This document shows positions 1-46,509 of a DNA stretch of 46,509 nucleotides, piece after piece. The notes under the pieces were generated by a model. The model was not told the DNA's origin and made no database searches. It saw only the letters and a program-made list of their open reading frames with translations. The position numbers were made by a program, and so were the translations under genes. The DNA is from an uncultured Selenomonas sp. (GTDB lineage: Bacteria > Bacillota > Negativicutes > Selenomonadales > Selenomonadaceae): assembly GCA_938045435.1 (NCBI GenBank), contig CALIBA010000186.1, forward strand, positions 1 through 46,509. The letters run 5' to 3'. How positions within the stretch are numbered: the stretch's first letter is position 1; the number at the start of each line of letters is the position of its first letter.

Positions 1-51
1 GATAGTCTTCTTTTTGGGTTTTCTTTCCGTAGTATCTTTTGATTCTGCCAT
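1..51 (-). CDS. 5' end of an unidentified gene (MAESKDTTERKPKKKTI...) running off the left edge, in the low-GC segment
   Basis: ATG at 51-49, 19 nt after the stop of the upstream minus-strand ORF, with AGGT upstream. Only 17 codons are visible. Confidence 0.45.
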   Translation of the reverse strand, partial: MAESKDTTERKPKKKTI

Positions 52-70
52 AAATAAATTTACCTATTTT

Positions 71-705
71 CTAAAATGGGTTGTCGGTGACCTCCTGTAT
101 GTCACCCATTATAGCAGAAAGTGAACTTAAGTTTGGCGAAGATGTGTTTCGTCTAGTGGTTTGTCCAGCTGCGGCCTGATCAAAAGAGACGGCGGTTTTT
201 GGGATGACGTCAGTGTCGGGATTCTTAACGGTGAGATTAATTGAATTGGTGGCCCCACGAAGAATGTCGAGGTTATTTTTTTGGCTTAAAATGCGCCAAT
301 AGACTGGTCTTTCAGGGTAAATATCGAAGTTTTTATCATTAATTAAAAAGAAGGATTTTTTAAGAGCAGTTAGGAGAGTAGAGTTGACGTTAGATACGTT
401 TGCAACAAAGCCATTAAAATTAAAACTACCAGCAGAGTCAACAACGGCTTCGGGTAGAGTTGGTGGGATAGCGGGTGTGAGATCTTCTGACTCGACGGGT
501 GGAAGCGCGCGTTCCGCTTTATGGTTTTTTGCATTTTTAACTAGCTGATTGCGGATACTAGTAAAGGCGCTTTTGGTTTCGGAGGGTTTTTGAGTGGTTG
601 AAGCTGCTGAGTTTGGGGAATCAGCTGTGACTGTGTGAGCTGCAGAATTATTGGGGATTATGGTTGGGATAGAGGCCGGGGGTGCGCTTACGGGGGTAGT
701 TGTTA
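71..705 (-). CDS. C-terminal part of a probable DNA polymerase III gamma/tau (DnaX)-like protein, 5'-truncated at a junction
   Basis: Pro/Ser/Thr-rich linker, then a compact domain ending ...LSAIMGDIQEVTDNPF, which resembles DnaX tails I recall from Patescibacteria/Saccharibacteria. ~42% GC. No AAA+ domain is present, so the family call is tentative. Confidence 0.45.
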
Positions 706-742
706 CTACTACGACCGGCGGCAGAGGGGGGCGCAGGGATGA
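704..742 (+). pseudogene. Last ~12 codons (YYYDRRQRGAQG*) of a probable upstream ABC ATP-binding gene, 5' part missing
   Basis: Frame ends in TGA at 740-742, overlapping the permease start (ATGA coupling). Identity inferred only from operon logic. Confidence 0.35.
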
Positions 743-1845
743 TGCGCATTCTCGCACTGCTCGCAAAGGAGCTCATTCAGATGCGGCGCGACCCGATGAC
801 GATCGGCGTGACTTTCCTCCTGCCCGTCATCTATCTCGTCGTGTTCGGCTTTGCCATCCGTACGGACGTGCGGCACCAGTCCACGGTCGTGTTCGATCAG
901 TCGCGGAGCGAGGAGAGCCGCAGCTTCCTTGCTGCGATGACGGCGAGCGGCTATTTCGACCTGCGCTATATCGCATGGAGCTACGATGAGCTGAACGAGC
1001 GGATCGAGCGCGGCGATGCAAAGATCGGCGTCGTCTTCCCGCCCGATCTCGTGCAGGAGGCGAGTGCCGGACGCACCGTGCCGATCCAGATGATCGTCGA
1101 CGCCTCGGACTCCATCGCCTCGACCTCCGCCATCGCGGCGGCAACAGGGCTCGGAATGCAGGTCCGTCCCACGGCCGCACACGGCGCATCTGCCGCGGCG
1201 CCGGCCTATGACGTGCGCATCCGCGCGTGGTACAACCCCGACGCCGTTACCTCGTACTACATGCTGCCCGCGCTCATGGGCATCATTCTCTCGATCACCA
1301 TGGTGGTCATGGTCTCCATGTCCATCGTGCGCGAGCGCGAGGCGGGCACACTCGAGCAGCTTCTTGTAACGCCGCTGCATGTATGGGAACTGCTCATCGG
1401 CAAGATCCTGCCCTACATCATCCTCGGCTACATTCAGACGACGATCTGCGTCCTCATCGCCCTTGCGGTCTTCGGCGTGCCCCTGCGCGGGAGCATCCTG
1501 CTCCTCTACGGACTCACGACCCTCTTCCTGCTCGCCTCGCTCACGATGGGGCTCATGATCGCATCGCTCGCACAGAACCAGCTGCAGGCGGGGCTCATGA
1601 GCATCGCGACCCTCCTGCCGGGCTTCCTCCTCTCGGGCTTCATGTTCCCGCGCGAGGCTATGCCCGTGTTCTTTCAATACCTCAGCCTTGCCATCCCCAT
1701 GACGCACTACATCGAGATCCTGCGCATGATCTTCCTCAAGGGCGGCGGCATGGATGCCCTCTGGCGGCAGGCCATCTTCCTCACATTCTTCACCGCGCTG
1801 TTCTTTGTCGTCGCCGTGCGCAAGTTTAAACGTTCGATTGCATGA
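739..1845 (+). CDS. ABC-2 type exporter permease (YbhR/YbhS-like)
   Basis: KELIQMRRDP start, REREAGTLEQLLVTP and LSGFMFPREAMP motifs, 6-TM layout. Start at ATG 739 or 742. Confidence 0.9.
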   Translation: MMRILALLAKELIQMRRDPMTIGVTFLLPVIYLVVFGFAIRTDVRHQSTVVFDQSRSEESRSFLAAMTASGYFDLRYIAWSYDELNERIERGDAKIGVVFPPDLVQEASAGRTVPIQMIVDASDSIASTSAIAAATGLGMQVRPTAAHGASAAAPAYDVRIRAWYNPDAVTSYYMLPALMGIILSITMVVMVSMSIVREREAGTLEQLLVTPLHVWELLIGKILPYIILGYIQTTICVLIALAVFGVPLRGSILLLYGLTTLFLLASLTMGLMIASLAQNQLQAGLMSIATLLPGFLLSGFMFPREAMPVFFQYLSLAIPMTHYIEILRMIFLKGGGMDALWRQAIFLTFFTALFFVVAVRKFKRSIA

Positions 1846-1991
1846 CACGGCATTTTTCTCTGCCCCATATCCCCGCCCGGCAGGTTAAACTCAAGTAAAA
1901 TTGCTGAATTTCATTAAGCGTGTAAATTTTTCTTCGATACTATAAGTAAGGAAGGCGATATACCGCAGGAAGCATGAAAGGGGGGATCAAA

Positions 1992-2399
1992 GTGGAACTC
2001 GAAAAGCTCTACGGCGCACGTGCAGTTACTGCCGCTGTGCCCGCGCGGCGCCCGGCGATAAAGGAAGATACCTCCGACGCATTCGCACGAATGCTGCAAA
2101 ATCTGCGCACGTCCAAGGCTGCCAACAGCCGTGACCGCGCAGACGACGAGGGGGACACCGTTATCACGCGGGTACTCGCAGACGGCTCGGTCATCGTACG
2201 GGTCTACAAGGGCACTGCGCTCATCTCAGAGACCATGACGCGCGGCTCCGACCCTGCGGCGGGCAAGCGCATCATCAGTGAGCATGTGGAAAAGATGCAC
2301 CCTAATGTTCCGGCGGCAGCAGGAGAACCGCTGCTCGCAACAAAAGCTGCACAAGGCGCCATCGGCACTGCCGCCGCACTCATGAGCACCATGATGTAA
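1992..2399 (+). CDS. Hypothetical protein
   Basis: ORF with strong SD (AAGGGGGG) before GTG 1992, followed by a terminator. No recognisable family. Confidence 0.7.
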   Translation: MELEKLYGARAVTAAVPARRPAIKEDTSDAFARMLQNLRTSKAANSRDRADDEGDTVITRVLADGSVIVRVYKGTALISETMTRGSDPAAGKRIISEHVEKMHPNVPAAAGEPLLATKAAQGAIGTAAALMSTMM

Positions 2400-2427
2400 G
2401 CCGCAAGATATGCCCCATCCATATGCG

Positions 2428-2467
2428 AAAGACCTCTTACCCAGTGGAATGGGGAGAGGTCTTTTTC
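2428..2467 (+). terminator. Rho-independent terminator
   Basis: AAAGACCTCT...AGAGGTCTTT stem with U-tract. Confidence 0.8.
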
Positions 2468-2550
2468 CGTAACATGTGAACACGATCTGCCATTTCAGCT
2501 TATATACTATATCACGTGCTTTTATTGTATCAATGTAGGGGAGACTATTT

Positions 2551-3666
2551 ATGACAAGCAAACTGCCTAACATCATACGCCGCGCATGGGGAAGCGATGG
2601 CGTCCATCGCGGTGATGGGGGAAAATCAAGGCCCTTCACAAGGACACGATACAGTCAAAAATCCGCAGGCGCAAGGCTTTGCGGCGCCATCAAGATCTGT
2701 CTTGCCACAGGGCTCATGGCGGCATCTCTCGCATCCCTGCCGCAGGCAGGTGCCAGCCCCCTCGCGATGCCGGAGCGCGGCGTGATCCTCACGGGTGCGG
2801 AAAAACAGACCTACATTGCCAATAAGATGCAGACACTCTTTCGCCCGCAGTCCACTGCGAGCGCACAGCCCTTTGCCGCACCAGACGGCTGGACGTGGGC
2901 GCACGAGAGCATCGGCGGCATTCGCGTGGAGCATATGCGTGCCGCAAATAAAGAAACCAATCGCGTCATCCTTCAGCTGCACGGCGGCGGCTACGTACTT
3001 GGCATGAGCGATGCACACCGGCTGCTTGCTCTCCGACAGGCTGTACGCACGCGTGCCGCAGAGGTCTATGCCGTGGACTACCGCCTCGCGCCGACACATG
3101 TTTACCCTGCCGCGCTCGAAGATGCCGCCGCCGTCTATCAAGGGCTGCTCTCGCGCGGGATAAAGCCGTGGAACATCATCCTCGTCGGAGATGCGGCCGG
3201 CGGCAATCTCGCTCTGGAACTGGCCCTCCACCTAAGAGAGCAAAAGATCCCCCTGCCATCTGTGATTGCACTCGCCTCGCCATGGGCGACCTTAGAGCAC
3301 GCGGAAAACACTTCGCGCACGGCAAAAGCCGCCGAGGACATGGTGCTCGGCATCGGAACGCCGCTCTATGACGCCGTGAAAACACCTGCCTACGCGGGCA
3401 CACTCGACCGCAAGGACCCGCGCCTCTCCCCCGTCTATGCGGATCTTACGGGGCTGCCGCCCCTCCTCATTCAGACCGGCGGGAACGAGCTGTTTTTGAC
3501 AGAAAATCAAAAACTGGCCGAAAAGGCAGCAGCGGACGGCGTCCCCGTGACGCTCAGCATCTACCCTGGCATGCCGCATGACTTTGCGCTGCTCCTGCCG
3601 GAGATGGAAGAATCCATACAGTCCATCCGGGAAATCGCAGATTTTGTGAATCGGTGCATGAACTGA
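2551..3666 (+). CDS. Secreted alpha/beta hydrolase (HSL/Abhydrolase_3 esterase family); nucleophile motif reads GDAAGG
   Basis: HGGGY oxyanion motif, DYRLAP..YPAALED, YPGMPHDF, signal peptide ending AGA, SD GGGGAG. Confidence 0.9.
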   Translation: MTSKLPNIIRRAWGSDGVHRGDGGKSRPFTRTRYSQKSAGARLCGAIKICLATGLMAASLASLPQAGASPLAMPERGVILTGAEKQTYIANKMQTLFRPQSTASAQPFAAPDGWTWAHESIGGIRVEHMRAANKETNRVILQLHGGGYVLGMSDAHRLLALRQAVRTRAAEVYAVDYRLAPTHVYPAALEDAAAVYQGLLSRGIKPWNIILVGDAAGGNLALELALHLREQKIPLPSVIALASPWATLEHAENTSRTAKAAEDMVLGIGTPLYDAVKTPAYAGTLDRKDPRLSPVYADLTGLPPLLIQTGGNELFLTENQKLAEKAAADGVPVTLSIYPGMPHDFALLLPEMEESIQSIREIADFVNRCMN

Positions 3667-3694
3667 CGGCATGGGTAATATGCCCCATGCCGTC
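3665..3694. other. Intergenic hairpin (11-bp stem)
   Basis: GACGGCATGGG...CCCATGCCGTC, no U-tract. Confidence 0.55.
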
Positions 3695-3716
3695 TGCACA
3701 GGAAAAGGAATCCGCC

Positions 3717-3992
3717 ATGAATATTTTATTTGAACCCGAAAAGAGCCGCAGCGCCGCCTATGATGACGAAACGTGCATCGGCATCGCCGAGATAAAAGAA
3801 AGCGAGGGACGCTGGATCATCACACATACAGAGGTGGACTCCGCCTATGGAGGGCAGGGCATCGCCCGCCGTCTCATCGAGGAGATCATCCATGCGGCGC
3901 GTCGTCAGGGGAAAAAGATCATCCCCGTCTGCTCCTACGCCGAAAAGCTGATGACGCGAAATGATGCCTACAGGGATGTCCTGGCTCTTTAG
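3717..3992 (+). CDS. Small GNAT acetyltransferase (YjdJ/Acetyltransf_CG-like)
   Basis: IITHTEV...GGQGIA...IIPVCSYA motifs, SD AAGGA. Confidence 0.88.
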   Translation: MNILFEPEKSRSAAYDDETCIGIAEIKESEGRWIITHTEVDSAYGGQGIARRLIEEIIHAARRQGKKIIPVCSYAEKLMTRNDAYRDVLAL

Positions 3993-4579
3993 GATTCCTG
4001 AAAGCCGAAGTTCAGGCCGAGACGTGCGCCTGTCGTCGTATATTCCTTAAATTTATAGATGAGCGGGTGCCATTTTTGCGTGTCGATGCGCCCATCCTGC
4101 AAAAGTGCGTCAGAGACCAAGAGCGCCGTCATTCGGCAGGCAACAACCGCGAACCAATCTCTTTCTGTGATGGTTTCCACAACACTCTCTATGTGGATGG
4201 GGCACTCGGCAATCCGCACGGTGGCGACAGTTTCCCCCGGCAGCTTGGTGAACCCGGCGACGGCAAACTTATCTGCAGCATAGGTATAGCCGAGGTCTTT
4301 CTTGATCCCTGTCACCTCCTCAGCGCCCGTCATCTTCTCGATGCGCTTGACCTTTTCATACAGCCCTGCGTCCGGTACGCTGAAGGTAGCATCGGCCCCT
4401 TCTGAAAGATTTTGGAATCCCTTGTTGTTCCTGCCGATGCCAATGACAATGGTATCGCTCAATGTCCATGACGAGGAGAGCGGTGTCACATTGTCTGTGC
4501 CACGCTCTTTGTCTCTCGTCGTCATCAAAATCACAGGAAATCCATAGTAGAATCCCGCGCGCTCAATGCGTTGGTACAT
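3989..4579 (-). CDS. Flavin reductase-like (DIM6/NTAB) protein
   Basis: YYGFPVIL..T, NVTPLSSSW, RIAECPIHIE, WHPLIY motifs. Start chosen by SD spacing. Confidence 0.85.
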   Translation of the reverse strand: MYQRIERAGFYYGFPVILMTTRDKERGTDNVTPLSSSWTLSDTIVIGIGRNNKGFQNLSEGADATFSVPDAGLYEKVKRIEKMTGAEEVTGIKKDLGYTYAADKFAVAGFTKLPGETVATVRIAECPIHIESVVETITERDWFAVVACRMTALLVSDALLQDGRIDTQKWHPLIYKFKEYTTTGARLGLNFGFQES

Positions 4580-4604
4580 CGTCATTCCTCCCCCACATAA
4601 CACG

Positions 4605-4648
4605 AAAAAAGAGCTGCTGCACACGCTCATGTATGCAGCAGCTTTTTT
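4605..4648 (-). terminator. Intrinsic terminator after flavodoxin
   Basis: AAAAAAGAGCTGCTGCA...TGCAGCAGCTTTTTT. Confidence 0.75.
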
Positions 4649-4671
4649 GTACGCCCCCGAATAAGCAGTCG

Positions 4672-5106
4672 TTATGAGATCGCCTTGGCAAGCGTCTCTC
4701 CGAGCTCCTCACACGCGGCAAGTCCTGCACTATCCGGATCGGCTTCCTGGATAACGCCGTCTGCAACGAGATTCGCACCGGCCGCATGCACGCGCTCCGT
4801 CCACGACTCCATCCAAGGACCGCCGCCCCATCCATAGGAGCCAAAGAGGCCGACGGGTACCCCAGAGAGCTTCTTTTCCGCTTTTTCAAAGAATGGCTCG
4901 AACTCGCTCTCCTCCAGATCCTCCACGCCGGAGGCGGGGCAGCCAAAGAGGAACCCGTTGAACTCCGCCATCTTCTCCACAGAGAAGTCACTCACATGAA
5001 AGAGTTCCGCTTCTGCGCCGCCCTTTTCTACGCCTTTAAGAACAGCACCTGCCATTTTCTCGGTATTTCCCGTGCCGCTCCAAAATACAACTGCCGCCTT
5101 TGCCAT
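4672..5106 (-). CDS. Short-chain flavodoxin
   Basis: WSGTGNTEKMA FMN-binding loop, GCPA.G.E.LE, LFGSYGWG. Confidence 0.95.
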   Translation of the reverse strand: MAKAAVVFWSGTGNTEKMAGAVLKGVEKGGAEAELFHVSDFSVEKMAEFNGFLFGCPASGVEDLEESEFEPFFEKAEKKLSGVPVGLFGSYGWGGGPWMESWTERVHAAGANLVADGVIQEADPDSAGLAACEELGETLAKAIS

Positions 5107-5171
5107 GATAAAGCCCTCCTTCTTATATATTCGTCATATCAAAGTACACTGCTGTGCTTTCTTCTGCCCCT

Positions 5172-5200
5172 AGCATAACACCATCGGCGTACAGACGCAA
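5172..5200 (-). promoter_or_regulatory. Probable sigmaA promoter of flavodoxin
   Basis: TTGCGT-N17-TATGCT on the minus strand, with TG extension. Confidence 0.5.
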
Positions 5201-5235
5201 GTGTATTGAGAAAGGTTTTCTTAAGAAGCCCGTAT

Positions 5236-6333
5236 TTATTTTTTCTCCTGCACAAGTTGCATGGCAAGCTCGGCATTGCGCGTGGCAAGGGTGCGCATCT
5301 TCGTGAGGAGCTCGCTGTTCGCGGCACAGAATTCTTTGCGTGCTGCCCATTTGCGCCGCACTTCTTTCATAACGCTTGCTGTGGTGATGTCTTGGAGGTC
5401 ATTGACAGGTTTTTCCCCAATGGAGCGCAGAAAGCGATCGACTTTGGGATCATAGGAAATGCCAATCATCGGGATGCCCATGACCCCGGCGAAGATCAGC
5501 GCATGCAGACGCACGCCAATCATCAGATCCATATTGGCGACGAGGGAGAGCATTTCACTCGTTGTATATTCGTCCGTGAGAACGGTACACTCCTCATGCG
5601 TCCACGCAGCAACGGTTTCGGCGGTTCTGACATCCTCTGGGTACTGCATGGGGAGAAAGACCACACGCGCCTCCATTTCCCGGACGATGGCATCGCTGAT
5701 CTCTGCGAGGATCTCCTTGTAGTGCTGCCAGCCCTGCCAGTCCCGCACGGAGATGCCGACAACAGGTTTTGCCCCGTCCGCACCGTAGCGGCTGAGGATG
5801 GAGCGCCCCGCTTCGCGCCCGACGGGATGGATGCCAAGCACGGGGTCTGCCGTGCACTCCATGCGGGGGCGCTGAATGCCAAGGCGGCGCAGCTCCGCCA
5901 TCGAGCCCTCGTCGCGCACGGTAATCAGCGAAACACGGTTGCCGATAAGACGCATACACAGACATGCAAACCGCCCGGTGACCGGTCCGATTCCCTGCGC
6001 GTAGAGCATCACGCGCCGTCCGAGGAGGAGGGCAAGGGTGATGACTGCCATATAGTAGTAGAGACTGCGGCGGCTCGTCACATTCTGAAGGAGGCTGCCG
6101 CCGCCACTGATGAGGAGATCTGCGCGGCGTACAGCGCCAAAGATCGCACCCGCATCCATCGCGCCAACGGCATGTACCCCATGACGGCGCTCGGTGTCCG
6201 CAGGGTCGGCGGAGATGACCGTGATATGAAGTTCTGGGTCCAGGTCTCCGAGTACCTCGAGCATTGCCGCGAGCATTGCCTCGTCCCCCGCGTTCTTTGC
6301 ACCGTAGTACCCCGATACGACGATCCGCTTCAT
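5236..6333 (-). CDS. csaB: Polysaccharide pyruvyl transferase CsaB
   Basis: SGYYG.KNAGDEA, LISGGGSLLQ, YAQGIGP, VRDEGS, RLHALI, YDPKV motifs. Confidence 0.92.
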   Translation of the reverse strand: MKRIVVSGYYGAKNAGDEAMLAAMLEVLGDLDPELHITVISADPADTERRHGVHAVGAMDAGAIFGAVRRADLLISGGGSLLQNVTSRRSLYYYMAVITLALLLGRRVMLYAQGIGPVTGRFACLCMRLIGNRVSLITVRDEGSMAELRRLGIQRPRMECTADPVLGIHPVGREAGRSILSRYGADGAKPVVGISVRDWQGWQHYKEILAEISDAIVREMEARVVFLPMQYPEDVRTAETVAAWTHEECTVLTDEYTTSEMLSLVANMDLMIGVRLHALIFAGVMGIPMIGISYDPKVDRFLRSIGEKPVNDLQDITTASVMKEVRRKWAARKEFCAANSELLTKMRTLATRNAELAMQLVQEKK

Positions 6334-6482
6334 CGGGTATCATGTCCTCCGTTTCGTTTTCCCATTTCTATAAAATATAAACCATTGTCGAAAACGCAAT
6401 CCCCACGCGAACGCTTCGTTGCACAAATGACAGCATCCTCGTGCGGTTCAATCCCAGCGCTTCTTCTGTTTCATCATGCAGG

Positions 6483-8540
6483 TCAAACCGCCCGTTTCAC
6501 CCGCTCCAACAGATGATTCCACGCCGTGACAAGGCCGATGAGCAGCGCACCGATTGCCGCACCGAGACAGACGCCGCCGATGCCGCGCACAAACGACATC
6601 TCGATCGGCGTGCGCATATGGGCAAAAGTCTCAACCATAGACCCCTGCCCAATGGTCGCTGCGAGGACAAGCCCCAAAAGCACCATCGCAGGTGCGCGCC
6701 GCGCCGCTGCATAGACGGCAAGCAGGAACGCGGGATGCCCGATCATCAGCTCTTTCGTACGTGGACGCGCGTAGAACATCTGCTCCAAGAATGCACGGAA
6801 TTTTAGTTCAATCCCCGGCACAGGCATCCCGGAGGTATGTCCGCTGCGCAGGACTAAGACGACGAGTGCTCCAAGGAGGAGGAGCGCACCGAGCAGCGAG
6901 CCGACGCGCACAGGCAGGTTCAAGATCTCCTTGATCTGTCCCAATGCACCCGATGCGGCAGCAAAACGTCCGTCAAAGACATCAAAGCGCTGCAAAAATG
7001 CTATGGCAACGAGAACCATCGGCAGGACAAAGGTCAGTTTGATGCCGCGGAAAATATCGAACTCAAGGAAGTACCGTGTATCTGAGAGCGCTCCCGAAAG
7101 ATAGGCGGCGCCCATCATCGACAGTGCACTGGTGATGCCGAGAAGCACAAGTCCCGCCATGAGAATGCGCCACGTGGGGGTATGCTTTGGAAAGCGCCGC
7201 GTGCGCAAAAGATCGAGCAGACCAATCATGGCGAGTGCCGGAAAGAGGTTCGCACTCAAAAGCGCCGCGAGAAGGCGTACCTTCCCCCCTGCACCGAGGA
7301 AAATCGGCCCCATGCCAATCAGCGCGAATACGCCAAAGAGCAGCAATAGCCGGCGTTTATTTCTATTCAGCGCGGGGATGACGAGCGAGAGATAGAGCAT
7401 CCCCGCCGCCGCAACGCCCATGATGACAAAGGCACGCAGAATACGCGGCGGTTCATAGACGGCGAACGTCCCCGCGCGGCCGATTTGAAAGCCGCGTGCC
7501 TGAAGCGCCGCACGCGTATCGGCAAAGTATTTCATATTCGTTTCGAGAAGCGATAGACCTGGCGCCGGCTCCTCGTAGATGCGCAGGAGATTGATGCGGA
7601 TGTTGCGTTCCTCATCCGTCGTCACCCAACGCTCGACAGCGGCATCAATTTTGAGTTTTTTCAGCTCATCCTTGGGGATGGAGTAGAGCCGCGCTACATG
7701 GTCATAGCCAAGCCCTGCCGCAATCTCATCCATGCCCTGCTGACGATAGAACTGGAGCTGTGTAACGCCCTCGATAAGGCCGAGTGTCATCCCCTGCGCC
7801 CGCATCTCGTCGATGGTCGTTTGGAGTGCCTTCGGTGCGCCGAGCGTCTCTGTCCCCGAGAATACGACAGCGGAGACGCGAATGCCCTCCATGCGTGCGA
7901 ATACAGAACGCACGTCATTCGGCGTACAATCATGGTAGTTGGAGGGGCGTGCGATCACGTCGAACCCTGCGGCATTGACCGCCATCATCTCATCCGTCGG
8001 CAGGCCGATGTTGCGCTTTTCAAAGGCCTCGTAGGAGTCCTTGACCGCAATGACTTCATCACTGCCAACCGTGAGAATGGAGACACGTGCGGAGCCGAAG
8101 CGGCGCATGAGATCGTCCTTCAGCTCGGCATAGGCGACGGGGTCATGTCCGACAACGTAGACCTCAGTGCCGACGACCTTGCCCTCCTCCACGAGCGCAC
8201 GCCAGCGGGGATCGGTCAACATGCCGGCATGATAGCGTGCGAGGAGATCCGCCCCTGTGAGCGCAACCGCCTTGCCATTGAGGTTGAATTTTTTGAACGT
8301 CGTCTCATAGACGGCGAGCGAGGTGATGCCCACCTCCTTCGCACGTGCGAGCACCGTCTCTGCGGGCAGTCCCTCACGCGCAGCAAGCTCTAAAAGCCCC
8401 TCGTAGTCGATGGCAAGCTCTACGGTGCGGGAACGCTCCTCGACGGCGTGCCGCTCCACCCCGATGATGAAACTGGCGATAAACCCAACGAAAATCGCTA
8501 CGAGGAGAACGGGATGATAGTGAAATTTCTTCATGTACAA
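6483..8540 (-). CDS. DUF5693-family membrane protein (usually next to csaB)
   Basis: VELAIDY, ERNIR, FRGIK, RPRTKE..GHP and VETFAHMRTP motifs. Start at 8540 or 8534. Confidence 0.8.
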   Translation of the reverse strand: MYMKKFHYHPVLLVAIFVGFIASFIIGVERHAVEERSRTVELAIDYEGLLELAAREGLPAETVLARAKEVGITSLAVYETTFKKFNLNGKAVALTGADLLARYHAGMLTDPRWRALVEEGKVVGTEVYVVGHDPVAYAELKDDLMRRFGSARVSILTVGSDEVIAVKDSYEAFEKRNIGLPTDEMMAVNAAGFDVIARPSNYHDCTPNDVRSVFARMEGIRVSAVVFSGTETLGAPKALQTTIDEMRAQGMTLGLIEGVTQLQFYRQQGMDEIAAGLGYDHVARLYSIPKDELKKLKIDAAVERWVTTDEERNIRINLLRIYEEPAPGLSLLETNMKYFADTRAALQARGFQIGRAGTFAVYEPPRILRAFVIMGVAAAGMLYLSLVIPALNRNKRRLLLLFGVFALIGMGPIFLGAGGKVRLLAALLSANLFPALAMIGLLDLLRTRRFPKHTPTWRILMAGLVLLGITSALSMMGAAYLSGALSDTRYFLEFDIFRGIKLTFVLPMVLVAIAFLQRFDVFDGRFAAASGALGQIKEILNLPVRVGSLLGALLLLGALVVLVLRSGHTSGMPVPGIELKFRAFLEQMFYARPRTKELMIGHPAFLLAVYAAARRAPAMVLLGLVLAATIGQGSMVETFAHMRTPIEMSFVRGIGGVCLGAAIGALLIGLVTAWNHLLERVKRAV

Positions 8541-8603
8541 TAATTCCTTTGGGGGAATGCATTATCTCATATCTGTGTATGCGCGTACCGCGCATACATC
8601 CCC

Positions 8604-9278
8604 TTATTTGCGTGCCGTCAGCGTGACGACACTATCACGTGCCTCGACATTTTGGAAGGCCAGCCCAAACGGCAGGGAGTCCGCGCGTGCAACAATCACA
8701 TCTTCAAAGAGCGCATCGAGCCGCAGAGCGTTCATCCCTTTGCCGCGCGCCGAGATGCTCCGCACCTTATAGTAAAGATCGCCCGAGACGATGGTGAATG
8801 CCCCGTCGATTTCGACTTCAAAGGTCTGTCCAAAGGCGCGGGTCTTTGCCGTGGCGAGCACGTTGCCCGGCGTAACGGTCACTGCAACATCCTCAAACTT
8901 ACTGGAGGATTTTGTGATGAGTTCACGAATCGCATCCTCATCAATGATGCCGTGCAGTTCGATAGATTCTGCCTCCGTCACGACAACTTTCTGTTCGCGC
9001 AGGAGGGTCAAGGGCTCAAAGCGGATGCCCGTGCCCGTCATCGTCAGCTCACGGACGAAGATCTTGCCAATGCGCCCTTGCCGGACAACCCCGTCAATGG
9101 CACCAATTTCGCCGAAGATGAGACGCGGACTGTCGATGATGGAAACCTGTACATCCTCCGCCGCTGTCTGCTGCCGCAGCGCGTCCGCGACCATCTCCGA
9201 CGCTGCATAGGGGAGTACGGCAATCCCGCAAACAATGCCCACGACGATGCAGAACAGGGCGGCAAAAACTTTCCACAT
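8604..9278 (-). CDS. DUF2993/LmeA-like exported protein
   Basis: N-terminal TM anchor, beta-rich body, C-terminal LPFGL. SD AAAGGAGG before ATG 9278. Confidence 0.6.
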   Translation of the reverse strand: MWKVFAALFCIVVGIVCGIAVLPYAASEMVADALRQQTAAEDVQVSIIDSPRLIFGEIGAIDGVVRQGRIGKIFVRELTMTGTGIRFEPLTLLREQKVVVTEAESIELHGIIDEDAIRELITKSSSKFEDVAVTVTPGNVLATAKTRAFGQTFEVEIDGAFTIVSGDLYYKVRSISARGKGMNALRLDALFEDVIVARADSLPFGLAFQNVEARDSVVTLTARK

Positions 9279-9334
9279 GGTGAAACCTCCTTTGCCAAGG
9301 TGGCGCGACACAAACGAATCGAAAACGGCCCTGC

Positions 9335-10441
9335 TCAGAACTCGTGATTTGCCTTGGCATTGAGGTACGCGCGGATAAAGGGGTCAATCTCCCCATCCAT
9401 CACCGCCTGCACGTTTCCGGTCTCGGCATTCGTGCGCACATCTTTGACCATGGTATATGGCTGGAACACGTAGGAGCGGATCTGACTGCCCCACTCGATT
9501 TTTTGCTGTACGCCTTCGAGTTTTGCAATCTCCTCTTCCTTTTTCTCCTGCTCCAGTTCAAAGAGTTTGGCGCGGAGCATCTTCATGCACTGCTCCTTGT
9601 TCTGAAGCTGTGAACGCTCGTTCTGGCACTGCACAACGATGCCCGTCGGCGCATGGGTCATGCGCACGGCGGACGAGGTCTTGTTGATGTGCTGTCCACC
9701 CGCGCCGCTCGCGCGGAAATAGTCAACGCGCACATCGTCCATGTTGATGGGCACCTCGACGGCATCATCAATCTCCGGCATCACATCGCACGCCGAGAAC
9801 GATGTGTGCCGCCGCGCCTGCGAATCAAACGGGGATATGCGCACAAGGCGATGGACACCCTTTTCCGACTTCAAAAAGCCATAGGCGTTATGCCCCTTGA
9901 TGAAAAGGCTTGCAGACTTTACGCCCGCCTCATCGCCCGGCTGCAAATCGGCAGTCTCGACGGTAAAGCCGTGCCGCTCTGCCCAACGCCCGTACATCCG
10001 AAGGAGCATCTGCGTCCAGTCCTGCGCCTCCGTGCCGCCTGCGCCCGCGTGGAGCGTCAAGATGGCGTTGTTCGCGTCGTAGTCCCCTGAGAGCAGCACC
10101 TCCAGCTGGAGCGTTTCAAGCCCCTGCGCGATGGCATCCAGATCTGCGCGGATGTCCCCCTCCATCGAGGTGTCGCCTTCCTCAATGCCCATTTCGTAAA
10201 GGGTCTCGGCGTCCTCGTATTTCGCTTTGAGTTCCTTATAGGTATCGACGCCGCCTTTGAGCGCCGCAAGCTCTTGATTAAGCTTTTGCGCTGCTGCCGC
10301 ATCATCCCAGAACGACGGCTCGCCCATCTTGTATTCAAGCTCGGCGATCTTCTCCTCTTTCGCGGGGATCTCAAGGGAGATGCGCATCTGATCGAGCTTT
10401 TCGCCCAGATCATTCAGTATCGGTTTCAGATCTTCCAGCAT
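9335..10441 (-). CDS. prfB: Peptide chain release factor 2 (single uninterrupted frame)
   Basis: SPF anticodon-mimic motif, GGQ motif, WGSQIRSY. Confidence 0.97.
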   Translation of the reverse strand: MLEDLKPILNDLGEKLDQMRISLEIPAKEEKIAELEYKMGEPSFWDDAAAAQKLNQELAALKGGVDTYKELKAKYEDAETLYEMGIEEGDTSMEGDIRADLDAIAQGLETLQLEVLLSGDYDANNAILTLHAGAGGTEAQDWTQMLLRMYGRWAERHGFTVETADLQPGDEAGVKSASLFIKGHNAYGFLKSEKGVHRLVRISPFDSQARRHTSFSACDVMPEIDDAVEVPINMDDVRVDYFRASGAGGQHINKTSSAVRMTHAPTGIVVQCQNERSQLQNKEQCMKMLRAKLFELEQEKKEEEIAKLEGVQQKIEWGSQIRSYVFQPYTMVKDVRTNAETGNVQAVMDGEIDPFIRAYLNAKANHEF

Positions 10442-10501
10442 AATTGTATCCTTAAATTTCCCATTTATTTCCGTATCAGACTGACACGCAGCAAGAGTGC
10501 A

Positions 10502-10670
10502 GGGATATATTGCTCAAAAGTGAACCCTAGTGGAGCAAACGGGAAAAGCGTGCGGTATGCCCCGACGAATTTCGTCGTTCAACCGAAGGTCGTTTAGAAA
10601 TTCGTCGGTATTTAAGCATACAAGCACGCGAACGTTTGCGCAGCGAGGCGTTCACGTTGGGCAGTATCCC
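10502..10670. repeat. ~169-bp nested imperfect palindrome (REP/MITE-like element) between secA and prfB
   Basis: Three nested inverted-repeat pairs; a 77%-identical half copy lies at 14546-14605. Confidence 0.75.
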
Positions 10671-10680
10671 AAAGCCCATT

Positions 10681-13323
10681 TTATTTATCCTTCCCATGGC
10701 AGTTCTTATACTTCTTCCCACTGCCGCAGGGACAGGGGGCGTTGCGCCCGACCTTCTTCCCATCCTCTTTCTTTGGCTTTTTCACCTCAGCGGGCATGGA
10801 CTCTCCCCCGTGGGAGGCGCGTGCGTTCATGAGATGATCCTCAAGCTTCGCGCGCTCGTGTGCAAGGAGCTGCTCGGCACGCCGCTGCGCCCCCTCGTCC
10901 ACAACAGGCGCGGGCATATCCCCCGCAGCCTTTGCCGCATCCGCTTGCATGGCGGCGCCTGCGGGCGTGACGATGCTCACATGGTACATGAGGGAGGCGA
11001 TTTGATCCATGATGGCGGCCTCCATCTCCTCGAACATCGTGAGCGCCTCTATCTTGTACTCCACGAGCGGGTTGCGCTGCCCATACGCGCGCAGGTTGAT
11101 GCCCTTGCGCAGCATATCCATGTGGTCGAGGTGATCCATCCACTTCTGATCGACGACACGGAGCATGACGACCTTTTCGAGCTCGCGCATATTCTCCTCG
11201 CCAAACATCAGCTCGCGGGTCCGATAGGCCTGCTCTGCGACCTTTTCGAGTTCGGCTTGGATCTCATCGCGTGCGAGCGCTTCGAGTTTTTCCTTTTGGA
11301 GCAGCCCCTTGGGTGCGTAGACTTTTTCCGCATCCTCGATGAGCGCCTCCAGCTGCCATTCCTCCGGATAGAGTTTTTCGTTCGCGTACTGCGTCATTTC
11401 GTCCTTGATGATGTGGTGCACCATGGCGATGATGTTCTCACGCAGATTTTCCCCGAGCAGGATTTTCCTGCGCTCGCCATAGATGACCTCGCGCTGCTGA
11501 TTCATCACGTCGTCATATTCGAGCACGTGCTTGCGGATGTCAAAGTTGCGCGCCTCGACTTTTTTCTGTGCGTGCTCAATGGAGCGCGTGATGATGGCGT
11601 GCTCGATGGGTTCATCCTCCTCCATGCCGAGGCGGTCCATGATGCCCGCGATGCGGTCGGAGGCAAAAAGACGCATGAGATCATCTTCGAGCGAGAGGAA
11701 GAATTTCGAGGCACCGGGGTCGCCCTGACGCCCGGAGCGCCCGCGCAGCTGGTTGTCGATGCGGCGCGACTCGTGCCGCTCCGTGCCGACGATGTAGAGC
11801 CCGCCAAGCGCCTCTACCCCCTCGCCGAGCTTGATGTCCGTGCCGCGCCCCGCCATATTCGTCGCGATGGTGACGGCACCTTTTTGGCCCGCGTTTGCAA
11901 CGATTTCAGCCTCTTTCTCGTGGAACTTTGCGTTCAGCACCACATGAGGAATGCCGTTTTTCTTCAGCAGGCTCGACAGCTCCTCAGACTGCGTGATGGA
12001 GGTCGTACCGATGAGGATGGGCTGCCCCGTCTCGTGGATCTCTTTCACCGCACGTCCGACGGCGCGGTACTTCGCTGCTTTCGTCTTGTAAATGACATCC
12101 GGCTCATCAATGCGCGCGATGGGCTTATTCGTCGGGATGACGACGACGGGGAGGTTGTAGATCTTTAGGAACTCATTTTCCTCGGTCTTTGCCGTGCCTG
12201 TCATGCCTGCGAGTTTGCCGTACATGCGGAAATAGTTCTGGAATGTGATGCTCGCGAGTGTCTGCGACTCCCGCTGAATCTTCACGCCCTCCTTCGCCTC
12301 AATCGCCTGATGCAGGCCGTCGGAGTAACGGCGGCCCTCCATCAGGCGGCCCGTAAACTCGTCCACGATGACGATCTCATCGTCCCGCACCACATAGTCG
12401 CGGTCGCGGTGCATCAGAGCCTTTGCGCGCAGCGCCGCGGTAAAGCAGTGCGACAGCTCAATGTTCTCGGGGGCGTAGAGATTCTGGATGCCGACAATCT
12501 TTTCGATTTTTGGTATGGCAGAGTCCGCGGGTGCGACGGTCTTAGCCTTCTCATCGACGGTGTAGTCCTCCCCCTCTTTGAGCTGGCGGACGGCATTTGC
12601 CATGACCGCGTAGTTCTCCGTAGACTTCGTGCCGGGGCCGGAGATGATGAGCGGCGTACGCGCCTCGTCGATGAGGATGGAGTCCACCTCGTCCACGATG
12701 GCATAGTGGAGCGGGCGCTGCACCATCTGCCCCTCTGAGAGCACCATATTATCACGCAGATAGTCAAAGCCGAACTCATTGTTCGTTCCAAAGGTCACAT
12801 CTGCCGCATACGCTGCCTTGCGCTCTGGAAAGTCCATATTGTGTGCGATCAGCCCCACCGAAAGTCCAAGGTAGCGATAGAGTTTCCCCATCCACTCGCT
12901 GTCGCGCCGCGCGAGATAGTCGTTGACCGTCACCATGTGGACACCCTTGCCGGCGAGTGCATTGAGGTACACCGCCGTCGTGGCGACGAGGGTCTTGCCT
13001 TCACCTGTGCGCATCTCAGCGATGCGCCCCTCATGCAGGCAGATACCGCCCATGAGCTGCACATCGAAATGCCGCATGCCGAGCACGCGCCGCGAAGTCT
13101 CGCGCACGACCGCAAACGCCTCCGGTAGGAGCTCCTCCATCGGTTGCCCCGCTGCCAGCTGCTCGCGGAAACGCCCTGTAGCGCTCGTCAGCTTGTCATC
13201 CGTGAGATTCGTCATCGCCGGTTCGAGCGCGTTGATCTGATCGACCATTTCGCGGTAGCGCGCGATCTCCTTTTCGTTGTTGTCGCCGAGGAATCGTTTC
13301 AAAATCGCAGATATTCCGAACAA
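10681..13323 (-). CDS. secA: Preprotein translocase ATPase SecA
   Basis: [28 protein letters not shown]-terminal [19 protein letters not shown] zinc motif. TTG start. Confidence 0.98.
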
Positions 13324-13506
13324 GTATTGTCACGCTCCTAATTTATATGAAGGAAACTTCGGTGGATATAGACAGTGATTCAGCCCATTATACCACAAAG
13401 CCCCCACCTTTGCACAAAAAGTTCATGCGCAGGAAGCGCCTTTTATCAGCAATCTTTCAGCAGCCGCACATGCTTTTATCCATCCAAGTACATACGCATC
13501 CTTTAT

Positions 13507-13855
13507 TTAGGGTTCATTCACCACATTCATCGACGCACCGTCCATGAACGACCGCACATTCTCAGCCATCGTCTGCATGATCCGCACACGTGCCTCCTTC
13601 GTTGCCCACGAAATGTGCGGCGTGATGATGCAGCGCGGCGCAGTGAGGAGTGGATTGTCCGCGCAAATTGGCTCCTGCGACACCACATCAACCGCAGCAC
13701 AGCCGACTTTCCCGCACGCGAGGGCGGCGGCAAGATCTGCCTCCACAATGAGCTGCCCGCGCCCGTTGTTGATAATGATCACGCCGTCCTTCATCTGCGA
13801 AATCCGCGTGGCATTGATCAGTCCCTCCGTCTCCTGTGTCAGCGGACAGTGCAGG
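13507..13855 (-). pseudogene. 3' fragment of a D-2-hydroxyacid dehydrogenase (paralogue of 26763-27725)
   Basis: LHCPLT...INNGRG...ITPHISWATKEAR. Similarity to the full paralogue stops abruptly at 13855. Confidence 0.85.
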
Positions 13856-14172
13856 CCGAAGCCGCACGCAGGGATGCGGACTCCGTCTTTCACTTCTATC
13901 AGACACTCATCCGCCTGCGCAAGGAAATGCCGCTCATCCAAAAGGGCGATCTCTTCTTCCTCGAACGCGGGAACGCGAGCGTCCTCGCCTACGAGCGCAG
14001 CCTCGGCAGCAGCAAGCTCCGCGTCTACTGCAACTTCCGCGCCGCGAACACCCCACTCATGGAGGACTCCCTTGCGGGTCTTGCGGCGGCGGGCTTGACA
14101 AAACTCCTCGGCAACTATGATGGGCTTGCGGGCGACCTGCGCCCCTACGAAGTCGTCGCGCTCCAGAAATAA
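13855..14172 (+). pseudogene. 3' fragment of a GH13 oligo-1,6-glucosidase/alpha-glucosidase
   Basis: AEAARRDADSVFHFYQTLIRLRK...AYER...CNF...LRPYE is the typical GH13 C-terminus. No start codon or catalytic domain. Confidence 0.8.
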
Positions 14173-14175
14173 CGC

Positions 14176-14204
14176 TTGTCATCCGCGCACGCACCTGTTA
14201 TAAT
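14176..14204 (+). promoter_or_regulatory. Strong sigmaA promoter for the predicted antitoxin sRNA
   Basis: TTGTCA-N17-TATAAT with TG extension; no credible plus-strand gene follows. Confidence 0.8.
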
Positions 14205-14210
14205 GATCAT

Positions 14211-14300
14211 AGAAAGAACGCCCTGTGCGGCATCTTTCCAAAAATTGGTTGTTATTTTCTAAACAACCGCTCATTTGGCTGAATGGGCGGTTACTTTTTC
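14211..14300 (+). ncRNA. Predicted type I antitoxin antisense RNA (~90 nt)
   Basis: Lies between the promoter and a terminator (AACCGC...GCGGTT-ACTTTTT), has internal hairpins, and is antisense to the toxin stop codon and 3' UTR. Confidence 0.65.
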
Positions 14301-14362
14301 GTTATCGCAAGAATATAGCCTGTGGCAACGATCAACAACATGATCGCATCCATTTCGCTCAT
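14291..14362 (-). CDS. 23-aa hydrophobic peptide MSEMDAIMLLIVATGYILAITKK, putative holin-like type I toxin
   Basis: SD AGGGGGTGA inside a CCCCC-GAAA-GGGGG hairpin, single TM helix with KK tail. Too short for the ORF track. Confidence 0.75.
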   Translation of the reverse strand: MSEMDAIMLLIVATGYILAITKK

Positions 14363-14431
14363 ATCCGCTCACCCCCTTTCGGGGGAAAGATACCGCCGCG
14401 GGATGACTCCCGCCCTAGGCGTTCCTCTTTT

Positions 14432-14459
14432 ATTATATCGAACCACATCGAAAAAGCAA
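14432..14459 (-). promoter_or_regulatory. SigmaA promoter for the toxin mRNA
   Basis: TTGCTT-N16-TATAAT on the minus strand. Confidence 0.65.
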
Positions 14460-14469
14460 ACGTATTTAC

Positions 14470-14510
14470 GAAAAAGCCCGCTTGGCACATCATGCCAAAC
14501 GGGCTTTTTC
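14470..14510 (-). terminator. Intrinsic terminator after the aldo/keto reductase (insulates the TA locus)
   Basis: GAAAAAGCCCG...CGGGCTTTTTC. Confidence 0.8.
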
Positions 14511-14531
14511 AGGCTCTTTCACAAAAGTTGT

Positions 14532-14605
14532 GGTATGCCCAGCACGCGAACACCTCGCTCTACAAGCGGTCGTGCGCTTATCTGCCTAAATACCGGCGGA
14601 TTTCT
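14532..14605. repeat. Degenerate half copy (inverted) of the 10502-10670 element
   Basis: 14546-14605 matches the reverse complement of 10596-10655 at 46/60 positions, ungapped. Confidence 0.7.
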
Positions 14606-14637
14606 TTCGGAGAGGCATAGCGCGTTTAAGAACCTCA

Positions 14638-15492
14638 TCACTCGATATGCAGCGGCTCTTTCCGCGTCGGTGGCGGAAATACGCGGTCAATCGCGGCGCA
14701 GTCCTCCGACGTGAGGTCAAGCGCATCCGCGCCCGCGTTGCTGACGGCGTGTTCCCGCCGTCCCGTGCGTGGAATCGCGATGGTATTGCCGTCGCGCACT
14801 GCCCACGCGAGCGCAACCTGCGCGGAGGTCGCGCCATATTTCTCCGCCATCTCCTTGAGGACGGTGCTCCCGAGGAGGTCACAGCCGAGCCGCCCCGCCT
14901 GTGCGAGCGGGCAGTACGCCATCAGCGCAACGCCATGCGCGCGCATCCACGGAAGCAGGCTGTAGTCGATTCCACGAGACCCCACGTGGTAGAGCACCTG
15001 ATTCACGACGCAGTTCTTACCGCCCGGCACCCGCCACAGCTCCTCCATGTCGGCGGTATCGAGATTCGACACGCCCCACGCGCGAATCTTGCCCGCCGCG
15101 CGTGCCTCCTCCATCGCCACGACCATCTCCGCAAGCGGACGCGCCCCGCACCAATGATAGAGATAGAGATCGAGATAGTCCGTCCCAAGACGGGAGAGAC
15201 TGCGTTCCAGCGAGGTCATGAGACGCGTTCCGTATGCGTTTGACGGCAGAACCTTTGACACGAGGAAGAGATGCGCACGGTCATACGGACGGATCGCCTC
15301 ACCGACCAACCGCTCTGCGCGGCCGTCGCCGTAGCTCTCCGCCGTATCGAGCAGCATCATCCCTGCCTCGATCCCTGCACGCAATGCCTCTATCTCGCGT
15401 GCATACGTTTCAGGTGTATCGCCAAGGCACCATGTCCCCTGCCCGAGCGCGGGCACCCGCACCCCGCCCGGCAGCTTCACCATATGTTTCAT
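14638..15492 (-). CDS. Aldo/keto reductase (YeaE-like)
   Basis: PALGQGTW, LDTAESYG, DYLDLYLYHW, WGVSN, AYCPL motifs. Start at MKHMVK with SD GGAAAGGAG. Confidence 0.92.
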   Translation of the reverse strand: MKHMVKLPGGVRVPALGQGTWCLGDTPETYAREIEALRAGIEAGMMLLDTAESYGDGRAERLVGEAIRPYDRAHLFLVSKVLPSNAYGTRLMTSLERSLSRLGTDYLDLYLYHWCGARPLAEMVVAMEEARAAGKIRAWGVSNLDTADMEELWRVPGGKNCVVNQVLYHVGSRGIDYSLLPWMRAHGVALMAYCPLAQAGRLGCDLLGSTVLKEMAEKYGATSAQVALAWAVRDGNTIAIPRTGRREHAVSNAGADALDLTSEDCAAIDRVFPPPTRKEPLHIE

Positions 15493-15621
15493 TTCGTCAC
15501 ACTCCTTTCCCCTTGTGGGCAATACGTCCAATTCTGTACCTTTCTCCAATTCTACACGAATTCGCACGATGAGAAAAGGATTCGCACGATTTTCTTCCAT
15601 AAAATACTGTGAAAAGGACTT

Positions 15622-15650
15622 TTGACAGTATTTCGATAACTCTCTATAAT
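15622..15650 (+). promoter_or_regulatory. Consensus sigmaA promoter
   Basis: TTGACA-N17-TATAAT upstream of the DUF1653 gene. Confidence 0.8.
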
Positions 15651-15696
15651 CATTCGCAGACAATGTTATTTATGCGAATGATCAGGAGGGCATCTC

Positions 15697-15930
15697 ATGC
15701 GTGACCATCCCACACACGGCGAAATCTGGCGGCACTTCAAGGGAAATCTCTACCGCATCGAGACCACGGCGGAGCACACGGAGACGGGCGAGGTGCTCGT
15801 CATCTATCAGGCACTCTATGGAACCTACGGCATCTATGCGCGCCCGCTCACGATGTTCATGAGTGCCGTCGATCGGGAGAAATATCCCAATGCACCGCAG
15901 GAATGGCGGTTTGAAAAAATTCATCCGTAA
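15697..15930 (+). CDS. DUF1653 family protein
   Basis: [28 protein letters not shown] motifs; SD AGGAGG. Confidence 0.88.
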
Positions 15931-15933
15931 CGC

Positions 15934-15969
15934 ACAACACCCCGACGGCAGATGCCATCGGGGTGTTGT
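15934..15969. terminator. Hairpin/bidirectional terminator between convergent genes
   Basis: ACAACACCCCGA...TCGGGGTGTTGT. Confidence 0.65.
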
Positions 15970-15986
15970 CATAGACAGGACGCCGA

Positions 15987-17936
15987 TCAAAAAACGTAAT
16001 TCACGCCGACAAGGAAGGAGCGTCCGACGATGTAGTAGGTGCCGCTGTTCGTATGGTCGCGGCGATTAAGGAGATTGTCCACATCGAACGTGCCCATGAG
16101 CGCGGGCGTGAAGCGATAGGCGACGTGAAGGTTCGAGACGAGGAGATTACCGGAAATCGGCACGAAGGAGGTGCGCTCGCTGCGTGTACTGTTGTACCCG
16201 CGATCCCCCCAGTAGCTGAGGCTGAGTGCCGCCGTAAGGTCGCGGTTCTCATAGTTCACGCCTGCCGTCATCTGATAGCGGCCAAGCGCACGCACCCAGT
16301 CCTGCCCCGCCTTGTACTTGCGCTCAGGATTGCCGTAGGTAACGCCCGTATTGAAGCTGAAATGCGCATCCACATCCTGCGCGTAGGAGATTTCCACGCC
16401 CGTATTACGGTAGGATGCGGCGTTCGTCTGGTAGCTCTTGCCATCCGCCCCCTTGATGCCGACGATCTGGTCGCTCACGCTCGTGTGGAATACCGTCGCG
16501 GTGAAGCGGCGCCCTTTGTTGTCGTACTTATAACCCGCCTCATAGTTCCAACCGGATTCGGGACTCAGATTTGGGTTTGGCACCATGACTGCACTCGCGT
16601 AGTAGAGGTTGCGGAAGTTCGGCATGCGAAAGAATTTCCCGACGCTCGCATAGACGGCGCTGTCACGACTGAGGCGCGTCGTCACCTGCAGCTGCGGGAG
16701 GAAGGCACTGTAGGCACCCGCCGAGGACTTCACCCAGTCCGCACGCGTACTCAGGATCGCGGCCGTTACGGGGCTGAGATCGCGGTCGTAGGAGGCGATG
16801 AGTGAGTATTCATTCATCCCGTAGCCGCCAAACTTCGCATAGGGTCTAAGGGTACTGTCGCTCTCTCTATACTTCCGATATTTCTGATTCTCGTTGACAT
16901 AGGTCTGCCGCTTCGCTGAGAGCCCGACGAGGGTGGTGCTCACATCGTCCTTCCAGACCTTCTTCACCTCTGCGCCGTAGTGGCGGTGGTGGCTCTTCTC
17001 CCACTCCACGACGCTCGGATTCGCCGTAAAATAGTCGGGGTTCGAGATCGAGCGGTAGTTGTAGTACGCACTGCCCGACCATCCCTTTTGATCCTGATAA
17101 CTAAAGTTCGCAAAATGCTCGTCATCGTCGTAGTTGAAATACTTGAGCAGCTGCCCCGCCGCGTCATTGTAGTGAATGGAGTGATTCTTGCCGCTGTAGA
17201 TATAGGAGAGCCGCATCGCGTCATTGATTTTGTAGGTCAGATTCACATGATCCTTGCGGCTCTTGCCGAATCCGACCATATAAGGCGTTTCAACGCCGTT
17301 GATTTTCAGATCCCCGAGCACATCCGTCAGATTCCCCGTCTTGCCGTAGTATGAACGGCTGACAGCAAGCCCGACCTTGCCGAGGTCAATGGTTGCCGCA
17401 TAGTCACGCTGTCCGCGGTCACCCGCCGCAACGCGCACGCTGTTCTTATACTGCGCCTTCGTGATGACGTTGATGACGCCGCCAAACGCCTCAGAGCCGT
17501 AGAGCACGGAGCCGCCGCCCTTGACGACCTCCACGCGCTCCACTGCATCGAGGCGCATCATATCGAGATGGCTCACATTGTTGAACGACGCGGGCACGCC
17601 GTCGATGAGGACGAGCGTCCCACTGTCTACGCCGCGCAGATTCGCGCCCGCATTGCCCGTGATCCACGTCTGCCCGTCGGGTCCCATGCTCGTGAAATGC
17701 ACACCATTCTTGAACTTCAGCGCAGAGATTACATCGCGTACGCCCGTTTTCTTCAACTCCTCGGCGGTATAGACTGTCGTATCGGCCGGTGTCATGAGCG
17801 TCTCCTTCTCATAGCCCTGCGCCGTCACGTTGACCGACGGTGTCTCATAGCTCTGTGTCTCCTCTGCCGCCTGCGCCGCGAGTGGAACTGCGCAAAGTGC
17901 ACACGAGAGTCCTGCCATCCACTGTTTCTTTCTCAT
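15987..17936 (-). CDS. TonB-dependent receptor (BtuB/CirA-like plug and barrel)
   Basis: Signal peptide, LVLIDGVP, VERVEVVKGGGSVLYGSEAFGGVINVITK, NPNLSPE, C-terminal Phe. Start MRKKQ with SD AAGGAGG. Confidence 0.92.
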   Translation of the reverse strand: MRKKQWMAGLSCALCAVPLAAQAAEETQSYETPSVNVTAQGYEKETLMTPADTTVYTAEELKKTGVRDVISALKFKNGVHFTSMGPDGQTWITGNAGANLRGVDSGTLVLIDGVPASFNNVSHLDMMRLDAVERVEVVKGGGSVLYGSEAFGGVINVITKAQYKNSVRVAAGDRGQRDYAATIDLGKVGLAVSRSYYGKTGNLTDVLGDLKINGVETPYMVGFGKSRKDHVNLTYKINDAMRLSYIYSGKNHSIHYNDAAGQLLKYFNYDDDEHFANFSYQDQKGWSGSAYYNYRSISNPDYFTANPSVVEWEKSHHRHYGAEVKKVWKDDVSTTLVGLSAKRQTYVNENQKYRKYRESDSTLRPYAKFGGYGMNEYSLIASYDRDLSPVTAAILSTRADWVKSSAGAYSAFLPQLQVTTRLSRDSAVYASVGKFFRMPNFRNLYYASAVMVPNPNLSPESGWNYEAGYKYDNKGRRFTATVFHTSVSDQIVGIKGADGKSYQTNAASYRNTGVEISYAQDVDAHFSFNTGVTYGNPERKYKAGQDWVRALGRYQMTAGVNYENRDLTAALSLSYWGDRGYNSTRSERTSFVPISGNLLVSNLHVAYRFTPALMGTFDVDNLLNRRDHTNSGTYYIVGRSFLVGVNYVF

Positions 17937-17970
17937 AAATATCCTCCTTAAAATAAACGATATTGGGGAC

Positions 17971-18024
17971 GCCCCTTTCACTACGCTGCGCGTGATCCCC
18001 CTCCCCCGTCGTACACGGGGGAGG
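17971..18024. repeat. Two-hairpin REP-like extragenic element
   Basis: Small hairpin followed by the 10-bp stem CCTCCCCCGT...ACGGGGGAGG. Confidence 0.45.
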
Positions 18025-18061
18025 CAGCAAATCAGCCTCTACCGCCGCGGCAGAGGAGGCT

Positions 18062-19051
18062 TTACTGCCCATCCACTACACTCAGATGCCGCCCGACGGG
18101 CTGCTCCACCACATCTCCGTAGGCCATGTGCGCGATGTCCTGTGCTCCGAATACCATGTCCTGCGATGCATTGTAGATATAGCCCTCATGGGGGCGCACA
18201 ATCTGCTCGTCACGGATTGCCTTCACCGTCTGCAGTGCGGGATCCTCGAGGTACTCGCGGTTGAACTTGTCGATGTCGTAGCTGCCGTGGTCATTCCAGA
18301 CCGGCACAATCATGACATCGGGATTCACCGCGAGGATGTGTTCCTTCGTCAGTGCCTGCCCCGCCGTGAGGCCGATCTCTGCCGCGCCGTTGCGTACCCC
18401 CGCCATCGTGCAGAGATGGTCGAACAGCCCTCCCTTGCTCCCGAACGTCGGCGACATGGAGATGACGAGCACTGTCTTGCGCGCTGCGGGCGGAATCGCC
18501 GCAACACGGGCGGCGAGTGTCTGACACTCCGCATCATAGGCAGAGATCAGCGCCGTCCCCTTTGTCTCCTCACCGAGCGCGGCGGCGACGAGCCGGACGG
18601 CAGCGCGCACCCCATCTGCAGAGCGCGGCTTCTCACACGCAACGACCCGAATACCGAGATCGCGCAGGGTATCTGCCACGGCGGCGTCCTTTCCCGCATC
18701 GAGAAAGACGACATCGGGGTGCAGTGCTACGACCTGCTCCGCCGACGGCTGATTCAGCTTCACGGGAATCTGCTCTGCAATCCCGACGATATTTGAGCTG
18801 TTCGGATCGTCCGCCAGATGATCGATGCCGACGAGACGTTCCGGCGGCACGAGCCCGAGCACAATATCATCGAGCCAGAGCGCATAGTTCAGCACGCGCA
18901 CGGGCTTTTCTTCAAACATCACCACCCGCCCCTCGGCATCCGTCACCTGATAGCCGCCCGCCTGCTCTGTCGGAGACCCGCTGCAGCCGAGCGCCGCGAA
19001 CAGAAGCAGCACGCAGAGCAGGAGCGCAGACACACGTTGTATTTGCATCAT
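18062..19051 (-). CDS. Iron-siderophore/cobalamin ABC substrate-binding lipoprotein (FecB/BtuF-like)
   Basis: Lipobox ALGC, VTDAEGR, EQVVALHPD, NPDVMI, VKAIR motifs. Confidence 0.88.
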   Translation of the reverse strand: MMQIQRVSALLLCVLLLFAALGCSGSPTEQAGGYQVTDAEGRVVMFEEKPVRVLNYALWLDDIVLGLVPPERLVGIDHLADDPNSSNIVGIAEQIPVKLNQPSAEQVVALHPDVVFLDAGKDAAVADTLRDLGIRVVACEKPRSADGVRAAVRLVAAALGEETKGTALISAYDAECQTLAARVAAIPPAARKTVLVISMSPTFGSKGGLFDHLCTMAGVRNGAAEIGLTAGQALTKEHILAVNPDVMIVPVWNDHGSYDIDKFNREYLEDPALQTVKAIRDEQIVRPHEGYIYNASQDMVFGAQDIAHMAYGDVVEQPVGRHLSVVDGQ

Positions 19052-19061
19052 TTCTCCTTTC

Positions 19062-19850
19062 CTACCCATCCTTCAACAATCGCACATGCTTTCGTCCATC
19101 CTCGACGGTCACGCACGTCTGTACGCCGTACATCGCCGCGACATTCTCCTCGGTCAGCACCTCCTGCGCACCCCCATATGCGAATACATGCGCATCCTTC
19201 AACATGAGCAGGGTATCGCAAAAGAGCGAGGCAAGGTTGAGATCGTGGATGGTCATGAGGACGGCGATGTTCTCATTCTTTGCAATCTCTGTAATGAGGC
19301 GCAGGATAAAGAGCTGATGGTAAAGATCGAGGCTCGCCGTCGGTTCATCAAGGATGATGATGCCGGTTTCCTGCGCCAGTGCCCGCGCGATGAAGACGCG
19401 CTGCCGCTCGCCGCCGCTCATCTCTTGGATGTTCCGCATTGCAAAATCCGTCAACTCCATCCGCCGGATCACCTGAAAGGCGATGCGTTCATCCTCTGCC
19501 CGATAGCGGTATCCTGCATAGGGCAGGCGACCCATCAGCACCGTTTGGAGCGCCGTCATGCCGAACGCTGCGTTCGTATACTGCGGTACATAGGCAATGC
19601 GCTTTGCGACCTCTGTCGGATGCAGATCTGCAAGCTGTTCTCCATAGGCGCGTACGATCCCCGCATCCGGGCGCAGGAGCTGGGCGATGCACTTGATGAG
19701 CGTCGTCTTGCCCGTACCGTTAGGGCCGAGGAGCCCCAGCACCTCCCCCGCCTGCACCGTTAGTGAAACCCCATCGAGAATCTTCCTGCCCTTTCGATAG
19801 CCAAAGCTCAGCTGCTCAACTGCTAGACTCGTCTTTTCTTTCTCAGCCAT
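19062..19850 (-). CDS. FecE/FhuC-type ABC ATPase
   Basis: GPNGTGKT, MSGGERQR, LDEPT, HDLN motifs. Confidence 0.93.
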   Translation of the reverse strand: MAEKEKTSLAVEQLSFGYRKGRKILDGVSLTVQAGEVLGLLGPNGTGKTTLIKCIAQLLRPDAGIVRAYGEQLADLHPTEVAKRIAYVPQYTNAAFGMTALQTVLMGRLPYAGYRYRAEDERIAFQVIRRMELTDFAMRNIQEMSGGERQRVFIARALAQETGIIILDEPTASLDLYHQLFILRLITEIAKNENIAVLMTIHDLNLASLFCDTLLMLKDAHVFAYGGAQEVLTEENVAAMYGVQTCVTVEDGRKHVRLLKDG

Positions 19851-20899
19851 TAGAGTCCCCTCCGATTGCGCAAAATCAGATGGATAAAGAGCGGCACGCC
19901 GAAGAACGAAATGACAATCCCAACGGGAATCGTCACCGGATAGAGGATCAGCTTGCCCACCGTATCTGACACGAGGAGGAGCGCTGCCCCGATCACCGCC
20001 GTAAACGGCAGATAAAACCTTGCGTCCGTCCCGATGAGAAAGCGCGCCATATGCGGCGCGATCAGTCCCACGAAGCCAATCACCCCCGTAAAACTGATGA
20101 TCGTCGCCGTCATAAAGACTGCCACAATGCCCGCAATCGTCCGCATCCGCGCGGGATTCACCCCGAGACTGCGCGCCGTCTCATCGTCGCTGACCGCCAT
20201 CACATTGAGCGGCAGCGCGTAAAAAAGCGCGACGAAAAGCCCCGCCGTGACGATGATGCCGCCAATGCCGACATACTCCCACGAAGCGCGGTGCAGCGAC
20301 CCGAATGTCCATTGGATGACCGCCGCGAGCTTGTGCTCCTGTGCAAAGAATTCGAGCGTCGCCGTCAGCGCACTGAAAAAATAATTCAGCGCGATGCCAA
20401 CAAGCACAATACTCGTCGGACTGAGCCCCGCGCGCTGCGCGATCCCGTAGACGATGACGCCGCAGGTGCATGAGAGCAGGAACGCTGCGCTGATGATGCC
20501 GAGATTGCTGTCTAAGGCCGTCCCTGCCCCGAGCACGATAGAGAGTGATGCGCCAAGCGCCGCCGCCGCCGAGATGCCGAGCGTGAACGGACTGACGAGT
20601 GCATTGCGCGTCACGGACTGCATGAGCGCACCTGCGACCGCAAGCCCTGCGCCTGCAATCATCGCAAGCACAACGCGCGGCAGACGCAGCAGCAGGATGA
20701 TCTTATTCATTGCCGCGTCCGCGCCCACATCAAGTGTTCCATCCAAATACCGCATGACGGCGTCCACCGTCTGAAACATCGCCGCATCCTTCATCCCAAG
20801 CGTCGTAAAGGCATAGGCGGCGATGAGCGTCAGCGCAGCCCCCGCTCCAATCATCAGATATTTGCGGCGGCTGCTTTCATAGTATTCCTGTTCCAGCAT
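19850..20899 (-). CDS. FecCD-family ABC permease
   Basis: LRLPR, RNALVSPFTLGIS, ARSLGV, GVIGFVGLIAPH, IPVG motifs. Confidence 0.93.
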   Translation of the reverse strand: MLEQEYYESSRRKYLMIGAGAALTLIAAYAFTTLGMKDAAMFQTVDAVMRYLDGTLDVGADAAMNKIILLLRLPRVVLAMIAGAGLAVAGALMQSVTRNALVSPFTLGISAAAALGASLSIVLGAGTALDSNLGIISAAFLLSCTCGVIVYGIAQRAGLSPTSIVLVGIALNYFFSALTATLEFFAQEHKLAAVIQWTFGSLHRASWEYVGIGGIIVTAGLFVALFYALPLNVMAVSDDETARSLGVNPARMRTIAGIVAVFMTATIISFTGVIGFVGLIAPHMARFLIGTDARFYLPFTAVIGAALLLVSDTVGKLILYPVTIPVGIVISFFGVPLFIHLILRNRRGL

Positions 20900-20907
20900 A
20901 CCGCGTT

Positions 20908-21975
20908 TCACTCCCCCAAATGATAGGCGGGATAGGTATGCCCGCTGACATACGGCAGGTGCTGATACTTTTCGAGCCACACTTTGAATACGTCCTCCGG
21001 GTGCAGATCGGGGAGCTGCTCCGGATAGAGGAACTTTGCGATATACATCGTTCCGACGAGCTTTGATGCGCCGCCATGGACATAGTGGGAGAGCAGCAGG
21101 ATGCGGTCATTTTTCACCGCGTCAATCGTGTCCCACCCCGTGCGCGTGGTGATCGAGCGCAGGATGCGCGCATGATCCTCCGGTGTGGGCGGGATATAGG
21201 AGGCGCTGACCTTTGGCTCCGAGACTTTGACGATATAGGCAGGATTGCGCTCTATCACCGCCTCGATGTTCACCTGTGGGTTTTTTGCATCCTCAAAAAT
21301 ATTGTCCGCGCCCGCATACTTCACCATATCGTAGAAATAGTTGCCCGGGACGGTCGTACTCCCCTCCTCCCGATACTCAAAGTAGAGCTTCTTTTTCGGT
21401 ACGTTTGCCGTCTGCCGTTGGATGTAGGCAAGCTGCTCCATAAAGAAGTCCGAGAGCTCCTTTGCCTCCGCTTCTTTGCCGAAAAGTGTACCGATGAGTG
21501 CGCAGTTTTTCTCGAACTGGCTTGTATAATACGCGTCCACCACGATGACCTGGATGCCGAACTTCCCGAGTTTTTCCGCAGCGTCCTCCCATGCGCCGTT
21601 GCCCGTCAGAATGAGCGCCTGCGGCTGCAGTTCGATGATCTTTTCATAGTTCAGATTCCCCTGATTGGCACCGATGATCTGATCCTTGGTAAACCGCCCC
21701 GGAAAGGCAGAGGGGTCGTTGAAGATATAGTTGTCCACGCCGACCACCGTATCGAGAGAGCCCACTGCATTGATGAGCTCGGCGTTGTAGGCGTTCGACA
21801 CGACGACGCGCGTTAATGGATGCGGTACGGTCACTGTGCGTCCGAGGCTGTCCGTGATGGTGATGGTGCCGGCGGCATCCGATGCTGTCTCTGCTTTTTC
21901 TTTGCCGCAGCCCGCGAGCAGGCAAAGTCCGCAGAGCAGTGCGCACAGCATATATAAAATATGGTTCTTTCTCAT
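20908..21975 (-). CDS. Iron/cobalamin-type ABC substrate-binding lipoprotein
   Basis: Lipobox LAGC, ITDSLGRTV, NYEKIIELQP, AVKNDRI motifs. Confidence 0.9.
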   Translation of the reverse strand: MRKNHILYMLCALLCGLCLLAGCGKEKAETASDAAGTITITDSLGRTVTVPHPLTRVVVSNAYNAELINAVGSLDTVVGVDNYIFNDPSAFPGRFTKDQIIGANQGNLNYEKIIELQPQALILTGNGAWEDAAEKLGKFGIQVIVVDAYYTSQFEKNCALIGTLFGKEAEAKELSDFFMEQLAYIQRQTANVPKKKLYFEYREEGSTTVPGNYFYDMVKYAGADNIFEDAKNPQVNIEAVIERNPAYIVKVSEPKVSASYIPPTPEDHARILRSITTRTGWDTIDAVKNDRILLLSHYVHGGASKLVGTMYIAKFLYPEQLPDLHPEDVFKVWLEKYQHLPYVSGHTYPAYHLGE

Positions 21976-22012
21976 GTTTCCTCCCTAAATTCATGTTCTG
22001 AATCAATCGTAT

Positions 22013-22058
22013 AAGAAGGGCATCCGCCGCATTTTTGTGCGGCAGATGCCCCCTTCTT
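22013..22058 (-). terminator. Intergenic hairpin/terminator between receptor and binding-protein genes
   Basis: AAGAAGGGCATC...GATGCCC...CTTCTT. Confidence 0.55.
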
Positions 22059-22063
22059 TGAGC

Positions 22064-24274
22064 TTACAGCATCATTGTGAGCGACATCACAAAGCTGCGC
22101 GGATAGCCCTGAATCCCATAGTTATAGCCCGGACGGGACATCCAGTAACGTTTGTCGAGGACATTGTACGCCGTGAGGCTCAGCGTCGTCGGCACCGTGC
22201 CAAGCGTTGTTTGATACGTCACGCCGAGATCTACTGTCACATAAGAAGGCACATCGAGCTGCTTTGCCGCACTCGTATAGATCGGCGCCTTGCCGGAATA
22301 GACCATGCGCATGAATGCCGCGGTCTTCGCATCCGCTGCGTACTCCGCGGCGAGCATCCCGCTCCAGTCCGCAATGCCGCTGACGCCCCTGCCGTCCAGC
22401 ACCGTATTCGTTTTCTGCTCCGTCGCCAGATGCATGAGCCCGCCTGTCAGCGTCCACTTCGGCGCGATCTGCCCGGAGACACTTAGCTCAACGCCCTTGA
22501 GTTTATTCTTGCCCTCCATCACCTTCGTCGGTCGTGCATCGCCGACATAGGTGACATCCATCGTGCGGTCCTGCTCGATCTGGAATAGGCTCAGCCCTGC
22601 ACTGATGCGGTCCTTCCGATACTTCACACCGATCTCATTCTGCTTCGTCTTGGCGGGGCTAAGGATGCGCCCCGTATTCATATACCCGCCGCCGACAGCG
22701 GTCCCCTTGTCAAAACTCTCGGAGTGGTTCGCATAGAGACTGAGATCCTCCGTCGGCTTGTAGACAATGCCGTACGTCGGCGAATTCGCACTGCTGCTTA
22801 CGGTTTTCCCATCCTTGTAGCCGGACGTATTCGAGTAGGATGTTGCCTTTACGCTGTGATGATGCACACCCAGCAGGACGGATGCCTTGCCGTAGGTGAG
22901 GGTATCTGTCACGGATATACCGGAGTAAATCGTTGCCCCCGACTTGATCGGGCCACTGATCGTGGCAGGATCATAGTTTTGAACGAGCGTGCGGATGCCA
23001 TCGCGCAGCGATCCGCTCACGCGGCCATAGACAGGAACTTGATTGCCATACCTGCCCCTCTGCTCATAGCCCCAATATCCATAGTACCAGTCGCGGTCGA
23101 GTGCGAGGACCATATCGTTCTTCACCGGCCCGATGTCAAACGCGCCGCGTACGCCGAGCTGCACATAGTTGTTTCGCACCGCAAACGGATTTGTCCACAG
23201 TGCATTCTGGAAATCGCCGTCCTCATTCAGCATAAAGACTCTGCTCGCGTTCGTCATCACGTAGCTTCTGCCATGGTTATAGCTGGAGCCGGCATTGAGA
23301 AACGCCTTCCATCTTTCACTCAGCCGCTGCTCGTGGTTGAGCACCGCCGTCCACGTGGTCATGGTGAGATGTGCCCCGTTAAAGCTGTAATTGCTGCGGC
23401 CGCTCGGCGGAGCAGGCAGGCGATCCCCCGTATAGGCATTGGCACCCGCTCCGTCAAAGGCGAAGTAGCGCTGTCCGCCCTCGTTCTTTGAATAGCGGTA
23501 GCCTGCAAAGAGATTGGTTGTGCTCTTTGCACCTTGATGGTCAAGGTTGATGTAGAAATCGCGCGTTGTCATCTTCTCGCGTTTCACTGCCGTCTTGCCT
23601 TGAATATTCTCAGCACTCACGCGGATGCCCCACTGCGCGTTCCTGCCGAAGCGCTTGCCGATGTCGAAAATCTCGCCAAGGGCGCCGCGGCCATTGATCG
23701 TCTGCTGGTAGATGATGCGCTCCTTATCGTACGCCGCCTTCTTCGTCACGAGGTTGACCGAGCCGCCCGCCGACTCCGAACTCGCCGTGCCGTGAATGCC
23801 AATCGCAGGTCCTGCGATCACCTCGATGCGCTCCACAAAATTCGCGGGCGTATTCATCTGCGTGAACATGCCGGGCACGCCGTTGATCTTGAACTGATAG
23901 GCATTCATGGCAAAGCCGCGAATCGAAAAGTCATTGTAGAGAGTACTGCCGCTTGTGCGTACGGACGACGATGTGAGAAGCGCGTTCGGCAGCGTGTTCA
24001 TCCCATCGTCATACTGCGTGATGGCCTTGTTCGTGATGTTCGTCTGATGGAACGGGACATCCATCACGTCCTTCGTACCGAGAAAGCCCGTCCCGCCTGT
24101 ACTGCTTACAAGACGGTTTTCATCGCTCTCCGCGCTGCGCTCCCCTTCGACCACAATATCAGGGAGCGCATAGCCGGGCATCTCCTCTGCTCGCTCTGCG
24201 GCATGTGCCGCCCCCATCCAACCAGCGCCTGCTGCCGCCAGCGTCACGGCAAAGACCATTTGTTTTTTCGTCAT
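22064..24274 (-). CDS. TonB-dependent siderophore-type receptor (FcuA-like)
   Basis: Signal peptide, LPDIVVEGER, GFLG.KD.MDVPF, FSIRGF, ERIEVIAGP, GGSVNLVTK, KQNEIGVKY. Confidence 0.9.
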   Translation of the reverse strand: MTKKQMVFAVTLAAAGAGWMGAAHAAERAEEMPGYALPDIVVEGERSAESDENRLVSSTGGTGFLGTKDVMDVPFHQTNITNKAITQYDDGMNTLPNALLTSSSVRTSGSTLYNDFSIRGFAMNAYQFKINGVPGMFTQMNTPANFVERIEVIAGPAIGIHGTASSESAGGSVNLVTKKAAYDKERIIYQQTINGRGALGEIFDIGKRFGRNAQWGIRVSAENIQGKTAVKREKMTTRDFYINLDHQGAKSTTNLFAGYRYSKNEGGQRYFAFDGAGANAYTGDRLPAPPSGRSNYSFNGAHLTMTTWTAVLNHEQRLSERWKAFLNAGSSYNHGRSYVMTNASRVFMLNEDGDFQNALWTNPFAVRNNYVQLGVRGAFDIGPVKNDMVLALDRDWYYGYWGYEQRGRYGNQVPVYGRVSGSLRDGIRTLVQNYDPATISGPIKSGATIYSGISVTDTLTYGKASVLLGVHHHSVKATSYSNTSGYKDGKTVSSSANSPTYGIVYKPTEDLSLYANHSESFDKGTAVGGGYMNTGRILSPAKTKQNEIGVKYRKDRISAGLSLFQIEQDRTMDVTYVGDARPTKVMEGKNKLKGVELSVSGQIAPKWTLTGGLMHLATEQKTNTVLDGRGVSGIADWSGMLAAEYAADAKTAAFMRMVYSGKAPIYTSAAKQLDVPSYVTVDLGVTYQTTLGTVPTTLSLTAYNVLDKRYWMSRPGYNYGIQGYPRSFVMSLTMML

Positions 24275-24300
24275 AATAGGCTCCTCTCTTTCCCCTCTGC

Positions 24301-26496
24301 TCACAGACGAACCGCAGCAGAAAACATCCATGTACGCGGCATCGAAAGGCCAAATGTCGTCGAGCCGCCGCGCCCCATCCAATAATCCTTATTGAGGGCG
24401 TTATAGCACATGAGGCTGAGATCGATCGGCATCTGATGAATTTTCGTCGCGTACTTCACGCCGAGATCTAGTGTACTGTACGAGGGGATCTCCGTGCCCC
24501 CGTCCGCTGCCGTGCTGTCGATCTTGGCTTTCCCGACCCAGTTCAGCCGTCCGATAAGACGCAGCTGCTCATTCGCCTGATAGGTGACGCCGAGGACGCT
24601 GCTCCACCGCGCCGTACCATTCACGAACCACCCGTCTTTTTCACCTTTTTGCGTTTGATCGCGCTGCGCATCGAGGTAGAGGATGCCGCCCGTCATGATC
24701 CACTTGGGTGCAATGTTTCCGTTGACCGTCAGCTCTGCGCCGCGGTACACATTCTTCCCATCGGCAGAGAAATATTTTTTCCCGCTGCCATCCCATGTAT
24801 CGAAGCGGTTCGGCTCGTCGATCTGAAAGAGGGCGAGCGTTGAAAACAGCCCCTTGTTCTCGTACTTGATACCGATTTCGTTCTGCTTGCTGCGCACGGG
24901 ATCAAGTATGGTACCGGCGTTGGCATAGCTGGCATCCGTCACGACATAGCCCCGGGAAAAGCTCTCGGTATGCCCGTAGTAGACCGCTGTGTTTGCAGTC
25001 GGCTTGTAGGTGAGCCCCCACGTCGGCAGGATATTGTTGTTGCGGATGACCTTCTTGTTCGTCAGGTTCTCGAAATGCTCGTGCTTGCGCGTCGCTGCCA
25101 GCATGAGATCCCATTTCCCAAATGACATCGTGTCCATCAAAGAGACGCCCACATTGACCTCGCTCCACTGCGCGTTTTCGGTGAGCATATCCGGCAGCGG
25201 ATAAAAGCCGGGACGGAAGATGATCCCGTCATAGAGGTTCCCACCGTAGAGATTGCGCCCGCCATAGTTGTTGCGGTTCCAATACTGCGCCCGGGAGCGG
25301 TCGGCAGAGAGCGCCCACCGATGCTGCACCGCGCCCGTTCGGAATTTTCCCGTAAGCCCCACCTGCACATAGGAGTTGCTCGCGGATTCATTCTGTGCAT
25401 TAGAGCGATTCCGATTGGTGAACTTCCCTGCGGTATCGAAGTTCAGATTTGCGCCGGAGTTTCGCTTATCGCCGTCGCGCCTGGAGTAGCCCACATTCAA
25501 AAACGCATACAGATGATTGCTGAGCTTTTGCTCATGATTGAGCGCGAGTACCTGCCCGTACATCCATTTCAGCGTCTCCGGGAAGTCGTAGTTCATCTTG
25601 GAGGAGGGCGCCTTGGGGAGCTCCCGCCCGCTGCCGCTGTACGTGAACCAGCGCTGCGCACCAAAGACCTTATAGTCCCAGCTGCCCAGAAAGAGGTTCG
25701 TCGTGCTTTTCGTACCGCGATGGTCGATATTGAGGAAAACGTCCTGCCAGCGTATCTTAGATCCCGGCAGAGCAAGCTTTCCGTTGAGCATCTCTGCATT
25801 GAGGCGCAGCCCCCACGCATCATTTTTGCCAAAGCGGCGGGCAATATCAATGTATTCTCCAAGAGCACCGCGGCCCGAAATCACCTGCGTATATTTCGTC
25901 AAAGGCTCCGTCCCCGCACGCTTCGTGATGACGTTGATGGTGCCCGGCGCAGGCGTTGCACCGCCGTTCGTACCGTTGTTCGACATACTGACCCCGTTCA
26001 CCGCCGCATTCGGCCCGGATGTGATGTCCATGCGCTCGATGATGTGGGACGGCGGCATCGTATACTGCGAAAATAGGCTCGGAATGCCATTGAGCAGGAA
26101 GTGATTGCCATTCATATTGATGCCGCGCATCGAAAAATCCGAGTACATCGGCGAACTCGTGCTGGTGCGAATCGACGGATTGTTCAGCAGCACGTTGGCA
26201 AGCGGCTGGCTTGGATCGCCATAGGTCTCAACCGCCTTTGCGGTCATGCTCTGCATCGAGTAAGGAATGTCGAGCACCTTCACATCCCCCAGAATCCCCA
26301 TGCGCGCCTCTGTGCTCAGCAGACCGCCCGCCATCTCCGCATCCCGCTCCCCCGCGACGACGATCTCAGGCAGCTCATAGCCCGGCATATCCCCTCTCGC
26401 GGACGTCGCTGCCTTCTCTGCGGCACTTGCCACACCCATCCATACCGATCCCGCTGCTGCAAGTGCAACGGCAAGCACCAGCTTTCGTTTTGTCAT
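24301..26496 (-). CDS. TonB-dependent siderophore-type receptor (FcuA-like paralogue)
   Basis: Same motif set as its neighbour; SD AAGGAGG before MTKRK. Confidence 0.9.
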   Translation of the reverse strand: MTKRKLVLAVALAAAGSVWMGVASAAEKAATSARGDMPGYELPEIVVAGERDAEMAGGLLSTEARMGILGDVKVLDIPYSMQSMTAKAVETYGDPSQPLANVLLNNPSIRTSTSSPMYSDFSMRGINMNGNHFLLNGIPSLFSQYTMPPSHIIERMDITSGPNAAVNGVSMSNNGTNGGATPAPGTINVITKRAGTEPLTKYTQVISGRGALGEYIDIARRFGKNDAWGLRLNAEMLNGKLALPGSKIRWQDVFLNIDHRGTKSTTNLFLGSWDYKVFGAQRWFTYSGSGRELPKAPSSKMNYDFPETLKWMYGQVLALNHEQKLSNHLYAFLNVGYSRRDGDKRNSGANLNFDTAGKFTNRNRSNAQNESASNSYVQVGLTGKFRTGAVQHRWALSADRSRAQYWNRNNYGGRNLYGGNLYDGIIFRPGFYPLPDMLTENAQWSEVNVGVSLMDTMSFGKWDLMLAATRKHEHFENLTNKKVIRNNNILPTWGLTYKPTANTAVYYGHTESFSRGYVVTDASYANAGTILDPVRSKQNEIGIKYENKGLFSTLALFQIDEPNRFDTWDGSGKKYFSADGKNVYRGAELTVNGNIAPKWIMTGGILYLDAQRDQTQKGEKDGWFVNGTARWSSVLGVTYQANEQLRLIGRLNWVGKAKIDSTAADGGTEIPSYSTLDLGVKYATKIHQMPIDLSLMCYNALNKDYWMGRGGSTTFGLSMPRTWMFSAAVRL

Positions 26497-26565
26497 AAAA
26501 TAAACGCCTCCTTCGCCTATGTACCATATCCGATACAAAATTAAAATTATATGAGCATTTATCGC

Positions 26566-26594
26566 AGTATCCCCAAGGAACAGCGCCTTGTCAA
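26566..26594 (-). promoter_or_regulatory. SigmaA promoter of the receptor/ABC operon, flanked by two Fur-like boxes
   Basis: TTGACA-N17-GATACT on the minus strand. Confidence 0.6.
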
Positions 26595-26762
26595 ACAGTA
26601 CTCTGTCCCGCTCTGCCGAGCATTTTTCTCAGTCGATATAAAAGACGAGAGAAATGATCTTTTTCTATGAAATCAATGCCAAAATTTCATGTGCTTCCCT
26701 AAGATACTATAGTAGGAAATGCAAAAAAGAACCGGACTTGGGAGAAAACGCCGCCGCGGCAC

Positions 26763-27725
26763 TCAATTCACCACATTCGTCGGCTTCCCATCCATAAACG
26801 CCTTCACATTGTCTGCCGTCATCTGCATGATGCGCTCACGTGCCTCCTTCGTCGCCCACGAGATATGCGGTGTGATGATGCAGTTCGGCGCGTGCAGGAG
26901 CGGATTATCTGCCGCAATCGGCTCCGTCGAGGCAACATCCACCGCCGCCCCGCCGACCTTGCCACTCGCGAGCGCTGCCGCCAGATCCTCCTCCACGATG
27001 AGCTGCCCACGCCCGTTGTTGACGATGATCACGCCGTCCTTCATCTTCGCAATGTTCGCTGCGTTGATGATTCCATTGGTCTCGGGCGTGAGCGGACAGT
27101 GCAGGAAGATAAAGTCCGACTGCGGCAGGAGTTCATCGAGCGGCACATAATCCGCAAGCGTGCGCCCCTCCGCGCGTTCCGTCCTACTGTAGGCGAGCAC
27201 ACGGACATTCATGGCACGCAGAATGCGTGCGGCTGCCATACCGATGCGTCCGAAGCCGATGATGCCCGCCGTCTTGCCGCTGACCTCGATGAGCGGACAC
27301 TGCCAATAGCAAAAATCAATGCTCTTCGTCCAATCCCCCGCGTGTACCGAGCGGTCATGATGCCCGATGTGGGAGCACGCCTCAAGGAGCAGCGCAATCG
27401 CATATTGCGCAACATTATCCGTACCGTAGACGGGCACATTCATAACAGGAATACTTTTCTCCCGCGCATACGCCGTATCCACGACATTGTAGCCCGTCGC
27501 GAGTACGGCAATGGCACGGAGATTTGGACAAGTGTCGATGACGGAGCGCGTGATCGGTGTCTTGTTCGTCACGGCGATCTCCGCATCGCCGATGCGCTGT
27601 GCAATCAGCGGCGACTCCGTGAGGGATGTGCGGTCATAGACCGTCAGATCCCCCAGCGCCGCCAGCGGTGCCCAGCTGATGTCACCCGGATTCTCGGTAT
27701 AACCGTCGAGTACAACAATTTTCAT
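26763..27725 (-). CDS. D-2-hydroxyacid dehydrogenase (glycerate dehydrogenase/hydroxypyruvate reductase-like)
   Basis: MKIVVLDGYTENPGD, ATGYNVVD, GIIGFGRIG, LHCPLT, TPHISW motifs. Confidence 0.93.
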   Translation of the reverse strand: MKIVVLDGYTENPGDISWAPLAALGDLTVYDRTSLTESPLIAQRIGDAEIAVTNKTPITRSVIDTCPNLRAIAVLATGYNVVDTAYAREKSIPVMNVPVYGTDNVAQYAIALLLEACSHIGHHDRSVHAGDWTKSIDFCYWQCPLIEVSGKTAGIIGFGRIGMAAARILRAMNVRVLAYSRTERAEGRTLADYVPLDELLPQSDFIFLHCPLTPETNGIINAANIAKMKDGVIIVNNGRGQLIVEEDLAAALASGKVGGAAVDVASTEPIAADNPLLHAPNCIITPHISWATKEARERIMQMTADNVKAFMDGKPTNVVN

Positions 27726-27867
27726 CGTATTTCCTCCCTGCGCATGGAAGCATGGCAAGCTGCCCGCTCCGCTGTCTTTCTTCTTCCAAATTTGACACGA
27801 ATTTCTCCCACGATAATAGACTTTGCATGATTTTCCGCACGCAGTATGTCTAAGGGCAAGCTTCCTT

Positions 27868-29418
27868 TCACCGCACCTTTCCCGCTTCCAAAACATGAAT
27901 TTCATCGGCAAAATATGTGAGCAGCGGCCGGTCATGCGAGATGAGCAGCATACCGAGCTGATGCTCTGCGCGCAGGCGCATGAGCAGCATCAGAATCTGC
28001 GCCTGGATGGAGACATCGAGCATGGTCGTCGGCTCATCGAGCAGCAAAATCCGCGGCTCCATGAGCAGCGCCCGCGCAATCACAGCACGCTGCAGTTCGC
28101 CGCCCGAGAGCTCATGGGGCTGACGCGTAAGCACACGCTCCGTCAGCTCCACCGCCCGAAGCCCGTCCATGATCTGTTCCCGCGCCGAACGTCCTCCTTC
28201 GAGCAGTGTGGGATGCATCGCAAAGACCTCATGCAAACTCTCCTCAATACGCCACCGCGCATCAAATGCCTGTTCCGGGTTCTGTGCGACGAGCTGCACA
28301 CGCCGCCGAAAGGAGCGCATATCAGCCCGTGAAAACGCCGCAATATCGCGCCCATTCCATTGGACAGTACCGCCATTGGGACGGATGAGGCCGAGCAGCA
28401 AGCGCACGAGCGTACTCTTGCCCGCGCCGCTCTTTCCCTCAAGCCCGATGGCACACCCCTCAGCGACTGTGAGGCTGCACCCATCCAGAACGCGCATCTC
28501 CTGCCCGCTCGCGCGGTCGTGCATATTCTTTGTCACGCCGCGTGCTTCGAGGACGGCGGGTCCGCAGGATGGCATCGCCCGCACGCCCCCATCCTGCACT
28601 GCGGACGATGCAGGGGCTGGCCTTTTGCGCGTTAGGAACTCCGGCTGCGCCTTGAAATACGCCTGCGTATAGGGATGCGCCGGATGTGTCCACACATCCC
28701 TTCCCTGCTCCACGATCTCCCCTGCCTGCATGACAATGACGTGATCGGCAAGCTGCCGCGCGAGCGGAATATCGTGTGTGATGAGGAGGAGGGAGACGCC
28801 CGCGCGCGCTGCGAGATGCTTCAGATTATCCGCAACCATCTGCCAGACGGTGGGGTCGAGCCCCTTCGTCGGCTCGTCCGCGAGAATCCACTGCGGCTCC
28901 CCTGCATCTGCCATCGCGCAGAGCACGCGCTGCAACATGCCGCCCGACAGCTCATGCGGATAGGAGCGCAGGACGCGCTGCGGGTCATCGAAACCGAAAC
29001 GTTCGAGGAGCGCTGCATACGCGGCGTCCCCCCATGCGGGACGCCCTGCGCCGCGCCGCACGTCTTTGATTTGCCGTCCAATGCGGTGCACGGGGCTGAG
29101 TGCCGCACGCGGCAGCTGTGGGACAATGCCCCAGCATTTTCCCCAATACTGAGACCGCAGCACCTCTTGCCCGAGTGCAGCTATATCCACTCCATCGAAC
29201 AAAATCCGCCCTGTCATCTCCGCCCCCGTGGGCAATGCACCAAAGAGCGCCTGTCCGAGCGTTGACTTCCCGCTGCCGCTCTCCCCAATGATCGCCGTCA
29301 CACCCCCGACAGGGAAGTCTGCACTGACAAGGCAGAGCGCAGTCATGTGCGCATTTCCATCGGCATAGCGCACGGTCAGATCGCGTACGGCAAAGCCTGC
29401 CTTTTGCATTTCCATCAT
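27868..29418 (-). CDS. Fused double ATPase of a peptide/nickel (Opp/Nik) ABC transporter
   Basis: Two Walker A motifs (GESGSGKS, GKSGAGKS) and two PHELSGG signatures. Confidence 0.92.
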   Translation of the reverse strand: MMEMQKAGFAVRDLTVRYADGNAHMTALCLVSADFPVGGVTAIIGESGSGKSTLGQALFGALPTGAEMTGRILFDGVDIAALGQEVLRSQYWGKCWGIVPQLPRAALSPVHRIGRQIKDVRRGAGRPAWGDAAYAALLERFGFDDPQRVLRSYPHELSGGMLQRVLCAMADAGEPQWILADEPTKGLDPTVWQMVADNLKHLAARAGVSLLLITHDIPLARQLADHVIVMQAGEIVEQGRDVWTHPAHPYTQAYFKAQPEFLTRKRPAPASSAVQDGGVRAMPSCGPAVLEARGVTKNMHDRASGQEMRVLDGCSLTVAEGCAIGLEGKSGAGKSTLVRLLLGLIRPNGGTVQWNGRDIAAFSRADMRSFRRRVQLVAQNPEQAFDARWRIEESLHEVFAMHPTLLEGGRSAREQIMDGLRAVELTERVLTRQPHELSGGELQRAVIARALLMEPRILLLDEPTTMLDVSIQAQILMLLMRLRAEHQLGMLLISHDRPLLTYFADEIHVLEAGKVR

Positions 29419-30230
29419 CCGCGCACCTCCTGCCGCACGTCAAAATGGCGGCGCAGCACCTGCCCGACCATGTTGAGGGAGCTGACGAGCAGGACAATCG
29501 CCGTCCCCGGCACGATGATGAGATGCGGTGCCTGCCGATAGTAGAGCATGGCATCGCTCACCATCATACTCCAGTCAGGCGTCGGCGGCTGCACGCCGAG
29601 ACCGAGTAAGCTCAGCCCCGCAATGGCGAGCACGCCGCGCCCGAGGCGCAGTGAGCCGAGTACAAGCAGGGTCCCGCCGAGCGCGGGCAGGATGTGCCGC
29701 AGAATCATCCGACTGTCACCGCAGCCGAGGGCACGCAGCTGCTCTATGTATGGTTCTGCCGTACGTTGCATGACCTCCGCGCGCACAACGCGCGAGAACC
29801 CCGCCCACGAGCCGACAACGAGCGCGAGCAGGAGCCCCGTAACGCCAGGACCGGCAAAGCCTGCAACTGCCACCATGAAACTGATGCCGGGGATGCCTTG
29901 AAAGACGTTGCTCACCATCGTGAGCACCTCATCCACCCGACCGCCGAAATAGCCCGCACAAAGCCCCACAAGCGTCCCTAGCCCAAGCGCGAGCACGGTC
30001 GAGACGAGAGAGAGCAAAAGTGTGCTGCGCCCGCCATAGAGCATACGGCTGAAAAGGTCGCGCCCGAGCGCGTCCGTGCCGAGGAGATGCGCCGCCGTAG
30101 GGCCTTGCAGACGGATTGCCATATTCGGCTCGAACGGATTCATCGGTGCGACCTGTGGCGCAAAGATCCCTGACAGCACGATCCCTGCAAGTACGAGAAG
30201 TGCTCCATAGCCCATACAGCGTTCCATCAT
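29415..30230 (-). CDS. Opp/Nik ABC permease (OppC/NikC-like)
   Basis: HLLGTDALGRD, RHILP, GLGVQPPTPDW motifs. Confidence 0.92.
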   Translation of the reverse strand: MMERCMGYGALLVLAGIVLSGIFAPQVAPMNPFEPNMAIRLQGPTAAHLLGTDALGRDLFSRMLYGGRSTLLLSLVSTVLALGLGTLVGLCAGYFGGRVDEVLTMVSNVFQGIPGISFMVAVAGFAGPGVTGLLLALVVGSWAGFSRVVRAEVMQRTAEPYIEQLRALGCGDSRMILRHILPALGGTLLVLGSLRLGRGVLAIAGLSLLGLGVQPPTPDWSMMVSDAMLYYRQAPHLIIVPGTAIVLLVSSLNMVGQVLRRHFDVRQEVRG

Positions 30231-31183
30231 CGTCCACCTCCGAGCATGACACGCGGATCGAGCCGCAGGAGCACAAGATCAACCGCGATGGTCACGAGTA
30301 TATAGATCCCCCCGAGAAAGAGCACATACCCCTGCAGCAATGGATAGTCACGATAGTGGATTGCCTCGAGCGCGAGCGAGCCGATGCCCGGCAGTGCAAA
30401 GACGGTCTCCACGATGATCGCCCCGCCAAGCACCGCTGCAAAGAAGTTCCCCAGCATTGCAGCGACAGGAATAACGGCATTCGGCAGCGCGTATGTCAAC
30501 AGCACGCGCATCTCAGACAGCCCGCGCAAACGCGCCGTCTGTGCATAGAACGAGGCAAGTGCCTCGCGCAGCTGGCTGTCGAGGAGCTGCGCTGTCATCG
30601 CAAGCGTCACGAGTGCGAGTGCGAGTGACGGCAGGATGTAGCCCTCCGCCGACTCCACCCCATTGGTTGGCAGGACGTGCAGCCACACACCAAAGACGAG
30701 GATCAGCAGAATCGCCATGAGAAAGGATGGCGCCGCAAGCATCACCTGCGTTACGCCGCGCACAAGAACCTCAACAATCGTACCGCGCATGCGTGCCATG
30801 AGAAGCCCGAGCCCGATGCCGCCCACAACCGCCCAACCGAGGGCCGCCACGGAAAGAGCCACGGTCACGGGCAAACGCGCCAGCAGGGCATCAAAGACCG
30901 GCATCCCCAGATGGTAGGACATTCCACCATCCCCTTGCAGGAGACGCCACAGCCAGAGTCCATACTGGACATAGGGTGGCGCGTCGAGCCCAAGGTAGCT
31001 GCGCAGAGCGCTCACCTCCTCTGCGGATGGCATGCCCATCCCCGCCCCTTCTAACATGATCTCTGCCGGATCGCCCGGCGAGAGCTGCGCGAGGACGAAC
31101 GCGAGGAGGATGATGCCAAAGAGTACAGGTACGGCGCTCATGAGACGCCGTACGATATAGCGTTGCAGCATATTCATTTCCAT
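30227..31183 (-). CDS. Opp/Nik ABC permease (OppB/NikB-like)
   Basis: PGDPA, GLDAP..VQY, AIIVETVFALPGIG, RDYP, DPR motifs. Start may be 31183, 31177 or 31171. Confidence 0.92.
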   Translation of the reverse strand: MEMNMLQRYIVRRLMSAVPVLFGIILLAFVLAQLSPGDPAEIMLEGAGMGMPSAEEVSALRSYLGLDAPPYVQYGLWLWRLLQGDGGMSYHLGMPVFDALLARLPVTVALSVAALGWAVVGGIGLGLLMARMRGTIVEVLVRGVTQVMLAAPSFLMAILLILVFGVWLHVLPTNGVESAEGYILPSLALALVTLAMTAQLLDSQLREALASFYAQTARLRGLSEMRVLLTYALPNAVIPVAAMLGNFFAAVLGGAIIVETVFALPGIGSLALEAIHYRDYPLLQGYVLFLGGIYILVTIAVDLVLLRLDPRVMLGGGR

Positions 31184-32727
31184 GCCACCTCCGCGAGCGA
31201 GACCCCATAGCGCAGCGCACGGTAGCCCGTAAGGCGTGCCGCATTATAGACCACGATGTTTTCATCATAGTAGAGCGGAACAAGCGGCTGTTCGTCCACG
31301 CTGATCGCCTGAATACGGTCGAAGATTGCACGCCGCCGCTCCTCGTTCGCCTCCGTATTGAGCACGGTGAGAAGTTCGTTCACCTCTGCATTGTCGTAGC
31401 CGAGGGAGAGAGCCTTGTTGCGCGATCCCTTTGAGAAAAAGAACCCTTCGAATACATAGAGCGGATCACCGTTCGGCAGCCCCTGCTGAGAACGGGCGAT
31501 GTCATAGTCCCCGCGGCGCATACGCACTGTCAGCATCGGCGACTCAAGCGCCTCGATACGCACATCAAGACCAAGATCCGCCAGCCAATACGCAATGAGC
31601 TCTGCCTCCCCCTTTGCGATCGGATCTGCGCCATTCACGCAGTAGACAATCTCCCGCCGCGCGTCCCCAAGCACTTCATGCGCGAGGCGTTTTGCCTCCT
31701 CCACATCCTGCACAACAGGGAACTCCTGATAGAACGGACTCGCAATACTGAGGAGATTCATCGTCGGCGTTGCATAACCAAGGTAAAGCGCATCCACAAG
31801 CAGGCGGCGGTCCAGCAGGAGGCTCACTGCGCGCCGCATGCGCACATCATTGAACGGCGGTTTTTTCCCATTCATCGCAAGATAGCGCACCATGATCGAG
31901 CGGCTGGTCGAAATGGCAAATCGATCATCCTGCACCAGTTCATCTGCGAGTACAGGCGGAATCGCATTCAGATCCAGAACGCCCATGATCTCCTCTGCCT
32001 TGAGCGCAGCAAAGCGGACATCGGGGCTTGGGATGCTGCGCACCATGATGCGGTGTGCACGCGCCTTCTCTCCATAGTAGTCCTCATTGCGCTCGAGCAG
32101 GACATAGCGGTCCTTCACATTTTCAACAATGCGGAAAGGGCCTGTCCCAATGGCGACGCCCGCAAAGCTGCCGTCGTCTGCAAGGCACGCGGGCGCATAG
32201 ATGGGACTGCCGAAGTTCATCATGTTGTAGAGCTGATTGATATTCGGCTGCGAGAACGTCAGACGTATCGTGAACACATCAAGAGGCTCCACACCCACGA
32301 GATTCGGATAGTAGTTCCTGCGGCTGCGCGCATAAAACGTCGTCGAACGCGGCTCTTTTTCCATCCATGCGAGATTATCCGCAACCACCTGCGCCGTGAG
32401 GAGTGTGCCGTCGTGAAAGCGCACCCCCTGCCGCAGATGAAACACCCAAACGCGCCCCTCGTCCAGCATCTCCCATGATGCGGCAAGGCACGGAGCGGGC
32501 GCACCCGTCGCCTCGTCCGCCGTGATGAGCGGCTCCCAGACGCCGAGGATCTTGCTGCAATAATAGCCGTCATTCACACCTGGCGCAAGCTGACGATAGG
32601 CCGCGAGCACGATGGTGTCATCCGACGCATTTCCCGTCGCCTCTCCACTGCGCTCCTCTACTCCCTGTCCGCAGCCCACAGCCGAGAGCAGAAACACGAG
32701 CAAAATGAACGTGCGCAGACAGCGCAT
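31174..32727 (-). CDS. Family-5 (Opp/Dpp/NikA) substrate-binding lipoprotein
   Basis: Lipobox AVGC, LRQGVRFHDG, IGTGPF, FNDVRMRRA motifs. Confidence 0.92.
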   Translation of the reverse strand: MRCLRTFILLVFLLSAVGCGQGVEERSGEATGNASDDTIVLAAYRQLAPGVNDGYYCSKILGVWEPLITADEATGAPAPCLAASWEMLDEGRVWVFHLRQGVRFHDGTLLTAQVVADNLAWMEKEPRSTTFYARSRRNYYPNLVGVEPLDVFTIRLTFSQPNINQLYNMMNFGSPIYAPACLADDGSFAGVAIGTGPFRIVENVKDRYVLLERNEDYYGEKARAHRIMVRSIPSPDVRFAALKAEEIMGVLDLNAIPPVLADELVQDDRFAISTSRSIMVRYLAMNGKKPPFNDVRMRRAVSLLLDRRLLVDALYLGYATPTMNLLSIASPFYQEFPVVQDVEEAKRLAHEVLGDARREIVYCVNGADPIAKGEAELIAYWLADLGLDVRIEALESPMLTVRMRRGDYDIARSQQGLPNGDPLYVFEGFFFSKGSRNKALSLGYDNAEVNELLTVLNTEANEERRRAIFDRIQAISVDEQPLVPLYYDENIVVYNAARLTGYRALRYGVSLAEVAWK

Positions 32728-32805
32728 AACGTCCCTCCCTTCCTTTTCTTTGACGGCAAAAAGGGCAGAAGAATCTTCTGCCCTTCTTGTCAGTTTCCCA
32801 TATTC

Positions 32806-34974
32806 TTAGAGATCCATCGACATCGTCAGCGCAATCGTGCGCGGCGTCGAGAGATAGATATTATTGTCGCCGCGCGACACCATCCAGTAGTTCTTATTGA
32901 AGAGATTATACACCGTAAGACCGAACTGCACCGGCATGTGCCCGAGCGTCGTTCGGTAGTTCATGCCGACATCAAACACCGTCGTCGCGGGAGACTTGAA
33001 CTTTTCATAGAGAATCCACGAGCGTCCCGTATAGGTCATGCGGCCGAAGAAATTCAGCCGCTCGTCTGCATCATAGCGCACAAGCATCGTCCCGTTCCAG
33101 CGCGGCTGTCCGTCCTCTGTCACACCGTCGCGCAGTCCGCCCGCCGTCTTTTTATAGACGGCCTGCATATAGGCCGTACCGAGCGCCATAGACCACTTCG
33201 GCGCAAGGCGCCCCGTAACCCCAAGCTCTATGCCGCGGTGGCGGAGCTTTCCGTCCTGCTCCAGATAGGCAAGCCCGCCGCGATCGACACGGATATTGTT
33301 CGCCTGCTCGATGTCAAAGAAGGCGAGGGAGGTCGTCAGCCCCTTGTTCGTATACTTAACGCCAATCTCATTCTGCTTCGTCTTGGCCGGCGGCAGGACG
33401 GCGTTGTTATTCACATAGGAACTGCCGACAATCGTCCCCGACTCGAAATACTCTGCATGGCTCGCATAGATGGAGACTTTCTCCGACGGGCGGTAGGTCA
33501 GCGCATAGGTCGGCGTCGTCGCACTCGAATGCGTCTTGGCGGTCTCGCGCCCCGCTGCATTATACGCATCCACATCGGACGAATGGTGATGAATGCCGAG
33601 CAGGAGATTCCATTTGTGCAACGTGATTGAATCGACGAGCGAAATGCCCTTCGTCGTCGTCTTGTTGGCAAGATACGCTTCATAGTCCGTATGCGGCTGT
33701 GCCGTCTGCCTAAGAACCCCCGTATAGATATTGCCCATGCCGAGTTGGGAGACCCGCGACCCCCTCTTTGCTGCCGAGCGCTCCCGCCATGCACGGTCTA
33801 CCGAGAGCGTGAGCGAGTGCTCTGCCGCGCCCGTATGGAGTTTCCCGTTGATGCCAAGCTGCGCATAGTGCGCCTTCTGCGGTGTCGTCGTCTGCTGCTG
33901 CTCAAGCTTAAAATCCCCCGCATCGTTAAGCAGCGTAATGGCGCTGAACCGGTACATGACATTTTGACTGAGCTTATTCTTCATCGTGCCGGCATTTAAG
34001 AACCATTTCCAGTCCTTTGACATCTGCTGCTCATGGTTGAGTGCCATCAGCCATCCATAGGATTCCTTGTCCATACCGTCAAAGGCATAGTTCCGCTTTG
34101 CCTGCGGTGCGCGCGGGAACTGCGTCACCGCAGCGCCAAGCTTAAACCAGCGCTGCCCGCCAACCACTTCGTTCTGCCGATACCCCGTGAAGAAGTTCGT
34201 CGTGCTCTTAGTACTGCGGTGGTCGATATTGACGTAGACGCTGGCAGCCTTGATCTTTTGCCCATCGACAGCCGTCTCTCCATCCACCTTCTCCGCCATG
34301 AGGCGGGCACCCCACTGCTTTGCACCGCCAAAACGGCGTGCCAGATCAAAATAGAATCCGCCGAGGCTCTTGCCCGCATGGGTCAGCGTCAGACGCGTGA
34401 GATCTTTATCTCCCGCGCGTTTTGTTGTGAAGTTCACAATACCGCCTGCCGCATTCGACTCGTAGTGTGTCCCCGTGCCCGAGAGCCCGCTGTTGGGGCC
34501 CGAGACAATATCCGCACGCTCCACCACATAGAGCGGCGCGTTGAACTGCGTGAACATATCGGGAATGCCGTTGACATAGCTGCTGCTGCCGTTCGAGCGG
34601 AATCCGCGAAGCTGAAAATCATTGTGCAGAACACTGCCCGTACCGCGAACGGACGGCGAGACTGCGAGCACACTGTCGAGTGGCTGCGACGGGCTGCCGA
34701 ACGAATCGAGCGTCTCCCGCGTGATGTTCGTCGTCGTAAACGGTGTTGCCATCGTATCCTTGTTGCCGAGGATGCCAACAGAGCCTTCACGCACCGTAAA
34801 CGTCTCGCCAATCATCTGGGCAGCACGCTCGCCTGTAATGACGATGTCCGGCAGCTCATAGTCCAGTTCGGTTCCCTTTGCCGTCTCTGCCTGTGCCGCA
34901 GCCGATGCCGTACCTGTCCACACCACCCCGAGCGAGGCGAGTGTTATGGCAAGAACAAGCCCCTTTTTCTCCAT
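32806..34974 (-). CDS. TonB-dependent receptor (FcuA-like paralogue), first gene of the riboswitch-led operon
   Basis: True start MEKKGL (ATG 34974, SD AGGGAGG). LPDIVITGER, FQLRGF, KQNEIGVKY motifs. Confidence 0.92.
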   Translation of the reverse strand: MEKKGLVLAITLASLGVVWTGTASAAAQAETAKGTELDYELPDIVITGERAAQMIGETFTVREGSVGILGNKDTMATPFTTTNITRETLDSFGSPSQPLDSVLAVSPSVRGTGSVLHNDFQLRGFRSNGSSSYVNGIPDMFTQFNAPLYVVERADIVSGPNSGLSGTGTHYESNAAGGIVNFTTKRAGDKDLTRLTLTHAGKSLGGFYFDLARRFGGAKQWGARLMAEKVDGETAVDGQKIKAASVYVNIDHRSTKSTTNFFTGYRQNEVVGGQRWFKLGAAVTQFPRAPQAKRNYAFDGMDKESYGWLMALNHEQQMSKDWKWFLNAGTMKNKLSQNVMYRFSAITLLNDAGDFKLEQQQTTTPQKAHYAQLGINGKLHTGAAEHSLTLSVDRAWRERSAAKRGSRVSQLGMGNIYTGVLRQTAQPHTDYEAYLANKTTTKGISLVDSITLHKWNLLLGIHHHSSDVDAYNAAGRETAKTHSSATTPTYALTYRPSEKVSIYASHAEYFESGTIVGSSYVNNNAVLPPAKTKQNEIGVKYTNKGLTTSLAFFDIEQANNIRVDRGGLAYLEQDGKLRHRGIELGVTGRLAPKWSMALGTAYMQAVYKKTAGGLRDGVTEDGQPRWNGTMLVRYDADERLNFFGRMTYTGRSWILYEKFKSPATTVFDVGMNYRTTLGHMPVQFGLTVYNLFNKNYWMVSRGDNNIYLSTPRTIALTMSMDL

Positions 34975-35204
34975 GAAAAATTTCCTCCCTACTGCGCCTA
35001 AAAGGGCGCCCCTTCTTTCTTCATCAAAGCCCCACTGCTTTGCAGCCCTCGCACGATGCAGCAGGCATCTTTGTCTACACCGAAAGAGCCCCCGTCCATA
35101 ATGGACAGGGGCCTTCTCACACGAAAAAAGCCTGCCGTCCTGTCCATCGCAGGATGCAGTGGGACGGTGCCTGTGCCGTGCACATGGCCGCCCCAAACGT
35201 ACGA

Positions 35205-35402
35205 GATTCGGTAGGTCTTCTGGCTCTGCTTCCTCACCTGTCTCGCCTTCCCAGTTGCCCAGTGACATCTTGAGACAGTCTCAGCATTACAGCGGCGGGA
35301 CCGCACCGGCTTTCCGTGCACGTCCCTTGCGAAACGCGCACCCGGTTTCCCTGTTACCCTATGGCACCGCCATATGCGGCGGCGTCATAGGCACCGAATC
35401 TG
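35205..35402 (-). ncRNA. Cobalamin (AdoCbl) riboswitch
   Basis: Minus strand reads GGTGC...TAACAGGGAAACCGGGTG...AAGCCGGTGCGGTCCCGCCGCTGTAA...TCACTGGG..CTGGGAAGG...GAGCCAGAAGACCTACC (B12 box). A U-tailed terminator lies downstream at ~35125-35170. Confidence 0.93.
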
Positions 35403-35436
35403 CTTATGAAATGATACGCTGATGAATATGTATTGC

Positions 35437-35465
35437 AGTATATCCAACACCTAGAAAAATGTCAA
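35437..35465 (-). promoter_or_regulatory. SigmaA promoter upstream of the riboswitch
   Basis: TTGACA-N17-TATACT on the minus strand. Confidence 0.8.
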
Positions 35466-35632
35466 CAGAGCCATGCTTTTAGGTGCCTCGTCCCATAGCA
35501 CAAAGAAAACAGCCCCACAGTCCTCCTTAGTAAATCCTAATATTTTCCATAAAGATACCGCTGTAATATATCTATTTATAATTTATAATTATGGATTTTA
35601 TGTGTATTTTTCATAGTTATTTTAAAATATTA

Positions 35633-35661
35633 AGCAGGAAAGATACAAAAAAGGCAGAATA
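35633..35661 (+). promoter_or_regulatory. SigmaH-like promoter of SLC13 copy 1
   Basis: GCAGGAAA...AGAAT, with 17 nt between AGGA and GAAT. Confidence 0.5.
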
Positions 35662-35789
35662 TTTACAGAGATATAAAATTTATATATATTATTCATTTCG
35701 GTGTACAAGGCACTCACCCTCTGTGCATCGCGCTGAGGGGCGTGCCTTTTGCAGGGCATTCCCCACGAGGATTGGAGAGGTAGGTAGTT

Positions 35790-37049
35790 ATGGATCCAGC
35801 AACACTGACGCTTGCCGTACTTGGCGTAGCGGCGCTATTCTTCGCCACGGAGATTATCCCGCTCGCAGTCACGGCAATGGGTGCGGCAATCGCACTGGGA
35901 CTCTTGGGGGTTTTAACGCCCAAGGAGGTATTTTCGGGGTTATCCAACTCCACTGTTGTACTCTTCGCCGGTATGTTTGTCATCGGCGCAGCGATGTTCC
36001 AAACAGGACTGGCACAATGGATTGGCATTGCCGTGGTGAAAAAATCCGGCACAAATGAGCGCGCGCTGATGATTGCCCTGATGACCATCACAATTGTGCT
36101 CTCCTCGGTATCATCGAACACGGCGACGGTCGCCTGCCTCATGCCGGTGGTCGTGCAGATCTGCGCAGCCGCAAAGATCCCGGTTTCCCCGCAGCTCATG
36201 GCGCTCGCCGTCGCGGCGAACGTCGGCGGCACCATCACGATGATCGGCACCCCGCCGAACATCCTCATGAGTGCAACACTCCAGGCGAGCGGGCTTCAGC
36301 CCTTTGGCTTCTTTGAGTTTGCATGGATCGGCATCCCCCTTTCCATCGTCGGCATTCTCTACATGCTCTCGATCGGCTATAAGCTCTGCCCACGCCATGA
36401 GGTAAAAGTCGAGGGCGAAGCGAAGACAGAAGAAGGCCCCAAGGACAAGAAAAAGATGATGATCTGCCTTGCGATTCTCCTGTGTGTCATCGTCGCAATG
36501 GTACTTGCCAAAGACATCAATGTGCCTATGCAGACATCCGCCATCATCGGCGCACTCGCCTGTGTCCTCACGGGCTGTCTCTCGGAAAAGCAGGCATACG
36601 CCGGCATCGATTGGACGACCATCTTCCTCTTTGCTGGTATGCTCCCGCTGGCAAGCGCCATGGATAAGAGCGGCGCAGGCAAACTCATCGCCGAGTTCGT
36701 CGTAGGGCTGATGGGCGCATCGCCCTCCCCGATCGTCATCGTCATCGCGATGTTCATTCTCTCCTGCGGTCTCACACAGTTCATGTCGAACACCGCAGCC
36801 GCGGCGCTTTTGGCCCCAATCGGTATCTCGATTGCACAGTCCATCGGCGCTTCCCCCTATCCGGTCATCATGGCAATCGGCATTGCCGCATCCTGCGCAT
36901 TTACGACGCCGGTCGCGACCCCGCCGAACACCCTCGTGCTTGGCCCCGGACAGTTCCGCTTTATGGACTACGTCAAAGTCGGCCTCCCGCTCGTCATCAT
37001 TTCACTGGGTGTCTGCGCGATTGTCATTCCGCTGGTATGGCCGTTCTAA
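35790..37049 (+). CDS. SLC13/DASS family (di/tricarboxylate or sulfate) permease, copy 1
   Basis: SNTATVA, GGTITMIGTPPN, IDW..IFL..G, MSNTA, TPVATPPN motifs. 419 aa. Confidence 0.93.
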   Translation: MDPATLTLAVLGVAALFFATEIIPLAVTAMGAAIALGLLGVLTPKEVFSGLSNSTVVLFAGMFVIGAAMFQTGLAQWIGIAVVKKSGTNERALMIALMTITIVLSSVSSNTATVACLMPVVVQICAAAKIPVSPQLMALAVAANVGGTITMIGTPPNILMSATLQASGLQPFGFFEFAWIGIPLSIVGILYMLSIGYKLCPRHEVKVEGEAKTEEGPKDKKKMMICLAILLCVIVAMVLAKDINVPMQTSAIIGALACVLTGCLSEKQAYAGIDWTTIFLFAGMLPLASAMDKSGAGKLIAEFVVGLMGASPSPIVIVIAMFILSCGLTQFMSNTAAAALLAPIGISIAQSIGASPYPVIMAIGIAASCAFTTPVATPPNTLVLGPGQFRFMDYVKVGLPLVIISLGVCAIVIPLVWPF

Positions 37050-37092
37050 GACAGCATACGGAAAATAATACCGCAGCATAAAAATCTCTGTC

Positions 37093-37132
37093 AAAAATCC
37101 CCCGCAGTTCCGTGTGGACTGCGGGGGATTTT
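37093..37132 (+). terminator. Intrinsic terminator
   Basis: AAAATCCCCCGCAG...CTGCGGGGGATTTT. Confidence 0.85.
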
Positions 37133-37334
37133 TCTGCTTCAAATCGGTGCGCCACAGTCATTAGAATATTTGCCATATAACGAAAAGAGTAACTAAATGT
37201 ATGGTTTCTAATGCATATCATTCATAATTACTTATAAACTCTATGTTTTCAATATAAAACAAATGATTATAAATCAAATATATTTTATTTGTTTGTTATA
37301 TGTGCTAATTTTATAAAAATTTTTTACAAGAAAA

Positions 37335-37363
37335 AGAAGGTTTATCAAATAAAAAGAAGAATA
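37335..37363 (+). promoter_or_regulatory. SigmaH-like promoter of SLC13 copy 2
   Basis: GAAGGTTT...AGAAT, same spacing as copy 1. Confidence 0.45.
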
Positions 37364-37438
37364 TAGTGGAGAAGATGAGCGCGCGGACTTCTGTCCGGGT
37401 CTGTCGTGCAAAAATAATTCTAGTAGGAGATGAGGACT

Positions 37439-38698
37439 ATGGATGCAGCAACATTAACATTGATCGTGCTGGGCGTGGCCGCGGTGTTCTTCGCCACGGA
37501 GATCATCCCGCTCGCAGTCACGGCAATGGGTGCGGCAATCGCACTGGGGCTCTTGGGGGTCCTAACACCCAAGGAGGTATTTTCCGGATTATCCAATTCC
37601 ACCGTTGTTCTCTTTGCAGGCATGTTCGTCATCGGCGCAGCGATGTTCCAAACGGGACTGGCGCAATGGATTGGAATTGCCGTGGTGAAAAAATCCGGCA
37701 CAAATGAGCGCGCGCTGATGACTGCACTGATGACCATTACAATTATTCTATCATCGGTATCATCGAATACAGCAACCGTTGCCTGCCTCATGCCGGTGGT
37801 TATCCAGATCTGCGCGGCTGCGAAGGTTCCGGTTTCCCCGCAGCTCATGGCGCTCGCCGTCGCGGCGAACGTCGGCGGCACCATCACGATGATCGGCACC
37901 CCGCCGAACATCCTCATGAGTGCAACACTCCAGGCGAGCGGGCTTCAGCCCTTTGGCTTCTTTGAGTTTGCATGGATCGGCATCCCCCTTTCCATCGTCG
38001 GCATTCTCTACATGCTCTCGATCGGCTATAAGCTCTGCCCACGCCATGAGGTAAAAGTCGAGGGCGAAGCGAAGACAGAAGAAGGCCCCAAGGACAAGAA
38101 AAAGATGATGATCTGCCTTGCGATTCTCCTGTGTGTCATCGTCGCAATGGTACTTGCCAAAGACATCAATGTGCCTATGCAGACATCCGCCATCATCGGC
38201 GCACTCGCCTGTGTCCTCACGGGCTGTCTCTCGGAAAAGCAGGCATACGCCGGCATCGATTGGACGACCATCTTCCTCTTTGCTGGTATGCTCCCGCTGG
38301 CAAGCGCCATGGATAAGAGCGGCGCAGGCAAACTCATCGCCGAGTTCGTCGTAGGGCTGATGGGCGCATCGCCCTCCCCGATCGTCATCGTCATCGCGAT
38401 GTTCATTCTCTCCTGCGGTCTCACACAGTTCATGTCGAACACCGCAGCCGCGGCGCTTTTGGCCCCAATCGGTATCTCGATTGCACAGTCCATCGGCGCT
38501 TCCCCCTATCCGGTCATCATGGCAATCGGCATTGCCGCATCCTGCGCATTTACGACGCCGGTCGCGACCCCGCCGAACACCCTCGTGCTTGGCCCCGGAC
38601 AGTTCCGCTTTATGGACTACGTCAAGGTCGGCGTACCTCTTGCCATTCTCTCTATGATTTTGTGCGCGGTTGTCATTCCGCTGGTATGGCCGTTCTAA
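37439..38698 (+). CDS. SLC13/DASS family permease, copy 2 (tandem duplicate)
   Basis: 419 aa from ATG 37439; near-identical to copy 1. Confidence 0.93.
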   Translation: MDAATLTLIVLGVAAVFFATEIIPLAVTAMGAAIALGLLGVLTPKEVFSGLSNSTVVLFAGMFVIGAAMFQTGLAQWIGIAVVKKSGTNERALMTALMTITIILSSVSSNTATVACLMPVVIQICAAAKVPVSPQLMALAVAANVGGTITMIGTPPNILMSATLQASGLQPFGFFEFAWIGIPLSIVGILYMLSIGYKLCPRHEVKVEGEAKTEEGPKDKKKMMICLAILLCVIVAMVLAKDINVPMQTSAIIGALACVLTGCLSEKQAYAGIDWTTIFLFAGMLPLASAMDKSGAGKLIAEFVVGLMGASPSPIVIVIAMFILSCGLTQFMSNTAAAALLAPIGISIAQSIGASPYPVIMAIGIAASCAFTTPVATPPNTLVLGPGQFRFMDYVKVGVPLAILSMILCAVVIPLVWPF

Positions 38699-38855
38699 GG
38701 AATCACTGAAAATGAAGCTCGTCAGATTGGCGTAGATTTTTTCATCCGAACAAGGCGGAAAACCGGCTACAGAGCGATGCTCTATGACGGATTTTCCACC
38801 GAAGTACAGGCAAAAGATGCGTCAAGCGCCGAACGCTGAATTTATCAGCAGCTCC
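38699..38855. mobile_element. 157-bp MITE-like non-autonomous element with CTAA target duplication
   Basis: Imperfect TIRs (GGAATCACTGAAAA / TTTATCAGCAGCTCC), CTAA on both sides, and an empty site after paralogue 1. Confidence 0.75.
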
Positions 38856-38923
38856 CTAAGACAACGACACAAAAAATACGGACAGCTGCATGATGCACTT
38901 TCCATGCTTGGAAATGCACGCAA

Positions 38924-38968
38924 CCACAAAGCCCTCTGGCGGAGTCTCCTCTGCCGGAGGGCTTTGTG
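38924..38968. terminator. Long hairpin/terminator
   Basis: CACAAAGCCCTC...GAGGGCTTTGTG. Confidence 0.7.
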
Positions 38969-39190
38969 CAGTATGCCCCGCATTTTCTGCGCATTATGAA
39001 AGACCCTATTTTTCAGAAAAATTGATGCATCGCATCACCAAATCACAGCATTTTGTGATATACTATCCTTAACATAAGGAAGCGGACGCACCATGTACAC
39101 GGTGCCCGCATACCGTTTGCCCGGAAAACGCCTTGCGTCCCATCTGCGGCATATCGCGGATCAACGTTATCAGCATAAGGAGAACAGCCC

Positions 39191-40429
39191 ATGGAAAAAA
39201 AACTTTTGCTCAGCCGCCTCGAAGCCTTTGACCCGGAGATCTACGCGTTCCTGCAAGAGGAAAAACAGCGTCAGCGCTACACGCTCTCCCTCGTGCCGAG
39301 TGTCAACGCGATGTCGCCGTTTGCGGCGTATCTGGAGGGGAGCATCCTCACGAACTGCGTCTATGACCGACATGACGAGACCGCGACCGGCGGGCTGCAT
39401 CTTGAGTCCATCGTGCAGGAGCGCACCAAAGAGGTATTCGGCTGCGACCACGCCATCGTTCGCCTCGGCAACATCGCCGCCGCCTCGCGCGTGGTTTTTC
39501 ACGCCCTGCTCCAACCGGGGGACTGCGTACTTTCGTTCAACCTGCGCAAACAAGAACACATCTCGGGACTGTCCTATGTCTTTGAAAACTATGGCATCGA
39601 TCCTGCAACACAACAGATTGACTGGGGCGAGATACGCGCACATGCAGAGCGCATACGTCCGCGCATCATCATCTTCTCTCCGGTCAGCTTCCCGCGCACA
39701 ATCGACTACCGCATTCTCTCAGAGATTGCCCAATCCGTTGATGCCTATCTCTGGGTAGACATCAGCCAGACCGTCGGGCTCATCGCCGCCGGGCTGCTCC
39801 CCTCGCCCGTGATGCTCGCCGACGTTGTGACATTCTCCACAGGCGGTTCCCTGCGCGGGCCGGACGGCGCCATCCTGCTCTGTAAAAACGAGATCGCGGC
39901 ACGCATGGACGCGACCGTCGTCAATACCGGCCGTGCCGCGCTCCATATGAATCACCTCGCAGCCCTTGGCGTCGTCCTGCGTGAAGCGACGAGCGAGAAC
40001 TTCCGCCGCTACGGCGAACAGGTACTAAAGAACGCAGAGGTGCTTGCCCGCGCCCTCCGCGACCACGGTGCCTCGGTGCTGTGCGGCGGCACCGATACAC
40101 ACCTCGTGCTCGCCTCCTCGGCGGGCAATGTAGACATCGTGGAGGCGACGAACGCCATCAGCTATATGAGCGTCCGCGTCAAACGGGAAAATGTGCCGAC
40201 CATGAACCCGGGCCTTTTCCTCCACGCACTGCGCCTTTCGGCATTCAACCCGACAACGCGCTCGCTCAAAGAGGAGGATATGGCATATCTCGGTATGTTG
40301 CTGGCAAAGCCGCTGACGCAGTCCCTCTCCCCCGAGGAAATCGCAAAAGCACGCGATGAAATCATCGCCCTTGTCAAGGACAGCCCCATCTTCTCCGAGG
40401 AGTGGATGGGTGAGAATCCGGAAAACTAA
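39191..40429 (+). CDS. Serine hydroxymethyltransferase-like protein lacking the PLP-binding lysine
   Basis: Collinear with GlyA (FDPEI...EKQRQ, GLIAAGL.PSP, SLRGP.G, GGTDTHL), but the THK motif reads TGG. Confidence 0.85.
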   Translation: MEKKLLLSRLEAFDPEIYAFLQEEKQRQRYTLSLVPSVNAMSPFAAYLEGSILTNCVYDRHDETATGGLHLESIVQERTKEVFGCDHAIVRLGNIAAASRVVFHALLQPGDCVLSFNLRKQEHISGLSYVFENYGIDPATQQIDWGEIRAHAERIRPRIIIFSPVSFPRTIDYRILSEIAQSVDAYLWVDISQTVGLIAAGLLPSPVMLADVVTFSTGGSLRGPDGAILLCKNEIAARMDATVVNTGRAALHMNHLAALGVVLREATSENFRRYGEQVLKNAEVLARALRDHGASVLCGGTDTHLVLASSAGNVDIVEATNAISYMSVRVKRENVPTMNPGLFLHALRLSAFNPTTRSLKEEDMAYLGMLLAKPLTQSLSPEEIAKARDEIIALVKDSPIFSEEWMGENPEN

Positions 40430-40437
40430 AACGCCAT

Positions 40438-40489
40438 AGCAATAGCAAAAGAGCGATGAATACGTATTCATCGCTCTTTTGCTATTGCT
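40438..40489. terminator. 52-bp perfect palindrome, probable bidirectional terminator
   Basis: AGCAATAGCAAAAGAGCGATGAATAC|GTATTCATCGCTCTTTTGCTATTGCT between convergent genes. Confidence 0.75.
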
Positions 40490-40543
40490 GACATGATGCC
40501 GCTCCCGATGCGCGCCCGCAGCTTTTAGGATGTGCTGCGGCAG

Positions 40544-41458
40544 TCATCTGCCGCCCGCCCCGATGATTTCCTTCCAGATATACCCCTCCCGGACACCAGA
40601 GTCACTGTACGCGATGTCTTCGGCGGCAAAAGTCTCAGCGAGGACGCTCATGATGAGCATACCGGGGATGATATTGTGGAGGCGATCCGGGGCACTGCGC
40701 AGAAGAATGGCCGTGCGCTCCTCGTCAAGGGGGACACCGCCGCAAAACATCCGGATCATATCCGGCAGATGCGCCGCACGCAAAATATACGGCGCATCGC
40801 TCGGATAGAGAAGACCGTGCATCCGGCTCGCACTGCTGAGAATCCCGCCCATGCCGATCATATGCCGTGCGCGCAGTGCGCACACCGCAGGCACAGTCCC
40901 CAGTATGCGGCGCACCTCATCCCTGAGGACGGCACACTCGCCTGCCGTCGGAAGCAGCCCCGCCACGCGTCCGCTGCGCATGGCGAGCGAGCCGAGGGGC
41001 AGGCTCCATCTGCCCTGCATCTGGTGTGCGGCAAAGGAAACGATCTCCGTACTGCCGCCGCCAATATCCACGAGAATCCCGTCCGCATGCACGATGCTTT
41101 GCGTCGCACCGATAAAGTCGTAGGCAGCTTCCTCATCACCCGTGATGATCCGGATATGGACGCCCGTACGCCGCTGCACCTCTTGCAGGACGGCGCTGCT
41201 GTTCGCTGCCGTACGCAGTGCCGCCGTTGCAAAGGTATGAACACGGCTGATGTGAAGTGCCTCAATCAGATCCGTAAAGCCGCGCAAGATTTTGACCATT
41301 TTCTCGATGCCGTCACGGACGAGATGCCCCTTCTCCAAATAGCCTGCAAGCCCGACGGTATGCTTGCGCTTCATGAGGAGGTCAAACGTCCTGCCCTCGA
41401 TCTGGTAGATCGCCATGCGGATGGTGTTCGACCCAATGTCGATGATGGCATGCAGCAT
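40544..41458 (-). CDS. ppx: Ppx/GppA family exopolyphosphatase (short form)
   Basis: IDIGSNTIR, ATAALR.A.N, GDEEA, DIGGGSTE, GVREG motifs. Confidence 0.9.
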   Translation of the reverse strand: MLHAIIDIGSNTIRMAIYQIEGRTFDLLMKRKHTVGLAGYLEKGHLVRDGIEKMVKILRGFTDLIEALHISRVHTFATAALRTAANSSAVLQEVQRRTGVHIRIITGDEEAAYDFIGATQSIVHADGILVDIGGGSTEIVSFAAHQMQGRWSLPLGSLAMRSGRVAGLLPTAGECAVLRDEVRRILGTVPAVCALRARHMIGMGGILSSASRMHGLLYPSDAPYILRAAHLPDMIRMFCGGVPLDEERTAILLRSAPDRLHNIIPGMLIMSVLAETFAAEDIAYSDSGVREGYIWKEIIGAGGR

Positions 41459-41462
41459 GATG

Positions 41463-42464
41463 CTACCGCTTCAGCCCGCTGCCGGGCACGGGGAGGATGA
41501 CGCGGTAATTGTCCGGCATCCCATCTGCAAAGAAACTGCGCGCCCCCGCAAGTGCTGCTGCCGCTGTCAGCTCTGCATAGAGCCCACGTCTGTTGAGCTG
41601 CTTTGCCGCCTTAAGGATCTCGCTGTCCTCGACGGCAATCGCATCGCCCCTGCTCCTTTGCAGCACCGTGCACAGTTCATCCAAGCGCGGCGGCGCACTG
41701 ACACGAATGGACTCTGCGATGGTGTTTTTGCGCGGTGTCTCAGGCAGGTAGTGGAACGCCTCCACGACGGGCGCACATTTTGTACTCTGCACGGCAACGA
41801 AATGCGGCAGCCGTCCGAGTTTTGCAAAGCCATGATACAGCCCCAGAAGGAGAGAACCGTTGCCGACGGGAACAAAAATATATTCGGGCACCGCACCGCC
41901 GAGCTGCTCATAGATCTCATGTGCCATCCCGCCCACGCCGTCGGCAAAGAGCGGATTGTAGACATGGGAGGCATAGTAATCACTGCCCAGCTCCGCACGC
42001 GCCACGCTGCCCGCGTTCATCCGTCCGTTCGGCACACGCACGACATCAGCGCCATACGCAGTGATCTGCTTAACCCGCTCTGCGGATATGTCATCCGGCA
42101 CATAGACCCGGCACGCGATGCCCGCAGCCGCTGCATAGGCGGCAACGGCGGCGCCGGCATTGCCCGAGGAGTCGATCACAACGCGCTCTATCCCAAGATA
42201 GGAAAGCTCTCCAATGAGACGCTTCGCCCCACGGTCCTTAAAGGAGCCGGTCGGCTGACGATCCTCCATTTTAAGATAAAAGCGCAGTCCGTCAATCGAC
42301 AGCGGCAAAAGCGGTGTCATCGTCTCCCCGAGCGTTATCGCCATGTGGGGACTATCTTCGTCCATCTCCGTTTGGTACAGGTGAAAAAGACCGCCGCATC
42401 CACACGCATAGGAATGCGTTGCGACGGGGTATTCCTTTTTGCATCGCTCACAGTAGAAGTGCAT
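41463..42464 (-). CDS. Threonine synthase-like PLP-dependent enzyme
   Basis: N-terminal CxxC...CxC, LGE..TP, PTGSFKDRG (PLP lysine), DSSGNAG, PVGNG motifs. Confidence 0.85.
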   Translation of the reverse strand: MHFYCERCKKEYPVATHSYACGCGGLFHLYQTEMDEDSPHMAITLGETMTPLLPLSIDGLRFYLKMEDRQPTGSFKDRGAKRLIGELSYLGIERVVIDSSGNAGAAVAAYAAAAGIACRVYVPDDISAERVKQITAYGADVVRVPNGRMNAGSVARAELGSDYYASHVYNPLFADGVGGMAHEIYEQLGGAVPEYIFVPVGNGSLLLGLYHGFAKLGRLPHFVAVQSTKCAPVVEAFHYLPETPRKNTIAESIRVSAPPRLDELCTVLQRSRGDAIAVEDSEILKAAKQLNRRGLYAELTAAAALAGARSFFADGMPDNYRVILPVPGSGLKR

Positions 42465-42524
42465 GATGGATCCTCCTCCTGAACGTATGAAGCTGCGGCT
42501 CTTTGACATATATGTGAATGTTGC

Positions 42525-44384
42525 TTACTGCGCAGCGCCGCCCGCATCCGCCGCGTCCGCTGCATACACGGGCGGCGCAACGTCCTCTGTGAGGCTGTGC
42601 GTGCCGAGCATCGTCGTTAGCGTCTCGCGCGTAAAGCCATAGGTGGGGCTTGAAAAATCCTGCCGAGGGTCGTAGCGGTTCGAGGGCGCTCCAAGCAGCC
42701 CACAAACCGTGTCGTACATCATATCATTGGTAAAATACGTCTCCCTGTGCGCGGCGAGCATCTCCGTGCGGCGCGGCATCGCGGCGCGGTATGCCGGAGA
42801 GAGATAGATAAAAAATGGAATGCGCACCATATCAAAACGGAATACATCTGGATTGTGCGAGATCTTGAGATTTTCTCCGTGGTCGGAGAAATAGACCATC
42901 GCTCTTAGATTGAGATTCTTCTCTGCATAGTTAAATATCTCAGAGAGGATATGGTCGGTGTAGAGAATGCTGTTCGCGTAGGACGGCGCACTCGTCATTG
43001 TCGAATCCCCCTCCGCCGAGGCGAACTTCGCCCACGCATCGGGATAGCGGTTGTTATAGTAGATGTGGCTGCCCATCAGATGCAGCACGATGAAGTTGTT
43101 GGCATTCGGATCAATGCGCGTCAGATACGGCAGCAGACTCTCATCATACTTCGTCGTAAAGGTATAGGAGTCGTCCGTCCACTCTGCCATATCTGCCGTC
43201 TTTGCAACCATTGTAATCGCACTGTCAAACTGTCCGTAGCGCCCCTGATTGCTGAACCAATACGTCTTGTAGCCGATTTTCCGCGCCACATCGATGATGG
43301 AGGCCGACTCGAAAAACTCCTTGTCGTTATACTGGCTCTTTTCTGTGAGCGCACGCTCTAAAACCGGCACCGTCTGTGTCCACGCTGCATACGTATTCTG
43401 ATAGATGAAGAATCCCTCGCGTGCTGCCATGTATTCTAGCCACGGCGTATTCTCGTAGGGAAACGCCGGCGTATAGAAGTGCATATAATCACGCGAGGCA
43501 GACTCACCGATGACGAAAATCACCGTGCCCGGCGCACGCGTCGCAAGCGTATTCTCTGTATCAATGATGAGCGACGCATACCGCTCGTCTTGATTAAGAC
43601 TGTATGACTGCGTTTCCTCGACGTAGGTCGTCACGTCCTTATAAAGCCCTGCGATGGAGCACTCCGGGATAAGGACGATATGCACAGCCGCCGCTGCGAG
43701 GCTAACGAGTACGAGTGCGCCCATGCGCGATCCTTCTGCCGTCGGATGGATGCGCTGCGCGAGCACGAGAAAACTCCGATAGGTGCCATACACGAGCAGC
43801 AACAGCAAAAAGACAATCAGCGCTGCGGGCAAAATGCCCACCGTTGACTCGATGTAGTCCATCGCCTCGTGCCAGTTCGTCAGATAGAGCGCCATCAGCG
43901 ACGCCGGGCTGAGTGCATGCCAGACTGTCATATAGTAGGCAATCTGCGTGAGCGGGATGAGTGCCGTCAAAAAGGCAAGCACGGCGAGCAGCAGCGCCGT
44001 CAGCCGCCTGTGCCCGAGGTGAAAAAACACCCCGCCGAGCGCCGCGAGTACGATCATCTGCGACGTGCCGATCAGAAAATCATAATAAATCAGCGAGCGA
44101 AACCAGTCCTTTTCATAAGTCCATGCGTAGAGGAGCGGAAAGGTCACGCACCACAGCAGCCCCGGAACCATCGCCCCGAGCATCCCCCGCGAAAAAAGCG
44201 GTACCCCCGTTCCATATTGGAGTAGGACGAGCGCTGCAAGCACGGGGATGAGCGCCGGCAAAAAATACTCCGCGCCCATATTCTCACCCATATTGATATA
44301 AACAGCGGTCATCGTGAGAAAATACGCACCTGCCGCTGCCGCAAAACGGATCAGCTCATTGACCCGCTCGGTCGATAGATTCAT
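42525..44384 (-). CDS. Phosphoethanolamine transferase (EptA/CptA-like)
   Basis: N-terminal TM helices, VIGES, SNQG, HLMGSH, SDHGE motifs. Confidence 0.88.
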   Translation of the reverse strand: MNLSTERVNELIRFAAAAGAYFLTMTAVYINMGENMGAEYFLPALIPVLAALVLLQYGTGVPLFSRGMLGAMVPGLLWCVTFPLLYAWTYEKDWFRSLIYYDFLIGTSQMIVLAALGGVFFHLGHRRLTALLLAVLAFLTALIPLTQIAYYMTVWHALSPASLMALYLTNWHEAMDYIESTVGILPAALIVFLLLLLVYGTYRSFLVLAQRIHPTAEGSRMGALVLVSLAAAAVHIVLIPECSIAGLYKDVTTYVEETQSYSLNQDERYASLIIDTENTLATRAPGTVIFVIGESASRDYMHFYTPAFPYENTPWLEYMAAREGFFIYQNTYAAWTQTVPVLERALTEKSQYNDKEFFESASIIDVARKIGYKTYWFSNQGRYGQFDSAITMVAKTADMAEWTDDSYTFTTKYDESLLPYLTRIDPNANNFIVLHLMGSHIYYNNRYPDAWAKFASAEGDSTMTSAPSYANSILYTDHILSEIFNYAEKNLNLRAMVYFSDHGENLKISHNPDVFRFDMVRIPFFIYLSPAYRAAMPRRTEMLAAHRETYFTNDMMYDTVCGLLGAPSNRYDPRQDFSSPTYGFTRETLTTMLGTHSLTEDVAPPVYAADAADAGGAAQ

Positions 44385-44393
44385 TCAGCTGCA

Positions 44394-45125
44394 CTACTCC
44401 ATAACAAAAATTTCAAGATCCTGCCGTCCAAAGGACAGCGCTTCCTCGTGGCTTTCAAATGCAATGTCAATCCGGTTGCCCCGAATCGCACCGCCGACGT
44501 CCTCTGCAATCGCCTCGCCATAGCCTGGGATAAAGACGCGTGTGCCGAGCGGGATGACCGCAGGATCCACCGCGATCACACCGCGGCGCAGGAGCGTCCC
44601 CATCGCCGTGCGGTTCGTATTCCCTGGGTCAAACGCGCTGTACGCCGTCGCCGACACATAAAGCGAGCGCCCCTGTCCGCGGCTCGCGAGCGGCGCATGC
44701 CCGCTCACGGGGAACGCATAGACCTCCTCCTCGATGCCAAGTGACGCGGGGTCATAGGGCACTCCGCCCGAGAGCACGAGATAGGTCGCTGCGCCGCAGA
44801 TGCCATCGACGACGAGCATATGTTCCTCTTGGCAGCGCTCAATCGCCGCGCGCGTCAGTGGTCCTGCGATGCCGTCCGCAGCCCCCTCCAAATACCCCGC
44901 CGCAATCAGCAGCTCCTGCACATGGCGCACCGGAGCACCGCGCGTTCCTTCTTCCACGCGCAGATATGCCGCCTCTGCGGGCGCATGTACGGCAATGGGC
45001 GCCATCGCGGCAAGCACCGCACCGATTGAAAGACTGCGCCGAAAATGCTGCCCTTGCCGCACATGACGCACGACCCACAGCAGCCCGCGTGCTGCCAAAA
45101 GAACCTTCCACATCCGTCTCATCAT
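44394..45125 (-). CDS. Peptidoglycan-binding plus 3D-domain protein
   Basis: DGIAGPLT...DGICG PG-binding domain, ASRG linker, ATAY...IAVDP.VIPLGT...AEDVGGAI.GNRID. Confidence 0.88.
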   Translation of the reverse strand: MMRRMWKVLLAARGLLWVVRHVRQGQHFRRSLSIGAVLAAMAPIAVHAPAEAAYLRVEEGTRGAPVRHVQELLIAAGYLEGAADGIAGPLTRAAIERCQEEHMLVVDGICGAATYLVLSGGVPYDPASLGIEEEVYAFPVSGHAPLASRGQGRSLYVSATAYSAFDPGNTNRTAMGTLLRRGVIAVDPAVIPLGTRVFIPGYGEAIAEDVGGAIRGNRIDIAFESHEEALSFGRQDLEIFVME

Positions 45126-45195
45126 ATCCCGCGCTCCCTTCCTTACCAAACATCTCTCTTCTGCTGTTCATTTTACCATAAAGGCAGAAATACCG

Positions 45196-46026
45196 TCAAA
45201 CAGGTGCGATAGAAAGCTGTGGCACCGCAGGGATCAGCCCGTCCTCGGCCGCATACCGATAAAAGAGCCGCAGCCCCGCAAGCGTCTCCTCATCCAACTG
45301 CCACACAACCGCACTGCCGAGATACGCCAAAAGCTCTGCCCGCGTGAACCGTCCCTCTTTCAGCACCGCACCGATGGCATCCTCTTTCACATGCGCCCAT
45401 GCGTGAAAGGCACCCGCAATCCGCGCGTGCACATCCTGCAAGGTACGCGGATGCGCCGCGGCAAATCTGCGCGTCGTCGCCCAGACGCCAAAGACCATCC
45501 GCATGCCCGTAAGACTTTTCCATGCCTGCGCGAGATCGTAGACATGACAGCCCTTTGGCGGATGATGATAGAGCCAGAGCGCATCGTCCCCGATGATGAG
45601 CGCGGCGGCAGCCCCCGCCGGTACGGGGTCCTCAGGAGTGAGCGCACGCGTCTCGTAAATGGGTGCGGCGTGGTAGACACGGCGCAGGATGATCTTCAGC
45701 AGAGCATGAGATGTCGCGGATTTATCTGACAGCAGCACGCGCTGCGTGCCAATCTGCTCTGCAGGTACGCGGCTGACGAGAAGGACACTGCGCACATCGC
45801 CATCTGAGGCGATACAGGCAGACGGCATGAGGAGCAGCTCATCCGCATGTGCTGCATATGCAATCGACGAGACCCCCGACACATCCACCACCTGTGCCGT
45901 AAGTGCATCATTGAGCTGCGCAGGCGTCGCACGCAGGACGGTAATCCCCGCCGCTGCCCCATGCGCGAGAGCATAGGTCAGCGGCAGGACATTGAGAAAT
46001 GCAATATGACCGAGCCGCGGCATCAT
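45196..46026 (-). CDS. mqnA: Chorismate dehydratase MqnA (futalosine pathway)
   Basis: G.I.FLN.LP, G.VRSV, SATS, IGDDAL, DLA..W..LTG..MVFGVW motifs. Confidence 0.85.
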   Translation of the reverse strand: MMPRLGHIAFLNVLPLTYALAHGAAAGITVLRATPAQLNDALTAQVVDVSGVSSIAYAAHADELLLMPSACIASDGDVRSVLLVSRVPAEQIGTQRVLLSDKSATSHALLKIILRRVYHAAPIYETRALTPEDPVPAGAAAALIIGDDALWLYHHPPKGCHVYDLAQAWKSLTGMRMVFGVWATTRRFAAAHPRTLQDVHARIAGAFHAWAHVKEDAIGAVLKEGRFTRAELLAYLGSAVVWQLDEETLAGLRLFYRYAAEDGLIPAVPQLSIAPV

Positions 46027-46137
46027 AGGAGATCCCTCCTCTCTTTCTTCCTCTATTATAATCATTCTCTAAAGAAAAATACAGTATGTTTTGAACTTTG
46101 CTGTCATCGCTGTTGTTGAATCCCATTTCCTGCGCAG

Positions 46138-46166
46138 TTGAAAATCTCCCCCCGCGCCATTATAAT
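46138..46166 (+). promoter_or_regulatory. SigmaA promoter
   Basis: TTGAAA-N17-TATAAT. Confidence 0.7.
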
Positions 46167-46210
46167 AGGGTGGACAAAGGATTCAGGCAGGCAGAAAAGG
46201 AGTACGCAAA

Positions 46211-46509
46211 ATGACCGAACTCACCCTCAAATACGGCTGCAACCCGAACCAGACGCCCGCGCGCGTCTATGCGAAGGGAGGGCTTCCCTTCACCGTCCTC
46301 AACGGCAGACCGGGCTACATCAACCTGCTCGATGCACTGAACAGCTGGCAGCTCGTGCGCGAGTTAAAGGAGATGTCGAACCTGCCCGCAGCAGCCTCGT
46401 TTAAGCACGTCAGCCCCGCCGGTGCGGCACTGGGCCTGCCGCTCGGGGAGACGCTTGCGCATGTCTGCGGGGCTAAGGGACGCACCCTCTCCCCCGTTGC
46501 CGCTGCCTA
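46211..46509 (+). CDS. purH: Stand-alone AICAR transformylase (PurH C-terminal-domain type), truncated by the window edge
   Basis: [14 protein letters not shown]...[15 protein letters not shown]...[20 protein letters not shown]. Missing from the ORF track because no stop lies in the window. Confidence 0.88.

Follow-up and report, generated by a model that had tools for sequence, protein, structure and literature searches.

Does the short region at positions 14,176 to 14,460 of the 46,509-nt stretch of Selenomonas DNA analysed here (the window) hold a type I toxin-antitoxin pair, as a first-pass annotation had proposed? Systems of this type seldom receive an annotation, and most descriptions concern Proteobacteria, Bacilli and Clostridia. 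One abstract restricts their occurrence known to date to Proteobacteria, Firmicutes and Tenericutes (PMC12390103). We conclude that the whole locus is probably, at roughly three chances in four, a type I toxin-antitoxin-like module on the chromosome that belongs to a family not described before, an assignment to the type I kind by architecture alone, since no known toxin or antitoxin family matches. The pattern of ORF, hairpin, complementarity and convergent promoter is genuine, and chance is excluded as its source. In the genus, 48 distinct full copies were counted, among them the window locus, and a further copy occurs in its own genome. Comparison of the copies establishes that the ORF is protein-coding and under selection, that promoters and terminator are conserved, and that the helices lie on the strands given below. 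The locus had been called unannotated, which was borne out by the absence of the exact 23-aa peptide from a collection of 15 billion proteins. At the sequence level, coding selection, promoters, strand-specific RNA structure, multi-copy occurrence and asymmetric decay all support two working genes in the proposed arrangement.

The peptide and the fold of its mRNA

The putative toxin side of the locus consists of the following features.

14432 to 14459, minus strand: toxin promoter, -35 TTGCTT (14459-14454), 16-nt spacer, -10 TATAAT (14437-14432); from the sequence
14211 to 14426, minus strand: predicted toxin mRNA of ~216 nt; ends predicted, the start from the -10 box
14418 to 14425, minus strand: 5' strand of helix H1, GGAACGCC, at the extreme mRNA 5' end, pairs with 14215-14223; covariation, G·U asymmetry
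14398 to 14413, minus strand: H2, variable 5'-UTR hairpin GCGGGA-GUCA-UCCCGC; alignment A2, columns 78-83 with 88-93
14384 to 14396, minus strand: 5' strand of helix H3, GCGGUAUCUUUCC, pairs with 14227-14239; covariation, G·U asymmetry
14369 to 14385, minus strand: Shine-Dalgarno (SD) hairpin CCCCC(14385-14381)-GAAA-GGGGG(14376-14372), with the SD GGGGGUGA in its 3' arm; sequence, alignment, MFE fold
14291 to 14362, minus strand: toxin ORF, 23 codons plus TAA, MSEMDAIMLLIVATGYILAITKK; ORF list, family alignment
14215 to 14239, minus strand: mRNA 3' element GGAAAGAUGCCG-CACA-GGGCGUUCU, with the 3' strands of H3 and H1; alignment, MFE fold

The minus-strand ORF reported from 14362 to 14291 is present in the ORF list. 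As in type I systems, a short mRNA carries a small hydrophobic, potentially membrane-inserting peptide, here with an acidic N-terminus followed by a hydrophobic core of 15 residues and a Lys-Lys tail (GRAVY 1.13 for the whole peptide and 2.57 for the core AIMLLIVATGYILAI). A hydrophobic core of just 15 residues counts against the toxin-antitoxin reading. The peptide had also been called shorter than typical members, which is correct against the Gram-positive families and incorrect against IbsC, for which 19 aa are given in an extract of PMC8309996. An ORF of 23 or 24 codons is unbroken in 45 of the 48 distinct copies, and in the family copies the entropy is 0.50, 0.25 and 1.29 at codon positions 1, 2 and 3, respectively. 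The pN/pS ratio is 0.23 in the ORF frame versus 1.15 and 1.88 in the other frames. As judged by these patterns of variation, the 23-residue peptide is under purifying (coding) selection.

The promoter TTGCTT-16-TATAAT that had been ascribed to this ORF is present and reaches at least 8/12 in 45/48 copies, with boxes conserved above the spacer (entropy 0.98 and 0.71 versus 1.50, alignment A2). In the window, however, it was missed by the consensus scan because the -35 box matches at 3/6 positions only, and this weak -35 box of the window copy counts against the toxin-antitoxin reading. The mRNA 3' end is placed at or beyond 14215, since H1 and H3 need their 3' strands. For a 220-nt mRNA the MFE fold has -89.5 kcal/mol (z -5.63), with none of 200 shuffles as stable, and reproduces H1, H2, H3 and the SD hairpin. 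The long-range complementarity between the mRNA ends noted before is contained in this fold (14396-14384 with 14239-14227 and 14425-14418 with 14223-14215), and covariation and G·U asymmetry agree with it.

Over the 48 copies, five helices with 35 pairs are 94.2% paired, compared to 41-58% when slid. Changes on both sides were found for 9 pairs versus 3.1 in shuffles, and 0/500 shuffles reached 9, a control that related sequences can exceed even without structure. H1 (A2 columns 69-73 with 284-288) is 96.2% paired, with two pairs changing on both sides, and shows 27 G·U versus 8 A·C cells on the mRNA strand. H3 (A2 columns 96-106 with 268-277) is 98.3% paired and comprises 415 Watson-Crick, 57 G·U and 1 A·C cells. 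From this excess of G·U over A·C it follows that the fold-back of H1 and H3 belongs to the toxin mRNA strand. In H2 both sides have changed in 5/6 pairs, and the hairpin is missing from 19/48 copies. The 3' element has a column entropy of 0.34 versus 1.15 in the adjoining variable stretch, and read on the opposite strand it corresponds to the 5' stem-loop of the antisense RNA.

The SD had been described as buried in a CCCCC-GAAA-GGGGG hairpin. Such a hairpin indeed lies 9 nt upstream of the ATG and is 99.6% paired over the 48 copies. Both modelling and comparison point to a structured, poorly translatable primary transcript with sequestered SD, as is typical for type I toxins. In fold modelling of 46/48 copies (L041 and L023 left out), the 5' end had an unpaired probability of 0.07, which rose to 0.49 on masking of the 3' UTR, and the SD remained paired with or without the masked 3' UTR (0.21 and 0.16). 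The SD is closed in every modelled state, which leaves a route to peptide translation unaccounted for and counts against the toxin-antitoxin reading.

The convergent antisense gene and the decay of copies

The second gene is located on the plus strand and converges on the first, with a further terminator nearby.

14176 to 14204, plus strand: promoter of the antisense RNA (putative antitoxin), -35 TTGTCA, 17-nt spacer, extended -10 TGtTATAAT; promoter scan
14211 to 14303, plus strand: predicted antisense RNA of ~90 nt with three stem-loops; ends from promoter and terminator
14265 to 14302, plus strand: antisense terminator, hairpin 14265-14292 (12 pairs) followed by a U-tract; terminator scan, G·U asymmetry
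14470 to 14510, unstranded: bidirectional terminator, context only, between an aldo/keto-reductase-like gene (14638-15663, minus strand) and the toxin promoter

A convergent TTGTCA-17-TATAAT promoter and a terminator defining a ~90-nt RNA over stop codon and 3' UTR had been predicted, and both elements were recovered. The promoter scores 11/12 plus the TG, one such site being found versus 0.4 ± 0.7 in shuffles. TTGnnn-17-TGnTAnnnT occurs in 47/48 copies, a perfect TATAAT in 45/48, and the boxes have an entropy of 0.21 and 0.46 versus 1.75 in the spacer. The predicted antisense RNA folds with -25.8 kcal/mol (z -2.0) and is complementary over its full length to 3' UTR and final codons of the toxin mRNA. 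As far as can be judged from the sequence, the locus therefore contains what a type I system needs on this side, an antisense gene with its own promoter and terminator and complementarity to the mRNA. The toxin stop codon forms part of the terminator stem, and the toxin Lys codons act as template for the U-tract. Read on the mRNA strand, the post-stop hairpin shows 49 A·C versus 3 G·U cells, which indicates that it forms on the antisense strand. In all 48 copies this hairpin has an energy between -12.3 and -20.2 kcal/mol.

An insulating terminator at 14470-14510 had been counted as part of the locus. A hairpin followed by a T-run is present there, but a strong terminator upstream of the toxin promoter was found in just 12/48 copies, and we therefore regard it as local context outside the module. 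The 14510-14470 hairpin was detected by a separate scan and is absent from the program's terminator list.

DNA-level matches to the module were obtained in 22/23 other genomes of the genus, some in tandem, and 37/37 exact-match stretches in named genomes belong to Selenomonas or Centipeda. Cultivable carriers among these include Selenomonas (Centipeda) noxia ATCC 43541, S. flueggei ATCC 43531, S. infelix ATCC 43532 and Centipeda periodontii DSM 2778. The copies are located among ordinary chromosomal genes. A mobile-element addiction module was rejected, as the search of phages and plasmids yielded no copies and none of the six recurring neighbours with Pfam names is a mobile-element gene. A leader peptide or attenuator was discarded as well, there being no co-oriented gene downstream. 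Over 59 loci, 44 are intact, 12 have a disabled toxin side together with an intact antisense gene, and 3 have lost both, while an intact toxin with a broken antisense gene occurs in 0/59. Six copies, including that of the window, failed the strict antisense thresholds and were counted as intact because their terminators (-12.9 to -19.1 kcal/mol, 4-5 U) are within the normal range. Loss of the toxin side with retention of the antisense gene is only suggestive of a toxin-antitoxin pair, since mutations have more sequence to hit in the toxin-specific part than in the antisense promoter and since some of the events are shared between related genomes.

The same features bear on the strongest competing explanation, that the ORF encodes a non-toxic small membrane protein (e.g., a regulatory or stress micro-protein) whose level is tuned by the cis-antisense RNA and mRNA structure. 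Conservation of coding and antisense sequences fits this equally well, and so does the location of copies among chromosomal genes and outside the phages and plasmids searched. Furthermore, YhzE-2, a predicted type I peptide, was not toxic when over-produced, according to an extract of PMC2887945. However, tight silencing by an SD hairpin and a 5'-3' lock, together with a stronger antisense promoter, is typical of harmful products in the excerpted account of PMC6733600. The family is also multi-copy, sometimes tandem and subject to turnover, and the 12 antisense-only loci have no counterpart in the reverse direction. We consider a non-toxic product unlikely for these reasons, and a type I toxin remains our preferred reading of the peptide.

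Relation to known type I systems

No family in Pfam, NCBIfam or Rfam matches the module. Rfam returned seven weak matches at E <= 10, none of them a type I antitoxin family, and the best of these, ctRNA_pGA1 (20.9 bits versus a gathering score of 45), was judged compositional or due to chance. The same holds for Heimdall-CTERM (18.5 bits versus a cut-off of 24) and for the weak matches to Psb35, EpuA, MpPF26, BA5345_fam and Inovirus_G7P_2. A full-text literature search for characterised Negativicutes type I systems yielded nothing relevant, in agreement with the earlier statement that none is known from this class.

With respect to layout, the first-pass annotation had likened the locus to the Firmicute systems txpA/RatA and bsrG/SR4, and the antisense RNA on the 3' side that overlaps the end of mRNA and ORF is indeed present. 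Could the family then be a true, very distant member of the Gram-positive TxpA/BsrG/Hol_Tox group instead of a separate one? In favour of this, peptides of the TxpA/BsrG/Hol_Tox group may have a similar N-terminal motif. TxpA/RatA and BsrE-G-H share the same gene layout, in which a convergent antisense RNA overlaps the ORF end from the 3' side (T1TAdb text), here a cis-encoded RNA covering ORF end and 3' UTR. The small hydrophobic toxins also have a cationic C-terminus in common (PMC8309996, in extract), and a locus on contig C271 of the same genome has the same RNA design and encodes a 26-aa peptide with 14.7 bits against Hol_Tox. However, Hol_Tox (PF16935; 34 positions, cut-off 23.3 bits) matched neither copy of the own genome at E <= 10, so that the proposed check by HMM turned out negative. 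The best Hol_Tox score in this genome, 15.1 bits, lies elsewhere than both copies. Pfam scans of 33 family peptides (19 + 7 + 7) gave zero Hol_Tox matches, Rfam antitoxin families do not match either, and the family profile retrieved only itself from 1.84 billion proteins (32 matches at E <= 0.001, all visibly of the same family). For peptides this short, an absent profile signal still leaves some room for common ancestry. All in all, we regard distant membership as quite improbable and keep to a separate family.

There are other differences to bsrG/SR4 and txpA/RatA. No sequence relationship is detected by Pfam, NCBIfam and Rfam. BsrG has 38 aa (extract of PMC8309996) compared to 23-24 aa here. 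In the Selenomonas family a 5'-3' fold-back closes the mRNA and has its 3' strands inside the antisense target. Its host belongs to the diderm Negativicutes, and the loci are not in prophage-like contexts. The proposed pairing at the 3' end, on the other hand, has a parallel in bsrG/SR4, where it results in decay by RNase III and in SD sequestration according to the same extract. Hol_Tox peptides resemble the family as short, often unannotated single-pass peptides of Firmicutes with a basic C-terminal tail, but the PF16935 model does not match the Selenomonas family.

The fold of the mRNA resembles that of aapA/IsoA (Helicobacter pylori) and hok/Sok (plasmid R1). For these, excerpts of PMC6733600 describe a structured transcript with 5'-3' closure, local SD-sequestering hairpins and compensatory changes, and name as type I hallmarks a primary transcript that cannot be translated and a hairpin of SD and anti-SD. 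The long-distance closure is shared and is formed here by H1 and H3. According to these excerpts and the T1TAdb text, aapA/IsoA and hok/Sok conceal the SD within the long-distance pairing itself, their mRNAs become active on trimming of the 3' end, and the antisense RNA is directed against the 5' part. In the Selenomonas family, by contrast, a separate local hairpin takes up the SD, the modelling reveals no activation step, and the antisense RNA lies within 3' UTR and last codons and spans the 3' strands of the lock. With ibsC/SibC of Escherichia coli the family shares a very short toxin and multi-copy, chromosomal, sometimes tandem loci (PMC2887945, in extract). It differs in that SibC spans the entire ibs ORF while the overlap here is restricted to the last codons, and no sequence relationship was found.

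That the locus is a non-coding intergenic repeat (a terminator cluster or REP/MITE-like element) with an incidental small ORF would agree with a region that is full of hairpins and T-runs, is repeated within genomes and sits between convergent genes, but is hardly credible, given that codon-position variation and a pN/pS of 0.23 versus >1 elsewhere need selection at the level of translation, that the peptide is kept across genera with unalignable nucleotide sequence, and that two promoter footprints are conserved.

Proposed mechanism and distribution in Negativicutes

For the type I-like module we propose the following course of regulation. The minus strand would be transcribed into a ~216-nt mRNA for a 23-residue membrane peptide. 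In a closed form of this mRNA, the extreme 3' end would pair with the first nucleotides (H1) and with a further block of the 5' UTR (H3), and the SD would be held in a GC-rich hairpin with GNRA loop. Low translation and a protected 5' end are therefore expected. The stronger convergent promoter would give rise to a ~90-nt antisense RNA, the perfect complement of the entire 3' UTR, in which the 3' strands of H1 and H3 are contained. Antisense RNA and 3' UTR would form a long duplex, likely a substrate for RNase III. This pairing would also free the mRNA 5' end from the fold-back and thereby lead to decay, with the SD hairpin keeping translation off throughout. The 5' domain of the antisense RNA is near-identical in sequence to the 5' UTR of the mRNA itself. 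It could displace this 5' UTR from the 3' lock by competition, exposing the 5' end to decay. By way of the stop codon in the terminator stem and the U-tract templated by Lys-Lys, the C-terminus of the peptide would be tied to antitoxin termination. Transcription of both RNAs, toxicity of the peptide and its neutralisation by the antisense RNA, as well as the participating nucleases, are what we infer from sequence and structure.

Loci with the same architecture and different sequences were found in other Negativicutes families. Other genera keep the promoter, an anti-SD/SD hairpin, 5'/3' complementarity, a KK-stop-hairpin and the convergent promoter. The SD hairpin itself is replaced by a different anti-SD/SD hairpin in these relatives, and the peptide is conserved across genera whose nucleotide sequences no longer align. 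The shared signature was detected in 107/401 Negativicutes genomes, compared to 0/401 for the reversed control. These loci may tentatively be viewed as a class-wide type I superfamily of Negativicutes on one RNA chassis, with an antitoxin acting by lock competition and with compacted coding and RNA signals, an extension to which we give rather less than even odds.

Models of the family are absent from Pfam, NCBIfam and Rfam, and gene callers overlook it almost entirely. It occurs in about a quarter of the sampled Negativicutes genomes, including common oral Selenomonas and Centipeda species. Its many co-varying natural copies are a data set for the joint action of 5'-3' locks, SD hairpins and antisense RNAs overlapping the 3' end, and this series of copies also supplies models to annotate such loci. 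The orphan antisense genes may be worth studying with regard to cross-talk between copies. If the superfamily reading is true, diderm Firmicutes would have their first described type I family.

Architecture of the locus and its copies in the genus

The first-pass annotation had read this region as a complete type I toxin-antitoxin locus, and all of the elements it named were found in place when the window sequence was read again. The locus and the gene remnants beside it comprise the following features.

14459-14432, minus strand: toxin promoter TTGCTT-16-TATAAT, followed by the 5' UTR (sequence reading)
14385-14372, minus strand: SD hairpin CCCCC-GAAA-GGGGG, its 3' arm being the Shine-Dalgarno (SD) sequence (sequence reading)
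14362-14291, minus strand: putative toxin ORF, ATG at 14362, 9 nt past the SD hairpin; 23 codons, MSEMDAIMLLIVATGYILAITKK, and TAA (sequence reading)
Plus strand, convergent: antisense promoter TTGTCA-17-TATAAT with TG upstream, 11/12 matches
14265-14292, plus strand: antisense terminator, 12 pairs (terminator scan)
13843-14169, plus strand: GH13 alpha-amylase-family remnant, C-terminal ~109 codons, 76% identity to an intact gene flanking the locus in a relative
13516-13854, minus strand: D-2-hydroxyacid dehydrogenase remnant, C-terminal ~113 codons, 75% identity to the complete gene (residues 257-369) adjoining the paralogous copy

The plus-strand scan recovered both the antisense promoter and its terminator, the former as the sole promoter-like site (shuffles expect 0.4 ± 0.7 sites). 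The toxin promoter is seen by reading but was not called by the promoter scan, since its -35 box matches at only three of six positions. The hairpin proposed at 14470-14510 was borne out by reading and by a separate scan, and is unlisted in the promoter/terminator scan. Two 3' ends flank the locus, that of a gene remnant (stop 14170-14172, plus strand) and that of an ORF (14638-15663, minus strand) whose translation alone reads like an aldo/keto reductase. The dehydrogenase and GH13 remnants stand head-to-head (13516-14169), and it looks as if a single deletion took the 5' halves of both together with the intervening region.

A second copy, on another contig of the same genome, shows 75% identity over ~225 nt and has MTEFDAIVLLVVATGYLLAITQKK as its peptide. 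When 201 genomes of the taxonomic family were searched at the DNA level, 22 of the 23 other genomes of the genus gave matches, one to five apiece and several in tandem, and the 177 genomes from 39 other genera gave none. The invariant core, used as an exact pattern against ~186,000 named species genomes, gave 37 stretches, all titled Selenomonas or Centipeda (S. noxia, S. flueggei, S. infelix, S. artemidis, S. felix, C. periodontii and MAGs), which NCBI places in Negativicutes, Selenomonadales. A peptide profile matched 22 of the genus's 25 other genomes at E ≤ 5e-7 and the remaining three weakly (E 0.1-0.8); full-length matches at E 1e-6 to 1e-3 occurred in three more genera. Judged by these comparisons, the locus is a gene family rather than a chance pattern. 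Recurrent neighbours are a GH13 alpha-amylase-family gene, a 2-hydroxyacid dehydrogenase, a YkuD transpeptidase, a polysaccharide pyruvyl transferase and an ABC-2 transporter, as named by Pfam from ten scanned cluster representatives, four of which had no Pfam name. Phage and plasmid collections held no match to the locus DNA. Tandem arrays exist, with three copies in 3.5 kb in another genus (locus L119, G024:C1:224000-228275).

Coding constraint, strand-specific helices and decay

We aligned 48 distinct full-length copies over 343 columns (alignment A2). An ORF of 23 or 24 codons is intact in 45 of them, the exceptions being one frameshift and two copies with a common 3' deletion. Averaged over columns, entropy is 0.50, 0.25 and 1.29 at the first, second and third codon positions, and pooled pN/pS is 0.233 (990 pairs), compared to 1.15 and 1.88 in the other two frames of the same columns. 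Between the window and its own paralogue, synonymous differences amount to 11.0 in 14.3 sites and non-synonymous ones to 8.0 in 48.7 sites. These patterns of substitution argue that the small ORF is translated.

The antisense promoter, TTGnnn-17-TGnTAnnnT, occurs in 47 of the 48 copies, with a perfect TATAAT in 45. Entropy is low in its -10 and -35 boxes (0.21 and 0.46) and high in the spacer (1.75), the footprint of a promoter. A hairpin of -12.3 to -20.2 kcal/mol is present on the antisense strand in every copy, with 4-7 U among the next 8 nt. The toxin promoter reaches at least 8/12 in 45 copies and is the weaker and more variable of the two. Coding and termination signals overlap in the window (14291-14302) and in all A2 copies: the AA of the toxin TAA belongs to the antisense terminator stem, and the antisense U-tract is templated by the complementary Lys-Lys(-Lys) codons. 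This overlap holds in every subfamily examined across the class.

Five helices were set on A2.

Helices on A2, with pair counts read on the mRNA strand
H1, columns 69-73 with 284-288: 5' terminus of the mRNA paired with its 3' end; Watson-Crick 198, G·U 27, A·C 8
H2, columns 78-83 with 88-93: variable 5'-UTR hairpin
H3, columns 96-106 with 268-277: further 5'-UTR block paired with the 3' element (14215-14239); Watson-Crick 415, G·U 57, A·C 1
H4, columns 107-111 with 116-120: SD hairpin
H5, columns 204-212 with 227-235: hairpin beginning within the stop codon; Watson-Crick 371, G·U 3, A·C 49

Standard pairs fill 94.2% of 1584 cells, compared to 41-58% when the partners are slid. Both sides changed at nine pairs versus 3.1 in shuffles (0/500 as high), a control that kinship alone may exceed; since related sequences can do so without structure, strand asymmetry is the stronger argument. 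A pair that reads G·U in one transcript is a mismatched A·C in its complement. Since G·U outnumbers A·C for H1 and H3, these are selected in the toxin mRNA; for H5 A·C outnumbers G·U, and this helix is selected as the terminator of the opposing transcript. The mRNA must accordingly reach ~14215 and span the entire antisense gene. The minimum free energy fold of the predicted 220-nt mRNA (-89.5 kcal/mol; shuffles -63.0 ± 4.7; z -5.63) recovers H1, H2, H3 and the SD hairpin, and the fold of the predicted 93-nt antisense RNA has three stem-loops (z -2.0). Within the 3' UTR, 14247-14268 (minus strand) holds an A+U-rich hairpin and a T-run, which could end some toxin transcripts prematurely, ahead of the 3' lock. 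This stretch varies among copies (entropy 1.15, A2 columns), and its hairpin carries compensatory changes between both copies of the window's genome.

Decay was surveyed in 59 loci of the subfamily (48 aligned copies, 7 partial, 4 short matches). Both sides are intact in 44 and decayed in 3; in 12 the toxin side is deleted or disabled with the antisense promoter and terminator kept, and no locus joins an intact toxin side to a broken antisense gene (0/59). Seven of the 12 losses are deletions of the toxin promoter or 5' part, two share a 3' deletion plus degraded promoter, and single cases show an insertion between SD and ATG, a frameshift, and SD hairpin loss plus a G-to-D change. Such asymmetry would be expected of a peptide harmful without the antisense RNA, but is no more than suggestive, since mutation has a larger target in the toxin-specific part and some events are common to related genomes. 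In orphan antisense genes (L018, about 1309; L030, L054, L144, L145, L146) the antisense promoter and 3' element are intact, and deletions have taken the toxin promoter and 5' UTR together with most or all of the ORF; one directly adjoins a full copy.

Distant relatives and standing against known families

Sixteen loci were read from weaker profile matches, including two more subfamilies within the genus (MDSYECILLIVFATGYILAVKKK and MSYYEFILILVLVTGYIVAVKKK; L121-L128, genus relatives) and three other genera (e.g. MTLYDVLLFLVVATGFIIAINKK). Each has a TGnTATAAT promoter, KK(K)-TAA-CCGCC...GCGGTT and a convergent extended -10 promoter; the anti-SD/SD hairpin is of other sequence (CACCTC...GGGAGGTG), and a 5' block GGCGGCTACTTCTTCAC has its complement, through G·U pairs, in a 3' block GTGAAGAGGTAGCCGCC. 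The design is retained with changed sequences. Of 401 genomes sampled from the class, 107 carry the signature AARAARTAACCGCC-N8-24-GCGGTT (reversed control 0/401), and families differ strongly: 38/99 in family f1, 27/92 in f17, 11/20 in f25, 8/15 in f7, 4/4 in f23 and 0/61 in f24. Among 12 signature loci outside the window's family, seven have the complete design and encode peptides of 29-35 aa (e.g. MSILDVMAILGFGLGCFKTGYLVGRNAKK), three a related peptide on the opposite strand, one a 39-aa ORF reading through the signature in another frame, and one is a remnant. The 23-aa peptides align to the longer ones with a 5-residue gap and share the N-terminal M-[ST]-x-x-[DE], the G-[YF] motif and the KK tail. 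One longer-peptide cluster is named 'hypothetical protein [Phascolarctobacterium sp.]', a genus that NCBI puts in Acidaminococcales. In one genus of f17 (L129-L131) the signature matches in palindromic sense, and a ~30-aa candidate peptide, ...MLSWLAIASYTIAVFSLGYTLGKDYVHKQK, on the opposite strand likewise ends right before a CCGCC hairpin.

Pfam and NCBIfam gave no family at cut-off for the window peptide, 19 subfamily members, seven distant 23-aa members and seven longer relatives, and Rfam nothing near a gathering score. The Hol_Tox comparison proposed in the first-pass annotation came out negative, as PF16935 on the six-frame genome lists neither of its two copies at E ≤ 10. Searched with a profile, 1.84 billion representative proteins yielded 32 matches at E ≤ 0.001, all visibly of the same family and many with mis-called N-terminal extensions. 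The window's exact peptide is absent from a 15-billion-protein collection, where one of five 23-24-aa members looked up is present, without a name. Public gene calls catch the peptides mostly via an in-frame upstream stretch, as longer false ORFs of 41-77 aa (P0025-P0055), and one cluster representative is named, apparently spuriously, 'NhaP-type Na+/H+ or K+/H+ antiporter'.

Another type I-like locus lies in the same genome (contig C271, about 18520-18800; L142:1440-1700), with a TGCTATAAT promoter, an SD hairpin CCCCTGCAGGGGG, a convergent TATAAT, a 5' UTR complementary to a 3' block and a 26-aa peptide with GTG start (MTLYEKLSLLIGAATLAVNIIFLIFR if read with initiator Met) that scores 14.7 bits against Hol_Tox, under the 23.3 cut-off.

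The earlier statement that none is characterised in Negativicutes agrees with our literature search on type I toxin-antitoxin in Selenomonas, Negativicutes and Veillonella, which gave passing mentions; among the papers listed for type I toxin, antisense RNA and Selenomonadales, the only one that contains the last term concerns type III systems. Neither Selenomonas nor Veillonella occurs in the main text of T1TAdb (PMC8594479) or in that of Fozo et al. 2010 (PMC2887945); their supplements, as well as the T1TAdb organism list, may bear on novelty. The family is outside curated libraries, and no describing paper was found in the literature searched. We propose from sequence comparison that it is a new family of type I toxin-antitoxin-like modules with putative transcription and putative toxin and antitoxin roles.

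Proposed regulation

The 3' UTR was masked in 46 of the 48 copies (without L041 and L023) to mimic bound antisense RNA. In this model the SD remains paired (mean unpaired probability 0.21 to 0.16), and the first nine mRNA nucleotides go from 0.07 to 0.49 unpaired. We propose that the SD hairpin would be a constant translation brake, and that the fold-back would hide the 5' end and stabilise the mRNA. The antisense RNA could form a duplex of ~90 bp with the 3' UTR and, since the sequence of its 5' domain is almost that of the mRNA's own 5' UTR, would compete with the latter for the 3' element, opening the mRNA to decay. The closest described mechanisms are those of bsrG/SR4, for which overlap at the 3' side, decay by RNase III and sequestration of the SD are reported (PMC8309996), and the long-distance 5'-3' interactions in aapA/IsoA and hok/Sok (PMC6733600). 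The putative design joins a 5'-3' lock to a 3'-overlapping antisense RNA that would cover the 3' strands of the lock, with coding and terminator signals compacted.
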